From a virus, in IMG/VR virus record IMGVR_UViG_3300005617_000028, positions 1 to 64,000 of that record: DNA of 64,000 bases. The stretch is one strand, 5' to 3'. The notes under the pieces were generated by a model that searched no databases, was not told the origin of the DNA, and saw only the letters and a program-made list of their open reading frames with translations. A program made the position numbers and the translations under genes. Positions 1 to 64,000 of this stretch are shown piece after piece. Numbering within the stretch: the stretch's first letter is position 1; each line of letters starts with the position of its first letter.

Positions 1-914
1 CCGACCCGGGCCAGCTGGGCATCACCCCGGAAGCCCGCCGCAGCGCCCGCACCACTGTGGCGTGGACCATGTGGGAGTACACGAGCCTGGACCAACTGAA
101 GGGCCGCAGCACCCTACGGGGTCGACTGCGTGACTACAACGTCGTGTTGGGCTACGACACCGTCACCGCTGCCGCACTGGCCCCGTACGCCACCCAGCCG
201 ATGGGCAACCTCGGCGTCCTGCAGGGCGGCTTCTGGCCCCAACAGTGGCCGCCGATGACCCGGGACTGGGGCACTGAGCGGTTCGGGTTCTGCATGGTCG
301 GGCAGCTGCACGAACGCAAAGACCCGTTCGTGGCCATCCAGGCATTCAAAGAACTCAAAGACGAATACCCGGAGTTCGCCGGCGCCGAGCTGCATTTGAA
401 GACCAATATCGGGGGCCTGCACAGCGCCATGGAGGAGTGGATCCCCAAACTCCGGATCCACTACACCGTCTGGCCCGACAGCGTGCTCCGCGAATTCTAC
501 GGCGCCCAGCATGTGCTGCTGGCCCCCAGCCGAGGCGAGGGCAAGAACATGCCGGCGCTGGAATTCCTGTCCACCGGCGGTACCGTCATCGCCACCGACT
601 GGGGCGGCCACACCGGTTGGCTCCACCCCGGGATCGCATACCCGCTGAAATATGTGCTGCGGCCCATCAGCCCGCAGACCCCCGCCTGCCAGAACGCCCG
701 GGCCGACAAGGACCACCTGAAGGCCCTCATGTTGCACGTGTACCGCGACCGCGGTGAAGCCGCCCGCAAGGGTGAGCTGGCGTCCCGGCTGATCCCACAA
801 ATGTGCGCCTGGCCCACCGTCATGGACCGGCTCTTCGACAAGCTCGCCGAATGCGTGCCCGGCTTCATCCGCCCCGTCGCGGTGGCCGCTGAGCGGGGCA
901 CCGTCGGTGTCTGA
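1..914 (+). CDS. GT-B (GT4-like) glycosyltransferase, probably 5'-truncated by window
   Basis: GQLHERKDP, LLAPSRGEGKNMPALEFLSTGGTVIATDWGGH match the GT4 EGFGxPxxEA-type motif. Confidence 0.8.
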   Translation, partial: DPGQLGITPEARRSARTTVAWTMWEYTSLDQLKGRSTLRGRLRDYNVVLGYDTVTAAALAPYATQPMGNLGVLQGGFWPQQWPPMTRDWGTERFGFCMVGQLHERKDPFVAIQAFKELKDEYPEFAGAELHLKTNIGGLHSAMEEWIPKLRIHYTVWPDSVLREFYGAQHVLLAPSRGEGKNMPALEFLSTGGTVIATDWGGHTGWLHPGIAYPLKYVLRPISPQTPACQNARADKDHLKALMLHVYRDRGEAARKGELASRLIPQMCAWPTVMDRLFDKLAECVPGFIRPVAVAAERGTVGV

Positions 915-1236
915 GGCGCCTGTGGGAGTGCCGGAGGCGCCGGAGCTGGTGGAGGTGCGCTGCCCGGTGGGGCCGCGCCGGTTGTTCACCAAGCTGCGCC
1001 TGCAGGCCGGGGCGGTGCGCTACGTCCAGCCGGAAAACTGGATCGAGATGAGCTGTGCCGACTGCCGTGGCCAGCTGCGCCGCCAGGCTCACGTCGTCAC
1101 CCACGTGCTGCACCGCTACGACTTCACCGGCGCCCTGGTCGAAACCGTGCTGGTCTACGCCGACGACCGCCAAGACGTGCTGCCCGCCTCCGGCGGTGCC
1201 GGGACGGCGGAAGGGCCGAGGGTCCCCGCCGGCTAG
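907..1236 (+). CDS. hypothetical protein (CxxC-containing)
   Basis: ORF overlapping the GT stop, ahead of the tail gene. Confidence 0.55.
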   Translation: MSEAPVGVPEAPELVEVRCPVGPRRLFTKLRLQAGAVRYVQPENWIEMSCADCRGQLRRQAHVVTHVLHRYDFTGALVETVLVYADDRQDVLPASGGAGTAEGPRVPAG

Positions 1237-1285
1237 AGCCGATTAGTCACATGACCCGTCCGCACGCTGTAAAGGGTGTGTCGTT

Positions 1286-1846
1286 GTGACCAGCAAGATC
1301 GTAGAAGGCTTTTCACTCTCACACGCAGCGATCCTGGACGGCACGACCGGCGCCGAAGCAGTTGATGGCGACATCTACGGCGTTCGTACGGGAACTATCG
1401 CTGCCGACACCGGCAACTATGACAACACCGGCGACGACGCCGTGCTCAGCTCGTGGTTCTGGTTCAACTTCGCCACCGTCACGGTCCAGGCCGGCTACGT
1501 ACCGTTCGCCACCATCGCGCTGCTCGCGGGCGCGACGGTCACGTCTTCGGGTACATCCCCGAACGACTACTTCTCCCTGCCGCTGTGGGAGGAAACCTCG
1601 CTCAACCAGCCGCCGCGGCCGATGCTCATCCGGGTTCCCGCCCGGGACAAGGACGGCGCGGTACGCACGCTGGACTTCGTCCTGTACCGGGTTCAGTTCG
1701 GGCCACTGAACTTCGACGGCCCGGCCTACAAGTCGGGGCTGCTGCTCAACTACTCCGGCCGCGCTGTCATGAGCGACAAGGACGAGACCGGTACCGCGAT
1801 TCCCAAGCGCGCCATCGGTCGGCTCCTCAACCGGCCGGCCGTCTAA
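1286..1846 (+). CDS. major tail (tube) protein
   Basis: 186 aa, beta-rich acidic composition; position before chaperones and tape measure. Confidence 0.7.
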   Translation: MTSKIVEGFSLSHAAILDGTTGAEAVDGDIYGVRTGTIAADTGNYDNTGDDAVLSSWFWFNFATVTVQAGYVPFATIALLAGATVTSSGTSPNDYFSLPLWEETSLNQPPRPMLIRVPARDKDGAVRTLDFVLYRVQFGPLNFDGPAYKSGLLLNYSGRAVMSDKDETGTAIPKRAIGRLLNRPAV

Positions 1847-1881
1847 CCCATCCGCACACCAAGGAGCCGTGGAGGCCACAG

Positions 1882-2565
1882 GTGGCAGAACTCGACGCAC
1901 TCGACCCCGTTCCCGAACAGTGCAAACTGACTTCGGGAACGGTTGTCGTATTACAGGATCTCCGCGCCCGGCAGTTCTTCAAGCTGCTGCGCATCGTCAC
2001 CCACGGCGCGATGCCGCTGATCCAGGACGGCTCACTGCTGCGCCTGGACGGCGACATGGACGTCAACGAGTTCGGCGGCCGGCTACTCAGCCTGATGCTG
2101 CTGTCCATCCCTGACGCCGAAGAAGAGACCATCGCCTTCGTGCAGAGCATGTGCGAGCCGTATGGGCTGATCACCGGCCGCAAACTCAACAAGCAGGATT
2201 CTGAACGAAACACCGTTCTGTGGGACACGCTGCAGGCCGAGCTGGAAAACCCCGAACTGGATGACCTGGTCACCATCGTGGAGGCCATCATCCGACGGGA
2301 GGCCGATGACCTTCAGGCGTTGGGAAAACGCCTCATCGCGATGTTCAAGCTCGCGGAGAAGACCGGCCAGGTACCGTCCCAGCTCCAGATCCCGCAGACA
2401 CTGCCCTCCTCGGCGGATTCTCCCGATCGTTCGACCTCCTCAGCCACGAGTACGGATGGACCGACGACGTCCTCCGGGACCTCACCATCCGACGACTCCG
2501 CCAATGCGTCGCCGCCGTCCGGGAGCGACGCTTCTACACCGGCTGGGACCGCGACCAGTGGCTGA
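1882..2565 (+). CDS. tail assembly chaperone (short, gpG-like)
   Basis: GGAGG RBS then GTG at 1882; between tail tube and TMP; low-complexity S/T tail after slippery site. Confidence 0.75.
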   Translation: MAELDALDPVPEQCKLTSGTVVVLQDLRARQFFKLLRIVTHGAMPLIQDGSLLRLDGDMDVNEFGGRLLSLMLLSIPDAEEETIAFVQSMCEPYGLITGRKLNKQDSERNTVLWDTLQAELENPELDDLVTIVEAIIRREADDLQALGKRLIAMFKLAEKTGQVPSQLQIPQTLPSSADSPDRSTSSATSTDGPTTSSGTSPSDDSANASPPSGSDASTPAGTATSG

Positions 2566-2816
2566 TCTGGCAGACACGCACCCTGTGCACCTTCATCGCC
2601 GCCGCCGTCCCGCTGGAGGAAGGCCAGGACAACCCGCTGCTGGAGCAGGCCCAGAAGATCGGCGAGCCAGCCGACGCCGATGATCCGGTAGCCGGTACCG
2701 GCCAGCCCGCCCAGCCCGACCGACCTGACCGGTCCGCCCAGAGCCAACCGCGGGTCGGCTCATACGAGGACTTCCTGTCCAGCTTCGGCGCTCCGGCGCG
2801 GTGGGCCGGCCGGTGA
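1882..2816 (+). CDS. tail assembly chaperone, -1 frameshift product (gpGT-like)
   Basis: In-frame G GGA AAA at 2322-2328; -1 frame open to TGA 2814-2816, encoding FDLLSHEYGWTDDVLRDLTIRRL... Confidence 0.8.
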
Positions 2817-2836
2817 CCGTGGGGAGGTGAGCCGGC

Positions 2837-5800
2837 GTGCAGGCCGACGGTGAACACCGCGTCGTCTACCGGGCGGTCGCTGACTTCGCCGACCTCGATC
2901 GGGCCGTGGCCCGGTCCATGGCCCAAATGGCCGCGTTGCGGGCAGCCAGCGCACAGGTCGGTCCGGCCCAGCGCGGTAGTACCGGCAATCCGGTGGCCGA
3001 TATGGCCAAGCAGCTGCAACAGTCCCGCGACATCACCGCGGCGACCAACCAGCACCGCACCGCTGCCGACGCTGACGCCACCGCCACCCAGAAGCAGGGC
3101 GCGCAGTACCAGCAGCTGGCCGTGTTCAGCCACCAGTACGCCGTCCAGATGTCGGCCGCCGAAGCGAAACGGCGCGAAACGGTTGGCAGCCTGCACGAGG
3201 CGACCACTGCCGAAAATGACCTGACCGCTGCGGTTGAGAAGGGCACCAAGGCCCGCACCCGCAGCGTCGCCGTTGAATCGGAGGCGACGAAGGCCCGCCG
3301 TGACGCCGCTGCCCGGCAGGCCCTGGAGCTGGCGGCGAGCCTGAACGAGGTACGCCGCGCCGGCCAGGTCGAGCGGGACGAGACCAAGAGGACCCAGGCG
3401 CAGAAGGTCGCCGACACGATCCACGCCAATGTTGCCATCCGCGAGAGTGACAAGACGATCACCGCGGATCTGCTCAACGAAATGACCCTGGGCAACGCGC
3501 AGACCCGGGAAAACAGCAAAACGGCGGCACAGAAAAGGATCGACACGGCCAAGGCGGACCGTGAAGAGGACAAGACCCGCACCCAGGTCGATACGAATCG
3601 GCAGAATTTTGCGCAGCGTGCGCTTCTCAATATCCGTGCATTGGCTCAAGGTGACTTCCGTACCCAGGGTGCGAAGAGCACAGCCGGAGCCGCTGAGGCA
3701 CGGCGCGTGTCCGCAGTCATCGGAACGGTCCGGGCCGAGGAGCAGCTGCACACCGCGACCGCCAACACCGAACGAGCGATCTCGTCGGCCGGCGCTGCAG
3801 AGGCGCTGCGCGGTGCGCGGGTGGCCAAGAATGCCCGCGACGCGGAAGGCTTCGCCGCCAAGGAGGCACGAGCCGGCGAACAGCACATCCTGCGGCTGGC
3901 CCGAATGGGGCAGGCGCTGGACAAGAACCGTGGCAACATCAAAGGCTTCTCCGACGAGTTCCTGCTGGCGTTCCGGGGAATCCGTACCGGCTTCCGGGCC
4001 GGCGCCCATGAGGCCAGCAACGCGGCGACAGCGTTCGGGCGGGTACGCGCCCGGGTGAAGGCCATCAAGGCCGAATTCGCCTCCGGTGGCGGCAGCGGCG
4101 GCGTCGGTGGCCGGTTCTTCAACGAGCTGGGCGACATGGCCAACCGGGTCGCCACCCGGTTCTCCGGCGCCTTCCGGGCGATCCTCAGCGGCCGCGGTGT
4201 GATCATCCTGGCGGTCGCGGCGGCCGGGCCGCTGATCGCCGCGCTCGGGTCGCTGGCCGCCGGCGCGATCGGCCTCGCTGACACCCTGGTCAGCCTGTCC
4301 GGGGTGGTGTTCGCCCTACCCGCCCTGTTCGGTGCGGCCGCCACCTCCATCATCGCGATGATCATCGCGATCAAGCCGCTCAAAGACGCGCTGACCGCCT
4401 ACGGCGCCACCCAGAAGGCGGCCCGCCACACCAGTCAGCAGTTCATCGACAGCCAGCGCGAGGAGCGCCGCGCCCAGCTGGCCCTCAACGAGGCCAGAAA
4501 ACAGGCCACCCGCGACCTGGAAGACCTGCGCCGCCAGTTGGAACGCACCGGCCTCAACGAGGATGAGGCCCTGCTGCGGGTCAAGCAGGCCAAGGCGGAC
4601 TACGAGCGGGTGTGGGCGGACCCGAACGCCACGGCGCTGGACCGTGAGGAGGTCGTCAACCGCGTCCGGGAGGCCGAATTCGACTACGGCGACACCCTGA
4701 CCAAGAACAAGCGGGTTGTGGAGGACTACAACACCGCCGTCAAGCAGGGTGTGAATGGCAACCCGGCTGTCGTCGACGCCAACGAGCGCGTCACCAAGTC
4801 GCAGAAGGAGATGGCCGCCGGCGGCAGTGAGGCCTACACCGCCCAGCAGAAACTTCAGGCGGAGCTGGCCAAGCTGGGGCCCAACACGCGCCTGGTCGCC
4901 CTGGCGTTGATGGGGCAGGCCGACGGTTGGACCGCGGTGAAGAAGGCGATCGGTGACCGGTTCTTCGGCCCGCTGGTGGGCCAGCTGGGCCATCTGCCCG
5001 GCCTGCTGATCCTCATCAAGACACTGCTCGGTGAGGCGGCCGGGGCGGTCGGTGATGTGCTGGCCAAGGGCATCGCCATGATCAGCCGGCCGGAGTGGAA
5101 GGCGGACCTGACCGCCTTCGCCGAAGATAACGGCTACATCATCCGCACCCTCGGCGACGCGGTGCTGTACATCGTCGACGCGATCCGCAACACCACCATG
5201 GCCGCCGCCCCGTTCACCAAGTGGCTCGTCAACGCCCTGACGTCGGTGGCCAAGGCCTTCGACGACTGGTCCGCCTCCGCCCGTGGCTCCGGCTCCATCG
5301 CCAAATTCCTCGACGGCACCAAGCACAGCCTGCACGACCTGTGGGAGATCCTGAAAAACCTGTTCGGCCTGTTCGGCTCCCTGTTCGGCGCCTCCCAGGA
5401 CTTCGCCACCAGCATGCTCGACGGGATCGTCACCGTCACCGACAAGTGGGCGCACTGGGGCAAGACGCAGGAACGTCAGGGCAGCTCATTCAAGAACTGG
5501 CTGGCCAACACCAAACCCCTGCTGCGCGACCTGGCCGGCTTCGCCGGCGCGCTGGCTACCGCCATCGGTGCCATCGCCGCCGACCCGAAAAACATCGAAG
5601 AGGCAAAGAAGATCTTCGAGGCGTTGGCCACCAAGGTGCTGCCCGCCCTGGTCGGCATCTTCCATGACCTTTCCGACAGCCACGCCATCAGCGACATCGT
5701 CACCGCCCTGGGCAACCTGCTCGAAGCGGTGAAAAACTTCCTCGACAACGGTGGGGCGTTGCCGATCACCATCTTCATCGGCTCGTTCCTGGGGCTGCTC

Positions 5801-8452
5801 ACCCTGCTCGCCAGTGCGCTGAACAACCCGGTGCTGGCCAACGGTTTCACCATCTTCCTGACGTTCCTGGCCGCCCTGGCCGCCGCCTCGGCGATCGGCA
5901 AGTTCCTCGGCCTGTTCAAGCTCTACGACCTGTTCCGGGTGTTCAAGCCGGCCACCAGCGGTGTCGGCCGCGCCGCCGACGCGATCCTGGGCCGGGGCGC
6001 CTCCGCTGGCAGTACCGGTGCGGCCGCGGGCGCTGCCGCGCTCGACGGTGCGGCGGTAGCCCTCGATGGCGCGGCCGCCGTCTGGCGGGGTGTGGCGGCT
6101 GCCTTCGACGCCACCATGACGGCTGTCTCGGTCCGGCTCAACGCCGCCGGGGCCCTGCTGCTGCGCGCCGGTGAGGCCTTGATCGGGGCCGCGGAGATCA
6201 GTGCGGGGAAGGGTGTTATCCCCTCACTGTCCGGCGGGCGTACCAGGCTGACACCGGCCAACACCCGCGGCGCGGTCGACCTGGCCGGCCCAGCCGTCGG
6301 TGGGGCCGCAGAAGAGGGCGCCGCGGTAGCGCTGCGCGGGTCGGCGCTGGCCCTCGACGGCGCCGCTGAGCAGCTGATCATCGCCGCCGGCGTGCTCCGG
6401 GAAGCCGGCCTGCTTGGCGGGATCCCGCTGGGTGGCAAGGCTGGCAAGGCGGGTAAGGGGGCACTTGCCGCCGGCGAGCGGGAAGGGGTCGCCCTCGCCG
6501 AAGGCGCCGGGGCGGCGAAGGCGGGCAGTTGGCTGAGCCGACTGTTCGGGCGCCGGGGTGCGACGGTGGCCGCCGGCGCCGTCGCAGCGGGAGGTGTCGC
6601 TGAGGCGGCCGCACCACGGCTGCTGCCGCGACTGCTGGGCGGTGCCGTTCGTGGGCTCACCGGCCCGGTGTCCCTGGCTGGCCTGGCCGTCGGCCTGCTC
6701 GCCGACTCCGGGCTACTGGGCAAGCCGAAGTCGGCTGGCGCCACAACCGCCCGCGCGGGCGGCGCGATCCTGACCGGGGCCGGCATCGGCGCCGGCATCG
6801 GCTCTGTCGTGCCCGGTGTAGGTACTGCCATCGGTGCCGGCGTCGGTGCGGCCGCCGGCGCGGTGTACTCGTTCGTCAAAGACCCGCAGCTGCGCAAAGA
6901 CACCGGCGACTTTTTCGCTATGCTCGGAGGATTCTTCAAGTACCTGGGCACCAAGGCCTGGGGTTGGTTCGACAATCACGTGATTCACCCGGTGGTCCAC
7001 TTCTTCGTGGGTGTCGGCGGATTCTTCAAGGACATCGGCGTCAAAACGTGGCAGTGGTTCGACACTCACGTCGTACATCCCGTCGTCCATTTCTTTGTGG
7101 CCATCGGCGACTTTTTCAAGAAGGTCGGCGTCAAAGTCTGGCAGTGGTTCGACAACCACGTCATCCACCCGATTGTCAGCTTCTTTGTCAGCATCGGAAC
7201 CGCGGTCTTTGATTTCGCCAGGAACGTCGGAAAGTTCATCTACGACCACTTCGCCCGACCCATCCTCGCCATCTTTATCGGCATTGGAGTTGTGCTGTGG
7301 CACTTGATTGTCGGAGTCGGAAAATGGATCTACGACCACGTAGTCAAGCCGTTTGTGCATTTCCTCGTCCAGATCGCCGTCTGGGTCGCTGTGCACGCAA
7401 AAAAGGTGCCCGGGTGGATCCTTGATCACGTTGTGCGACCGGTGGTTAGTTTCTTCGTCACTGTGGGCCTGTGGATCGGCCGACACGCGAAGAGCATCGG
7501 AGTCTGGATCTATCAGCACGTCATCCGGCCGGTGGTCAGCTTCTTCACGACCATCGGACTGTGGATAGGCCGCCAGGCGAAGAACATCGGTGTCTGGATA
7601 TACCAGCACGTTATTGTGCCTATAGTGAATTTCTTCGTCATGATCGGCCGGTGGATAGGCGGTCAGGCGAAAAAGATCGGCGTCTGGATGTACGACCACA
7701 TCATCGTGCCGATCGTCGACTTTTTCGTTGGCATCGGTAAGTGGATCGGCACCCAGGTCGGGAAGATCGCTGGATGGCTTGGCGATCACATCGTCACCCC
7801 GGTCGTCGACTTCTTTGTAGGAATCGGAAAGGGAATCGCGGATCTGGCTGTTCAGGCGGCCACCTGGTTCAAAGAACACGTCTACCAACCGGTGCTGAAC
7901 TTCTTCTCCGGGCTCGCCGGATTCTTCGTCAACCTGCCGAGCATGATCGAAAAGAAGCTGGAAAACGTACCGATCATTGGCCCGGCGATCAAGAAGGCGT
8001 TCAACGAGCTGCCCGGTGAGGACCATTCGGCACCCGCCGCCACCACGGCGGCGCAAGAACAACACAAAGGCCATGCCTCTGGCGGCCTGATCGCTGGGAC
8101 CGCGGACGGGCGTACCGACACCAAGCACATCCTGGCCACCATCGGCGAGTACGTGATCCGTAAGCGGGTGGTGGACCAGCCCGGCGCCAAGCGGCTGCTC
8201 AACGACCTCAACGAGGGCCGTCTGGATCCGGCCAGCCTCTACGCCGGCTTCGGCGCGGCCGCCCAGGGCGCCAACCAACCGACCAGCCGGCGGATGTCCG
8301 CCACTGTCGGAACCACCACCGTCACCAACACCAGTACCCGCAACGCCGGCATGTCCCTGGGGGACATCACCATCAACAACCCGGTCCGGGAACCGTCGGG
8401 CCGGTCGCTGCGGCGCACGCTGCAGACGCTGACGTATATGACCGAGCACTAG
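2837..8452 (+). CDS. tape measure protein
   Basis: 1871 aa, Ala/Gly-rich, coiled-coil and hydrophobic segments, W/F periodic repeats, C-terminal HASGG...GEYVI motif. Confidence 0.92.
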   Translation: MQADGEHRVVYRAVADFADLDRAVARSMAQMAALRAASAQVGPAQRGSTGNPVADMAKQLQQSRDITAATNQHRTAADADATATQKQGAQYQQLAVFSHQYAVQMSAAEAKRRETVGSLHEATTAENDLTAAVEKGTKARTRSVAVESEATKARRDAAARQALELAASLNEVRRAGQVERDETKRTQAQKVADTIHANVAIRESDKTITADLLNEMTLGNAQTRENSKTAAQKRIDTAKADREEDKTRTQVDTNRQNFAQRALLNIRALAQGDFRTQGAKSTAGAAEARRVSAVIGTVRAEEQLHTATANTERAISSAGAAEALRGARVAKNARDAEGFAAKEARAGEQHILRLARMGQALDKNRGNIKGFSDEFLLAFRGIRTGFRAGAHEASNAATAFGRVRARVKAIKAEFASGGGSGGVGGRFFNELGDMANRVATRFSGAFRAILSGRGVIILAVAAAGPLIAALGSLAAGAIGLADTLVSLSGVVFALPALFGAAATSIIAMIIAIKPLKDALTAYGATQKAARHTSQQFIDSQREERRAQLALNEARKQATRDLEDLRRQLERTGLNEDEALLRVKQAKADYERVWADPNATALDREEVVNRVREAEFDYGDTLTKNKRVVEDYNTAVKQGVNGNPAVVDANERVTKSQKEMAAGGSEAYTAQQKLQAELAKLGPNTRLVALALMGQADGWTAVKKAIGDRFFGPLVGQLGHLPGLLILIKTLLGEAAGAVGDVLAKGIAMISRPEWKADLTAFAEDNGYIIRTLGDAVLYIVDAIRNTTMAAAPFTKWLVNALTSVAKAFDDWSASARGSGSIAKFLDGTKHSLHDLWEILKNLFGLFGSLFGASQDFATSMLDGIVTVTDKWAHWGKTQERQGSSFKNWLANTKPLLRDLAGFAGALATAIGAIAADPKNIEEAKKIFEALATKVLPALVGIFHDLSDSHAISDIVTALGNLLEAVKNFLDNGGALPITIFIGSFLGLLTLLASALNNPVLANGFTIFLTFLAALAAASAIGKFLGLFKLYDLFRVFKPATSGVGRAADAILGRGASAGSTGAAAGAAALDGAAVALDGAAAVWRGVAAAFDATMTAVSVRLNAAGALLLRAGEALIGAAEISAGKGVIPSLSGGRTRLTPANTRGAVDLAGPAVGGAAEEGAAVALRGSALALDGAAEQLIIAAGVLREAGLLGGIPLGGKAGKAGKGALAAGEREGVALAEGAGAAKAGSWLSRLFGRRGATVAAGAVAAGGVAEAAAPRLLPRLLGGAVRGLTGPVSLAGLAVGLLADSGLLGKPKSAGATTARAGGAILTGAGIGAGIGSVVPGVGTAIGAGVGAAAGAVYSFVKDPQLRKDTGDFFAMLGGFFKYLGTKAWGWFDNHVIHPVVHFFVGVGGFFKDIGVKTWQWFDTHVVHPVVHFFVAIGDFFKKVGVKVWQWFDNHVIHPIVSFFVSIGTAVFDFARNVGKFIYDHFARPILAIFIGIGVVLWHLIVGVGKWIYDHVVKPFVHFLVQIAVWVAVHAKKVPGWILDHVVRPVVSFFVTVGLWIGRHAKSIGVWIYQHVIRPVVSFFTTIGLWIGRQAKNIGVWIYQHVIVPIVNFFVMIGRWIGGQAKKIGVWMYDHIIVPIVDFFVGIGKWIGTQVGKIAGWLGDHIVTPVVDFFVGIGKGIADLAVQAATWFKEHVYQPVLNFFSGLAGFFVNLPSMIEKKLENVPIIGPAIKKAFNELPGEDHSAPAATTAAQEQHKGHASGGLIAGTADGRTDTKHILATIGEYVIRKRVVDQPGAKRLLNDLNEGRLDPASLYAGFGAAAQGANQPTSRRMSATVGTTTVTNTSTRNAGMSLGDITINNPVREPSGRSLRRTLQTLTYMTEH
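6959..7948 (+). repeat. about 11 degenerate 90-bp (30-aa) tandem repeats in TMP
   Basis: Units start 6959, 7049, 7139...; consensus xxWxxxHxxxPxxxFFxxIG. Confidence 0.85.
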
Positions 8453-8481
8453 CCGGTAGAGGCCCAAGGAGGAGGTGGGAG

Positions 8482-9327
8482 ATGGCGAATTCCACGGAGG
8501 AGTACTGGTCACTGGACGGCGTGAGCTTGCACCAGTTCGGCTGGAGCGTGGCCACCGTCGGTGGCGGCCGCTACGACCTGCCGCCCCGCCGGGGGGAGAA
8601 CATCGTCCTGGCCTCCCGCCCCGGCGCTGTACACCGGCCCAAGGTCGCTGACGCCCGGGTCGTCACCCTGATCATGTGGGTCATCGGCATGGACCCGGCC
8701 ACCGGCAACAGCACCGGCGACCAGACGTTGCGGTGGAACGACTCCTGGGATTTCCTGCGTCGACTCGTCTGGCGCGCTGACGGCTCCCAGGTCGCCCTCA
8801 CCCGGCGGTGGCGTCTCACCGTCGCGGGCGTACCGACCCTGGTGGCCGCGACCGCGATGGCCGAGATCTCCGACAGCATGTCACCCACCATGACCGGGCG
8901 GACCCGCGCTGACTTCAGCATGAACCTGCTGCTGGCCGACCCGTTCTTCTACGGGGCGCCCGTGGTCACCACCCTGGCGGTGGGCGTACCGGTGACCGTG
9001 GTCAACGTCGGCCATGACACAGCCGCCCAGACCGGACTGTTCATCGACCTGGTGGGCCCGCTGACCAATCCGCGGGTGACCAACTCCACCCCCGCCGTTG
9101 ACGTGTGGGTGCAGTACAACGGCGTGATTCCCGCCGGCGTGACGGTACGCCTGGACATCGGGGCGGCCACCGACATCCGACTCACCGACGGGGTTGCCCT
9201 GATCGGCATGACCCACGGCGGATCGCCCTGGTGGATGGTGTTGGGCAAGGAATCCAACCTGGTGACGTTGACCGCGGCCGCCGGCACTGGTCATGCCGTC
9301 ATGACCCACTCACCCCCGTACGTGTGA
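8482..9327 (+). CDS. distal tail (Dit-like) minor tail protein
   Basis: Follows TMP; LLADPFFYG motif; strong AGGAGG RBS. Confidence 0.75.
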   Translation: MANSTEEYWSLDGVSLHQFGWSVATVGGGRYDLPPRRGENIVLASRPGAVHRPKVADARVVTLIMWVIGMDPATGNSTGDQTLRWNDSWDFLRRLVWRADGSQVALTRRWRLTVAGVPTLVAATAMAEISDSMSPTMTGRTRADFSMNLLLADPFFYGAPVVTTLAVGVPVTVVNVGHDTAAQTGLFIDLVGPLTNPRVTNSTPAVDVWVQYNGVIPAGVTVRLDIGAATDIRLTDGVALIGMTHGGSPWWMVLGKESNLVTLTAAAGTGHAVMTHSPPYV

Positions 9328-9331
9328 GGAC

Positions 9332-9715
9332 GTGACCGCGGTGGCGTCCGACACCCTCCTGCTGCTGGCTCCCGGCGAAGACGTCGCCCTGGCCGCCGGG
9401 TACCTCGACTGGGGCCCCGTCGCCCCGGCCAGCTCCGCCGACCTGACGTTTCGGGTCGCCAACGACTCCGCCCTCTACACCGCCGGCGCGGTACACGTGT
9501 CGGTGGCCGACACGGACACGCTGGCGGTGCCGTCGGTGGCGGCCCAGCACCTGCTGTCCACCGACGGCAACACCTTCACCGCTGTCCTGGCTCTGGGTGA
9601 TCTGCCACCGGGCATGGCCACGGGGCTGCTGTGGCTGCGTCGGGTCACCGCGGCGGCCGCCCAGCCCGGTTCGTTCACCTTCACCGTGGTGGCCACCGCC
9701 ACCACCTGGCAGTAG
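9332..9715 (+). CDS. minor tail protein (putative)
   Basis: Tightly packed in tail operon. Confidence 0.55.
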   Translation: MTAVASDTLLLLAPGEDVALAAGYLDWGPVAPASSADLTFRVANDSALYTAGAVHVSVADTDTLAVPSVAAQHLLSTDGNTFTAVLALGDLPPGMATGLLWLRRVTAAAAQPGSFTFTVVATATTWQ

Positions 9716-9727
9716 GAGAGGCACACC

Positions 9728-10171
9728 ATGACCGCCATCGCGTTGCCGTACAACCAGTTGGGCCTGCACTTCGGCAACGGAGTGATCAACTTTACCGCTG
9801 GCGGATTGTCCGTGCTGCTGACCACCGCCGCGTACACGCCCAACGTGGACACCCACGCCTTCCTGACCGACGTCACCAACGAGGTGGTCGGCACCGGCTA
9901 CACCGCCGGTGGGGCGCCCCTGACCGGCGTGGGTTGGGCGTTCGACCCGGCCACCCACCGCACCGTTCTCACCGCCGACCCCACCGTCTGGCCGGTGGCC
10001 ACGTTCACCGCCCGTTACGCCGTACTGCACATGTCCTACGGCGCCCCTGAGATCTGCCCCCTGATCGGATTCGTCGACTTCGGCGCGGACGAGTCACCGG
10101 TGGGAATGGACTTCACCCTGACCTGGGCGAACCTCGCCGCTGGGGGGATCTTCCGGACGCTGCCCGAGTGA
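9728..10171 (+). CDS. minor tail protein (putative)
   Basis: NEVVGTGYTAGG motif common in phage tail-region proteins. Confidence 0.65.
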   Translation: MTAIALPYNQLGLHFGNGVINFTAGGLSVLLTTAAYTPNVDTHAFLTDVTNEVVGTGYTAGGAPLTGVGWAFDPATHRTVLTADPTVWPVATFTARYAVLHMSYGAPEICPLIGFVDFGADESPVGMDFTLTWANLAAGGIFRTLPE

Positions 10172-11754
10172 GCGCCTACACCAACACTCCCACCGGAGCC
10201 GCCCCCGGCGTGGCCGCCACCACCGCCAACACTGGCGGCGCCTGCGGTGACGCGCTGACCGTCAACGTGGCCGGCGCCGGTGCGGTCACCTTCGACGACA
10301 GCGCCGGCCCGCTCGCCTACAAGATCGAGGGAATGTTTGACGGCGGCTCGGCGATGGCCACCATCGGCTGGGACTGGGACCCCACCGACCGGGGCGGCGG
10401 GCGGATGGAGCTGTACCTGCCCGCCTATCCGCCACCCGAATCAGGGGTGCTGGTGTTGGCGGTGCTCGCCCCGCAGATCGGGCACCTCTACGTCGACGCT
10501 GACGGCCTGCTTGTCGTCAATCCGGTGGCCGGCGGTACCCTGCCCGGCTCGACCCTGCCGGTACCGCTGAATACCTGGTTCCGCATCGAGTGGGACATCA
10601 CCCACACCAACCCCGACGGCGCCTACCTATTCGCGGTGTTTGCCGACCTGACCAGCGAGACACCCACCGAAACGTTCGGCTCCGTGCAGACCTGGCCCTA
10701 CCCGTACCCGTTCTACCAGGCCACCTTCGGCCAGGAGGCGGTGTACGCCGACGGAACCTACTGGATCGGCAACATCACCATCAACGACACCGGCCTGCCC
10801 GGATCGGTTCCCCCGCCCCCGGCGCCGGTGGTGCTTGACGCAGTTCCGTTCGGGCTGACCCTGGCCAGCAACGCGCCGGTGGCGAGCAGCGTGGCGCCGC
10901 TGAACGTGGCCTGTCCGGGCGGCGGTCTGATTCTGGCGAGCGCCGCACCCGTTGTCGCCCTCACCATCGGTGCCCAGCCACCCCCGATGAGCCTCCTGCT
11001 GGGCATGACCGCACCACCGCATCCGTACTGGGCGCCGCCGCCTCCGCGCCTGGTGCACCCGGACTGCGCACGCTTCGGGCTGCGCCTGGGCGGCAGCACC
11101 GCACGGATCAGTCTGGCCGGAGTTGATCTGCGGGCCCCCGCCGCGGCCGCCGTAATGGCCGCCACGACGCCCGTGTTTCTCGTCACCGTCCGCGCGCCCA
11201 CCGGCCCGGACGGGCTGGTCGTGGCGGTGCAGGTCGCGTCTGAGGTCACCTTCGCCGCACCCACCATGACCATCTACGGCGATGTGAGCGACACGTCGGG
11301 GGCCCTGTCGACCCAGCTGGTCGCCACCGCCCCGCTGGCGCCGGGCACATGGTGGTGGCGCGCCGCGATCGTGCCCGGCCGGTACACCGCGCCAGCCACC
11401 TTCACCGTCAACCCCACCGCCGGGATCGCCACCGCCGCCGGCCATTGGTCCGTTGACCCGGCCGCCGACCCGGCGCCGCACCTGTGGTTGCTCACCCCGC
11501 CACACGGACAGGTCGGTGACACGGTCACGGCCGTCGGCGCTGGTCTGGCCGCAACCCTCAGCGCCACCCTCGGTGGTGTCCCCGCCCCGGTCACCGCGGT
11601 CCGGGTGGTGGCGCCCGGGGTGGATGCCTATACCGGCGGCCGGATCATCGATGCCGTCACCGGAGATGTCACCGTCGGCCACGATGAGGTGGACGTAACC
11701 ATCCCGCCCGGGACGGGATCTCCCGGTGGACCATTGCTGCTGGTGGGGAGCTGA
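10168..11754 (+). CDS. minor tail/fiber protein with lectin-like and Ig-like segments
   Basis: LNTWFRIEW beta-sandwich-like segment, Pro-rich linkers, tail context. Confidence 0.55.
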   Translation: MSAYTNTPTGAAPGVAATTANTGGACGDALTVNVAGAGAVTFDDSAGPLAYKIEGMFDGGSAMATIGWDWDPTDRGGGRMELYLPAYPPPESGVLVLAVLAPQIGHLYVDADGLLVVNPVAGGTLPGSTLPVPLNTWFRIEWDITHTNPDGAYLFAVFADLTSETPTETFGSVQTWPYPYPFYQATFGQEAVYADGTYWIGNITINDTGLPGSVPPPPAPVVLDAVPFGLTLASNAPVASSVAPLNVACPGGGLILASAAPVVALTIGAQPPPMSLLLGMTAPPHPYWAPPPPRLVHPDCARFGLRLGGSTARISLAGVDLRAPAAAAVMAATTPVFLVTVRAPTGPDGLVVAVQVASEVTFAAPTMTIYGDVSDTSGALSTQLVATAPLAPGTWWWRAAIVPGRYTAPATFTVNPTAGIATAAGHWSVDPAADPAPHLWLLTPPHGQVGDTVTAVGAGLAATLSATLGGVPAPVTAVRVVAPGVDAYTGGRIIDAVTGDVTVGHDEVDVTIPPGTGSPGGPLLLVGS

Positions 11755-11759
11755 CCACG

Positions 11760-13232
11760 GTGACCGTGTCCAATCCGCTCTTCCTCACCGTCTCCGACAC
11801 CTCCACCACGCCGGGCAGCGGTTTCGAGGTGCTGGTCTACCCGCTCACCGACCTGGCCCACCCGCTGGCCGTCATCACCGAATACACCGCCCTGACCTTC
11901 ATGGTGGAACTGTCCGGGGTGGGCGCCGGTTCGGTGAGCATGGACGACGACTCACCGATGTGGAACCGGCGCCTGCGCGACGGCCGCCCGATGCGGGCCC
12001 TGCGGGACGGCGGCTTCGTGTGGGAGGTCCGCATCGACGGGATCATCGTCGCGCAGTGGCTGTCCGGCCAGGTGGACGAAACCCGCGAGAACACCGACGC
12101 CACCCATTCTGTCGTCGTGGCCGGGCCCGGTACCGGCGCTGTGTTGACCTGGGCGAAGATCATGCCACCCAACTTCCCCGCGGCGGCGGTCAAACCCAAT
12201 GCGCCACTGTCGTGGGGCTTCACCTCCAAGACGCCGGCGATGTCGATCTTCGGGTTGTTTCTCCGCGCCGCCAAGGCCCGGGGAGTGTGTTCGTTCGTCA
12301 CCCCGACGTTCACGGACACACATGACTCGGCCGGGATGATGTGGGCGGATGTGGCCCACCCCTACACCCGCCCATCCAACCTGCCCTACGCGCCGGAACT
12401 GGGTACCGACCTGCTCACCGCGCTCAACGTGGCCACCGGTGTGGATCCTGACCAGGCCACCGGCATGCGCGCCGAATGGGTGATGTGGCCCGGATTCCGG
12501 TTGGACGCGCGCCCCACCGTCGGCGTGCACCGGGAAACGCAGGTGATTTTCGGCGAGCCGGCCGTACTGGGGGTGGACCGGACCCGGGTCCGCGACGCCA
12601 TCGCCAACACGGTGGCCATCCGCGACCTCTACGGCGGTATCTCCATCGCCACCGACACCGTCTCAGAAGCTCGGTGGGGTCGCCGGGAGTTGCTACAGGT
12701 GCGGGCCAACTTCACCGACCCACCCAGGCGCCGGGCCATCGCCGCCAACCAGCTGGCCGCACTCTCGCAGGAGAAGTCCAGCTGGACGATCAGCGTGCCG
12801 TACAACTCGCCCCGGCGGCGGCCCTTCATCAACTACCACCTGGGCGACTGGGTCGGCATCGACTCGGTCGACCCGGCCACCGGGGTGTCCACGGTGGACG
12901 CCTACCGGGTGATGGCGATCGCGGTGTCCGTGGACGCCACCAACGACAGCGCTCCCACGGTGGAACTCACCTTGCAGTCGGCGCTGGACGCCTACAGCCT
13001 CACCCTGCAACGGCGCCTCACCGCCATCGTCAACTCGGTCGTCAACGGCGCCCCACCGGTCATCCACGTCCCGGCGGGCACGTCCGACAACTCGCCGCTG
13101 GTCTACGACGCCGCCACCAACACCTGGGGCCCTGGCACCTGGGGTGCCGGAGCCGGCCTCCCGCCGGTGTTCATCCAGCCCACCGACCCTGGCACGGCCG
13201 CCCCGGTGGGCTACCTGTGGTACCAGACCTGA
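11760..13232 (+). CDS. minor tail protein (baseplate hub/Tal-like)
   Basis: ELSGVGAGS, YHLGDWV, FIQPTDP...LWYQT motifs typical of actinophage tail proteins. Confidence 0.65.
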   Translation: MTVSNPLFLTVSDTSTTPGSGFEVLVYPLTDLAHPLAVITEYTALTFMVELSGVGAGSVSMDDDSPMWNRRLRDGRPMRALRDGGFVWEVRIDGIIVAQWLSGQVDETRENTDATHSVVVAGPGTGAVLTWAKIMPPNFPAAAVKPNAPLSWGFTSKTPAMSIFGLFLRAAKARGVCSFVTPTFTDTHDSAGMMWADVAHPYTRPSNLPYAPELGTDLLTALNVATGVDPDQATGMRAEWVMWPGFRLDARPTVGVHRETQVIFGEPAVLGVDRTRVRDAIANTVAIRDLYGGISIATDTVSEARWGRRELLQVRANFTDPPRRRAIAANQLAALSQEKSSWTISVPYNSPRRRPFINYHLGDWVGIDSVDPATGVSTVDAYRVMAIAVSVDATNDSAPTVELTLQSALDAYSLTLQRRLTAIVNSVVNGAPPVIHVPAGTSDNSPLVYDAATNTWGPGTWGAGAGLPPVFIQPTDPGTAAPVGYLWYQT

Positions 13233-13368
13233 GCCCATGTTTCCCCTGGAAATGTGAATCCTATTGTTGCCCTCGGTCCACTCGTGAATGACGAATAATG
13301 ACTGAGCCAGGATTCGCGGCACATACTGCGAGTAATAATGATCGCGAACGAAACTGAAGGGATTCACC

Positions 13369-13737
13369 ATGGAGTTTCTGCCCATCGCGGCGATGGCCAT
13401 CCTGACTGTGAAGGTCGTCGACTTTCTGCGGTACTTCCGGGCACTGGCCGAACCCACCACCCGGTCCGCGGGCCTCAACGGTGTGTTGACCCAGCTGGGT
13501 GCCTGGTTGGCGGGTGTGGTGGTGGTTTCACTCGTCGCCCACACCAACTGGGCCGGTGAGGTGATGGTCGGGACGTACCCGGTGGCGAAGCTGGGCTTCT
13601 GGTCCCTGGTGTTCTTCGGCATGTCGACCGCGTCGGTCGGGTCGTTGGCCATCGACTTCAAGAAGGCTCTCGACAATAGCCAGAGCGCTGTCATTCCGGT
13701 ACTGGTAGCCGTCCCCAGCACCACTGAATCCGGGTAG
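13369..13737 (+). CDS. holin-like membrane protein
   Basis: 122 aa with 2-3 hydrophobic helices at the end of the tail block. Confidence 0.55.
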   Translation: MEFLPIAAMAILTVKVVDFLRYFRALAEPTTRSAGLNGVLTQLGAWLAGVVVVSLVAHTNWAGEVMVGTYPVAKLGFWSLVFFGMSTASVGSLAIDFKKALDNSQSAVIPVLVAVPSTTESG

Positions 13738-13747
13738 GAGCGCCGGA

Positions 13748-14185
13748 GTGACCTCAGTCGCCACGGGGAACGCCCCGGTTTTCGACCTGACCGACCTGGA
13801 CACGTTCCAGAGCCGCATCGACGCGGCGATGAACGCTTTCCGCCGCGACGCGGGCTATGCCGCCAGCATGGCCCGGGCCGCGGTGGTGATCGCCACCAAA
13901 CGCCGCGCGGGCAGTGCCCGCACCACGCTGCGCGCGGCGGAACTGGCCGCCCACGCCGAATGCGTGGCGGCGGGAACGTTCGCCTGCCACGCGGTCAGCC
14001 CGTGCGGGGTGGGTGACTGCAAATTCGCGGTGGACGGCATGGCCGCCCTGACCGTGGCGGGGGAATCCGGGACCGGCCGCCGCCCGCAGGCTGACAGCAA
14101 CGGGTCGTACAGCATGGCCCCCGCGGTGACCGCTCTGACGCGCCAGCTGGCCACGACACCGCAACGGTTCGGGTCGGCCGCGTAG
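13748..14185 (+). CDS. hypothetical protein
   Basis: AGGAG RBS; Cys/His cluster. Confidence 0.5.
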   Translation: MTSVATGNAPVFDLTDLDTFQSRIDAAMNAFRRDAGYAASMARAAVVIATKRRAGSARTTLRAAELAAHAECVAAGTFACHAVSPCGVGDCKFAVDGMAALTVAGESGTGRRPQADSNGSYSMAPAVTALTRQLATTPQRFGSAA

Positions 14186-14193
14186 ACAACAGC

Positions 14194-15843
14194 GTGGAGC
14201 CACTGCTGGTCGACGTTCGTGCCATACCGGTACCGACCCGGCTGGCCGCCGCTGACCAGATCCGGAGCCTGACCAACTTCGCGCTGCCCGAGCTGGACTG
14301 GTTCAACTCCGCTCCCTGCCCGCGCCACACCAGCATCGAAGAAGGCGGCGTGCAGTTCCCGCCGTGCCGCCGCTGCGGGGTGCGGCTGCGTAAACACCAG
14401 CGGGTCGGGGTGGCCTGGTTGTACATGCGTGGCCACGGCCTGATCGCTGATTCCACCGGAACCGGCAAGACCAGCCAGGCGGCCGGGTTGCTCGCGGTGC
14501 TGAAACAGACCGGCGAACTGGACCAGCACCGGGCGGTCATCATCGTGCGGCCGGCGGTGCTCACCCAGTGGGTGGCCGAACTGAGCCGGTTCGTGCCGCG
14601 GCTGCAGGTGGTCACCGCCACCGGTACCCGCCCGCAGCGCATCGAGACGTACCTGGCCGGCTGGCACGTGCTGATCACCGGCTTCCAGATGCTGGTCCGT
14701 GACCTGGATCTGATGCCCCACTTCGCCATCGGCACGGTCATCGTCGATGACGTCGACCCGCTGCGCAACGCCGCCAACCAGACCGCGTACGCCATCAAAC
14801 GCCTCGCCCGCAGCGCCACCCGGGTGGCCATCTTCACCGCCACACCGCTGCAGAAGCGGCTGGAGGAGCTGCATTCGGTGTTCGAGCCGATCGGCGGCCT
14901 GGCCACCCTGGGCACCGCCACCGCGTTCCGGCACCGGTACCTGCGGGAGGAGCGGGTGCGCATGTACAGCCCCAGCGCCGGCCGGATGGTCAACATGCGT
15001 AAGACGGTGGGCTACCAGAACCTGGACGAGTTCATCGCCAAGATCCGGCCGCTGACCCTGCGGCGTACCGCCGACGACATCGACGACGTGGACCTGCCGG
15101 TGATCGCCCCACCCAACAACGTGTTCCTGGACCTGCACCCGGCCCAGCGGCAGCGCTACGACGAGCTGCGCACCGGCGTCCTGAAGATCATCCGGGCGGA
15201 GGGCACCACCGTCACCCGGGCCCGCGCGGTGTCGATGTTCCTCTACGGCGCGCAGATCTGCGCCGGTTTGGCGACCCTCGGCGACCCGGACGGGCCGGGC
15301 GCGTCGGTGAAACTGGACTGGGTCCTGCGCACCCTGGAAGGTGACCTGTCCGAGGAGAAGGTCCTCGTCTTCACCCAGTTCACCAACACCGCCGCGGTCC
15401 TGGCCGCCCGCCTCGACGCCGCCGGCATCGGCCACGTCCTGTTCTGGGGCCGCGAATCGTCCAAGGCGGTCCGCTCCGGCGCGGTGGAACGGTTCTGGAC
15501 CGATCCGGCCTGCCGGGTGCTGATCGGTACCTCCGCCATCGAACAGGGCCTCAACCTGCAGGTGGCCCGACACCTGATCAACGTCGACCAGCTGATGAAC
15601 CCGGCCCGGATGCAGCAACTGGTCGGGCGCATCAAACGCGACGGCAGCGCCTACCGGACGGTGTACGTGCACAACCTGCTCACCCGCGGCACCCAGGAGG
15701 AGAACTACCTGGAAGTGCTCAGCCGCGAACAGGCCCTCGCCGACTTCATCTGGTCCGAATCCAACGAGCTGTACGCCGCACTGAGCCCGCTGGCCCTGCT
15801 GCAACTGGTCGGCGGCACCATCCGGGCTGGAGGAACCCGATGA
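14194..15843 (+). CDS. SNF2-family helicase-like ATPase
   Basis: ADSTGTGKT, TATPLQ, KVLVFTQF, QGLNLQ, QLVGRIKR. Confidence 0.88.
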   Translation: MEPLLVDVRAIPVPTRLAAADQIRSLTNFALPELDWFNSAPCPRHTSIEEGGVQFPPCRRCGVRLRKHQRVGVAWLYMRGHGLIADSTGTGKTSQAAGLLAVLKQTGELDQHRAVIIVRPAVLTQWVAELSRFVPRLQVVTATGTRPQRIETYLAGWHVLITGFQMLVRDLDLMPHFAIGTVIVDDVDPLRNAANQTAYAIKRLARSATRVAIFTATPLQKRLEELHSVFEPIGGLATLGTATAFRHRYLREERVRMYSPSAGRMVNMRKTVGYQNLDEFIAKIRPLTLRRTADDIDDVDLPVIAPPNNVFLDLHPAQRQRYDELRTGVLKIIRAEGTTVTRARAVSMFLYGAQICAGLATLGDPDGPGASVKLDWVLRTLEGDLSEEKVLVFTQFTNTAAVLAARLDAAGIGHVLFWGRESSKAVRSGAVERFWTDPACRVLIGTSAIEQGLNLQVARHLINVDQLMNPARMQQLVGRIKRDGSAYRTVYVHNLLTRGTQEENYLEVLSREQALADFIWSESNELYAALSPLALLQLVGGTIRAGGTR

Positions 15844-16130
15844 ACCGTGACTCCCGCGACGGCTGCCCCCTGCACGGGCGGCACATCCCGGTCCCGCACA
15901 CCCTCGTCGCCTACCTGGTCCTGCCGGCCAGCCACGGCGGTGTCAACGAACCCGACAACGTCGTCCTGATCTGCCCCACCGGCCACGCCAACACCCGCCA
16001 ACTACTCAACCTGCTGCTGGTCGCCCAGGGTGTGGTGCCCTACGCCGCCCTGCAGACCTACGCCCGCGGAGAGCGGGACCTGGCCCAGCGCAGCTTCACC
16101 GCCATCACCGCGGTGGTGGCCCGTGGCTGA
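15840..16130 (+). CDS. HNH-like protein (degenerate)
   Basis: PxSHGGxxxxDNxxLICPTGH. Confidence 0.6.
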   Translation: MNRDSRDGCPLHGRHIPVPHTLVAYLVLPASHGGVNEPDNVVLICPTGHANTRQLLNLLLVAQGVVPYAALQTYARGERDLAQRSFTAITAVVARG

Positions 16131-16833
16131 ACAGGTCCGGCTGGACCCGGCGGTGGAGGCGATGATCCATGAACACATGGGGCTGGCCCAGTCACTGGCC
16201 CAGCAGGTGTGGCGCGGCGCCCCGCACGCCCTCGACCTGGACGAGCTGCGCGCCATCGCCTACCTGGGCCTGGTGTCCGCCGCCCGACGGTGGCGACCGT
16301 ACTGCACGGAGAAGGGATACTCCCCGGACGCGGTGGAGTACCTGAAAACCTTCATCGTCCGGCGGGTCCGGGGCGCCATCTACGACGCGCTGCGCACCAG
16401 CGACTGGGCCACCCGCAACCTGCGAACCCGGGCCAAAGCGCTGCAGGCCGCCGGCCAGCAACTCGGCGCGTCCTACACCGAACTGGCCGCCCGTACCGGC
16501 ATGAGCGTCAGCGACGTCCGCAACACCGTGCGGGGCATGGCGCGGCGCCCGATCAGCCTGGAAGGCCAGGACCCGCAGCTCATCGACCCGGAAACCGACG
16601 TCGAATCCACCGTCGTGGTCGACCTGCTGCTGGAGGAGGTGGTCGCCACCCTGGCCGCCCTGCCACCCCAGCAGCAGCTGGTGATGACGCTGCACTACTT
16701 CGAAGGCAACCAGCTCCAACACGTGGCCCGGCTGATGGGCATCACCGAAACGCTCGCCTCACAGCTGCACGCTGACGCGGTCCTGGCCGTGCACAGCGTC
16801 CTCATCGCCGCCGTCGCAGGAGACCACACATGA
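16123..16833 (+). CDS. RNA polymerase sigma factor, FliA/WhiG (sigma-28)-like
   Basis: DLDELRAIAYLGLVSAA; RVRGAIYDALRTSDW; region 4 LPPQQQLVMTLHYFEG. Confidence 0.85.
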   Translation: MAEQVRLDPAVEAMIHEHMGLAQSLAQQVWRGAPHALDLDELRAIAYLGLVSAARRWRPYCTEKGYSPDAVEYLKTFIVRRVRGAIYDALRTSDWATRNLRTRAKALQAAGQQLGASYTELAARTGMSVSDVRNTVRGMARRPISLEGQDPQLIDPETDVESTVVVDLLLEEVVATLAALPPQQQLVMTLHYFEGNQLQHVARLMGITETLASQLHADAVLAVHSVLIAAVAGDHT

Positions 16834-17219
16834 GCACACCCGAGCGCGCCCCCGTATCCCGCATCCCGGTACCCACCATCCCCAATGGACGCATCCAACG
16901 GGCCATCCCGAAGCCGTTCGCCCGGCCGTCCATCACCATCGGCGGCACCGCCGCCGGCGAACCCCGGCGGGCGTGGCGAACCGTGGTCGCCCACGCCGTC
17001 AAAGCTGGCGACATCGTCGCCGACTTCGGCCGGGTCACCGTCGTGTCCGACCAGGTACAGGCGCCTGTCTACCGTTCCGGCCTGACCGCCAGCCAGATCG
17101 CCGACGAGCTGACCTGGGTGGTCACCCTCATCGGCACCGACGTCGGCCATGGCGCCCCGGTGCGGCACCTACATGGCGCGGCCACCGTGTACGCCTTCAT
17201 CCCGGAGGACCAGCCGTGA
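16830..17219 (+). CDS. hypothetical protein
   Basis: ATGA overlap coupling. Confidence 0.5.
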   Translation: MSTPERAPVSRIPVPTIPNGRIQRAIPKPFARPSITIGGTAAGEPRRAWRTVVAHAVKAGDIVADFGRVTVVSDQVQAPVYRSGLTASQIADELTWVVTLIGTDVGHGAPVRHLHGAATVYAFIPEDQP

Positions 17220-17428
17220 CCCGGCCACTGCCGCCGTACCAGACCAGTGACGGGTTCACCTGGGGCCCGGCCGACGTCGGCCCCTGGGCCACCTTCCCCC
17301 GCGACAACGGCCGCTACCTGGTGATCCGGGTCCGCACCCCCTACCGGCTGGTCGACATCTACGTCTCACCGACCGGGCGTACCGTGCGGGTCTTCCGCGA
17401 CCACACCGAACTGAAAGGCACCCGGTAG
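17216..17428 (+). CDS. hypothetical protein
   Basis: GTGA overlap, GGAGG RBS. Confidence 0.5.
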   Translation: MTRPLPPYQTSDGFTWGPADVGPWATFPRDNGRYLVIRVRTPYRLVDIYVSPTGRTVRVFRDHTELKGTR

Positions 17429-18900
17429 TGGCCACCGCGACCGAGCACTGCCGGCAGTTGCTCGCCGCGATCATCCCCGACCGCCGCGACCTGCTCGACA
17501 AGGCGCTGCGGCACCTGTCGGCCAGCCACTTCCCGGACCGGGTGCTGGCCAACCTGTTCACGATGCTGGAAAACTACGCCGGCGTCACCACCGCGGTGAT
17601 CAGCCGGCCGGCCCTGGCCGACATGCTCGCCCGCCTCAACGCCGACATGGGCACCGTCGCCCTGTACCAGGAAACCTACGACCTGCTGGCGTCCACCCAG
17701 GTGGATGACAGCGCGTTCCTGTGGAGCCTGGAACAGATCCGGGAACTGGCCGCCGGCCGGGCCACCGCGGCCGCCCTCACCCACGCCATGCAGATCCTCA
17801 CCCAGGGCGTTGACGAAGAGGGCGAAACCGTCCGCGGCCATGCCCCGGCCCGCGCCCATGTGCTGTCCCGCTTCGCTGACATCGACCGGGACCTGTCCAT
17901 GCAGGAGGCCCCGGAAGGCGACATGCGCGCCGAGGCCGACGAGATCATCGGCGACTACGCCGACCGGAAAGCCGCCCGCCTGTCCGGCCGCAGCATCGGT
18001 GTCGAATTCGGCATCCCCGCCCTCGACGCGAAGATCACCGGCCTGCAGAACGGTGAACTCGTATTGATAGTGGGCTATACCTCGGAGGGCAAAACGAGCT
18101 TGGTGTCCCAACTGGGGTGGAACGCTGCTGTCAACCAGGGCCGCAATGTCGTCATCCTCACTACCGAGACGGTGCGGCAGCAGATACGCCGCCGGATGGT
18201 GGCCCGCCACTCCTGCCTGCCCCATTTCGGTTCGCCGGAAGGGCTCAACAGCCGCGATATCAAACACGGCACGCTCAGCGCTGACCAGGAGCGGGTGCTG
18301 CGCGCTGTGGTGGCAGATTTCACCACCAATCCCGGCTATGGGCGCTGCTATCTGGTGCAGGTCCCCCGCGCGGCCACCATGGGCTACATCGAATCGAAGC
18401 TGTTTCGCATCCAGCGGATGTTCCCGGTCGACCTGGTCATCATGGACTACCTGGCCCTGCTGCGCCCGGAGCGTCGGCGCAACAGCGACCGGGAGGAACT
18501 GGGCTCCATTCTGAAAGAGGCCAAGCAGTTGGCCACCACCTTCAACGACGGCGTGGGCGTACCGTTCGTATCGCCGTGGCAGGTGTCGCGTACCGCCCGC
18601 CAGGAGGCGGAACGGTGCGGCTTCTACACCGCCTCCGCGCTCAGCGAGACCGCCGAGGCGTCCAATTCCGCTGATCTGATCGTCAGTCTGCTGGCGCCGT
18701 TGGACACCAGTGAGCGCACCGCCACGGTGAAGATGCAGGTGATGAAAAACCGTGACGGTGAACGGGCCAATTCGATCGAAGTGTTCGTCGACTACGCCAC
18801 CAGCCGCTTCGGTGGGGTGACCAGCCGGACGGCGTCCGCGGTGGACCAGTCGATTCTGGGTGCCTACACCGAATCGTTCGGTCTGGACGGAGCCCGGTGA
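17428..18900 (+). CDS. dnaB: DnaB-like replicative helicase
   Basis: GLQNGELVLIVGYTSEGKT, LVIMDYLAL, KNRDG. Confidence 0.9.
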   Translation: MATATEHCRQLLAAIIPDRRDLLDKALRHLSASHFPDRVLANLFTMLENYAGVTTAVISRPALADMLARLNADMGTVALYQETYDLLASTQVDDSAFLWSLEQIRELAAGRATAAALTHAMQILTQGVDEEGETVRGHAPARAHVLSRFADIDRDLSMQEAPEGDMRAEADEIIGDYADRKAARLSGRSIGVEFGIPALDAKITGLQNGELVLIVGYTSEGKTSLVSQLGWNAAVNQGRNVVILTTETVRQQIRRRMVARHSCLPHFGSPEGLNSRDIKHGTLSADQERVLRAVVADFTTNPGYGRCYLVQVPRAATMGYIESKLFRIQRMFPVDLVIMDYLALLRPERRRNSDREELGSILKEAKQLATTFNDGVGVPFVSPWQVSRTARQEAERCGFYTASALSETAEASNSADLIVSLLAPLDTSERTATVKMQVMKNRDGERANSIEVFVDYATSRFGGVTSRTASAVDQSILGAYTESFGLDGAR

Positions 18901-18919
18901 TGACCGGCCGGGGGCCGAC

Positions 18920-19543
18920 ATGGCCGTGAAGACCCGCCGCCGGACCCGGATCGCCAACCCGGCGATTGAGCTGGCCAACACTCGGGTTTCCATCATTACC
19001 GCCTGCCGGTTGGTGGGGATGGACATCGGCGACGAGGTCGGCTACGGCCGCAGCCGCAAACTGCACTGCCCGTTCGGCCCGATCTACCACACCGACCAGG
19101 GCGTCGACCCGGCCATGCGGATCTACCCGGAAACCAACCACGCCTACTGCTTCGCGTGCACCATGTCCTTCACCCCGGTCTGGCTGGTCGCGCAGGCCTG
19201 GGGGCTCAGCCCGGCGGCCGCCGCGGTGAACCTGCTCGACCGCTCCGGGTACCGCGCCGCCAGCCTGCGCGAGACGTTCGCCGCCGCCAGCGCCTGGACG
19301 CCCCGTCCGGAGCCCACACTGCTGTGTGAGGCCCTGAAGACGTACTGTCGGCGCATCCACCCGGCCTGGGAGGACATCCAGTTCAGCGCCGACGTGGCAG
19401 GCACGCTGGCCCGGTGCCTCGCCCTGGTGGACCTGGTCACCACCCCCGCGCAGGCCGACCAGTGGCTGTCCGCCTGCAAGCTGATTATGGCCCGGGCCAC
19501 CCAGGCATACAGCGAGCTTTACCTACCGGACCGGATCAGCTAG
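18920..19543 (+). CDS. primase zinc-binding (CHC2-like) domain protein
   Basis: CPF..H..DPAMRIYPETNHAYCFAC directly after DnaB; no TOPRIM motif seen. Confidence 0.7.
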   Translation: MAVKTRRRTRIANPAIELANTRVSIITACRLVGMDIGDEVGYGRSRKLHCPFGPIYHTDQGVDPAMRIYPETNHAYCFACTMSFTPVWLVAQAWGLSPAAAAVNLLDRSGYRAASLRETFAAASAWTPRPEPTLLCEALKTYCRRIHPAWEDIQFSADVAGTLARCLALVDLVTTPAQADQWLSACKLIMARATQAYSELYLPDRIS

Positions 19544-19581
19544 ACTTAGGTCTACTTTATTCTAAGTCTGTGTGTGAGGTG

Positions 19582-19899
19582 ATGGGCGTGGCCGTCGACG
19601 ACGACGTGATCCTGATCAAGCCCCTGGAAGGCTGGCTGACGCTGGAGGAGGCCGAGGGGATCCTGGGGCTCACCAAGCAGGGCGTTCACGCCATGGTGTG
19701 GCGGGCCTTGGAATTCGATTTCGACAGGGATGTGCGGGCGGTGGGGAGGCGCCCCACCTACGTATTGCGGGAATCAGCGGTACTGAAGAAGAAGGAGGAG
19801 CGGGACAAGGCGGCCGCGGCCAGGGCGGCCCGGGCGGCAATGAAAGCTGAGACGAAAGACCGGGTTCGTCGCCGGGGTGTGGCGGCACGACCCAACTAG
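19582..19899 (+). CDS. HTH DNA-binding protein
   Basis: WLTLEEAEGILGLTKQGV. Confidence 0.55.
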   Translation: MGVAVDDDVILIKPLEGWLTLEEAEGILGLTKQGVHAMVWRALEFDFDRDVRAVGRRPTYVLRESAVLKKKEERDKAAAARAARAAMKAETKDRVRRRGVAARPN

Positions 19900-20037
19900 T
19901 CGACTCGCATGCCGGAAATGCAAGTTGCCCCTGTGGCACGCTTACCCGCAGTGTGCACGTCCTGTCGTATTCGGACCCGCCGCGGTGTTAGCCTGGCCTT
20001 TCATCCCAAATTCGGATTCGAGGCGAGGAGCCCCCGC

Positions 20038-20607
20038 ATGAAACAGGTTCTCCAGCAATTGATCGACGACGTGGACGGTTCGCCAGCCGACGAAACCATC
20101 CGTTTCGCGCTCGACGGCCGCGACTACAGCATTGATCTGAACACGAAGAATGGCTACGAGCTGCGTATGGCGCTGGACCCGTACATCGGCAAAGGCCGGC
20201 GGATCGCCGGATCCGCGCCCGCCGTGCGACGCCAGCAAAGCGCCACCGGTGGCGAGGCCGATGTGCGTAGGCAGGTCCGGGAATGGGCGAACCGTAACGG
20301 ACTTGACGTCGCTCCCCAGGGTCGCATCAGTGAGCGCGTCATGGCCGCGTGGGCGACCCGCGACCAGGCCACCACCACGGCGAAGGTCCAGCCAGCGCCA
20401 AAGGCCACCCGGCCCGCCGCCCTCGACGAGCCGGCAGCCACCGAGACGGTGACCGCCAGCGCTGACCCGCCCGCCGAGGGCCGCCGCAAGCTGTACCGCG
20501 GCGCCAAGACCACCAAGCCGGGGGCTGGCAAGCCCCGTGGTTCGGCGGGTAAGCCTGGCGGCACCAAGCCCCGTGGCGCCGCCGGTAAGGCCAGTAGCAC
20601 TGGCTGA
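20038..20607 (+). CDS. lsr2: Lsr2-family nucleoid-associated protein with basic C-terminal tail
   Basis: LIDDVDG..ADETIRFALDGRDYSIDL; VREWA..NG..V..QGRIS. Confidence 0.9.
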   Translation: MKQVLQQLIDDVDGSPADETIRFALDGRDYSIDLNTKNGYELRMALDPYIGKGRRIAGSAPAVRRQQSATGGEADVRRQVREWANRNGLDVAPQGRISERVMAAWATRDQATTTAKVQPAPKATRPAALDEPAATETVTASADPPAEGRRKLYRGAKTTKPGAGKPRGSAGKPGGTKPRGAAGKASSTG

Positions 20608-20637
20608 CGCGACAGACATCTTCTCGCAGATTCAGGG

Positions 20638-20693
20638 GCCTCGTCGGCCCGCCATCGGGGGCATGAGTGCGTACCGGGCCGACGAGGCTTTTT
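20638..20693 (+). terminator. intrinsic terminator after lsr2
   Basis: GCCTCGTCGGCCC / GGGCCGACGAGGC 13-bp stem followed by TTTTT. Confidence 0.7.
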
Positions 20694-20749
20694 GCTGCCC
20701 GCACCCACGCGCGTCGGCATGCGGCGCACCGGCGCGATTGGTAACCTGT

Positions 20750-21035
20750 TGTGTACCCCAGTCCACACGTGGAAGGAATCCCCGTCAGGGGCAGGCCCGC
20801 ACCCGCCGCCGGAGAAGCATACTCGTTGCTGCTCTGAGTGAGGGTGATTTGTACGTTCCGCAGACAGCCCGGCGACGGCGCTCGTAGGATCTGCAGAGCG
20901 GGCTTGAGGGATGGACCCGCCGACGTGAACGTACATGGCGTGTCGGATGCGGTGTGGTCGCCGTCGGACCTTCTGGTGACGGCTCTCGGCCTCAATTCGG
21001 ACGCTGCTGTGTAGGCACCGCAAACAATTCTCTGC
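20750..21035 (+). ncRNA. putative structured RNA
   Basis: Nested helices (see findings); TAACCT -10-like element at 20742-20747. Confidence 0.4.
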
Positions 21036-21116
21036 TCTATCGCATAACGGCGCGGATTCCGAGTGTTTCGAGACCGCTGCCGTGGCGAACCGTCATGTCC
21101 ATTAACGGGGGACCGC

Positions 21117-21485
21117 ATGGCGTTGGACAATATCGCTACCGCACCACCGAACTTATTCGACAGCAACAAAGGCGGGCGCCCCGCAGCCGATCCCGAGGGC
21201 CGCCGCCAAGGCCATGGCGAGCTGATGCGCGCCGCCCAGCGCCGCAAGATGGATGCGATGTTCACCGGCCGCACCTTCGACATCATCCGGCGGGTCAGCC
21301 TGCCACCCGGGAAGGTCTTCGTCACTTTCCTCGGTCACCGGGGGCGGCACGGATTCGTGCTCCAGGCCCGCGATGACGGCCAACAGCTCGTTGTCGGGGC
21401 GATCCTGCTGAAGCTCATCCACGACGAGTATCTGGCGGTGGCGCTGCCGGCCAAACGCCGACACCGCGCCGAACGCACCAGGTAG
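21117..21485 (+). CDS. hypothetical protein
   Basis: ORF with GC-rich third positions. Confidence 0.55.
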   Translation: MALDNIATAPPNLFDSNKGGRPAADPEGRRQGHGELMRAAQRRKMDAMFTGRTFDIIRRVSLPPGKVFVTFLGHRGRHGFVLQARDDGQQLVVGAILLKLIHDEYLAVALPAKRRHRAERTR

Positions 21486-21550
21486 TCACCGGCGCTGCCG
21501 GTCCATTCGTCTCCAACAATTGTTCCCGGTTTTAGGCTAGGGGCTATGGT

Positions 21551-22258
21551 GTGAAAACCGCTGACACCTGCGTGGACTATGTTTCCGCGCCCAAGGACTA
21601 TGACCAGTTACACCGCATCTACTACGACTACGTGGTGGCGTTATGCAAGCGGGCCGGCATTGAGGAAAACCGCTCGGAGGATGTCGCCAGCGATATTCTG
21701 TTCCGGTTCTTCGAGCGCGACTTCCTGCACAAGTTCAACCCCGACCTGGTGTTCCAGTACCGCGGGCAGGACAGACCGGCCCGGTTCAAATCATTTCTTA
21801 CCCAATTCGTGCTGACCTATGTTCGGGGGCACCGGGACCGGCTGATGCGTCAGACCACCCGGGAGGTCCTGATCTGCGACCGGCGTATCGGTGAGGAAAA
21901 CGGCGGGGCCGACTGGATCTCCTGGGTGGATGTGTACGGACCCACTGTGGAGGGCCCCGAAGACGGCTACATCGACACGGTGATGGAGGCGGCCCTGGTG
22001 GCCCGGCTGCGGGCCCACATCGAGACGGTGCCACGCCGTTCACCCCAGGACACCTGCAACCTGGTGGCCCTATTCGACGCGGTGATCGCCCAGATCCGGA
22101 TCAACGGACAGTGGAACATCGTCGAGCTGGGCCGGCTGTTCGGGGGAGCGTCCACCACGTCGCTGTACGGCTGGCTCTGGTGGCTGCGGGCCAACCTGGC
22201 CGACGCGATGGGCCGCCCGGTACCGGACAAGCGCCCCCGCATGGTGCGCTCGGCGTGA
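21551..22258 (+). CDS. sigma-70 region-2-like transcription factor
   Basis: EDVASDILFRFF..FNPD..FKSFLTQFV; HTH-like C-terminus. Confidence 0.55.
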   Translation: MKTADTCVDYVSAPKDYDQLHRIYYDYVVALCKRAGIEENRSEDVASDILFRFFERDFLHKFNPDLVFQYRGQDRPARFKSFLTQFVLTYVRGHRDRLMRQTTREVLICDRRIGEENGGADWISWVDVYGPTVEGPEDGYIDTVMEAALVARLRAHIETVPRRSPQDTCNLVALFDAVIAQIRINGQWNIVELGRLFGGASTTSLYGWLWWLRANLADAMGRPVPDKRPRMVRSA

Positions 22259-23061
22259 ACACCATCGGGCACACCGCGGTGGTGGACGCGCTGAGCCGCG
22301 AGCTGCCGCCGATTGCCCTCCTGCAGGGTCCTCCGGGGGTGGGCAAGTGGACTCTCACCGGCCAGCTGGCCGAACACCACGGTGTGCAGACGGTGGACCG
22401 CTTCGACAGCGCCGATCCGCTGACCACGGAAACCGCCCGCGCCGCCATCGGCTTCGCCGCCACCTACCCGCTGGGCCCGTTCAAGCTGGTCCGGCTCCGG
22501 CTGGACCAGGCCGGTCCGGCCGCGCTGCGGGTGCTGCTGAAGACCCTGGAGGAGCCACCCTCCTCGGTGCGGTTTCTGCTCACCAGCTCCGCCCCGACCC
22601 TACCCACCATCACCAGCCGCGCCCAGGTGTTCCGACTGGGCCTGCTCACCACCGACCAGGTCCGCGACGTACTGCTCCGCCGGGGCCTGACCGTCACCGC
22701 CGCGTCGAAGGCGGCGCGTACCGCACACGGACGGGTCGACCTGGCCCTGGCCAGCCTCAGCGACGGGGAAACCGCCCGCGCCGCCGTGCTGACTGTGATG
22801 CGGGCCCTGGCCGCCGGCGACCGCGACCTCTACCAACGGGCCACCCGCGGCGTCGACAGCGCCGTTCGTGACGCGCTGCTGGGCTGGCTCAGCGAAACCA
22901 TCACCGGCCGGTTCGTGACCTACACCCCGGAGGAAACCTTCGGCTGGGCCACCGACCGGCCCCGCCTCGGCCAGATCCTGGCCACCCTGCTGCACACCGC
23001 CGGCGCCCACCCCCGCCTGTCGGTACGGGCCGCCCTCGACCCGTTTCTGCCCACCACCTGA
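22255..23061 (+). CDS. holB: DNA polymerase III clamp-loader delta-prime-like subunit
   Basis: GPPGVGK Walker A; LLKTLEEPP; LPTITSRA. Confidence 0.8.
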   Translation: MNTIGHTAVVDALSRELPPIALLQGPPGVGKWTLTGQLAEHHGVQTVDRFDSADPLTTETARAAIGFAATYPLGPFKLVRLRLDQAGPAALRVLLKTLEEPPSSVRFLLTSSAPTLPTITSRAQVFRLGLLTTDQVRDVLLRRGLTVTAASKAARTAHGRVDLALASLSDGETARAAVLTVMRALAAGDRDLYQRATRGVDSAVRDALLGWLSETITGRFVTYTPEETFGWATDRPRLGQILATLLHTAGAHPRLSVRAALDPFLPTT

Positions 23062-23080
23062 AACCACCGGAGGAGAACCC

Positions 23081-23458
23081 ATGACCGACACCTACACCCA
23101 GCCCACCCTGCCCGGCCTGGAAGACGCCGGCGCGGATCTGAAGGCCCTGCGGGAAAGCAACAACCGCAAGTACGAGGCCTTGAAGAAACCCAACGCTCTG
23201 GGCACCCAACCCATCCCCGACCCGCTGGGCGTACTGGCTCTGCGGGTGGGGCTGCTCATCGAGCTGCTGGTCCCGGCGGCCGACCGCGACCGGTACGAGC
23301 TGGCCTTCGAGCAGCGGATAGCGCCCGTCCTCGACGAGTGCCTGGCCCGGCGCCAACAGCAGAATCTGGAGATACCAGCGAATCCGGAAGATGCCCGGCT
23401 GGCGATCCTCACCCCCAGCGGCCTGGTCGTCCCCGGCACCCGCGCCACCGGCGGATGA
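23081..23458 (+). CDS. hypothetical protein
   Basis: GGAGGAG RBS. Confidence 0.55.
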   Translation: MTDTYTQPTLPGLEDAGADLKALRESNNRKYEALKKPNALGTQPIPDPLGVLALRVGLLIELLVPAADRDRYELAFEQRIAPVLDECLARRQQQNLEIPANPEDARLAILTPSGLVVPGTRATGG

Positions 23459-23462
23459 CCCG

Positions 23463-24425
23463 GTGGGTACCTACAACCAGTGGCGTACCAGCACCGCTGG
23501 CGGTGAGCTTCGCCGGGTGACTTGGGTGTGTGGCGAGGAGAGCGTCCTCGTCGAAGAGGTCGTCGACACCATCGCCGCCACCCTGCGGGTCAGCCAACTC
23601 GACCATGTCCGGCTCACCGCCGGCCAGCACACTGACGCCGACATCTGGGCCGCCGCCAACCAGTACCCGCTCAGCCCGCACGCCCCCCGGCTGATTCTGG
23701 TCCGCGACGCCGACCTGATCACCCACTGGCGACCGCTGGCCGCCTGGGTGGCCGCCGGACGCACCCTGCCACACAGCCACCTGGTGCTGGTTTCGGCGCA
23801 ACCGGACCTGCCGTACCGGACGGTCGACGGCGCCCGGGCGGGGCTCCCGCCGCACCTGGAACTGGTGAAGGCGAAAGGCCGCATCGTGCGGTGCGCCACC
23901 CCCAACGAACGCGACGCGATCGCCTGGGCCCGCCGCCGCGCCCCCGGGCTGACCGACACCACCGCCGCGCACCTGCTCACCCGGGTGGGCGGGGACCTGG
24001 CCGCCGCGGCCGCGGTCTGCGCCAAGCTGGACCTCTTCGACGGCCAGCCCGCCACCGCCACCATCGACAGCCTGTGCGAACTGGCGCCGGCTGACACGTT
24101 GGTGGACAGCCTGCTGGCCCTGCGTAAAGCCGACGCGCTCACCAGCGTGGCCGCGCTGTCCGACCGGGACTACCTGAAAACGGTGGGACTGCTCGAATCC
24201 CGCCTGGACCTGTTGGGCAGCCTCTGGCGCAGTGTCCGCATCGGACTGTCCGCGCGCGACATCACCGGTCAGCCCGCGTTTCTGGTGCACCACTATCTGC
24301 CGATGGCCAAACACTACGACCCGCCCCGCTGCACGTACGCGCGCCGGCTCCTGGCCGTCTTCGACGAGGCGATCCGTACCGGCGCCCGGGTCGGCGCGCT
24401 GGAAGCGTTGGTGGCGCTGTGGTGA
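23463..24425 (+). CDS. holA: DNA polymerase III clamp-loader delta-like subunit
   Basis: WVCGEESVLVEE, PRLILVRDAD, LLTRVGGDL..KLDLF; size and adjacency to holB. Confidence 0.65.
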   Translation: MGTYNQWRTSTAGGELRRVTWVCGEESVLVEEVVDTIAATLRVSQLDHVRLTAGQHTDADIWAAANQYPLSPHAPRLILVRDADLITHWRPLAAWVAAGRTLPHSHLVLVSAQPDLPYRTVDGARAGLPPHLELVKAKGRIVRCATPNERDAIAWARRRAPGLTDTTAAHLLTRVGGDLAAAAAVCAKLDLFDGQPATATIDSLCELAPADTLVDSLLALRKADALTSVAALSDRDYLKTVGLLESRLDLLGSLWRSVRIGLSARDITGQPAFLVHHYLPMAKHYDPPRCTYARRLLAVFDEAIRTGARVGALEALVALW

Positions 24426-24784
24426 CTCGTGACGGAGCCCTCGTCTGCCTGTACGGCTGCACCTTCTACGGCGATGTCACCACGCATCTGAAAACCGCGC
24501 ACCCGCAGGAGTGGCAACGGAGGTCCACAGTGGAAGACCGGGTACAGATCTACCGCAGCGGCGGCCCCGAAAGCTGGTTCTGGCTTCGCGTCAGCCCGGA
24601 CGGCACATTCATCTGCACCGGCACCCACGGCTTCGACACCGCCATGGAAGCGGAAGCGGAAGCCCGGCGCGTCAACGCCCGTCCGTACATCTTCGAGAAC
24701 AGCAGCAGCGTTGACGACACCCTGCAGACCGACACCACTGCCGGCCTGTCGCCTCAATCACCGCAGCAGGAGGAGGCGACATGA
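24419..24784 (+). CDS. hypothetical protein
   Basis: Overlap coupling. Confidence 0.45.
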   Translation: MVTRDGALVCLYGCTFYGDVTTHLKTAHPQEWQRRSTVEDRVQIYRSGGPESWFWLRVSPDGTFICTGTHGFDTAMEAEAEARRVNARPYIFENSSSVDDTLQTDTTAGLSPQSPQQEEAT

Positions 24785-25020
24785 TGCTGTCCGGGGAGGC
24801 CGAATGGGAACGGGCCCGGGCCCGGCCCGCGTTCTCCAACGGGTTCGAGGCGGACAGCTGGATGGAGCACTGGTGTTTCCGCTGCGCCGTCGACGCCGAG
24901 GCCAACTGCCCGCTGGTGATGGTGGCCATTCTCGGTCGCACCCCGGCGCCGTGGGCGGAGGAGAATCCCCGCGGCCTGGCCGACCGCTACACCTGCTCTG
25001 AATTCGTGGCCGTGTCATGA
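24781..25020 (+). CDS. hypothetical Cys-rich phage protein
   Basis: FSNGFE..WC..C; AGGAGG RBS. Confidence 0.55.
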   Translation: MMLSGEAEWERARARPAFSNGFEADSWMEHWCFRCAVDAEANCPLVMVAILGRTPAPWAEENPRGLADRYTCSEFVAVS

Positions 25021-25307
25021 CCGACCCTGACGGCCCGTACGCCGACCTGGGCGCCATCGCTGAGATCGCCGGCAGGCTGGGTGTCAGCCGGGACCTGGTC
25101 AAATACTGGATTCTGAACCGGGAGTCCAACCAGAGCCCCGCACCGGTGTTGGTCCTCACCCGGGTGAAGATCTACCTGATAAGTGAATGGGTGTGCTGGT
25201 TCGCGATATGGAAAATCACCCGCAGTGAAGGCACCTGGTGGCCCGCCCGGATGGAGAAGCCGAGCCCCATTGATAAACCGAGCCGGGCCAAGAAACAGTT
25301 TTTCTGA
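25017..25307 (+). CDS. HTH DNA-binding protein
   Basis: GAIAEIAGRLGVSRDLVKYW. Confidence 0.6.
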   Translation: MTDPDGPYADLGAIAEIAGRLGVSRDLVKYWILNRESNQSPAPVLVLTRVKIYLISEWVCWFAIWKITRSEGTWWPARMEKPSPIDKPSRAKKQFF

Positions 25308-25470
25308 CACCAAACGCACCGCCGCTCGTTGAACCGTGCAGGCCGGTCCTGTTCCACCAGAAACACCACCGCGAGCCCGGCGCAGCCGCCGCCAACCCAC
25401 GCCAGGGAACCCCGGCTGCGCCGCTCCCGGTCTATCCAGCTATGGCGCATGGCGCGGGAGGAGGCGGCGC

Positions 25471-26127
25471 ATGGCCGTGTCACTCATCGTCGACCCCACC
25501 AGCATCCGTGACATCGCCCCCGACGTGCTGGACGACGACCAGCGCCTGCGGATCCTGCCCGCCTCCTACTGGGCGACCACAACCACCACGGAGCGGGCCC
25601 TGTTCGGCCACCGCCAGGGCCTCTACAGCTTCCCCACCGTAGAGTTGGTTGACCACGTGCGGGCCCTCATCGGCGGCCGCAGCGCCATCGAAATCGGAGC
25701 CGGGCACGGCGCGCTGGCACAGGCGCTGGACATCCCGGCGACCGACAGCCACCAGCAGAACAAGAGCCCCTACCGCGAGCTGTACGAGAAGACCGGTCAG
25801 CCCACCGTCCGGTACGGTCCGCACGTCGTCGACCTGGACGCCGCCGCCGCGGTACGTCACCACAAGCCCCAGGTGGTGATCGGCTGCTGGGTCACCCACC
25901 GGTACGACCCCGAGCGCCATTTCGCCGGCGGCAACGAAGCCGGTGTCGACGAGGAGGACATCCTCGACCACTGTGAAACCTATGTGGTCGTCGGCAACGA
26001 CACCGTCCACAAGTGGAAAGCGATCTGGGGCCGCCCGCACCACATCGAACACCCGCGGTTCCTGTACTCCCGCGCCCGTGATGTCACCGCTGACTTCATC
26101 GCCACCTGGGCGGGTACCGGCCCATGA
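25471..26127 (+). CDS. SAM-dependent methyltransferase-fold protein
   Basis: AIEIGAGHG motif I; GGAGG RBS. Confidence 0.55.
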   Translation: MAVSLIVDPTSIRDIAPDVLDDDQRLRILPASYWATTTTTERALFGHRQGLYSFPTVELVDHVRALIGGRSAIEIGAGHGALAQALDIPATDSHQQNKSPYRELYEKTGQPTVRYGPHVVDLDAAAAVRHHKPQVVIGCWVTHRYDPERHFAGGNEAGVDEEDILDHCETYVVVGNDTVHKWKAIWGRPHHIEHPRFLYSRARDVTADFIATWAGTGP

Positions 26128-26411
26128 TCTACGCGCTGCTGCGGGGCGGCACGGAAACACTGATGGTGCTGGCCGAAGACCGCGCGGACGACCAGTTCGG
26201 TCCCTACCAGGAGCTGGCGCCCGCGCTGCTGAAAGACCATCCACCGGAGCGGGTCACCTGGTTCGCGCAACACCCCAGCGGAGAACCGGTGGTGGTGGTG
26301 CCCCCGGAATTCATCACCGCGCTGCTGGAGGGTCGGGCCAATGATGCGGCGAACCTACTCCTCGACGTGATGAAAAGCCGGGGCGCCGCATGCGCGACTG
26401 AAGCCGTTTAG
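26124..26411 (+). CDS. hypothetical protein
   Basis: ATGA overlap. Confidence 0.45.
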   Translation: MIYALLRGGTETLMVLAEDRADDQFGPYQELAPALLKDHPPERVTWFAQHPSGEPVVVVPPEFITALLEGRANDAANLLLDVMKSRGAACATEAV

Positions 26412-26487
26412 AGCGGTTTTAGAGTAAGGCTCTGGAGCGGCTTTACAGTAGGTTGAGAGTACGGCGGACAGCGGGGGAGGACTGCGG

Positions 26488-27261
26488 ATGCAACACGACG
26501 TCCGCATCACCATCACCGAAAACCTGTGTGCCTGCTCCTGTCCATTCTCCGCGCACGCCCAATTCGGCGGACCCTGCCGGCGCCACCGCGACTGCACCCA
26601 TTGGCGGGAACCGCGCGCCCGGCTGGACGCCCTGCTGGACCGCGAAATCCAGGAGCTGTCCGACTTCGGCGACCAGGTCCGGCCGCGGCTGAGCACAGCC
26701 GATACCGAGGTCCTGATGTCCATGTTGGAGCGTCTGGCGCGGGACCTGGACGCCGCCGGTGATGACAAGCCCAGCCTGTTCGTGGCGTACCCGCTCCTGC
26801 CGGCCTGGTTGGACAGCTACGTCGTGGCGCGCGGAGCCTGGCGCCGGCACTTCTACGGCACCAGCCCGTTCGTGGGCATCGACTTCGTGGAGCTGGCGGT
26901 ACCCCGACGACGGTGGCGGGCGGAACCCCGCACCGCCTGGGCCCGACTGTCCACAACAGACACCCGTCAGCTGCGGCGACAGGTGCACCATCACCACAAG
27001 CCGGGCACCCCTTGCGGGCTCGTCTACGCCGACGTCCAACCCGCCGACGCGGCCGGACACATGGTCTTCTGCGTCGACCTGGACCAACGCCAGTACCTGA
27101 CCCGGGGGCGGTCCGCCCATCGGCAGGTGCAGACCCCGCAGCGCCTGGCCGAACCCGCCACCGGTGGGCCCCACGTAGGCGGGTTCACCCTGGCCCACGC
27201 CCAACACGAGCCCTGGTCGAAAGCCCTGTCCGCGATGGTGAAAACGGTGATCACGCAATGA
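26488..27261 (+). CDS. hypothetical protein
   Basis: GGAGG RBS; N-terminal CxC..H..C..C cluster. Confidence 0.55.
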   Translation: MQHDVRITITENLCACSCPFSAHAQFGGPCRRHRDCTHWREPRARLDALLDREIQELSDFGDQVRPRLSTADTEVLMSMLERLARDLDAAGDDKPSLFVAYPLLPAWLDSYVVARGAWRRHFYGTSPFVGIDFVELAVPRRRWRAEPRTAWARLSTTDTRQLRRQVHHHHKPGTPCGLVYADVQPADAAGHMVFCVDLDQRQYLTRGRSAHRQVQTPQRLAEPATGGPHVGGFTLAHAQHEPWSKALSAMVKTVITQ

Positions 27262-27271
27262 ACGCACGGCG

Positions 27272-27817
27272 ATGAGCGCGGCCGCCGCGGTTCCGCGGCC
27301 ATGGGTGTTCGACTTCAGCACTCCCGACGTGCGCCTACCACCGCGCAAGGCGCCCCTGGCACCCCCGCCGGACCGGGTGATCGGCTTCAGCGGAGCCCGG
27401 CTGATCAGCCCCGCCATGCGCAAATTCATCGTCGACTCGGTCAGCCACATGGTGGACCCCGACATCGGGTTCGTCACCGGTGCTGCCAACGGCAGCGACG
27501 CGCTCATCGGCCGGACACTGGCCCGGCTGTATCCCCAGATCCCACACATGGTCCTGGTTCCGGCCGACCGTAGCCAGGTGGACCCATGGTGGACGACCCA
27601 GCAGATCCCTATTTCCACCGTCGTCAAATACATGCCAGACGGCAGCACCTTCGCCGACCGCAACCGGGCCATCGTCGAAAACAGCCAGCAGCTCTGGGCC
27701 TACCCGCTGTGGCCTGAACACCACCCGCGGTCGCGACGCTCCGGTACCTGGCAGACAGTCCGGATAGCCCGGGTCTCCCACCGCGAGGTCATCACACACG
27801 TGCTGTCCGGCCTGTGA
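27272..27817 (+). CDS. SLOG-superfamily (YspA/DprA-like) protein
   Basis: IGFSGAR, VTGAANGSD, RNRAIV, SGTWQTVR. Confidence 0.65.
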   Translation: MSAAAAVPRPWVFDFSTPDVRLPPRKAPLAPPPDRVIGFSGARLISPAMRKFIVDSVSHMVDPDIGFVTGAANGSDALIGRTLARLYPQIPHMVLVPADRSQVDPWWTTQQIPISTVVKYMPDGSTFADRNRAIVENSQQLWAYPLWPEHHPRSRRSGTWQTVRIARVSHREVITHVLSGL

Positions 27818-27892
27818 TGACCTTGCGGGGGAGGTCAACTCCGGTCACCACGACTAGCCTGGCCCCATCCACGATGGGAAGAGGCCCCCGCG

Positions 27893-28162
27893 ATGACCGA
27901 GCGCGAAGATCAAGCAGCCGCCCGAAGAGCCGCCAGGAAAGCCGAACGGGACCGGGTGGCCGCGGAGGCCCGGGCCGCCTACATCAGGGAGACGGTGGAC
28001 GCTTTCCCACCACCCAGTCCGGAGCTGCTGGAGACGATCCGTGTTCTGATCCGCCCCGGTGTGATCGCTGCCCAGAAGGCCGCACTGGAGAAGGCCCGTG
28101 CCGAGCAGACGGCATCGTCTGGAGAACCGGATTCCAGCGGCGACCCGGTGAACAACGAATAA
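27893..28162 (+). CDS. hypothetical protein
   Basis: VDAFPPPSPELLE motif common in small actinophage ORFs. Confidence 0.5.
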   Translation: MTEREDQAAARRAARKAERDRVAAEARAAYIRETVDAFPPPSPELLETIRVLIRPGVIAAQKAALEKARAEQTASSGEPDSSGDPVNNE

Positions 28163-28524
28163 GAGCGACTGTCATTTGACGGTGGCAGTCATAGGAAAGG
28201 GGGCTGGCATGCTGTCATGGGCGAAGGCTGGTGTCTGCGAGGTGTGTACCGGCGATGCCCGGTGGCGCCTGGAGCGCCTGGGCGACGTGGTCCTGGGCTG
28301 GGCCTGTGACAAGGATCTGTCGGCCGTCGCCAGCCGGCTGCAACGTGACTGGGAAACCACCGCGCTGGTCGTCACCAAGTCCGGGCCCCGCCACGAACCA
28401 GTCGACATCGGCGCCGCCCTGGACCGGATCCCCCCGGAGCCCGACCAATGAGCCAGCCAGGCATTCAGCAGACACACTGTTAGCGTGGGTCTGACACAGG
28501 ACATGTGGCTGGAGTTGTAGGGAC

Positions 28525-28782
28525 GTGCCCGTGAGCGAACTACCTGAGCTTCCTGAGTGGGCTCAGCGCCTGCACACCGTACTCAACCGCTCAGGGCATT
28601 CGGCTGACGCCCTGCTGGCCGACAACGGTCTTTTGTGCGGTGCGGACTGGCTGACCGCGGCGCTGGACGGCACGGTCAAACCCACGGTGTCTCAGCTCGC
28701 GGTTGTGTCCGCTGTCTGCGAGGTGCCCCTTGCCGTCCTCGTTGGCCTCCGCCCGCTGACGGACATCGAGCCCGACCGGTGA
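28525..28782 (+). CDS. possible XRE-like HTH protein
   Basis: LDGTVKPTVSQLAVVS..CEVP. Confidence 0.4.
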   Translation: MPVSELPELPEWAQRLHTVLNRSGHSADALLADNGLLCGADWLTAALDGTVKPTVSQLAVVSAVCEVPLAVLVGLRPLTDIEPDR

Positions 28783-29090
28783 GCGCCCAACCAACGGGGG
28801 ACGTCATCCTGGTCGACCAGATCGAACCTGGCGTCACACCCGACTACTGCGTGCACGGGCGGGTGCCATGTATCCGCTGCGGGGAGTGGTGCTGGTTGGG
28901 TAACCGCAGCCATGACGTGGTGGTCAGCGGCCGGGCACATCCCATGTGTATGTCGTGCGCCCGCCGGCTCATCCCACCCAGCGCTGTCGGCGCCCGGGCC
29001 GGCAACGTTGGCGACCACCGACGGGCCGACGGCCCGCACACCTGACGAAAAGCCCTAAAACCGGGTGCCACGCCCACTAAGCTCGCGATC

Positions 29091-29654
29091 ATGCTCCTGT
29101 CGGACACGGACCTCGTGCAGGCGATGCACACCGGCGAGCTGGGCCTGTCTCCGTACCATCCCGACCAGATGCAGCCGGCCAGCTACGACCTGCTGCTCAG
29201 CGACGCCTTCCGCAGCTACCGGATGCCCGCCGGCACGCTGCTGGACCCACGGCAGGACCAGGAACCGCTCACCGAACTGCTCATGGTTTCGGAGGGTCAG
29301 AACATCATCCTGCCGCCGCACGGGTTCATGCTCGGCTGCACCGTGGACTCGGTCAGCCTCGGATCCGGCCTGGCCGCCCGTTTCGAAGGCAAATCCAGCC
29401 TGGGCCGGCTCGGCCTGATGACCCACTCCACCGCAGGCTTCATCGACCCCGGCTTCCACGGTCAGATCACCCTGGAACTGTGCAACGCCTCCGGCCTACC
29501 GATCGCGCTCTGGCCCGGCATGAGGATCGGCCAGCTGTGCGTGCTGCGGCTGTCCTCGCCCTGCACCCGCCTGTACGGCTCACCCGGGCTCGGTTCGCGG
29601 TACCAGGGCAACCAGGGCCCGGCCGCTAGCCGGTCCAGCCTGGGCCCCTCCTGA
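29091..29654 (+). CDS. dcd: dCTP deaminase
   Basis: QPASYDL, EGKSSLGRLG, AGFIDPGFHGQITLE, GMRIGQ. Confidence 0.95.
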   Translation: MLLSDTDLVQAMHTGELGLSPYHPDQMQPASYDLLLSDAFRSYRMPAGTLLDPRQDQEPLTELLMVSEGQNIILPPHGFMLGCTVDSVSLGSGLAARFEGKSSLGRLGLMTHSTAGFIDPGFHGQITLELCNASGLPIALWPGMRIGQLCVLRLSSPCTRLYGSPGLGSRYQGNQGPAASRSSLGPS

Positions 29655-29734
29655 CCGCGAAGGCGACCACGTCGGCACCGGTGATCTCCTCGCCCCGTAG
29701 GCCACGCGCATTCTAGACGCAGTCCAGCCCCTGA

Positions 29735-29752
29735 CGTACAGTTTCTTGTACG
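29735..29752. promoter_or_regulatory. putative YefM-YoeB operator
   Basis: CGTACA-N6-TGTACG inverted repeat upstream of yefM, resembling the TGTACA cores of yefM-yoeB operators. Confidence 0.55.
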
Positions 29753-29777
29753 GGTAGGCGAGGGGAGCTGCGAGCCG

Positions 29778-30035
29778 ATGCGCACGATGACCTACAGCGA
29801 ATCACGGGCTCACTACGCCGATGTGCTCAACCGGGTGGTCGACGACGCGGAAGAGGTCGTCATCACACGTGCAGGCCGCGAGCCCGTGGTCATCGTGTCG
29901 CTGGCCGACTACCAGCGCCTGAAGGAAACCGCCCACCTGCTGCGTAGCCCCGCCAACGCGCGACGGCTGTTCGCGGCCATCGACCAGCTGGAGGCCGGTG
30001 AAGGCAGCGTGCACGAGCTGCTTGACACGGAATGA
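29778..30035 (+). CDS. yefM: YefM/Phd antitoxin
   Basis: MTYSESRA..VVITR..ETAHLLRSPANARRL. Confidence 0.93.
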   Translation: MRTMTYSESRAHYADVLNRVVDDAEEVVITRAGREPVVIVSLADYQRLKETAHLLRSPANARRLFAAIDQLEAGEGSVHELLDTE

Positions 30036-30286
30036 AGATCACCTTCGCGACGCAGGCGTGGGAGGACTACCTCTGGTGGCAAACGCAGGACCGCGCCATG
30101 CTCCGCCGGATCAACACCCTGATCGCGGACATCGCCCGCAACGGCCACACCGGCATCGGCAAACCGGAGCCGCTGGCCCACGCCCTGCAGGGCTACTGGT
30201 CGCGGCGGATCAACGATGAGCACCGGCTGGTCTACAAGGTGACCACCGATGAGGTGTGGATAGCCCAGTGCCGCTACCACTACTAG
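30032..30286 (+). CDS. yoeB: YoeB/Txe toxin
   Basis: AWEDYLWW, GKPEPL, WSRRINDEHRLVY, CRYHY. Confidence 0.95.
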   Translation: MKITFATQAWEDYLWWQTQDRAMLRRINTLIADIARNGHTGIGKPEPLAHALQGYWSRRINDEHRLVYKVTTDEVWIAQCRYHY

Positions 30287-30348
30287 GCCCCCGCTAGACG
30301 CAGGTCAACAACGCACATCGCCCCAGGTAGTCGACCGTTGAACCAGTT

Positions 30349-30921
30349 GTGATCATCCTTGACGACGACGAAGCCCTGGACATGATCGGCACCTGTGGTG
30401 GCGCCGGCTTCGGCGCATCCGAGCCCGGGGCGATGGTCAACTACCTGACCCTGGTCCGGGAGGGCCACAACTCCGTGCTGGGCGTACCGGAGAAACGGAC
30501 CTGGATCTACGCGATCCTGCCGTCCGGCGCCAACCCCCGGGAGGTGGAGCAGTTCATCGCCGCGAGCATCCTGAAGGCCGTCAACGAGCCACATTCGGAT
30601 CCGGCGCCGCTGCTGCTCGCCGTGTTCCAGATGGAGATCATGCACATCCACAAGGCCGATGTGGCTGACGAGGTCCAGGAGAACCGGGCCCGGCTGCTGC
30701 GCGCCCAGGGCCAGCTGGCCCAGCACGAGAAGGCGGCCGAAGTCACCCGCCTGTACGCGGTAGCCGACGATGGCCGGCGGTGGACCGGCCAGCACTGGCT
30801 GACCGGCCCCCGCGCCGGCGAGATGGACGGTCCCACCCGGGTGGGACCCCTCGACCGGGTCCAACTCGACGACTGGGTGTTCGCCCGCCTGCTCCGCCAC
30901 GTGATCGGGCTGCACTGGTGA
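30349..30921 (+). CDS. hypothetical protein
   Basis: ORF, codon bias. Confidence 0.5.
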   Translation: MIILDDDEALDMIGTCGGAGFGASEPGAMVNYLTLVREGHNSVLGVPEKRTWIYAILPSGANPREVEQFIAASILKAVNEPHSDPAPLLLAVFQMEIMHIHKADVADEVQENRARLLRAQGQLAQHEKAAEVTRLYAVADDGRRWTGQHWLTGPRAGEMDGPTRVGPLDRVQLDDWVFARLLRHVIGLHW

Positions 30922-31397
30922 GTGCCGACGAGCCCCACCGGGTGGAGATGTACGCCGACGCGGTGATGGCCTGCGCTGAACTGGTCGGCCACAGCGGCGC
31001 GACCACCTTCGAGATCGGCTACCTGCACGACGACGTACCGTCCGAGAAGGCCGCCTGGTACGCCCACGCCCTCTTCAAAGGAACACGGGTCATCGCCCAG
31101 GACCACACGTCACCGACCGCCGCCGCGATCGAGCTGGCCGAAAGAATCCTCGCCAACGGCCGCTGCAAGTGTGGCCGGCCGGTCGCGCTATCCGACTGCA
31201 CCGACGGCTGCTGCCGCTGGCACCTGGCCGGGAAGCACTGGGTACCGGGCTGCAACGCGGCGCCCATCACCATGCCCAGCGGCGCCCGCGGCGACCTGGC
31301 CGCCATGCAGACGGTCTACAGCGAGCAGGTGGGCAACCGGGCCCAGCGACGGGCCAAGAAGCGCGAGCAGTGGCCCCGGGCAGGTCCACCGTCGTGA
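30918..31397 (+). CDS. hypothetical protein
   Basis: GTGA overlap; NRAQRR motif. Confidence 0.5.
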   Translation: MSADEPHRVEMYADAVMACAELVGHSGATTFEIGYLHDDVPSEKAAWYAHALFKGTRVIAQDHTSPTAAAIELAERILANGRCKCGRPVALSDCTDGCCRWHLAGKHWVPGCNAAPITMPSGARGDLAAMQTVYSEQVGNRAQRRAKKREQWPRAGPPS

Positions 31398-31435
31398 CCC
31401 TTGGCCCGCTGCCGCCGGTACGGCATATTGGGCTC

Positions 31436-31600
31436 ATGGCCAGCGCCCCGGAGGACCCCGCTCGTGCTCAGCTCCGTGCCGAGACGCGGGCGCTGGCGGA
31501 GGACCCCGCCGACCGGGCTGAAATGCGGCGGGTCATGGCCACCATGGACGCGGCACGCTCGACCGATGACAGCTTGACTGAGGTCAACGACCGCTCATGA
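31436..31600 (+). CDS. small antitoxin-like peptide
   Basis: LRAETRALAEDPADRAEMRRV resembles C-termini of actinobacterial antitoxins; CATATT 6 nt before ATG. Confidence 0.35.
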   Translation: MASAPEDPARAQLRAETRALAEDPADRAEMRRVMATMDAARSTDDSLTEVNDRS

Positions 31601-31628
31601 CGGATGAGCCGTTGATTCGTCTTACGTG

Positions 31629-32363
31629 TCAGCCGACGTTTTCAGCGGCGTCCCGCAGCACCTGAGCGCCCAGCTGCAACTCCGACACCGTGTGGCCCCA
31701 GCGGGGACCGACCTGCGTGGCGTACGCCTCAGCCAGATTCAGCAGTTCAGCCGCTACCGCCGCTCGTGTTTGCTGCCGCACCCGACCGTCCCGCTTCCGA
31801 AGATCAAGAGCCTTCAGAACCTCGCGGGCGGCGGCGCGCCATAACGACTCGGCGCCCGGGCCAGTGGCGCGGAAATGGCGCTGCAGCGTATCCGCCACCA
31901 GCCCCACCTCAACGATGTGGTCGGCGAGGGTCAGCACCTCGCCCAGCAGCTCATCCACTGGTGGTTCGGTTTCGCTCGGCTCCGTCATTCCACCGGCCCG
32001 CTGGTCTGCCTGGTTGGGCACGATGGCCCCCGCTCTGGGCCAGCCGGCAACGAGCGCTTCGCCCTGCTCGCCAGCGTGGCACGTGGTGCCCTTGCCCGCC
32101 GAATAGGCGTAGGACCGCGAACAGAGCAGGCAGAAGATCGGGTAGAAGCCGACCAGGTTCTCCACGCCCAGGGTCATGTTGTCCAAAGCGACCTCTGGGT
32201 CTTCGATGTGGTACACCGCTGCCGTCGACCATAGGTGCTGCTCGCCCGGCGCCCGCGGCCCCAGCCGGGCCGCCAGTTCGCGCATGTCGACCAGCCTGGT
32301 GTCGCTCATGTCGACGTCCTGCTCCGGCCCGACGAACACCTTTGGCTGTTGATCACTGACCAC
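31629..32363 (-). CDS. hypothetical protein
   Basis: ORF with CxxC. Confidence 0.45.
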   Translation of the reverse strand: MVSDQQPKVFVGPEQDVDMSDTRLVDMRELAARLGPRAPGEQHLWSTAAVYHIEDPEVALDNMTLGVENLVGFYPIFCLLCSRSYAYSAGKGTTCHAGEQGEALVAGWPRAGAIVPNQADQRAGGMTEPSETEPPVDELLGEVLTLADHIVEVGLVADTLQRHFRATGPGAESLWRAAAREVLKALDLRKRDGRVRQQTRAAVAAELLNLAEAYATQVGPRWGHTVSELQLGAQVLRDAAENVG

Positions 32364-32441
32364 GTTCTCACCCCCCGCACCTGTACCCGGCTTGGTGGAT
32401 CAACGAGTGCCCGGACGGTGGGTCACGGCGCCATCAGTACC

Positions 32442-32816
32442 TCACAAACCAGGGCCCATGACGCGGTCATACTCCGTTGACATTCGCTTCAGCTGTTGGG
32501 CCTCCGCGGCGTCACGAGCCGCGTCCAAGGCGACCAGTACTGGATCTAATGTGTACTCGCCGAGTTTGATGGCTGGGCTGCAGAAGGCACAGGGCCTCGG
32601 GTTAGCTGCCCGGAGTACCGCGAGTGTTGGGGCCGCTTCAATGCGTCGGCGTTCGCTGCGTGGTCCGCGCCGAAGATGGCCACACCCCGTGCGATGCAGC
32701 CGGCCCCGCTCCAACTTGGTGGCGTCGTCACCCATAGCCGCGAGGTAGGTGACCACAATGCCCTCTGGCAGAGAGACGACGATGTTGGTTGGGTCAAACT
32801 GGGGGTTGGGCTTCAT
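32442..32816 (-). CDS. Ada-like zinc-binding domain protein
   Basis: LHRTGCGHL...PCAFCSP. Confidence 0.5.
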   Translation of the reverse strand: MKPNPQFDPTNIVVSLPEGIVVTYLAAMGDDATKLERGRLHRTGCGHLRRGPRSERRRIEAAPTLAVLRAANPRPCAFCSPAIKLGEYTLDPVLVALDAARDAAEAQQLKRMSTEYDRVMGPGL

Positions 32817-33358
32817 GATCGAGCGCGGGCGAGTACGGCCGCCACGTCGACACCCGGCTTGCACGACCCGCAGTCCACCGGAGGTCGTCGCCGTCGCAGG
32901 AGCTGCCTGTTTGGTGTCGCGGTGATGTACCAGCATCGGTCAGTGGCCTGACGGCCTGTGTATGACTCAATACGGTGCAGGTGGCCACAGGAGGCGCGAT
33001 GAAACTTAGCGGCCTCAATGACGTTCCCAGGCCCGACCCGGTAGGCCAGACTGACGCCGGTGGGCAGAGGTACGCCCAGCTGTCTCGAAAGCTCCTCTTC
33101 CGGCAGAGGCGCAGCTCCCGCCCAGGGATCGCCTGTTACTAGCTCCCACGCCATGACCAGTGTTTCGTGCCGCAGTACTTCAGTGAGTCCTGCAATGGCG
33201 ATGCCGAGCCCCGCCCCAGGATCGCTGCCAGGCGTGCGGGCCTCCAGCGCCGCCTTGTTGATCGCGTCAACCTCAGAAACCTTGTCTTCAATCGCACGGG
33301 CGAGCCGCTGTATGCCCCCCAGGTGGTGGCCCGTGGTCGGTCGCTTCTCAGTAGCCAT
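32813..33358 (-). CDS. Ada-like zinc-binding domain protein
   Basis: FHRASCGHL...CGSCKP. Confidence 0.5.
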   Translation of the reverse strand: MATEKRPTTGHHLGGIQRLARAIEDKVSEVDAINKAALEARTPGSDPGAGLGIAIAGLTEVLRHETLVMAWELVTGDPWAGAAPLPEEELSRQLGVPLPTGVSLAYRVGPGNVIEAAKFHRASCGHLHRIESYTGRQATDRCWYITATPNRQLLRRRRPPVDCGSCKPGVDVAAVLARARS

Positions 33359-33451
33359 ATATAGGCCGACTGTCGGGAACGGGCGAGATGTCCATAGTTC
33401 ATGATGCTAGACAGCGGGTGATCACTGGCACCATCGGCCAACCGGATGAAG

Positions 33452-34003
33452 ACCCGCAGGTCAAGGCACCTTTCGAGAATATCAAGCCCACAACCGAGGG
33501 TGCGTTGAACACCGGGAGGCCGCTGCCTGATAGCGCGCCCGGCAGGATTCGAACCTGCGACCAATGGATTAGAAGTCCATTGCTCTATCCGCTGAGCTAC
33601 GGGCGCCTGAGAGGACAGTAGGTCATCGATATACTAACCAACCCGCCCCTATCGGGCGAACAGCTAACTCTACCTAGGCCGAACGGATGTCTTGTCCCCT
33701 CGCCTGTCCCCAACCTTGAGCCATCGCTGCCCGTCAGTGTTAAATAGGCTCTGACCTGCGGGTTTGTGGCCAGTTTGGACATGACTGAAGGATTAGAAGT
33801 CGTGTTAAGGTAACGCAGTGTGACCGGACAAAATGGGGCAAGACGTTACGAACTCCCATTGATTAACGTGCGTGCGCTACGTAGGGTTACGGCGTTTTAC
33901 CCCCTTTTCCACCGACTGTCTCCGCCTGCCCCCTCGACAGGGGACGGTGAACGTGGGTATGGTCCACCCCCGTTCCACCGAGCAGGTGTGTGAGGCGTAA
34001 CCC
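33452..34003. other. putative attachment (att) region
   Basis: GGATTAGAAGTC at 33566-33577 (in tRNA) and 33790-33801; inverted 12-mers at 33452-33463 / 33752-33763; adjacent to integrase. Confidence 0.6.
33534..33606 (-). tRNA. tRNA-Arg(UCU)
   Basis: GCGCCCG/CGGGCGC acceptor stem, TAGCTCAGCGGATAGAGC D-arm, ATGGA-CTTCTAA-TCCAT anticodon arm, GGTTCGAATCC T-arm; no encoded CCA. Confidence 0.95.
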
Positions 34004-35284
34004 ATGGCATCCATCGAAAAGCGCGGTTCTTCTTTCCGGGTCGTCTGGCGGCATAACAGCGCCAAGCAGTCCACGACATGGCCCAATGAAAGACTTGCGT
34101 GGCAGGCCCGGCGGCTGGTTGAGGGCCGTGAGCACCGCGTCACGCCCGATGAGGTCTACGAGATCGTCGGCGGTGTTGAGATTGCTCCGCGCCGGCAGTC
34201 GGTTCTCACCTTTCGGACGTGGAGCGAGATGTGGATGGCCGCTCTGGTACGGCCCGGGGATTCCACCCGAGCCAACTACCAGGCGCAACTCGACCGGCAG
34301 ATACTGCCCGCCATCGGCGAGCTTGCCTTGGTAGACGTTGACGCCATCGCTGTGGCGACGCTGGTCAACAGCCTCAAGGTCAAATTTGCCAACACCACCG
34401 TCACCCGCTACTACGCCGTGCTGTTCCAATGCCTGAATTTCGCGGTCAAGATGGGCAAGATACCCGTCAACCCGTGCTACCAGATCAACTTCAGGCGGGA
34501 CGAACCCGACCAGCTCGACACCAGCGATGAAGATGACGACCACGTCTACCTGACGCTCCAGGAGTACGAACAGATCCTGTCCAACATCCACCCGGCCGAT
34601 CGACCCCTCGTGGAATTCCTGGCCGGGACCGGTTGCCGGATCTCTGAGGCCACCGCGGTAACCGTCTCGGCAATTCGCCTCCACGGCATCGGGCCGCAGG
34701 ATCCAGCTCCCGTCGTGCGTATCCAACAGACTCACAAAGGCGACGGGTCGGGCGGCCGCCGGGTACTGGGTATCCCCAAGGGACGCCGCCGCCGGTGGGT
34801 ATCACTCGGCCAACGTGTCCTTGAGGCCATCGCGCCCGTGCACACTGATCGGAACCCGACAGAATTCCTGTTCACCGCCACAAGGGGCGGCCCCATCAAC
34901 GCCGACAACTGGCGGAATCGGGTCTGGGACAAGGCAGTCGGCGAAGCCCGTCGGTGTCCGCAACACCCTCCCGCACTGCCGCCCCAACCAGTGCGTGGCC
35001 CTCGCCGCCAATGGACCCCCGATGAGGTTTCCACCTGCAACTGCCCCGGCGTCTTGTCACGCCGTCCAACACCCCACGACCTCAGACACTCACACGCCTG
35101 CTGGTTGCTGTCTGAGGGCCACGACCTGCTGTTCGTGTCACGCCGGCTTGGGCATGCCAGCGTCAGCCTGACCGAGCGGGTCTACGGTGGTATCACCCGT
35201 CAGCGTGATAATGAGGCAGCCACGCTGATAGACCGCGCAATGGGAGCTGGGACGCGGCAACGGCGCCTCCTCAGCTCGGTATAG
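34004..35284 (+). CDS. int: tyrosine integrase
   Basis: TGCRISEA, HDLRH, LGH, VY catalytic set; MASIEKRG arm-binding N-terminus. Confidence 0.95.
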   Translation: MASIEKRGSSFRVVWRHNSAKQSTTWPNERLAWQARRLVEGREHRVTPDEVYEIVGGVEIAPRRQSVLTFRTWSEMWMAALVRPGDSTRANYQAQLDRQILPAIGELALVDVDAIAVATLVNSLKVKFANTTVTRYYAVLFQCLNFAVKMGKIPVNPCYQINFRRDEPDQLDTSDEDDDHVYLTLQEYEQILSNIHPADRPLVEFLAGTGCRISEATAVTVSAIRLHGIGPQDPAPVVRIQQTHKGDGSGGRRVLGIPKGRRRRWVSLGQRVLEAIAPVHTDRNPTEFLFTATRGGPINADNWRNRVWDKAVGEARRCPQHPPALPPQPVRGPRRQWTPDEVSTCNCPGVLSRRPTPHDLRHSHACWLLSEGHDLLFVSRRLGHASVSLTERVYGGITRQRDNEAATLIDRAMGAGTRQRRLLSSV

Positions 35285-35326
35285 ACCGGGGAAGGACCCG
35301 GAGCCAGCGGTGAGGAGAACCACCCG

Positions 35327-35581
35327 GTGGAAATGCCCAAGCTCTACACCCTGGCCGAGGTCGCGCAGAACACCGGGCTGTCCCTGCGGGCACTCGCCGA
35401 CGGCGCCCGCGCAGGCAAGTTCGCCCACGTCCACCAGGGCGGGCACCGCTACATGACCATCGAGCAGGTCCACCAGCTAATCCAGGTATCCACAGTGACA
35501 CCGGACCCCATCCCCGACGACCTGGCGCCGCTGCGCCGGCGGTTGATGCAACGGAGCTTGCGCAACCAGGCCGGGGGATAA
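35327..35581 (+). CDS. excisionase-like HTH protein
   Basis: LYTLAEVAQNTGLS; adjacent to integrase. Confidence 0.65.
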   Translation: MEMPKLYTLAEVAQNTGLSLRALADGARAGKFAHVHQGGHRYMTIEQVHQLIQVSTVTPDPIPDDLAPLRRRLMQRSLRNQAGG

Positions 35582-35668
35582 GGCAGCGGGTCGGCATGGC
35601 CGTTTAGCGAAATGTCCCCTACCTGGCGGTTGATGACCGGGGGTGGCTGGACCCGTAATCTGAGGATC

Positions 35669-35941
35669 ATGAAACACCCCCTGGTGGAGGGCCTTGAGCC
35701 CGCTCACGTCCTGGACGAAACGTCGCCGGTTGTTATGGCGCTCGTGTCCGCCATCGAGAAGTGGGCCGCGGAGATCGAGTTGATCCGCGTGCAGCGGGAG
35801 GAATCACTTTCCTCGGTCATCGTTTACCTTCGCCGGCTCGATGCTGAGCGCGATGGGCTCATCATCGCCTGGGAGATCATGACGGGCCGAGAGTGGGAAG
35901 GCCCGAGCCCGGACATCGCCCCGCACCCGCGGACCGGCTGA
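35669..35941 (+). CDS. hypothetical protein
   Basis: TAATCT 7 nt before ATG; AWEIMTG motif shared with 32813-33358. Confidence 0.5.
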   Translation: MKHPLVEGLEPAHVLDETSPVVMALVSAIEKWAAEIELIRVQREESLSSVIVYLRRLDAERDGLIIAWEIMTGREWEGPSPDIAPHPRTG

Positions 35942-36127
35942 AACTGTACGGAAGGATCTAGCCCTCGGGAAACCGCTGCCGGGTCTGCTGATTCATGCCG
36001 CGATTCTCCTCGGGGTCGGAGATCTCCTCCGACACCACACCGACCCGACAGCGGCCGACAGTTTCAACGAGCACGGTCCGCGTGGGGATACCGGTTTTGT
36101 CTGATCTGAGCTGCTACGGTCCGACTC

Positions 36128-36550
36128 ATGGACGGGGAGTGGGTGGATCCGGGGACGGTACCGGCTGTCGAGCTGGCGGTGGCTGATCGGAACTGGGCTA
36201 TCGCGCAGTTGGTTGTGGACAGCCTGGTGCGGGACCTCAAACAACACCGCGCCACCGGGTGTACCGAATGGACGTGCCCGGGAACAGCCGGGCGGGTTCT
36301 GGTGGAGATGGACGACGCCCAGGTCCACATGCTCGCGCGGGCCGCGCTGGAAATGCTTGCCCGACCGCTGGCGACGTTGTGGACCGGCGTCAAGAATCCG
36401 GACTGTATCTGCGAGTGGGAACCTGATCCTGCCGGTGGGTTCGCGATGACCTGGATCGATCCGACCTGTCCGCTGCACGGTCGTGGGCAGCCAGCCGACT
36501 TCTGGACGCTATCGGGCGGCCGGGTGGGTCAGCGCACCAGCTCCCACTGA
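36128..36550 (+). CDS. hypothetical protein
   Basis: CxC..CPLHG. Confidence 0.5.
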   Translation: MDGEWVDPGTVPAVELAVADRNWAIAQLVVDSLVRDLKQHRATGCTEWTCPGTAGRVLVEMDDAQVHMLARAALEMLARPLATLWTGVKNPDCICEWEPDPAGGFAMTWIDPTCPLHGRGQPADFWTLSGGRVGQRTSSH

Positions 36551-37179
36551 AGGCAGCAGCGGCCATCCTTCGTCTGGTGGACGCAGCGGATCAGCCCGTG
36601 CCGGGCCATGTCCCGAACGACGTACCGGACCGGTGTCAGCATCACCGGCGTGGCGCCGACCTCCCGCCACAGATCCATGATCGAAAACCCATCCGTGGTG
36701 GGCCGCTGCTCAATCCACTCCACCACCCGTTCGTACCGGGCGAACTGCTTACTCATCCGCGCCGCCTCGCTGAGGTGAGGCACCACGGTAACGCCGCAGG
36801 CGTAGCAATGCGTCTGCTGGTACAACCCAGCCCGGAAAGTGTGTGGTTTCTCGTCCGTCCCGAGCACGTCGCGAAGGTGCTTCTCATACGACTCGACGGC
36901 GTCGGCCGCCTGGGTCATGTTCCAGGCTCCGTCCACACCGAGGAGAAGGGCGATCCCGGGTTGGTGGTCGCCGGGGTCGTAGGTGTCCGCGTTGTTCCAC
37001 ACCTCGTACAGGTGCATGAGCGCCCGGACCGCGTCCAGGGACATCCCCATGGACCGTTGATCATGGCGGGTGAGAATGTCGGCCAGGAGGCGGACCATCG
37101 GTGAGTTGCGGCTGTGCAGCTTGCCGGTGTGTTTGTCGAGCAGATCGATCAGGTCCTGCGGTATCTCGTCTGGTGTCAT
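36529..37179 (-). CDS. hypothetical protein
   Basis: ORF in minus-strand run. Confidence 0.5.
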   Translation of the reverse strand: MTPDEIPQDLIDLLDKHTGKLHSRNSPMVRLLADILTRHDQRSMGMSLDAVRALMHLYEVWNNADTYDPGDHQPGIALLLGVDGAWNMTQAADAVESYEKHLRDVLGTDEKPHTFRAGLYQQTHCYACGVTVVPHLSEAARMSKQFARYERVVEWIEQRPTTDGFSIMDLWREVGATPVMLTPVRYVVRDMARHGLIRCVHQTKDGRCCLQWELVR

Positions 37180-37191
37180 AGCCGCTGAACC

Positions 37192-37554
37192 TCAGTGCCC
37201 AGTGGGCGTACCGGTGTCCGCGTGGAGGCGGTAGTCGGCCAGCAGGTCGTCGAGCGCCGTGCCGTAGTGGTTGTAGGGGGCGTACCGCTCCCGCATCCGC
37301 ATGATCCACTGCTCGACCGGATCGCCGCGGCGGGCGTCGGCCTTGATCGCCTCCTGCAGCGACCACATCTGCGCGTTGTCCAGTCCGTCCGGGTGGTCGT
37401 CACGACTCAGGTACCACTCGTATGCCTTGGCGACCTGCGCCCAGACATCGAGGCCGGTCGCGTAGCCGTCGGCGGCCAGCGCCGCGTCGTTCAGGACTGG
37501 CAGGGGCGTGTCGCCTGCGTCGGCGGCGTATTCCTCCGGCGAGACTGGCTTCAT
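37192..37554 (-). CDS. hypothetical protein
   Basis: AAGGAG RBS, codon bias. Confidence 0.55.
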   Translation of the reverse strand: MKPVSPEEYAADAGDTPLPVLNDAALAADGYATGLDVWAQVAKAYEWYLSRDDHPDGLDNAQMWSLQEAIKADARRGDPVEQWIMRMRERYAPYNHYGTALDDLLADYRLHADTGTPTGH

Positions 37555-37626
37555 CGCTGACGCTCCTTGACAGTTGATGTATCAATCCCCTGATGCCAAC
37601 TACCGGCGCGACGGGCCCTGTTGCGT

Positions 37627-38163
37627 TCAGGGGGCCAATGGGCGGAGCCGGCGGATGTAGGACGGCTGCCAGCTGATTCCGATGACCGCGCCCTCGGCGT
37701 TGACCGCCGTGTCGTACTGGGACAGCCACATCAGCGAGTACGGCTCAGCCGGCTTGCCGGCCGCGCTAGCGGAGTCCGCAGACGGTACCCACCCGCCGCA
37801 GTCGCAGCCGGGCTTGTCGCAGGACAGCACGCTCACGTCGAACGCCGTGCTCCGGTAGTGGCTCATCTGGCCCGATGCCATCGGGCAGGCCGCCGCGGAG
37901 TACCGGGCGCACTCCGGGTGCATGGCGGGCTCACGGCTCCAGCCCGCCTCAAGCTCGCTGGGCGTCACCAGCGCCACGCACGGCTGCTCCAGGCGCTGAC
38001 CGTCGATCTGGCAGCGCTGGTCGACCACACAGGCGTTTCGCCGGCTGGTGTGGACGTGGCCGAGGACATGGCGGCCGTCGCCGGAGGCCACCGAGATGTA
38101 CGGCACCACCAGGCCGCCGCTCAGTGGCCGGCCGAGCAGGCGGGCGGGAATGTCCGGCATCAT
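37627..38163 (-). CDS. conserved-type actinophage hypothetical protein
   Basis: GLVVPYI..CQIDG..EPAMHPECARYSAAACP. Confidence 0.6.
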   Translation of the reverse strand: MMPDIPARLLGRPLSGGLVVPYISVASGDGRHVLGHVHTSRRNACVVDQRCQIDGQRLEQPCVALVTPSELEAGWSREPAMHPECARYSAAACPMASGQMSHYRSTAFDVSVLSCDKPGCDCGGWVPSADSASAAGKPAEPYSLMWLSQYDTAVNAEGAVIGISWQPSYIRRLRPLAP

Positions 38164-38239
38164 CCAGGTATACCCGATCGGGTGAACCTGCACGTCAAAG
38201 GCGCGCGGAGCCGGTCTGAGCGAAAAAACGGAGGCCGGG

Positions 38240-38780
38240 CAGGTAGTTGCTGGTAGTGACGCGACAAGCAGGTCGCACACTCCACTGAGGACGCTGAACC
38301 GTGGACCCATGACCGTACGGCGCTGGCATCCGACAACTGCCCCGGCGGAACGCCGGTAATCAAACCCAAGGCCATCCGGTCCTGGACCCTCAGAAGGTCA
38401 CCTTTACCGGACACCCGAGCAACGGCGCAGTCGTGTAATGGCGAGCCCGGGGCGACACAGGTGGAAGAGACCTGTGGGCTGGAGACGAAAACGAACCGTC
38501 TCCAGTTCTTGACGCCGTTGCTGATCCCGGCCTCGCGGGCTGTGGTGTAACGGCCACAGCAGTCAGGTGAAGCAGCCTGACTGTGCCCGGTGTGACACGG
38601 CCTAAACGCGCCGAGTCAGCACTCTCTCCACCAAGCTCTATGGCATAGCCATGCCCAAGATCGAACCGGGGGGGGGTGTTCTCCAACCACTCAGCTCCCA
38701 GCGGCCAAGCCGAGGCAAGTCAAAAGCACAAGACACTCCACGGTTGGAGCGAACTAATGGTGAACCATGCCCAAAACCGC
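38240..38780 (+). ncRNA. putative large structured RNA (~540 nt)
   Basis: More than 10 helices, A-rich loops, possible pseudoknots; between divergent genes (see findings). Confidence 0.55.
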
Positions 38781-38788
38781 GGCGGGCT

Positions 38789-39253
38789 GTGATGGCTCTC
38801 ATCTCCGCTCGTGAGTTCCGGCAGCAGGTGGCCGCCTGGGCCATCAAGGGCCAACGCAAGTTCGAGGTTACCTGCCGGCAACGGTGTGGCCACGACCTCG
38901 TCGTCCGGCTCCGGGTCAACGGTGGCCTGAGCGAACTGGAGCAGGCGGAAAGCCAGCGGTGCGCTCAGTGTTCGGAGCCGGATCCGTTGGGACGCGAGGT
39001 GGTCTATGGGCGGGCCTACGAGGAGGCCAACGCCCGCGCCGCGGAAGCCGGCTTCCCCGCGCTGACCGGTACGCGCAAACAGGTTGGCTGGGCGAACGTG
39101 CTGCGGCTGCGGGCGGTGCGGCTTCATGGCCTTGACGCCATCAAAGACAGCGTGATGGACCGGAAGGAAGCCACCTGGTGGATCGCCCACCGCGACCGCC
39201 TCCGGGATCTGGTTCCGCCGGCGTGGGCGACCGAGTCAGCGGGTCAGCGGTGA
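38789..39253 (+). CDS. hypothetical protein
   Basis: CGH..CxxC and PALTGTRKQVGWA..WWI motifs seen in mobile-element proteins. Confidence 0.6.
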   Translation: MMALISAREFRQQVAAWAIKGQRKFEVTCRQRCGHDLVVRLRVNGGLSELEQAESQRCAQCSEPDPLGREVVYGRAYEEANARAAEAGFPALTGTRKQVGWANVLRLRAVRLHGLDAIKDSVMDRKEATWWIAHRDRLRDLVPPAWATESAGQR

Positions 39254-39476
39254 AAGCGGCGGCTGTGCGCACAGCGGTGGGCCGGGTCGGTACCGCGATG
39301 GTCACCAGGCACGCGGACCGCCCAGCGGTGAAGCAGACGGCGGATCGGCTGTGCCCGGTGTGTTTCCAGTTCGCTGGTCTGCCGTGTCGGCGCATTGTGT
39401 CCGCGCCCGGCGCTCGAAAGCTCCGGTTCCGCGGGCAGCTGCTGGAGGTTCACCCTGAGCGGTTGGGAGGTCAGCG

Positions 39477-39716
39477 GTGATCACGCATCCGGCCGCGCCC
39501 GATGTCCGGCCCCACCGGAGCGCGTCGGCGCCCGGTCAGGAGATCACCATCCACACGGACGGCAGGGTCCTGGTGTGGCGCCAGATCGGCTGGCACGGCG
39601 GCTCCGGCGCGTTCTACGCCCTCGGCGAGGACCCGTCGCGGTTTGAGCGGGGCTCGTTCCGGCCGCTGTGGATTCTGGCGGACAACGAGCTGGACGAGTC
39701 TGACGTGTTCGGATGA
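39477..39716 (+). CDS. hypothetical protein
   Basis: Overlap-coupled ORF. Confidence 0.45.
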   Translation: MITHPAAPDVRPHRSASAPGQEITIHTDGRVLVWRQIGWHGGSGAFYALGEDPSRFERGSFRPLWILADNELDESDVFG

Positions 39717-39955
39717 AGATCAGGGGTGTGGAGATCAACGTGACCGTGAAACTGCCCAAGCCGGATCTGGCGTTTGTCGACCGGTACGCCGCCGCCCGCG
39801 GGCTGACCCGCTCGACGGCGGTGCAACACGCGGTCGCGCAGCTCCGCACCGTCGAGCTGGCCGGCGAATACGAGACAGCGTTCACCGAGTGGCGAGATTC
39901 GGGTGAGGCGGCGGCGTGGGATGCCGTGGTGGCGGACGGGCTGGCCGGCTCATGA
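39713..39955 (+). CDS. mazE: MazE-like ribbon-helix-helix antitoxin (MazE9-type)
   Basis: RSTAVQHAV, EYETAFTEW..SGEAAAWD..ADGL. Confidence 0.85.
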   Translation: MKIRGVEINVTVKLPKPDLAFVDRYAAARGLTRSTAVQHAVAQLRTVELAGEYETAFTEWRDSGEAAAWDAVVADGLAGS

Positions 39956-40302
39956 TGGCCCGAGGAACGGTCTGGCTGGCCGCGCTGCCGGCGGGCGCCG
40001 ACGGCGAACAGAGCCAGATGCGGTCCGTGGTGGTGGTCAGCAACGAGGCGGCCAACGGCACAGCGCAGCGGCTGGGCCGCGGTGCCGTGAGCGTGGTTCC
40101 GCTCAGCCCGGACGTGGACCACGTGATGTCCTTTCATGTGCTCCTGGACGCCGGGACGGTCGGGCTGCCGTACGCCACCAAGGCGCAGGCGGAGCAGGTC
40201 CGCACCGTCGAGGTGAGCCGGTTGCTGCGGCGGCTGGGCGCATTGACGCCGGCGGCCCGGCTGCAGCTGGACGCGGCCCTGCGGCTGCACCTGGGCCTGT
40301 AG
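39952..40302 (+). CDS. mazF: MazF/PemK toxin (MazF9-type)
   Basis: RGTVW, VVVSN..AN, VVP, KAQAEQVR, LDAALRLHL. Confidence 0.88.
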   Translation: MMARGTVWLAALPAGADGEQSQMRSVVVVSNEAANGTAQRLGRGAVSVVPLSPDVDHVMSFHVLLDAGTVGLPYATKAQAEQVRTVEVSRLLRRLGALTPAARLQLDAALRLHLGL

Positions 40303-40312
40303 GGGCCGAGCT

Positions 40313-40588
40313 GTGCCGGCTTGGACACCACCGCCGCTGCGGGCCCACCCTGAGCGGGCGCAGACGACAATCCGGGTGGATGTGGCGCGGCGGGACGGGC
40401 TGGCGCAGCTGGCCCGGGAGCTGGGCGGGGTGAGCCTGGATGAGGCGCTGAAGGTCCTGCTGTTCCGACACGACGTGAGCCGGGCAGTGGCCAGCCTGGA
40501 GGCCGATCCGGCGGCGCTGGCCGACTACCGGCGTCAGGCGGCCGCGCTGGCCGAGGTTGACGTAGCGGTGGTCGACCCGATCTGGTGA
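40313..40588 (+). CDS. orphan RHH antitoxin-like protein (MazE7-like)
   Basis: TTIRV..RD.LA.LARE.G.S. Confidence 0.5.
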   Translation: MPAWTPPPLRAHPERAQTTIRVDVARRDGLAQLARELGGVSLDEALKVLLFRHDVSRAVASLEADPAALADYRRQAAALAEVDVAVVDPIW

Positions 40589-40775
40589 CGACCGGGCGCG
40601 CACGAAGGCGGGCAAGCGGGTGTGGGGGAACCCCCCGGCCGGCTGCCCGCCTTCGCGGTGGTGAACCCTCGATGGCTTTGGGAGGCCGAGGGCTCCGCCA
40701 CCCTAGCAACAATGGGTGATATTGGCGTCACAGGACGCGCCGGTGCGGCACCGGCGCCATAGATACACATCCTGC

Positions 40776-40805
40776 TTGACGTACGTACAGCGCATAGGGT
40801 ATGTT
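40776..40805 (+). promoter_or_regulatory. housekeeping-sigma-type promoter
   Basis: TTGACG-N18-TATGTT. Confidence 0.55.
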
Positions 40806-41109
40806 CGTCTAGTAGGACAGCACCGAGACGGACGGGTGAGGGAACATGAAGCGTTGTGACGCACAGGATCCCGACCGGCCACGTTCGGCCGATCAGCCGG
40901 CTCCGCCGTCGAACCGGACCGCGTAGGTTCACGGTGCACCTACTCGACTACGCCGCCGTATCTGGGCCGGCTGCTCTGCCGTCAACCATGGCACTCCCGG
41001 CCCAGCTGGGCTCTGCGATGGTGACGGTACGCGGACGCTGGCGAGGCGTGAGGGATGCGCGGTACGGCGCGCTCCCCACCTCAGTCGGTCCAGTAGGAAG
41101 GCGGCTTCG

Positions 41110-41517
41110 ATGCCCCTCATGTCACTGACCCCGCGCCGTAACGGGCGCCTGATGATGACGGTGCGGGTGGCGCATGACCTGGGCGGCGCCCAGTTGGCCG
41201 CGGTGTTGTGCCGGTACACGAATGTGTGGGACTCCTATGGCCCCGGCGTGTGGGAGAAGCCGCCCACACCGGGCCAGGAGTTGAGCCGTACTCAGTTCAC
41301 CGATCTGATCCGCAAGGCGCTCACCGCCGCCGGCAACGGGGCCTTCCTGTCGGAGGACGACTGGTCCACCGACTACACCGCTCACGAGGCGACCCTGATC
41401 GCCACGTGGGCTGTCGCTCAGATCAGCCGGCTGTATCCCGGCCTGGCCGCTGAGTTGGCCGTATGGCTGAAGGACTATCAGCCGCCGGAGCACACCGACG
41501 AGGACGAGGAGCTATGA
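41110..41517 (+). CDS. hypothetical protein
   Basis: ORF, codon bias. Confidence 0.5.
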   Translation: MPLMSLTPRRNGRLMMTVRVAHDLGGAQLAAVLCRYTNVWDSYGPGVWEKPPTPGQELSRTQFTDLIRKALTAAGNGAFLSEDDWSTDYTAHEATLIATWAVAQISRLYPGLAAELAVWLKDYQPPEHTDEDEEL

Positions 41518-41639
41518 GCGCGGAGTGGGGACGGCCGCCGCTCACCGGATGGTCACCGGACCTATGGCCGTACCGACTACAGGAAGACAGCGGCGTAGCC
41601 GCCCCGGCCGCCATCCACGACCGCCGGCAGGGCTGACCG

Positions 41640-42431
41640 GTGGACCTCGCACCCTACGACGTGATCCTCGTCAGCAGCTCCGGCGGCAAGGACTCGCAGG
41701 CGATGCTCACCCATGTCGTCCACCTGGCCGACCAGCAGGGCATAGAGCGCAGCCGCATCGTCGTCGTGCACGCCGACCTCGGCCGGGTCGAGTGGGCCGG
41801 CACGGTCGAACTGGTACGGGTGCAGGCGGCCTGCTACGGCCTGCGGGTGGAGGTGGTGCGGCGAAGCGAGGACCTGATCGACCAGATCCGCACCAGGCAC
41901 AAGACCCTGCGCGCCAAGGGAGACACCACTACGCCGGCTTGGCCGTCCTCGGCCGCCCGGTACTGCACGAGCGACCAGAAGACTGGCCAGGTCGCCAAGC
42001 TGATGACCCGCATGGCCACCGCGTACCGCGCCAGCGGCGGGCGGGGCCCGATCCGTATTCTGAGCTGTCTTGGCTTCCGCGCGCAGGAGTCGGCCGCCCG
42101 AGCCAAGCGACCCGCGCTCGGCGTCGACCCGCAGACCAACGGGCGTCGGCAGGTGACACGATGGCTGCCCATCTTCGACTGGTCTGTGGAGCAGGTGTGG
42201 GCCACGATCCACCGGTCCGGTCTGCCGTACCACCCCGCCTATGACGCGGGCATGCCTCGGTTGTCGTGTTGCTTCTGTGTGCTGGCCGGCCGGCGTGACC
42301 TGGTCCTGGCGGCCCGGCTCAACCCCGAGCTGGCGCGTGAGTATCTGGCCTTGGAGGAAGAGGTCGGGCACACCTTCAGACTCGATCTGAGCATGGCCAC
42401 GATCGTCGCGGACGCGCTGGTCGCCCTATGA
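41640..42431 (+). CDS. PAPS-reductase family (PP-loop) protein
   Basis: SSSGGKDS, RYCT..K, GFRAQESAAR, PIFDWS, HPAY..GMPRLSCCFC. Confidence 0.88.
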   Translation: MDLAPYDVILVSSSGGKDSQAMLTHVVHLADQQGIERSRIVVVHADLGRVEWAGTVELVRVQAACYGLRVEVVRRSEDLIDQIRTRHKTLRAKGDTTTPAWPSSAARYCTSDQKTGQVAKLMTRMATAYRASGGRGPIRILSCLGFRAQESAARAKRPALGVDPQTNGRRQVTRWLPIFDWSVEQVWATIHRSGLPYHPAYDAGMPRLSCCFCVLAGRRDLVLAARLNPELAREYLALEEEVGHTFRLDLSMATIVADALVAL

Positions 42432-42805
42432 CCACGAACACAGCGAAAGGCAACGACGTGACGACAGACAGCCACCGCATGCAACAGGTCGACATGACCG
42501 ACGAACAGGCCCTGGCGCTCGGCGGCCGTAGTTCGACCGGCGACGACGGCACGGTGCGGTTCTACTTCGAGGAGCGAATCTGGCACGAGTGGGCCGTCCT
42601 GTTGATCTCGCGATACCACCAGTCGGGTCGGGTGGCCGAAGGACGGTTGGGCGGCTGCCGCATCACCAGAAGTCAGGCCGAGGCGTACGCACAGGGGAAA
42701 GTCTTCGCCGCCGACGGCAAGCTCTGGTTTGAGGACACCGACCCGGTCATCGAACAGCGCGTCCGCGATCACCTGACCGGGTTAGGACAAGCGTGGAGCA
42801 ACTGA
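42428..42805 (+). CDS. hypothetical protein
   Basis: ATGA overlap. Confidence 0.5.
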   Translation: MTTNTAKGNDVTTDSHRMQQVDMTDEQALALGGRSSTGDDGTVRFYFEERIWHEWAVLLISRYHQSGRVAEGRLGGCRITRSQAEAYAQGKVFAADGKLWFEDTDPVIEQRVRDHLTGLGQAWSN

Positions 42806-42992
42806 TGCAGCCCACGTCGCGGCGCGCCTGCCGGACCCACCGTCCGCAGTGGAGGGTGCGGGTCCGGGAAGCTAACTATTCTGCCTTCAATGGCGGTCAC
42901 CGGACGCCGTCGGCGTACTCGGAGGTGGTGTGCCAGACCTGCGGCCGCTGCTGGCGTACCAGGGCGGCCTACGTGGCCACGCTGGAGGATCT

Positions 42993-43283
42993 ATGACCAT
43001 GTCGGTGCGGGCGTGGTGCCTGCGGCTGAAAGAGCAGCTGCCCGGGTGGCATTTCTGGTACAGCAGCGGGTCCGGGTCCGGCTGGTACGCGGTTCCCGCC
43101 CCGGCGGACATGGCGCACGCCGAGACGCTGGAGCTGCCGAACCGGTTGGGCCCGTACCAGGCGCCGGGGGTGCTGCGGGAGGCGTGCCGGGAGCGGTACG
43201 GCTGGGATGAATTCTGCGGGAACTGCGGGGTGGTGGCCCGTGACTGCGGGCACCGTGGGCCCGAAACCCGGGCGAGGGCCTGA
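42993..43283 (+). CDS. hypothetical protein
   Basis: GGAGG RBS, ATGA overlap. Confidence 0.5.
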   Translation: MTMSVRAWCLRLKEQLPGWHFWYSSGSGSGWYAVPAPADMAHAETLELPNRLGPYQAPGVLREACRERYGWDEFCGNCGVVARDCGHRGPETRARA

Positions 43284-43363
43284 GCGACCCCGGTCGAGCG
43301 GTCCAGGTTGTCGACACGAACGGGCGAGCCATGATCGGCGCACATAGGGCCTAGCCTGGGCGG

Positions 43364-43924
43364 ATGCAGGTCTACCGGGTGGGTGCGCTGTTCAGCGACG
43401 AGCGCCAGTCGTGGCCGCAGGGCTCCCACCTGTGGATGGATGAGACGGTCCGGTTCGCGGTGTTTCTGCACCACCCGCACCCTCGTGAGGTCGATGCCAT
43501 CTACCGCGGCGCGGCGAAGTTCGCGTGGATCGACGAGCCGCTGACCGGCTACCTGGCCTACCGATTCGGCGAGATGCCGTGGTCTGACGCGCCGTTCAAC
43601 CCGCAGCGGCAGGCGGCGGCCGCGCCGTTCGCGATCCCCGAGCAGCCCCGGGGCACCCATCTGCTGGTGCACATCTTCCTGGTCGGCGCCGGCGACGGCG
43701 TGATCCAGGCGATGCGCTTGGTCACCTGGCCGGCCCATTTCGTCAACACGGTCCGGCGTAGCGTGGCGCGGCTGGCGGCCCAGCCCTATTCTGACGTGCG
43801 CGCCCGGGCCGCTGAGGACCAGCACTGGGCGCAGTTCAACGACGGCCCGGCGGTGGCCCGCCTGGTCCGGGAACGGGCGGCGGCCACCTGTACAGGCGGC
43901 ACGGAGCTGCCCGCGATGGAGTAG
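43364..43924 (+). CDS. hypothetical protein (probably leaderless)
   Basis: TAGCCT 6 nt before ATG. Confidence 0.55.
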   Translation: MQVYRVGALFSDERQSWPQGSHLWMDETVRFAVFLHHPHPREVDAIYRGAAKFAWIDEPLTGYLAYRFGEMPWSDAPFNPQRQAAAAPFAIPEQPRGTHLLVHIFLVGAGDGVIQAMRLVTWPAHFVNTVRRSVARLAAQPYSDVRARAAEDQHWAQFNDGPAVARLVRERAAATCTGGTELPAME

Positions 43925-44453
43925 TCCCACCCAACCCATTGACCGCCCTTCGATGAACGGGTCCCCGAGCGGGTGACAGCGCCGGGCGTACCCGCGCGAG
44001 TTGGCTGGTCAGGGCCGGGTGGTTTGCCATCCTGACAGGATGTGGATCAGGTCCGGCACGGTGCAACGTCGGCAGGCGTTCGTCGCCGCGCTGGTCGCCT
44101 TCGGAATGGGCTACATCATGGCCACCTACGCCCAGCTGTACCACTGGCCGTGGTGGTCGGCGCTGGTGGTCGGCCTCGGCGCGATGGCCTACATCGCCTG
44201 GCTGGTGGACCAGTGACCGCGGGCAGCTGTCAGCGTGAGGGCCACCGGTACGCCGCCGAGCTTGACGACACCGGCGCGCTGTTTCTGGGCGGCTCAGACA
44301 TGGACCCGCACCCGGACGGGGTGTTCGAGGCGGTGTGCGCCCGGCGTGGCTGTCAGATGCACCGGTACCACACCTGGTCCGCCGGAGTGCTGATCCACGA
44401 AACCCTGCGGGATGACCCCGCTGCCCTGAAACCCATGTTGGGAGAACCGTTTC

Positions 44454-45113
44454 ATGCTTGACACCGTCAAGGCCCCGGTGGTGCAGGGCCTGGTGGAGCA
44501 GATCGAAATCAACGCTCAACGGCGCGGGTGGAATTCGCCGCCCGGGTTCTACGTCATCTACGACGCCAACGACCGGGAATCCGATGAGGCGTACCGGACT
44601 CTCCTCCCGCCGCAGGCCGCCACCGGTGAATGGCCGCTGAGCCGGCCGCCCTACATCGCCCGGATGGTGTTCCGTTCGGCTTTGCTGTTGCCCAACCCGG
44701 TGCACGCGCTGTACTGGTTGGCGCTCATCTTGAGCGAGCCGAGAATTCCGGGGCACGCCGCCGCGAAGGAGATGATCGCGATGCTGGGCCAGCCGGGTCT
44801 GGTCGCACTGGCGCTTCGGCACGAGGGCTGGGGCCAGGCCGCATCCACCCGGCAGGAGATGCTTGCCCGCATCCCCGGCCGCCCCTTCATGGACCGGCCA
44901 GATTCGAAGGAGTATCGGTTCGTTCACTGTGTGGATGTGACCGGCGCTCACTGTACGGCGTCTCGTGTGCGGGGCCAGACGCCACGGGTGGGGACACCGT
45001 TGGAGGTGATGGGCGCGGTGCCGGAAGCTCTCACCGTGATTCTGGCGGCGGCCACCGGGGCACCGTTGCCGCCCCTGACCTGTGAGCCCAGAGGGTGGGG
45101 AGAACCGGACTGA
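44454..45113 (+). CDS. hypothetical protein
   Basis: ORF, GGAG RBS. Confidence 0.55.
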   Translation: MLDTVKAPVVQGLVEQIEINAQRRGWNSPPGFYVIYDANDRESDEAYRTLLPPQAATGEWPLSRPPYIARMVFRSALLLPNPVHALYWLALILSEPRIPGHAAAKEMIAMLGQPGLVALALRHEGWGQAASTRQEMLARIPGRPFMDRPDSKEYRFVHCVDVTGAHCTASRVRGQTPRVGTPLEVMGAVPEALTVILAAATGAPLPPLTCEPRGWGEPD

Positions 45114-45207
45114 GGGTCGCCTTACGCCGGCGGTGTTAGGGTGTGGGCGAAACCCGGCCCGGAGCCAGCTGGATCACGCGCGCTGTTGAATCCCGCCGAG
45201 GTCGCTC

Positions 45208-45603
45208 ATGTCGAAAGCCACCAGCTGGCCTGCCTATCAGTACCGCGGCACCGTGGTGACCGTCCACGACGGGGACACCTGCACCCTGGACCTGGATCTG
45301 GGCTTTGACGTCAGTCACCGGGCGGTGATCCGCCTGTTGGGGTGCAACGCGATTGAGCTGGCCCAGCCGGGTGGCCGGGAGGCGGCGCGGCATCTGGCTG
45401 AACTGCTCCCGCCCGGCGCGGTGGTGACGGTGGCGACGGTACGCCCGGACAAGTTCGGCGGCCGCTACGACGCCACGGTGACACTGTCCACCGGCGTCAA
45501 CCTGGTGGCGTCGCTCATCGAAGACGGGTGGGCGGTGCCCTGGACCGGGTCCGGCGCCAAGCCGGTACCCGCCTGGCCACGCAAGCCTGCCCCGACCCAC
45601 TGA
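45208..45603 (+). CDS. thermonuclease (SNase) family nuclease
   Basis: VHDGDT, IRLLGCNA.E, DKFGGR. Confidence 0.85.
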   Translation: MSKATSWPAYQYRGTVVTVHDGDTCTLDLDLGFDVSHRAVIRLLGCNAIELAQPGGREAARHLAELLPPGAVVTVATVRPDKFGGRYDATVTLSTGVNLVASLIEDGWAVPWTGSGAKPVPAWPRKPAPTH

Positions 45604-46063
45604 GAGGAATCCGGATGACCGCCACCCTTGACCCGCCCGAGAAGGAGCCGGCCCGCGCCCAGTCGCAGCCCGGCTACGTCTACGTCAACCCGAACGAGGA
45701 CGAGCACGCCGACCCGGCCGGAGTGTCCAGCTCGCCGGAAGACGCCGACGGTTCGTCGGACACCCCGGAGCCCGATCCGGACGACGAGTAGGCCTCAGCC
45801 GTCGGCCGGTGGGGGACTGGGGCAGCGGTGGTCAGCAACCATTACCAGTCCGAACCCGGGCACGCCGAGTATTTCGGTGTCGGCGTAACGCTGCCGCAGG
45901 GTGGCGTCGCCCATGCCCGTGCGCACATCCAGCCACCAGTGGTGTTCGTCGGCCCGTCCCACCACGGTGGCCATGCAGATGACGGGCAGCTGGTTGTTCA
46001 TCGCGGCGCTGATGGTGCCGACGGCCACCATGACCACTGTGCCGGGCCGCAGATAGTTCAGGC

Positions 46064-46516
46064 TCACCACCCGCTCGTGCCGGCCGGCCGAAGGTGGGCC
46101 CGCCGAACCGGTGGGGAGTCACCGCCGCGCCGGTACCCGTACAGGGCGAACTCAGCGTCGGGCAGGTCGACCGTGCGGGGCAGGTCCTGCCACCAGGTGT
46201 CGCGGTGGTCGTTGATGTGTTCGTAGAGCCAGACCAGAAATGGCTCAAACAGTGGGCACACCCGGATCTGGTGGCGGGCCAGGTCGGCCTGGGCCAGGCC
46301 GTGGGGGACGAACACCGCGCCCTCCTGGGTGGCCAGATCCAGCACCCAGAAACTGTCCCCGCTGATGCTCTGGCTGGCGATCAGCGACGGGTACTCGCAG
46401 CCCGGGTACCGGGCCGGCTCCGTCCATTTGATCGCGTCAAACCGGGCCACCACGAATTTGCCCCAGTTGCCTGGGCGGTCGCCGTGTCCCGCTTCGACGA
46501 ATTTCGTCTCCATCAC
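46064..46516 (-). CDS. hypothetical protein
   Basis: GAGGAGG RBS. Confidence 0.55.
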   Translation of the reverse strand: MMETKFVEAGHGDRPGNWGKFVVARFDAIKWTEPARYPGCEYPSLIASQSISGDSFWVLDLATQEGAVFVPHGLAQADLARHQIRVCPLFEPFLVWLYEHINDHRDTWWQDLPRTVDLPDAEFALYGYRRGGDSPPVRRAHLRPAGTSGW

Positions 46517-46756
46517 GTTCCTCCTCAAGCCTTGTAATGGTGAACGAGCCACCGTCACGGAGGCCACACACGATTTCCCCGCGCATGATGGTGGGGCTCA
46601 GATCGGCTACCACCCACACGGCTTTGGAGGCGAGCAGCTTTCGGGCGAAGCGGTGGACGAGCCGGGCCAGATGGTGTTCGTTTGTGGCGTGCAGGACCAG
46701 ATTCGGCACCGATTGGTGGTGGCCGACCCGCTGAAAGGTGATTCGGTACCAGGCCA

Positions 46757-47002
46757 TCACAACCAGGTTTCCACAATGTGCGGTGGATCCTCCGGCGAGC
46801 GCGTCAGGCAGGCGTCCGCGGTCAGCGGCAGCAGCAGTCGGATTCCGGGCAGGGTGGCTGCGGTGCCCAGGATCGGCCCGAACACCTGGCCGATGTCACC
46901 GCCGTACACCTTCACCTCCCGTAGCACGTATTCCGCCCCGGGCACGTCGGTCGGCCGGTGGTAGACGTTGTACATCGTCAGCGGTTCGGTCACGCGGATC
47001 AC
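46757..47002 (-). CDS. hypothetical protein
   Basis: VYHRPTDVP..RSPEDPPHIVETWL. Confidence 0.55.
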   Translation of the reverse strand: MIRVTEPLTMYNVYHRPTDVPGAEYVLREVKVYGGDIGQVFGPILGTAATLPGIRLLLPLTADACLTRSPEDPPHIVETWL

Positions 47003-47023
47003 TCCACAGAAGACAGTGGCGGG

Positions 47024-48049
47024 TCAGTCCTGCCGGAACGGTGGGCACTGGTAGACGGCGGGCATCCGCGAACTGCTCTTCCATTTGACCGCGATCGGGT
47101 CGCCGCTGGCGAAGCGGTACCAGGCCTGCAGCCCCATGCCGAGCTGGGACACGTTGTCGCGCTTCGTCAGGACGGAGCTGGCCGGGATGGCGTTGCGCAA
47201 CAGCACCCGGGCGTCACCGCGGGGGAGTTCGGTGCCTTCGCAGGCACCCCGCAGAAACTGCCATGTCAGTGGCAGGTCGCTGGTGGGCAGCTCCGGAATG
47301 TCGTCGCGGCCGTGGTCGGGGTTGGCCCGCACGATCAGGTAGCACATCGCGCCCGCTGCGGACCCGATGATGGGGGACGAGTCGCGCCCGGCGCGGGCGT
47401 ACTGCAGCGCGGTTTCCAGCAGGCCTGGGTCCTGGTTGGCTACCGCCTCCACATCGCGGGCCCGTACCTTGGGCATGTTTCTGCGCTGGGTGTTGAACGA
47501 TTCTCCGGTGCTGGCGCCGAAGTCGTAGAGGTAGATCAACCGGCAGACGCTGCCGGCCAGGGCCGCATGCCGTACACCCATCACGGTCAACGTGTCGGCG
47601 AGGGAGCGGCCCTTGCCGCAGTCCACATCGGGGAAATTCTCCGGCGGACAGCCGACGGTGACCATCATCCACTGGCCCTTCTCGGTGTCCACAATGGCCT
47701 TGAGGCGCTTCTGGCCGTCCTGCAGCCGGGCGAGCGTGTCGAACGCGATCCCCTGATGGGTGAGGCGGAAGTCGTCCCGGGAGATCAGGTCCCGCCAGTA
47801 CCGCAGCCACGCCGGCGCAGAGGGCCGGTTGCGCACGTTGCGTTCCAGGGCCAGCGCGGCCAGCTTCGGGGTGACGAAGACGTAGCGCGTCTCCATCGAC
47901 CCCCATGGCTTCAGCTTCTCCGTGTGCGGGTCCAGCATCCACCGGATGGTGCGGGCGTCTGGCTCGAATGACTTCACATCGGGTGGCTTCACGTCATGGC
48001 GTTTGCGGGTGATGGTCACCGGGTGCTCGGTCGCGGTGCTCGCCTTCAC
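47024..48049 (-). CDS. ParB/Srx-like N-terminal domain protein
   Basis: VTPKLA..LERNVRNRP, IAFD..LQDGQKRLKAIV. Confidence 0.7.
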   Translation of the reverse strand: MKASTATEHPVTITRKRHDVKPPDVKSFEPDARTIRWMLDPHTEKLKPWGSMETRYVFVTPKLAALALERNVRNRPSAPAWLRYWRDLISRDDFRLTHQGIAFDTLARLQDGQKRLKAIVDTEKGQWMMVTVGCPPENFPDVDCGKGRSLADTLTVMGVRHAALAGSVCRLIYLYDFGASTGESFNTQRRNMPKVRARDVEAVANQDPGLLETALQYARAGRDSSPIIGSAAGAMCYLIVRANPDHGRDDIPELPTSDLPLTWQFLRGACEGTELPRGDARVLLRNAIPASSVLTKRDNVSQLGMGLQAWYRFASGDPIAVKWKSSSRMPAVYQCPPFRQD

Positions 48050-48287
48050 GGTGTGGTCGCCCAACGGGCGAACGCGCCGACCAGGGCGCAGGCGTACGCG
48101 CCGGTGCCCAGCCCGATCCCCCCGGCGAACAGCGCCATCAGCACCGGATGTTCGCGTGGCCAGAAGAACAGCCACCGGGGTGTGCAGTCGTGCCCGACCG
48201 GCAGCACGTGGCGGGTGAACCGCTCACCGCATTTGCCGCACACGACATTGAACTGCGAATCGGACGTCTGTGGACTGTTGGGCATCT

Positions 48288-48650
48288 CTATTCCTCGATT
48301 CGGTTTGCGCTCATGGGTTGTGGGCCGTGCAACGCCGGATCGTCCGGGTCGTTGAGGCCCAGCCAGCAGTCCTCGTCATGCCAGTGCCCGGCCATACCGG
48401 CCAGCGCCATACAACCGCAGTACGGACAGTGGTACTGCCCGATCGGGTGGCCGATCAGTTCCTCCGGCTGCTCCGGGCATTCGCCCAACAGGGCGAACCC
48501 GAGTTGGTCGGCCAGCGCGGTCAGGTGCCCGTGCACCAGTCGGTGCACGAAACTGGATGCCGTCGTTGCCGGTCCGAAACGCTCCAGTTGCCGGGTGATC
48601 TCGTCCCGCGCGACGATCAGTTCGTCGTGGTGCCGTTGGGCCAGAATCAC
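48288..48650 (-). CDS. hypothetical protein
   Basis: CPYCG. Confidence 0.45.
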   Translation of the reverse strand: MILAQRHHDELIVARDEITRQLERFGPATTASSFVHRLVHGHLTALADQLGFALLGECPEQPEELIGHPIGQYHCPYCGCMALAGMAGHWHDEDCWLGLNDPDDPALHGPQPMSANRIEE

Positions 48651-48982
48651 TGCTGGTCCAGCCTGTTGTCCTGCCGGCTGTGCGGGGCAGGGTCCTCATC
48701 GGGCAGCAGCGACATGATGGCGTAGGAGCCCAGCTGCAGGCCGAACAGTTCGCCTTTCGCCACGAAGCCGACCCGCTTGACCACCACCCGCCCGGTGTAG
48801 CGGCGCTGACTGCAGCCCGCGTCGTCACAATCGTGTGTGCCGGCCGGGTTGTATTCGCACAGGACCAGGGTGTCCCCGGCCTGGAATCCGCGGCCGTCGT
48901 CCCGGCGGACCTCGAAGGTCTTCTCACCGGACAGGATCCGCTCGAACATCGGCGGGTGTGTCTTCAGTTCATGGTGCATCAT
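48647..48982 (-). CDS. ASCH/PUA (DUF3850-like) protein
   Basis: HELKTHP.FERILSGEKTFEVR.DD.FQAGD.L.L.E. Confidence 0.85.
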   Translation of the reverse strand: MMHHELKTHPPMFERILSGEKTFEVRRDDGRGFQAGDTLVLCEYNPAGTHDCDDAGCSQRRYTGRVVVKRVGFVAKGELFGLQLGSYAIMSLLPDEDPAPHSRQDNRLDQQ

Positions 48983-49586
48983 CGTGTGTCCTCCACCACC
49001 AGCCGGCCGGTGACCCGGTCACCCGGTACCGGCCCTCAATGTCGGTGTCCCGCTGAAAATCGGCCCGGCCCGGCAGGGTCAGCGAAATCGCTTCCAGCGG
49101 ATCGCCGGCGTAGTCGTGTTCGCGCCAGTGGTAGATGCCGTCTTCCACCACCAGGTAGCAGCCGGTGCTGACCAGCGGCGCGTAGTGGGTGATCTCGGCG
49201 ATGACATGGTCGCGGGAATGGTCGGAGTCCAGGCTCACCATGACGCGCCGGCCGGCCACCAGCGCGGCCACCTGGGCCAGGATGCCGCTGTTGATTGAAT
49301 CCCCGATCAGAGCCACGACGTTGTCGCGCTTGCGGGCCTTGTTCGGCCTGCCGTCGGTGTCGATGGTCACCACCAGATCGACCTGGTTGGCGAACCAGTT
49401 CGCCGATGCGCCGAAGCGGGTGCCGCATTCCACCACCACATCGGGTCGGGTCGCGTCGATGATCTCCGCGTAGCGCATCAGGTCGGCGGAGTCTTTCTCC
49501 AACCCGTCGAATTCGCAGGGCGTGCCGAACGTGGCCAGCGTCAGCGCCAGATCCACGCCGACCGCTGGTTCGAGCAGTGTCACCAC
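48969..49586 (-). CDS. CmcI-family (rhamnosyl O-/cephalosporin hydroxylase-like) methyltransferase
   Basis: PDVVVECGT..GAS, VMVSLDSDH..HV.AE, GCYLVVED. Confidence 0.8.
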   Translation of the reverse strand: MVTLLEPAVGVDLALTLATFGTPCEFDGLEKDSADLMRYAEIIDATRPDVVVECGTRFGASANWFANQVDLVVTIDTDGRPNKARKRDNVVALIGDSINSGILAQVAALVAGRRVMVSLDSDHSRDHVIAEITHYAPLVSTGCYLVVEDGIYHWREHDYAGDPLEAISLTLPGRADFQRDTDIEGRYRVTGSPAGWWWRTHDDAP

Positions 49587-49952
49587 AGGTGCTCCTCAAA
49601 CTTGGTCCGTCAGCATCGTACGGCGCAAAATCCACCGTATCGGGATATTCCGGCCACAACGTGGTAGAAAAGGTTCACGGGTGGTGCGGGGGCCCATCCG
49701 GTCAACGGGGGAGATGTCTGTGATCTGGCTTCGGCAGCTGTTGCTGCGCCTGTCCGGCCACTGGTACTACTCGACCAGCTGTCTGCACGGTCACCACAAA
49801 CACTGCCAGGCCACGGTCGCCATCGATGGCACCGTCAAAGAGCCGGGCCAGTGCAAGTGGTGTGACCAGATGTGCATCTGCCGGTGCCACCGGCCCCGTC
49901 GTCGTCCGTGGAGTGAGACCACGGTGAACCTGCCGGCCGCCGACGCACAGTA

Positions 49953-49985
49953 GGGCGGCCCAGGGGTTCAGGACCTGGGCCGCCC
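49953..49985. terminator. hairpin between convergent ORFs
   Basis: GGGCGGCCCAGG / CCTGGGCCGCCC. Confidence 0.6.
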
Positions 49986-50006
49986 ATCCCCCGTACGTGC
50001 GTGGTG

Positions 50007-50567
50007 TTACGACACGGACGCGACCCGGGACACGTCGGTCTTGATCCGGGTGCCCTGAAATGACGCCGGCCGGGTGGCCTTGTCGCCGGCCAGGCCGGCC
50101 ACCGCGGTCCCCGTGAGTGTGTCCCCGATGATGGTGATACGCCAGGTCACCTGCAGGGCCGGCGCCGGCTTGCGGGTGCGGGAGGAAGCGTTCAGCTCCA
50201 CGAACGACCCGACGAAGCTCGCCACCCCGGGAACCCCGGTGCCGTGGGTGACCTGCCACGTGCCCAGCCCGATCGAATCGGTGGTGCCGTCCGCGCCGGT
50301 GGCCTGTACGCCGGACGGGTTGGTGCTGATCATGACGCCGCCGGGCAGAAACGCGAACAGGTGTGGCGAGTAGGGCGCCCCGGTCACCTTCACCTGCCAC
50401 GAACCGATGATTGAGGGTTGTCCGGCGTCCGGGACGGCCGTCGGGTGCGTCGACGCCGCCACGGCTGGTACGGCGTGTGTGTCGTGGCTGCTGCAGCCGT
50501 GCAGGCCAAACGACGCGACCACGATCGCCGCCAGGACCGCGCGACGTCCCCATTTGTTCACAACCAC
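50007..50567 (-). CDS. putative lipoprotein
   Basis: RR + hydrophobic signal + LHGC lipobox; AGGAG RBS. Confidence 0.6.
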   Translation of the reverse strand: MVVNKWGRRAVLAAIVVASFGLHGCSSHDTHAVPAVAASTHPTAVPDAGQPSIIGSWQVKVTGAPYSPHLFAFLPGGVMISTNPSGVQATGADGTTDSIGLGTWQVTHGTGVPGVASFVGSFVELNASSRTRKPAPALQVTWRITIIGDTLTGTAVAGLAGDKATRPASFQGTRIKTDVSRVASVS

Positions 50568-50715
50568 AGTGCTGAACTCCTCTGTTGGTAGGTTCCCTGA
50601 TACGAATGCGCACCGTTGCGGCTGTCCGCGAACGTCCGCGCCCGGCGCTGCTGGCGCTGAGCCAGGTACGCCAGATAGCGCCAGGTGACCGTGGCCGGCC
50701 AGCGGTGCACGGGCT

Positions 50716-51084
50716 TCATCGCCGCGGGCCGGCGTCGCCCGCCAGCCACGGCATCCGGTCGGCCGCGTCACGGCGGGCTTGGGCGTACGCCGCGTAGTCA
50801 CTGCCGGCCGGGGCGGCGACCGGGCAGGCGGCCAGCTCCCGGGCCGGCGGTAGCGCCTGGCGGGTGCCGGGCCACACCGGGCCCCGCGCGACCTGGTAGC
50901 CCCGCTGAGCGGTCTGGGAGGGCACACACGGGAACGTCTCCCCGCAGGTGACACAGGTGCGCCCCTGGGTGTCCGGCCGGTGGTCCTGGTCCAGGTACGC
51001 GCACAGCGCCCAGATGGTCGGGTGCGCCCCCGGTGGCGCCACCAGCATCTCCGGGTCGTACCGGGTGTGCTCGTCGCCTTTCAT
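50716..51084 (-). CDS. hypothetical protein
   Basis: H..C.TCGETFPC. Confidence 0.5.
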   Translation of the reverse strand: MKGDEHTRYDPEMLVAPPGAHPTIWALCAYLDQDHRPDTQGRTCVTCGETFPCVPSQTAQRGYQVARGPVWPGTRQALPPARELAACPVAAPAGSDYAAYAQARRDAADRMPWLAGDAGPRR

Positions 51085-51413
51085 GCATCCACCTCCTCGG
51101 CTTGTTGTCCGGCGAGTTCTTTCTGTTGCCGAGCCTGTTCTTTCTGTTGTCGGTCCTGTTCGTCTAACCACGCCTGCGCTGCCTTGTTGGCTTCGGCGAT
51201 GTCGCACAGCAAGCTGAAAGGTTCATGGGACAAGCTCCCGTCCCAGTAGACCCTTTTCGCGTGGATGAACGTTTCCTTGTCCTCGAAGTAGCGGAGCAGA
51301 TCCCACCGGACTGCGAGCACCTTGATGGTGATGTCACCTGTGCCGTACTTGTAGTGCGGGTCTTTCAGGGTGATGATCATGTTCGGGGCCACGATCCGCG
51401 GCACCGCCGTCAT
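51081..51413 (-). CDS. hypothetical protein
   Basis: ATGA-coupled minus-strand run; YKYGTG motif. Confidence 0.5.
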   Translation of the reverse strand: MTAVPRIVAPNMIITLKDPHYKYGTGDITIKVLAVRWDLLRYFEDKETFIHAKRVYWDGSLSHEPFSLLCDIAEANKAAQAWLDEQDRQQKEQARQQKELAGQQAEEVDA

Positions 51414-51674
51414 CGCGGGGGTCCTCCGCCCTCCCGGGCGACCCAGGCGGCGAGGGACTTCTGCAGCTGCAGTGCCGCCGCCACCAGAGCGTCAACCGCG
51501 ATGATCGTGTCGCCGTCCGGGTGGGTCGCCTCCAGCAGCAATTCGCACTGTCCGGTATCGATGATCAGAATCGGGGCGGAGCCCTCGTCGACGTACGCGG
51601 TGGTGCCAGCACCGAGCGTTACGGTGATCGCCACCCGGGTCGGATTGGGCCGGGCCAGGGAGGACGTGGTCGGC

Positions 51675-51872
51675 TCATCCACGGAGGGCCGCCGCGGGTT
51701 CGGCGTTGGCGATGATCCTGTTGCGTTCCTGCAGCCGGTCACGGCATTCGGCACACATCGATCCCACGGCGGCGTGGCAGGTCACACACCAGTTGTCCAC
51801 CCGACGCCGGAGAAACCAGCCCATCGTCCCGCCCGCTGCCATTGCCAGGACGGCAATAACCAGGTAACCCAC
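51675..51872 (-). CDS. small membrane protein with CxxC pairs
   Basis: TM helix then WCVTC..CAEC; GGAGG RBS. Confidence 0.55.
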   Translation of the reverse strand: MGYLVIAVLAMAAGGTMGWFLRRRVDNWCVTCHAAVGSMCAECRDRLQERNRIIANAEPAAALRG

Positions 51873-51997
51873 AGTGTCCTCCAGGCTTGTATAGGCGGCT
51901 CATGCCGCGCGAAGATCAAATAACCCCCGCGGCCGGGTCGGTGATCTGACTCGGCTCTTTTGCTAGCCTCGGCGTTGTGCGTGTGTGAATCCATACG

Positions 51998-53248
51998 GTG
52001 CAGGTCTTCAAGTCGTCTTCAACAGGCCATGACTCATTCCCCCGGGAGGTGGCGGCAGTGCAGGATTTCGGTGAGGCGTTGCGCAGTCTGCGAACCGCGG
52101 CCGGTCTGAGTCAGGCGGACCTGGCCGCAGCGACGTCTTACGCGAAAAGCCATATCGGGAATGTCGAGACCGGTAAGCGGCAGCCCACGACGGAGCTTGC
52201 GGACGCATGCGACCGGGTGCTGGGTACCTCTCCGCTGCTGGTCATGTTGACCACCAACGGAGGCAGCGACATGAGACGACGCGCGCTTGTGAGCATCATC
52301 GGCACCTCGCTCGGGGCCGGCTTCACGTTCGGTCCGGACACGCTGGCTGAGGTGATCCGTACGGCCCTGTCCCGCGACACGGGCGATGACCTGGAGCAGG
52401 TGGTGGCCAACTTCGAGCGCCGCTATTTCTTGGAACCCACCACCGTGTACGGCACCGACTTGCTGTCCGAACTGCTCATCCTGCGGCAGCGGGTAGCGGA
52501 GCGGCCCGACCCGCGGACCCTGGCGACCACGGCGGTGTTGTCCCAGCTGTACGGCCTGTGGTCGGGCAACCAGGGCAAGCTCACCGCCGCGCACGGCTGG
52601 TACGGCACGGCGGCCGGCCTGGCGGACCGTAGCGGCGACAACCGGGTGCGGGCCGATGTGCGGGGCCGCTCGGTGGTGCGGGGCGTCTACGAGGGCTGGA
52701 GCCTGTCGCACGCGCGACGCGAGATCGAGACGACCCTGGCGCTGAGCCCTACGGTCACTGTGGGCCGACTGGAGGCGCACGCGGCGCGGGTGCACATTGC
52801 CGGCCTGACCGGGGCGGTGGACGAGGGCCGTCAGGCGGTGGCCGATATGTGGCGTACCGCCGAGGCGCTGCCGGAGCCGGACCACCCGGCCACCCACACC
52901 GCCCGCACCGCGCTGTTCGACAACTTCCTGGAATGCCGGGCCGGTACCCCCGCCAGCGCCGAGAGGGCACACACCCGGGCGGTACCGCTGCTGGCGGCCA
53001 CGCCGCTGTGGCTGGCCGACGCGAAGATCTACTACGGCCGGGCGTTGGTGACGGGCGGTGACGTCGCCGGCGGTGTCCGGCTGGGCCTGGACGCGGTCAG
53101 CTCCTACAGCGGGGTGAACCTGCGCGTGCACCAGGTCGGCGTCCGTGATCTGCTGTCGGTGGTCCCGCCCGGCTACGCCAGCGACGAGCTGCACGCCCTG
53201 CGGGCCTACGCCAGCCCGCAGCCCGGCCCGTGGGAGACGCTTCAATGA
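51998..53248 (+). CDS. XRE-family HTH regulator with helical (TPR-like) C-terminal domain
   Basis: FGEALRSLR..GLSQADLA..IGNVETGKR.PT; MRRRAL linker typical of actinomycete XRE proteins. Confidence 0.85.
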   Translation: MQVFKSSSTGHDSFPREVAAVQDFGEALRSLRTAAGLSQADLAAATSYAKSHIGNVETGKRQPTTELADACDRVLGTSPLLVMLTTNGGSDMRRRALVSIIGTSLGAGFTFGPDTLAEVIRTALSRDTGDDLEQVVANFERRYFLEPTTVYGTDLLSELLILRQRVAERPDPRTLATTAVLSQLYGLWSGNQGKLTAAHGWYGTAAGLADRSGDNRVRADVRGRSVVRGVYEGWSLSHARREIETTLALSPTVTVGRLEAHAARVHIAGLTGAVDEGRQAVADMWRTAEALPEPDHPATHTARTALFDNFLECRAGTPASAERAHTRAVPLLAATPLWLADAKIYYGRALVTGGDVAGGVRLGLDAVSSYSGVNLRVHQVGVRDLLSVVPPGYASDELHALRAYASPQPGPWETLQ

Positions 53249-53460
53249 CCAGACCCCGCCGCACCACACCCGAACACCGCGACCAGGTGCACGCCGTCCG
53301 GGCCGCCGTCGGGGCCGGGCCGCAGCGGACCTGCCGGCCCGGCATCCGGGGCCACTGTGGCGACCCGGCGTGTGCATTCTGTCAGCGTGACCGTGAGGAG
53401 AGGGCCGAGCTGGCCGAGGACACTGCGGCGGAGTAAGGCACCCGCGTTCACGCAAATGCC

Positions 53461-53499
53461 CCGGAGCCTGAATCCGCCGTCGGGAGGTTCAGGCTCCGG
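53461..53499 (+). terminator. hairpin after XRE operon
   Basis: CCGGAGCCTGAA / TTCAGGCTCCGG. Confidence 0.6.
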
Positions 53500-53611
53500 T
53501 GTGTGTCCGGGGGAGGCCCGGATGCTGGCTAGGATGAGGCATGCGACATGTCGGATATGACGCTGGCCGGCCCCCCCGTGACGTGCTGGTCGTCAATCCT
53601 GGGCCTTGGTA

Positions 53612-54610
53612 GTGGGCATCCTCCGGGTGAAGGACGGTATCGGATCGTGGGCGACCGTTTCGGTCGACGCGGCCGGACCGACGTCGCCGCAGCTTCTGCG
53701 GTTGAAGCTGCCCGATGGTGTGTGGCTAACTCACGTGGCACCGGACGCCCCAGGCGCCCGGCCGTTGAGGTTGAAGCGCCATGACGGGTCGTGGGTGACT
53801 GTCCTGTATGTGGCCGCCGCGCCGGCGGGCGTGGTTGCCGAGTTGAACTATGCGACGCTCGGGGGCCTGCGCTCCCTGTCCTGGGTCTTGCAGTACCTCG
53901 GCGGCTCCACCCCTACGTGGCAGGTTCAGCTGAACAATGTCACTACGGGTGTGAGTGCGCGCAGCGCGGGTGGTGCGTCATTTGACCGGCGCCGGGTCGT
54001 GTCCTATTTCATTGTTGACTTAAATCCGATTCGTTGGTTGATGGTTCAGGACCCGACCCTACGAAAATATGTGACCATTAATCTTGCTGGTATCGTCGGA
54101 TCAGCGGGTCTGGATATCGTGGACGGTCTCAGTGGTTCGCATTCCACCTTCAACCTCCGGGTACTAGAGATAGCCGAGCCACCCGCGTTTGTGACCGGCC
54201 AGCCTCAAGGCCCGGCCGGCGCACTCGCAGTACGGATCGTCGCATCTGTTTTCCTCAACCGCCTCATCGATGTGCGCGGGATCGTCAACGCCGGCCCGGC
54301 GACACAGTCTTTCGCAGGCGAGGCCGAGGCGGCGGCCGAGACTTTCATGGATCCGGTCGGCGCAGTTCTCAGCACCGTCCAGATTCCAAGCGCTGCACTG
54401 GGTTACTGGACCGTGAGCCGGCCCGTCCCGGAAGCAGAGATGATGACCAGGTCATGTATCGCGTTCGCGATCACTACCGATGTCGTGCCGCTGGATTTTC
54501 CCGAGCGTACGGGCGCCGTGGGTTGGTCAGTGACTGGTCACACCACCGACTATGTGGAAACAATCGGCAGTCCGGTCGTGCGGGCATGTTCCATCACCCT
54601 TTTCGGCTAG
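53612..54610 (+). CDS. hypothetical, possibly tail/receptor-binding-like protein
   Basis: Repeated LR(V/L)K..G.W N-terminal motifs; visibly lower-GC body. Confidence 0.5.
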   Translation: MGILRVKDGIGSWATVSVDAAGPTSPQLLRLKLPDGVWLTHVAPDAPGARPLRLKRHDGSWVTVLYVAAAPAGVVAELNYATLGGLRSLSWVLQYLGGSTPTWQVQLNNVTTGVSARSAGGASFDRRRVVSYFIVDLNPIRWLMVQDPTLRKYVTINLAGIVGSAGLDIVDGLSGSHSTFNLRVLEIAEPPAFVTGQPQGPAGALAVRIVASVFLNRLIDVRGIVNAGPATQSFAGEAEAAAETFMDPVGAVLSTVQIPSAALGYWTVSRPVPEAEMMTRSCIAFAITTDVVPLDFPERTGAVGWSVTGHTTDYVETIGSPVVRACSITLFG

Positions 54611-56178
54611 GGTCCGTCGCCGGCAGGTCGTACGGTGCGGAAACCGGCGAAGTGGCCGTTGAGGATGCGGCCCGCCTTTTCGATCAGCGCAGCCGCGGTG
54701 AACGGCTTTTCGATCAGGTTGACATCGCGTTCCAGCCGGCCCTGGGATGCCAGCACCGGCTGGGCGTAGCCGGACATGAACAGCACCTCGATGTCGGGGC
54801 GCAGCGCGATGATCCGCTCCGCGACCTCCTTGCCCAGCATGTGCGGCATCACCACGTCGGTGAGCAGCAGATGGATCTCACCCTCGTATTCGGTGGCCAA
54901 CGCGATCGCCTCCGGTCCGTTGGACGCGGTCATCACCTTGTAGCCACTGCGGCGGAAGATCCGCCGGGTGACGGTACGCAGCGCTTCCTGGTCTTCCACG
55001 ATGAGTACCATCTCCCCGGCCGGAGCCCGCTCGTACGCGACCGGGTCCGTGTTCTCCGGCGTCACCGCTTCCTTGGTGATGGGGATCAGGATGGTGAAGG
55101 TGGTACCCGCACCGGGCTGGGAACGGACCTCGATGGTGCCTTCGGCCTGGGCGACGATGCCGTACACGGTGGACAGCCCCAGCCCGGTACCCAGGCCGTC
55201 GGCCTTGGCGGTGAAAAACGGCTCGAATACGTGACTCAAGATCTCCGGCGGCATCCCGATGCCGGTGTCGGTGACCCGCAGCTGCACATGACGCCCCGAA
55301 TGGAGCAGCACGTCGGTGTCCACATCCACGTTGGCGGTGTCGATGCGCAGGACACCACCCTCGGCCATCGCGTCACGGGCGTTGACCGCCAGGTTGATCA
55401 GGATCTGTTCGATCTGGCCGGCGTTGCCCAGGATCGGCCACAGCCCGTCGGTCAGATCGGTTTCCATCAGAATGTCGGCGCCCAGGGTTCGGCGCAGCAT
55501 GTGCTCCACATCCAGCACCACCGTGTTCAGGTCCAGCACCTGCGGCTGCACCACCTCCCGCCGGGCGAACGCCAGCAGCTGGTGGGTCAGGTCGGTGGCC
55601 CGTTGGGCGGCTCGCTCGATCTGGCCGATGTCGACCACCGACGCCGCCAGATCCGGCTCCGCGCTGGTCAGCTCCTCCACTACGAACGCGGCGTAGTTGA
55701 GGATCACCGACAGCAGGTTGTTGAAGTCGTGCGCCACCCCACCGGCCAGCTGGCCCAGCATCTCCAGCCGCTGGCTCTGGTTAAGCCGCGACTGCAGATG
55801 TTCCCGGTCGGTCAGGTGCTGGGCGTGTTCGGTGTCCATCACCCCCTGGAAACGGTCCTGCGCCGCCTGCACCTGAAGCTGGGCCTGTTCATGTTCCTCG
55901 GCGACCCGCTCCTGGAAACGGTCCTGGGCGGCGTTGACCTGGATCCGCTCGGTGGCCCGCTCGCCGCTCATGGCGTCCTGGAAACGGTCCTGGGCGGCCT
56001 GCACCTCGGCCCGCTCGGTGTCACGTTCCTCACCCATGCGGATCTGTAGCCGGTCATGGGCTTCGCGTACCTGCACCCGCTCGCGGGCGTATTCGGCGCT
56101 CATCTGATCCTGGTGGGGATCAGCGGTAGTGGGCTGCGGTGTGTTGTCGTCCGGGCCGAGTGGAATCGCGTCCGACAT
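54607..56178 (-). CDS. cytoplasmic hybrid histidine kinase (HisKA-HATPase-REC, CckA-like)
   Basis: GQLAGGVAHDFNN, NLAVNARDAM, DTGIGM, FEPFFT, GTGLGL, TDVVMP, KPF. Confidence 0.93.
   Translation of the reverse strand: MSDAIPLGPDDNTPQPTTADPHQDQMSAEYARERVQVREAHDRLQIRMGEERDTERAEVQAAQDRFQDAMSGERATERIQVNAAQDRFQERVAEEHEQAQLQVQAAQDRFQGVMDTEHAQHLTDREHLQSRLNQSQRLEMLGQLAGGVAHDFNNLLSVILNYAAFVVEELTSAEPDLAASVVDIGQIERAAQRATDLTHQLLAFARREVVQPQVLDLNTVVLDVEHMLRRTLGADILMETDLTDGLWPILGNAGQIEQILINLAVNARDAMAEGGVLRIDTANVDVDTDVLLHSGRHVQLRVTDTGIGMPPEILSHVFEPFFTAKADGLGTGLGLSTVYGIVAQAEGTIEVRSQPGAGTTFTILIPITKEAVTPENTDPVAYERAPAGEMVLIVEDQEALRTVTRRIFRRSGYKVMTASNGPEAIALATEYEGEIHLLLTDVVMPHMLGKEVAERIIALRPDIEVLFMSGYAQPVLASQGRLERDVNLIEKPFTAAALIEKAGRILNGHFAGFRTVRPAGDGP
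55774..56103 (-). repeat. about five 66-bp (22-aa) repeats in kinase N-terminus
   Basis: MGEERDTERAEVQAAQDRFQDA-type units. Confidence 0.8.
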
Positions 56179-56359
56179 GGGTGGTCACCCCTGGTTTGAC
56201 CGCCGAAAGGCGAAGCCCTGGCGTGGGAGCGGTCATCATCCAGGGCGGAAGGTCGGAGGCCGACCAGCGCAGCCAGCGTATCGCCCGGTATGCCCGCCTT
56301 CGCTGCATATCGATGTCTACTGACTAGGCATCGCGGTGTCAATCCGGTAGACTGCTGGG

Positions 56360-56767
56360 ATGGTTAAGACGAAGAAGGTTTTCCCCTGCGCGGTGGATGT
56401 CACCCGGGACTCCACCGGGTGGGTGGCCACCTTTGCCGGGGAGGCACCGGTGGGTGGGGGCACGGTACGCGCCGGCAGCCTGGTCAGCCTGCAGGAACGG
56501 GTCCAGGACCTGGTCGCCGAACGGGTCAGGCCGACGGTGGAGGTGGAGTTCACCTACCGGTTCGACTTCGGCCAGCCCCACCTGGAGGGGGTCACCGCCG
56601 ACATCCGCCGGCGCCGCGCGGAGCTGGCCGCCGCCGAAGCCAGACTCTTCGCCGAAACTGATCAGCTGGCCCGGGAACTGGTCGCCGGTCAAGGTCTGTC
56701 GTTCCGCGACGCCGCGGTCCTGCTTGGCGTGTCCCACCAGTGGATCGGCAAACTGCTCGCCGTCTGA
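56360..56767 (+). CDS. HicB-like orphan antitoxin/HTH protein
   Basis: VTRDSTGWVA..LQERVQDLVA; GLSFRDAAVLLGVSHQ. Confidence 0.6.
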   Translation: MVKTKKVFPCAVDVTRDSTGWVATFAGEAPVGGGTVRAGSLVSLQERVQDLVAERVRPTVEVEFTYRFDFGQPHLEGVTADIRRRRAELAAAEARLFAETDQLARELVAGQGLSFRDAAVLLGVSHQWIGKLLAV

Positions 56768-56809
56768 GACCGTACCGGGCCCACCCCGCACCACCTGTGA
56801 GGAGAACCG

Positions 56810-57418
56810 ATGAGCAGCCAGGCTGCCGACACCACCACCATCAGCATCTTTCCCGAGGAGCTGTTGCTCTCCGCCGGCCAGGTTGAGGGATGGACCGGTC
56901 GGGCGCTCGACGCGGAAGAGCTGGTACGCCTGCGGGCGGAGATCGCCGCCTCCCCGGTCATCCAGCAGGCGGTGGTGGCGATCGTGGCACATTTCACCCG
57001 CAGTCCGGTGGACGTGCTGTGGGAGACGGTGAAGCGGTTGGAGGGGGAGGCCGCCCAGACGGCCGCGGTCGCCGCACTGGTGGAGAGCTACGTCCGTGAG
57101 GTGGCGCAGCCGGCCATCGCAGCCAGAGCCCGACCCACGAATGGCCTCGGTGACAGCGCGGCCGCGCTGTTGGCCCTGGCACCGGGTTGGTGTGTCAGTC
57201 GCACCCTACGGAGCGAGGCGCGAAGCTACGTGGAAGCCTCCGCCTTCGCGCAGGGTCCGGATGGCACGCCGGCTCGCCGTGTGCACCGGGCGCTGCAAAA
57301 CCTGGACCGCCGCTATCTGTTCGACGCCCTGGACGCGCTCGGCGACGAGTGGCTGTCCACTGTGGTGTCCGGCAGCGGCTCCACCACGAACGACAGCACC
57401 GAATCCAACGGGATGTAG
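56810..57418 (+). CDS. hypothetical protein
   Basis: GAGGAG RBS. Confidence 0.5.
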   Translation: MSSQAADTTTISIFPEELLLSAGQVEGWTGRALDAEELVRLRAEIAASPVIQQAVVAIVAHFTRSPVDVLWETVKRLEGEAAQTAAVAALVESYVREVAQPAIAARARPTNGLGDSAAALLALAPGWCVSRTLRSEARSYVEASAFAQGPDGTPARRVHRALQNLDRRYLFDALDALGDEWLSTVVSGSGSTTNDSTESNGM

Positions 57419-57547
57419 AGCCGGGGAAACCGGCCGACCACCAGGCACCGCTGGGCGGCGGCAACACGCCAGCTCTCCCGCACCGGGTAGTACATCACCT
57501 GGTGATCCTGGTAGGTCACCACCAACTGCACCCGGGCCGCCGGCGGT

Positions 57548-58030
57548 TCAGCCATCTGTGGGCCGCCGGGGCAGGGTCACCCGGCTGGCCAGGTCGCGCA
57601 CCACATCGTCGGCGTACGCCTCATGCCCGGCCAGCATGGGGTCTTCGGCCACCGAGCGAAGCCACGCCCGGATCACCGCCGCCAGGGCCTGGGCCAGTCG
57701 GCTGCCGTCGTCGAGCTTGTCCACCGGCTCGGTACGGGTGTCCCGGTAGATGGCCAGCAGCTCCCCGGCGATCAGCTCAAACCCGTCATCCTCCGGGGTT
57801 TCCTCGAACGCGGCCCGGGCCGCCTTCAACACCTGCCGGGCCGCGTCCTGGTACTCCTGGCGGAACGCGGCGGGGTCACCGCTGCTGCCCGGCCCCGGCC
57901 AGTGCGCATCGGCCATCTCCGGATTGTCGAAGTCGTTGCCCTGGATGGCGGCCATCCGGCGCGCGGCGGCCTGCACCGCGCCCGGGTGGTCTTCCAGGCG
58001 CAGGCGTGTGGGCACAGGGTCCAGGCTCAT
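57548..58030 (-). CDS. hypothetical protein
   Basis: GAGGAG RBS. Confidence 0.5.
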   Translation of the reverse strand: MSLDPVPTRLRLEDHPGAVQAAARRMAAIQGNDFDNPEMADAHWPGPGSSGDPAAFRQEYQDAARQVLKAARAAFEETPEDDGFELIAGELLAIYRDTRTEPVDKLDDGSRLAQALAAVIRAWLRSVAEDPMLAGHEAYADDVVRDLASRVTLPRRPTDG

Positions 58031-58417
58031 TGGCGGTACTCCTCGGATCTGGGCATATGGTCCGGTTTCCGGATCCTACGGTCACAGGGTCACTGAGTTT
58101 GACGAAAAGTCAGTGAATGGCCACGCAGAGTGATTGTCCGTGGTTAGGGTCTGGACAGACCGGCACGAGGCTGTAGCGACAAGGTCAATCCTGGCAGTCA
58201 CCGGGTGGACCCGATGCCGACAACACCGTCCGTGTCCCCTGTTTGTGCCGCCGGGTGTCTGGACCATGCACCCGGCGGCCACCTCAGCCGAGCCCCCTCA
58301 CGCCGCCGCCCGGTCACCCCAACGTGTGGCGCACACACCCAGAACGGCCAGGGCCTCGCTCCACCCGCGGTGAGCTGCCCATACTGCTAACACACCAGCC
58401 AGTCGGGGGGCATCAGA

Positions 58418-58819
58418 GTGGCTAACGAAGCGGCCCTACGCGAGGTGCTGGGCTTCATCGAGCTGCACCTGGACCAGTGGGACCCGGCCCGCTGGGTGGA
58501 CGGCTACTGGGGCGACACCTGCGGCACGGTGGCCTGCCTCGCCGGCTGGACCTACCTGCTGCGCACACGGTCCCCGCAACCCCAGCCGCCGGCCCGCGTC
58601 GTGTTCCATGAAGCCAGCGCCCTGCTCGGCCTGAACCGGTCCCAGGCGGTGGCCCTGTTCGGCTACACCACCGTCATGGAGGACGGCCCGGACAACAACG
58701 GCCTCGGCACCGCCCGCCCACCCACCTTCGCCGAACTGCTGGTGAAAGTGCAGGAGATCACCGGTGTGCAGTTCAAACCCGACGACACCACGGCACTGGA
58801 CGGCGCCCGTGCAGACTAG
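58418..58819 (+). CDS. conserved-type phage hypothetical protein
   Basis: CGTVACLAGW..LLGL..A..LF. Confidence 0.6.
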   Translation: MANEAALREVLGFIELHLDQWDPARWVDGYWGDTCGTVACLAGWTYLLRTRSPQPQPPARVVFHEASALLGLNRSQAVALFGYTTVMEDGPDNNGLGTARPPTFAELLVKVQEITGVQFKPDDTTALDGARAD

Positions 58820-59285
58820 CCAGGACGCGGCCGCCTCCGACCCGGTCTACCGCGTACGCCAGAGCCTGGCCCGGGCCCGCAGCCTCAACGCCGCCCTGGC
58901 CGCCCTGTCCATGGCCGACACTCCCATGCTGCGGGAAATCGAAGCCGACTACACCTTCCGCGCCGGCCCCGCCGACACCCTGCGTGAACGCATCGCTGCC
59001 GCCCACCTGCTGTCCCTGGCCGGACGGGGAAACCCCATGGGCGACACCGGCCACGTCACCACCGACCTGGTCCGCCAGTGGGCACACGACACCCTGGTGG
59101 AATGGATGGACGGCTACACCGACTACGTCAAAGAATCCGGCGGCCAGTACCGGCTACGGCCGGTACCCGGCCAACACCTGGGCGCCGACGCCGCCGACGA
59201 ACGGGTCACCATCGAGGTGGCCACCACCGCCGGCGCCGACCGCCGCCACTTCCAGATCCGGGTGGAAGTCACCGAAGTGTCGTAG
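58809..59285 (+). CDS. hypothetical protein
   Basis: ORF, codon bias. Confidence 0.45.
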   Translation: MQTSQDAAASDPVYRVRQSLARARSLNAALAALSMADTPMLREIEADYTFRAGPADTLRERIAAAHLLSLAGRGNPMGDTGHVTTDLVRQWAHDTLVEWMDGYTDYVKESGGQYRLRPVPGQHLGADAADERVTIEVATTAGADRRHFQIRVEVTEVS

Positions 59286-59539
59286 CCCCGCGCCGCCGAA
59301 GGAGCAGCCTGTGAACCCCAACCGGAACACACCCACGTCCAACATGCTCTGGCGGCTGCGCGGCGCCGTACGAGCCATGCAGGCGTGCCTCGTGCTCGCC
59401 GACGTCGACCCTGCCCTCACCGAACTGGACCAGGTGCTGCGGGCCAAGCGCGGCTGCCGCCGTTGACCCGCCCGCAAAACAACGCAGCGAGCCGGTAGAC
59501 GTAGTGAGCGGCACCCGTTGTGGACACTCCTCCCACGGT

Positions 59540-59730
59540 GGGCGCCGAGCCGGAGCACCAGCATGACGCTCTGGTAGGCAGGTGGAGTCGGGCGGCGTGA
59601 GCGACCCGTGGAGTCTTGCGCCTCCACGTGGGCTCGCGGGGGAAGCGCGGCCCGTACCACCTGTCCTCGGCTGGAAAGCGGGGACCGGGCCGTTTGATCT
59701 GACGATCAGGGGGGGCGGCCCGGTCCTCCC
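59540..59730 (+). ncRNA. putative structured RNA / leader of sigma gene
   Basis: Long nested rod plus 11-bp hairpin (see findings). Confidence 0.4.
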
Positions 59731-59758
59731 ACCCCGTCGCGCAGCGGAAGGCTCACCG

Positions 59759-60316
59759 GTGGATCAGAGCGCGCTGCTCGCCCAGTACCGTGGCTGGCTG
59801 CGCACCGTCGCCGCCGGGCTGGTGTCCGACACCCAGCAGCGCGAAGAACTGGCCCAGGAGGGCTGGATCGCGATGTGGCGGGCCACCCAGACCTTCGACC
59901 CGGCCAAGGGCGCCCTACCGGCCTGGCTCACCCAGCACGCCCTGTGGCGCATGCGCGACTGCTCCCGCGACCAGACCTGGACCGGCCGGCCGCCCCGCCT
60001 GATGGGCCGCTCACCGGTGCTCGGTGTGGTTGAAGCACCCTGTTCGGATCATCCGCTGTGGGAGAACCTGGCCACCGCCGACACCGTGGACAGCATCCTC
60101 TGGGCCTACCACCGCGGCGCCATCCTGGACGCCATCGCCCAGCTCAGCCCCAGCCAACGCCGCTACGTCTACCTGCGGTTCTGGCGTGGCCTGCGCGGGC
60201 CGGATCTGGTCGCCGCATTCGGCTACGACCCGCATTCCCTGTGGAATTCCCCCAGAAACGGTGCCCGTAACAAGCTCCGCGCCAGCCTGACCCACCTCGC
60301 CGACGCGGTGACGTAA
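59759..60316 (+). CDS. ECF-like sigma factor
   Basis: EELAQEGWIAMWRA..FDPAKG.L.AWL; LSPSQRRYVYLRFW. Confidence 0.8.
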   Translation: MDQSALLAQYRGWLRTVAAGLVSDTQQREELAQEGWIAMWRATQTFDPAKGALPAWLTQHALWRMRDCSRDQTWTGRPPRLMGRSPVLGVVEAPCSDHPLWENLATADTVDSILWAYHRGAILDAIAQLSPSQRRYVYLRFWRGLRGPDLVAAFGYDPHSLWNSPRNGARNKLRASLTHLADAVT

Positions 60317-60344
60317 CCCCTACCGGATTTGCGGTAGAGACACT

Positions 60345-62867
60345 GTGGCGCACAAGAACTACGGGCTGATCGGCAGCATCGACGAGCTGACCCGGTTCTG
60401 CGACCGCCTCACCCCCGGCGACGGACCGATCTCCTTCGACATCGAAACCGGCTACCTGGGCACCACCGAGCGGGCCAAATTCTCCCTGCATCCGGAAACC
60501 GCCATCGTGGTGGGCATCTCGTTCACCAACTCCACCGACTGGGCCCGCTACATCCCGCTGCGCCACGACGTGGGGGAGAACCTGGACAGCCAGCCGGTGG
60601 CCCGGCTGCTGTGGCCACTGCTGAACAGCGGCCGTGGGGTCGCGCACGGCGCCACGTTCGAGCTACGCCACCTGGCCCGCTGGTTCACCCAGCACCTGGC
60701 CGACGACCCCGAACACGGCCCGGCGGTACGCGCCAACGGCGGCTACTTCCCGCTGCGCTCCGACACCCAGGTGGAGGCGTACCTGGCCGCCGACCACCAG
60801 GAGTTCGGCCTCAAATACCTGACCGAGGCCATCTTCGACCATAAGATGACCGAGCTGGCCGAGCTGTTCCCCGACCTGCCCAAAAACCGGCAGAAGATGC
60901 TGCGGTTCAACACCCTGGAACTGACCCCCCAGGTCATCGACTACGCCTGCGAAGACTCCGCCTGGTGCCTGGCCCTGCACGAGCACTACCACCCGCAGGT
61001 GTGCCGTATGGGCCTGTTCCAGGTGGAGACCGCGGTCCTGCAGGTGGTCTGCGAAATGGAGGAGTTCGGCGTCGTCTACGACTGGGGCTTCATGCGCCGG
61101 GGCGCCGAAGAACTGACCGCGTTCCAGGAACGCTTCAATGCCGAAATCATGACCGAGCTGTCCGAGATGGTCGGCGAGACGGTGGCCATCAACCTGGCCT
61201 CGCCGGCGAAAGTGTCCGCCATCCTCTATGGACAGTTGGGCATGCGCACCTCCGTCTACACCGCCAAGACCCGTGACCTGCCCGCCGACCAGCGCCGGAT
61301 GAGTACCGGCCAGATCGCCCTGGCCACGCTGGCGAAGAAATACCCGGTGGTGAAACGCATCCTCCAGTGGAAGGAAATGACGCGCCTACTCGGGACCTAT
61401 CTGAACTCTTACGAAAAGCAGTACAGTTACGCCGCCGATGGCCGCACCCATCCCCATCACCTGTCCGCGGTGGTGATCACCGGACGATTTGCCGTGGCCG
61501 ATCCGCCGTACCAGCAGAGCCCGAAGATATATCACTTTGATCTGAAAGAGGCCCGCCTCGTTCACGAGGCGCATGCGGAAGCGCACGGCGCCAAATGTCG
61601 CTGCGACGAATACCCGCCGCCGCCCGGGACATGTTTCAAATTCAACTTCCGGGATGCCATCGTCGCGCCGCCCGGGCACTACATCCTTGGCTTCGACCTG
61701 TCCCAGGCGGAGCTGCGCGCCATCGCGGGCGAAGCACAGGAAACCGCCCTGCTCCGCGCGTTCGCCACCGGTCAGGATGTGCACAGCCTCACCGCCGCGC
61801 TGATGCTCAAAATACCCATCGATGAAGTCACCTCCGACTTCCGCGACATGGGAAAGACTTTGAATTTCGCTTTGTTGTACGGCATGGGTGTCAAATCACT
61901 TGCCGACCGGATGGCGATCACTCTGGACGAAGCCCAGTCCCTGTATGACAGCTATTTCCGTGTCTTCTCCAATATCGCCGCGTGGCGGGACAAGCAGATC
62001 CAGCACGGTAAAGCATTCGGCTATGTCACCAGCCGGTTCGGTCGTAAGCTGCCCATCTGGGAATACAAATCAGACAAGCGTTGGATCTACCAGAAAGGCG
62101 ACCGGGCCTGCGTCAACTACCCCATCCAGGGTGCCGCCACCGGGGACATGGTGAAGGCGATGATGGTCCGGGCCCGCATCGCGTTGCGCCGGGCCGGGCT
62201 GCAGGACCGGGTGCACCTGGTGATGAACGTCCACGACGCGCTGGAGTTCTACGTCGACCAAACGGTGCTGCCTCAGCAGGTGATCGGGGTGCTCATGCCC
62301 GCCATCACCATCGACGTACCGGGCTGGCCACCGCTGCATGCCGACTGGCACATCGCCAAACGCTGGGGCAGCCCGGTCAAGATCGAGATCACTGACGACG
62401 GCCGTTACCTGGTGAAAGGCGACTCCGCGGTGCAGGAGCTGTCCCCGGCCGTGGAGGTCGACGACGACACCGGTGAGGAGGATCTGGATCTGGGCGAGAC
62501 GGTCGACGCCGCCGTCATCCGCCAGGCTTTGGCCCTGGTCACCGCCAGCACCGAGGACTCCGCGGCCCGCGACGACGCTGACGGTACGGCCACCGACCAC
62601 AATCCGCGGCGGGTCATCGTCGAACTACCGGAGATGCCGGTACAGGCCGCCTACGGCCAGTTCTGCGCCCTGCTGGCAGAGCGGCCCGGGCCGGATGTGC
62701 TCACCCTGCGCACCCCGGAAGGGGACCTGGACATGGAACTGGAACACGGCACAGACCTGGGGCCCGCCGACGTGGGCGCGGTCGCCATCATCCTCGGCCC
62801 GGTCAGTGTCTTCTACGACGCCGACACCGTCGAGCCGGCTGTGCTGGTGAAAAACCTAGTGCTGTGA
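60345..62867 (+). CDS. polA: family A DNA polymerase with 3'-5' exonuclease
   Basis: FDIET, YACED, DLSQAELR, KTLNFALLYG, NYPIQG, VHDA. Confidence 0.93.
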   Translation: MAHKNYGLIGSIDELTRFCDRLTPGDGPISFDIETGYLGTTERAKFSLHPETAIVVGISFTNSTDWARYIPLRHDVGENLDSQPVARLLWPLLNSGRGVAHGATFELRHLARWFTQHLADDPEHGPAVRANGGYFPLRSDTQVEAYLAADHQEFGLKYLTEAIFDHKMTELAELFPDLPKNRQKMLRFNTLELTPQVIDYACEDSAWCLALHEHYHPQVCRMGLFQVETAVLQVVCEMEEFGVVYDWGFMRRGAEELTAFQERFNAEIMTELSEMVGETVAINLASPAKVSAILYGQLGMRTSVYTAKTRDLPADQRRMSTGQIALATLAKKYPVVKRILQWKEMTRLLGTYLNSYEKQYSYAADGRTHPHHLSAVVITGRFAVADPPYQQSPKIYHFDLKEARLVHEAHAEAHGAKCRCDEYPPPPGTCFKFNFRDAIVAPPGHYILGFDLSQAELRAIAGEAQETALLRAFATGQDVHSLTAALMLKIPIDEVTSDFRDMGKTLNFALLYGMGVKSLADRMAITLDEAQSLYDSYFRVFSNIAAWRDKQIQHGKAFGYVTSRFGRKLPIWEYKSDKRWIYQKGDRACVNYPIQGAATGDMVKAMMVRARIALRRAGLQDRVHLVMNVHDALEFYVDQTVLPQQVIGVLMPAITIDVPGWPPLHADWHIAKRWGSPVKIEITDDGRYLVKGDSAVQELSPAVEVDDDTGEEDLDLGETVDAAVIRQALALVTASTEDSAARDDADGTATDHNPRRVIVELPEMPVQAAYGQFCALLAERPGPDVLTLRTPEGDLDMELEHGTDLGPADVGAVAIILGPVSVFYDADTVEPAVLVKNLVL

Positions 62868-62906
62868 CAGGCCGCAACCAGCCGCGCCGAGCAGGCAGTA
62901 CATGGT

Positions 62907-63203
62907 GTGAGAGTGCGGCAGGGGTGGAGTGGCGAGGTTCAGCCCAACGTCTGGGCCAAGATCGATGTGGAGCTGGATGACGATGACCTGCGCCGGCTGC
63001 TGCACGCGGCCGGCCTGCCGGGCGTTGCGCCCGCTGACGTACCGACCGAGGTCGCGTTCCAGCTGCTCGACAACGAGGGCGAGCGGTTCGTGCTGGCCAA
63101 GCTGATGACCCGTTACGGCATGGCCGAGGAGCAGGGCCGGCCCCGCATGGTGGAGCTGAACGCCAGCAAGGTGCGCGCGCTCGACCGGCTGCGCTCGCCG
63201 TGA
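62907..63203 (+). CDS. hypothetical protein
   Basis: ORF. Confidence 0.5.
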   Translation: MRVRQGWSGEVQPNVWAKIDVELDDDDLRRLLHAAGLPGVAPADVPTEVAFQLLDNEGERFVLAKLMTRYGMAEEQGRPRMVELNASKVRALDRLRSP

Positions 63204-63691
63204 GCGCCGAGGTGATCGCCACGCTGGAGCGGTTCATGGAGGAGACCGGTCTGCTGCGCACCATGACCGAGCTGCCCCCGGTGGCGGCCACCGTCGGCGA
63301 GGTGCAGGCGTACCTGTTTGACGTACGCCGCCGCCAGGACCGGGTGGAGGAGCTGCTGCGCACCGCGATCCGGATCCGGGCCCGCGCCCACCGGGCCGCG
63401 ACCCGGCTGGACGCCTCCACCAACGACGCCTGGGACAGCGCCGCGGTCCGCGCCCGCTCCGCCGTGGTGCAGCCCGGTGACGGGTTCAGCTCCGCCCGGG
63501 AACGGGCCGCTGAAGCGAATCTGGTCGTGCTCGACCAGCGGGTGGTGGCCCGCCGAGCCGCCGAGCTGGCCCACGTGTGTGACGAGGCGGTGGAGTTTCT
63601 GCGGATTGCGTTCCGGGGTCTGGACGGGCTGCGCTACGACATCACCCAGCTGTTGCGCACGTATCTGCTGGAGACGCACCTGGAGCGGTGA
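63200..63691 (+). CDS. hypothetical coiled-coil protein
   Basis: GTGA overlap. Confidence 0.5.
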   Translation: MSAEVIATLERFMEETGLLRTMTELPPVAATVGEVQAYLFDVRRRQDRVEELLRTAIRIRARAHRAATRLDASTNDAWDSAAVRARSAVVQPGDGFSSARERAAEANLVVLDQRVVARRAAELAHVCDEAVEFLRIAFRGLDGLRYDITQLLRTYLLETHLER

Positions 63692-63770
63692 GGCCCAGAC
63701 GGGAAAACCGTGTGGTGTGGACGGTAGAGATGGGTGCCGGGGGTACCGGATTTCCGGTAGGGGAGCGACC

Positions 63771-64000
63771 GTGTTGACCGACGACGACAGCTGCGAAGAC
63801 CACCAGGCCGCCGGCCGGCAGCCGCACCGGCTGTGTGTACTGCTGCGCCAGCTCCGGCACGCGGCCAAACTCAGCCTCGCCGACTTCGAAACCCAGTTCG
63901 GCATCAATGTCGGGGCGTACGAACGCGGCGACCGGATGCCACCCCTGGACCGGCTGGAGGCCGTCCTGAGCTGCTACGGCTACGGGCTGCAGGCCGTCGC
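63771..64000 (+). CDS. XRE-family HTH protein (3'-truncated)
   Basis: LRQLRHAAKLSLADF..VGAYERGDRMP.LDRL. Confidence 0.75.
   Translation, partial: MLTDDDSCEDHQAAGRQPHRLCVLLRQLRHAAKLSLADFETQFGINVGAYERGDRMPPLDRLEAVLSCYGYGLQAV

Follow-up and report, generated by a model that had tools for sequence, protein, structure and literature searches.

What occupies the gap between two divergent phage genes in which a preliminary description had placed a structured non-coding RNA of about 540 nt? The gap belongs to a 129,139-bp IMG/VR virus record (G000; CheckV 96% complete, ~68% GC), of which the first 64 kb were analyzed and are called the window here; coordinates refer to the window unless another record is named. 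The DnaB of this phage shares 50% identity with the DnaB of Microbacterium phage Magritte and 70% with the one encoded by another IMG/VR contig (G001). Landmarks of the region are listed below.

33533-33606: tRNA-Arg(TCT), the sole ARAGORN call within the window
34004-35284: tyrosine integrase, 3' of the tRNA-Arg
35327-35581: excisionase-like HTH gene, 3' of the tRNA-Arg
Likely start at 38163, - strand: gene bordering the gap
38789/38792-39253, + strand: orphan, Zn-finger-like ORF bordering the gap

That this is a true gap between divergent genes was borne out by third-position GC, in which no codon phase stands out, compared with 0.85-0.95 in genes; on the side of the - strand gene, the value drops from ~0.9 to background near 38165-38200. 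At the other border, an 11-codon ORF (38758-38793; ATG at 38758 after GGAG) overlaps with its TGA the GTG/ATG start of the ORF at 38789/38792-39253, an arrangement that could reflect translational coupling or chance. Farther along, 1 kb 3' of the RNA element described here, a ribbon-helix-helix ORF (39713-39955; weak RHH_1 match) overlaps a MazF/PemK-like toxin ORF (39916-40302; E 8e-16), together a type II toxin-antitoxin pair (39713-40302), and the early region also encodes a phosphoadenosine phosphosulfate reductase-family ORF (41640-42431; Pfam E 5e-17, phrog_424 E 1e-34).

Extent and distribution of the conserved element

The related phage contig G001 (locus L014) matches the window in two collinear segments, 38341-38398 and 38415-38454, at 79-80% identity, and its copy lies inside a 760-bp gap. 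An 18-mer common to both phages served as the query for exact scans of three collections, which returned one stretch in IMG/VR, 97 in metagenome contigs and 40 in genome contigs. When the flanks of these matches were read and an nhmmer profile was run over the collected loci, only L014, L023, L033, L078 and L096 proved to be full-length homologs. L023, L078 and L096 are 99.7-99.9% identical and represent one element, leaving four distinct copies: those of the window phage, of G001, of the L078 group and of L033. The remaining 18-mer matches were set aside by the same two approaches as chance rather than homology, and L021 and L094 have only the first ~30 nt in common with the element.

Further searches point to a rare element, with four copies among the scanned collections. 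By the 18-mer scan it is absent from all bacterial species representatives; blastn found no match to it in INPHARED phages or PLSDB plasmids, and three looser degenerate-pattern scans of IMG/VR gave no copy beyond G001. Flanking genes were followed as well. The element was not found at eight loci with relatives of the flanking - strand gene (33-51% identity). For the protein encoded upstream of the L096 copy, 36 relatives were found, the named ones from Micromonosporaceae; the protein is present in 25 of 301 genomes (a tally that includes the unpublished G467, G507 and G599, loci L178, L182 and L188) of a bacterial family picked by HemQ identity; nine unpublished genomes entered the HemQ ranking, and the choice rests on G369, G223 and G286. 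At 20 loci encoding relatives of this protein, the element was found neither by nhmmer nor, with filters off, by R1, a covariance model made from the window sequence alone with an RNAfold-based structure (best E 0.049, a short partial match). The protein itself occurs in none of the 401 genomes of a class-wide sample. A four-sequence model (R3) gave no match in 151 genomes in a shallow search that scored 24 candidates per genome. The 129-kb record and each locus examined hold a single copy. The stretch 37600-39300 recurs with zero differences in contigs of four rhizosphere metagenome DNA runs from four studies, one of them possibly the source sample, so there is no micro-variation to exploit.

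Comparison of the four copies defines the borders. Conservation begins sharply at hairpin P1 (38342) and extends on the 3' side through hairpin H10 (to 38679), after which a tail of weak similarity reaches ~38706; the four sequences are not alignable before P1 or past this tail. The conserved element is therefore 38342-~38706 on the + strand, ~365 nt, and the proposed size of ~540 nt (38240-38780) has to be reduced accordingly. The helices assigned to the 5' part (38240-38341; GCGAC/GTCGC and the partner of CTGAGG) and the 3' pair CTCCAACC/GGTTGGAG, past ~38706, have no counterpart in the three homologs and, falling outside the alignable region, are specific to the window. The features of the element are as follows.

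38342-38356, + strand: hairpin P1, CCGGCG-GAA-CGCCGG; with the following UAA, the 18-mer invariant in four of four copies
38357-38417, + strand: 5' domain, a conserved single-stranded stretch and tentative helix H2
38375-80 with 38406-11, + strand: H2 (tentative)
38387-38398, + strand: near-invariant 12-mer CCCUCRGAAGGU, encircled by H2
38418-38522, + strand: four-way junction
38418-27 with 38513-22, + strand: S2, closing helix of the junction
38430-34 with 38452-56, + strand: H3', with a conserved 17-nt loop (38435-51)
38457-62 with 38470-75, + strand: H5, with a 7-nt loop
38477-87 with 38497-507, + strand: H6, a variable hairpin
38508-12, + strand: junction strand CUYGA
38526-38583, + strand: three adjacent hairpins, H7-H9
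38526-29 with 38536-39, + strand: H7, no variation
38540-45 with 38554-59, + strand: H8, loop with GUAAYG (CUAAUG in L014)
38560-67 with 38576-83, + strand: H9
38593-38618, + strand: H9b, bulged hairpin UGAC-A-CGGC ... GCCG-A-GUCA
38619-38679 (38619-29 with 38668-79), + strand: H10, long hairpin, base 5' ...CUCC, 3' GGGG...
38680-38706, + strand: 3' tail AACCA...CCAG.GG, residual similarity common to L078 and L033, deleted in L014

The element is non-coding. GC by phase is flat across it (0.59-0.67, compared with 0.8-0.95 in genes), three of the four copies have stops in all six frames (in L033, frame -2 alone is open), and the copies differ by indels whose lengths are not divisible by three (1 nt, 2 nt and, in G001, a 26-nt insertion that RNAfold predicts to be a hairpin). 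A protein-coding gene was rejected on these grounds.

Helices, compensating changes and strand

When each copy was folded alone with RNAfold, the same junction domain emerged, with S2 enclosing H3', H5 and H6. The single-sequence model R1 aligned the other three copies end to end (E 2e-9 to 3e-11). On this alignment, which is fitted by Infernal to a structure taken from one row and so leans towards that structure, 94.5% of the 128 junction cells are standard pairs and both sides have changed, in at least one sequence of the alignment, in 20 of 34 pairs. When the 3' partners were slid by 1-3 columns, the same counts fell to 34-48% of cells and 2-5 pairs, and none of 500 shuffles reached any of five measures. 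The changes on both sides are spread over S2 (8/10 pairs, with four different sequences), H5 (4/6) and H6 (7/11), while H3' contributes one of five pairs (C-G to U-A). With only four distinct sequences, three of them fairly close, R-scape-grade statistics are impossible.

Over H7-H9 in the 3' domain, G001 and the window were aligned with a second model, R2, derived from L078. Across these three sequences, 92.2% of cells are paired, compared with 29-45% when slid, and both sides have changed in 4 of 17 pairs; a count from coordinates assigns two of the four pairs of H8 to this class. R2 did not recover L033 and placed the H10 of the window wrongly; a manual count from coordinates was therefore made for this hairpin and gave standard pairs in 42 of 42 cells, with both sides changed in 7 of 11 pairs. 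The window copy of H10 carries an extra inner hairpin (38641-53). The sequences that form H9 and H9b differ from copy to copy, with L033 as the exception for H9b, which is missing there, reduced in L078 and kept in the same layout with another inner helix (GACC/GGUC) in L014. P1, H7 and the inner pairs of H3' and H9 never vary and therefore carry no covariation evidence. In the 5' domain, all six pairs of H2 form in the window and in G001, two of them with changes on both sides; L078 and L033 form four of its six pairs in that register, and a shifted 5-bp register fits both. A small hairpin within the 12-mer region is not conserved (10/16 cells).

All helices of the preliminary description are present in the sequence, and most of them belong to the conserved element. 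The latter include the junction helices AGCAACGGCG/CGCCGTTGCT (38418-27/38513-22), CACAGGT/ACCTGTG and CTGGAGACG/CGTCTCCAG, together with the hairpins GCTGTGG/CCACAGC, CAGTCAGG/CCTGACTG and CCGGCG/CGCCGG; apart from the invariant CCGGCG helix, pairing is kept with changed sequence in the homologs. GGGGTGTT, which had been assigned to crossing pairs of the 3' part, is conserved, but as the 3' strand of hairpin H10, paired with 38619-29. The broader claim of a structured non-coding RNA is upheld, with pairs kept by compensating changes in four copies above the slid and shuffled controls.

MAFFT misaligned the hairpins, so that RNAalifold on its alignment reached only a poor consensus (covariation term -0.06); the 3' half of the junction was misaligned as well. 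Folding beats dinucleotide shuffles modestly, with z-scores of -3.35 (+ strand) and -2.55 (- strand) for 38240-38780 and of -3.37 and -2.24 for 38342-38706, although in a GC-rich genome a fold z-score by itself settles nothing. Mean pairwise identity is higher in columns predicted to be unpaired (0.75) than in paired ones (0.57), the pattern expected of a functional RNA.

The distribution of conserved unpaired nucleotides bears on a catalytic reading, in which the junction and internal-loop nucleotides would form the active site for self-cleavage or another reaction. The four-way junction is compact, with near-zero linkers between its helices, and the 17-nt H3' loop, CUYGA and the 12-mer are highly conserved although unpaired; large orphan RNAs of comparable complexity have often proved catalytic. 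As an alternative to H2, a pseudoknot between 38375-80 and the H3' loop is possible as well (21/24 standard cells, no change on both sides). For the pseudoknot that had been proposed originally, GAGCCCGGG/CCCGGCCTC, 26 of 36 cells are standard pairs and one pair has changed on both sides, but two columns are persistently mismatched. Changes on both sides affect at most one pair of either pseudoknot, Rfam offers no matching ribozyme family even at E 10, and there is no nameable cleavage-site signature, so that we consider a ribozyme improbable.

A 23-nt string resembling the H3' loop motif also recurs in a family of IMG/VR contigs of 61% GC (L152-L162), in an apparently conserved coding region; it was rejected as a homolog, the coding family being unrelated to the RNA.

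The pairs themselves are informative about the strand. Read on the + strand, the junction has 13 G-U cells against one A-C, and the 3' hairpins 11 against one, 24 against two in total; the window's H10 alone contains five G-U pairs, so that this helix forms on the + strand only. The G-U excess and the better + strand fold z-score indicate that the folded molecule is the + strand, most simply as RNA. The A-richness reported for this strand was confirmed (A > T, AT skew +0.16 over 38001-39000). A consensus scan found no sigma-70-like promoter and no + strand terminator, and comparison of the four copies found no conserved promoter motif upstream of P1.

These counts also weigh on the possibility that the element acts as DNA, either as a recombination or protein-binding site or as a MITE-like mobile repeat. 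Recombinases adjoin it in all four loci, and the flanks around its copies are otherwise unrelated, which would suit a mobile module. Yet G-U cells outnumbering A-C by 24 to 2 and compensating helices are unexpected for a duplex DNA site, each record carries a single copy, and no bracketing direct or inverted repeats of at least 10 nt were found. An interspersed repeat or MITE was rejected on the last two observations, and a DNA-level element of any kind appears very improbable.

Genomic setting and proposed role

The flanking genes of the four copies are unrelated, and no protein is common to all four contigs. The window copy lies between divergent orphan genes; that of G001 lies between convergent genes, the next one RNase H-like (RVT_3); the L078/L096 copy has a co-oriented resolvase downstream; and both neighbors of the L033 copy are antisense. 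A resolvase 64% identical to the one adjacent to the RNA in L096 is encoded in G000 as well (93527-94117), 55 kb from the RNA.

This variety of neighbors speaks to whether the element could be a cis-regulatory, riboswitch-like leader of the downstream gene at 38792-39253. In the window and in L078, the element is followed by a gene of the same orientation, and the short ORF with its GGAG overlaps the start of the downstream gene. The downstream genes, however, are unrelated among the copies (an orphan ORF, a resolvase, a convergent RNase H-like gene), and in L033 nothing is co-oriented on either side. The ORF at 38792-39253 has no relative among 5.8 billion proteins, in IMG/VR or in G001, even though G001 carries the RNA. 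With differing or antisense neighbors and an orphan ORF downstream, the element is most likely neither a leader nor a functional partner of that ORF; the link to the Zn-finger-like ORF that had been suggested is accordingly not supported. The leader reading is already largely refuted by the genomic contexts, and we regard it as hardly credible.

What the copies do share is an integrase gene 1.8-6 kb away. A tyrosine integrase ends 3.1 kb upstream of the element in the window, its homolog in G001 lies 2.9 kb from the element, a large serine recombinase in L096 lies 1.8 kb away, and a tyrosine integrase in L033 lies 6 kb away; because G000 and G001 are related phages, these amount to three to four semi-independent cases. 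In L096, the RNA copy is inside an apparent integrated island of ~4.5 kb (1300-5800). Besides the RNA, the island contains a resolvase-like gene (1345-2313), three small ORFs and a large serine recombinase (4529-5713); host msrB (789-1235) borders it on one side, and lytR-family, GNAT, hemQ-like and amine-oxidase genes (from 6329) follow on the other. Since this mobile element is only ~4.5 kb long, the RNA is one of its few parts. Its placement beside integrases, in one case within an island that has few other parts, suggests that the RNA may function in lysogeny.

Taken together, we favor as the probable explanation that a structured non-coding RNA of ~365 nt is encoded by a stand-alone gene at 38342-~38706 (+ strand). 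Comparison of the sequences has shown the same predicted architecture in four distinct mobile elements of soil actinobacteria, with stems changing compensatorily: a 5' hairpin is followed by a helix that presents a loop, by a four-way junction whose 17-nt internal loop is invariant and by four to five 3' hairpins. Such an RNA would be transcribed on its own, from its own promoter, and would act in trans, perhaps as a protein-binding or self-assembling scaffold or the core of an RNP, and possibly catalytically. It would belong to the lysogeny-proximal accessory region of temperate actinophages, a location from which it may be made from the prophage.

The most serious rival is a role at an origin of replication, whether as an origin-linked primer or pre-primer transcript resembling ColE1 RNA II or, as displaced DNA, in the form of a single-strand origin. 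The element is strand-specific, highly folded, autonomous and independent of neighbor genes, as this reading would have it; an RNase H-like gene adjoins the G001 copy, and the first reading of the sequence alone had named a candidate PolA-type replicase. Cumulative GC skew has a local minimum at ~36 kb in G000 and ~64 kb in G001, each 2-4 kb upstream of the RNA, which is suggestive only, and the + strand genes of the window differ in the sign of their skew on the two sides of the element (negative before ~31 kb, positive after 38.8 kb). The skew curve of G000 is nevertheless not a clean V. The window copy ends in a run of nine Gs, but the run is only four long in the other copies. Moreover, there are no iterons, no AT-rich stretch and no constant distance to replication genes; DnaB is ~20-25 kb off, and the L096 island has no recognizable replication gene. 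We therefore hold an origin or primer function to be unlikely.

A bolder proposal would be that the element represents, as its founding member, a new class of large RNAs of temperate actinophages and small integrative islands. It might be a new ribozyme or else a machine, RNA-only or RNP, that the prophage expresses, with the invariant loops (CCCUCRGAAGGU, the 17-nt H3' loop and CUYGA) as active or binding site and a role in lysogeny, superinfection or defense. We put this forward tentatively, as a possibility with the weight of expectation against it. Large, intricately folded non-coding RNAs of bacteria and phages are rare, and those studied are ribozymes, RNP cores or RNA-only cages; to our knowledge, few such RNAs come from actinobacterial mobile elements. 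The size of the element (~365 nt, with a core of ~105 nt) suits direct biochemistry and cryo-EM.

Comparison with known RNA families and systems

All 4227 families of Rfam 15 were scanned, a collection that includes GOLLD, ROOL, raiA, OLE, HEARO, group I and II introns, RNase P, tmRNA, 6S and the HDV-like, twister-sister and hammerhead ribozymes. At the gathering score, the sole match in the whole window is the tRNA (33534-33606). At E <= 10, window 38000-39000 has one match, outside the element (17 bits against 55), and at E <= 1, loci L011 and L078 have one unrelated CRISPR-DR match, also outside the element. For L033 (6200-7000, E <= 10), there is one faint miRNA-family match over H10, and its non-conserved tail has weak C/D-box sRNA matches only. 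No Rfam 15 family matches the conserved part of any of the four copies at E 1, in agreement with the earlier statement that the RNA belongs to no recognized family, and ARAGORN finds no tRNA or tmRNA in the element. In the L033 tail, 3' of the conserved RNA (6376-6449, - strand), two tandem hairpins have a UUCG loop and GAUGA and CUGA-like flanks; they are absent in the other copies, match archaeal C/D-box sRNA models weakly (~20 bits against 45, E ~0.01) and may be a k-turn-like motif or terminators. Titles and abstract openings of the literature describe no actinophage RNA like the element, which is weak evidence that none has been published.

Among smaller prophage RNAs, P4 CI RNA and P1/P7 c4 are encoded where temperate phages have their lysogeny or immunity functions; they are ~70-80 nt long and act by base-pairing. 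Our element, by contrast, is ~365 nt long and has a four-way junction. Of its three conserved single-stranded blocks, the two longer ones have no complementary target with up to two mismatches in the 129-kb genome, and the 12-mer has only sites with two mismatches. The ColE1 RNA II transcript is long, folded and strand-specific and works at the locus that encodes it, together with RNase H and Pol I; the likeness lies in the RNase H-like gene beside the G001 copy, but the element has no homology to RNA II, no mapped origin and no antisense RNA I counterpart that could be seen. The raiA motif, a structured orphan RNA that is likewise present in Actinobacteria, measures ~200 nt. No raiA model matches the element, and raiA RNA is chromosomal, near particular genes, whereas the element resides on integrase-bearing mobile elements.

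Also close in character are GOLLD and ROOL, large multi-helix RNAs of unknown function that are free-standing, borne by phages or prophages and not bound to one neighbor gene. Cryo-EM has shown that they form homo-oligomeric cages. Titles and abstract openings associate both with phage (bioRxiv 10.1101/2024.12.08.627333; PMC5737381). The element resembles them in being large, multi-helix, free-standing and phage-carried with varied neighbors, and differs in having no sequence or covariance-model similarity to them, in its size (~365 nt compared with roughly 500-800 nt for GOLLD and ROOL) and in having actinobacterial hosts instead of Firmicutes or rumen and lake taxa. The likeness to GOLLD and ROOL, or to a ribozyme, that had been drawn at the outset is an analogy only. 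Without homology to GOLLD or ROOL, the element is nonetheless, like them, one of the large orphan phage RNAs, and within that group it is an uncatalogued family.
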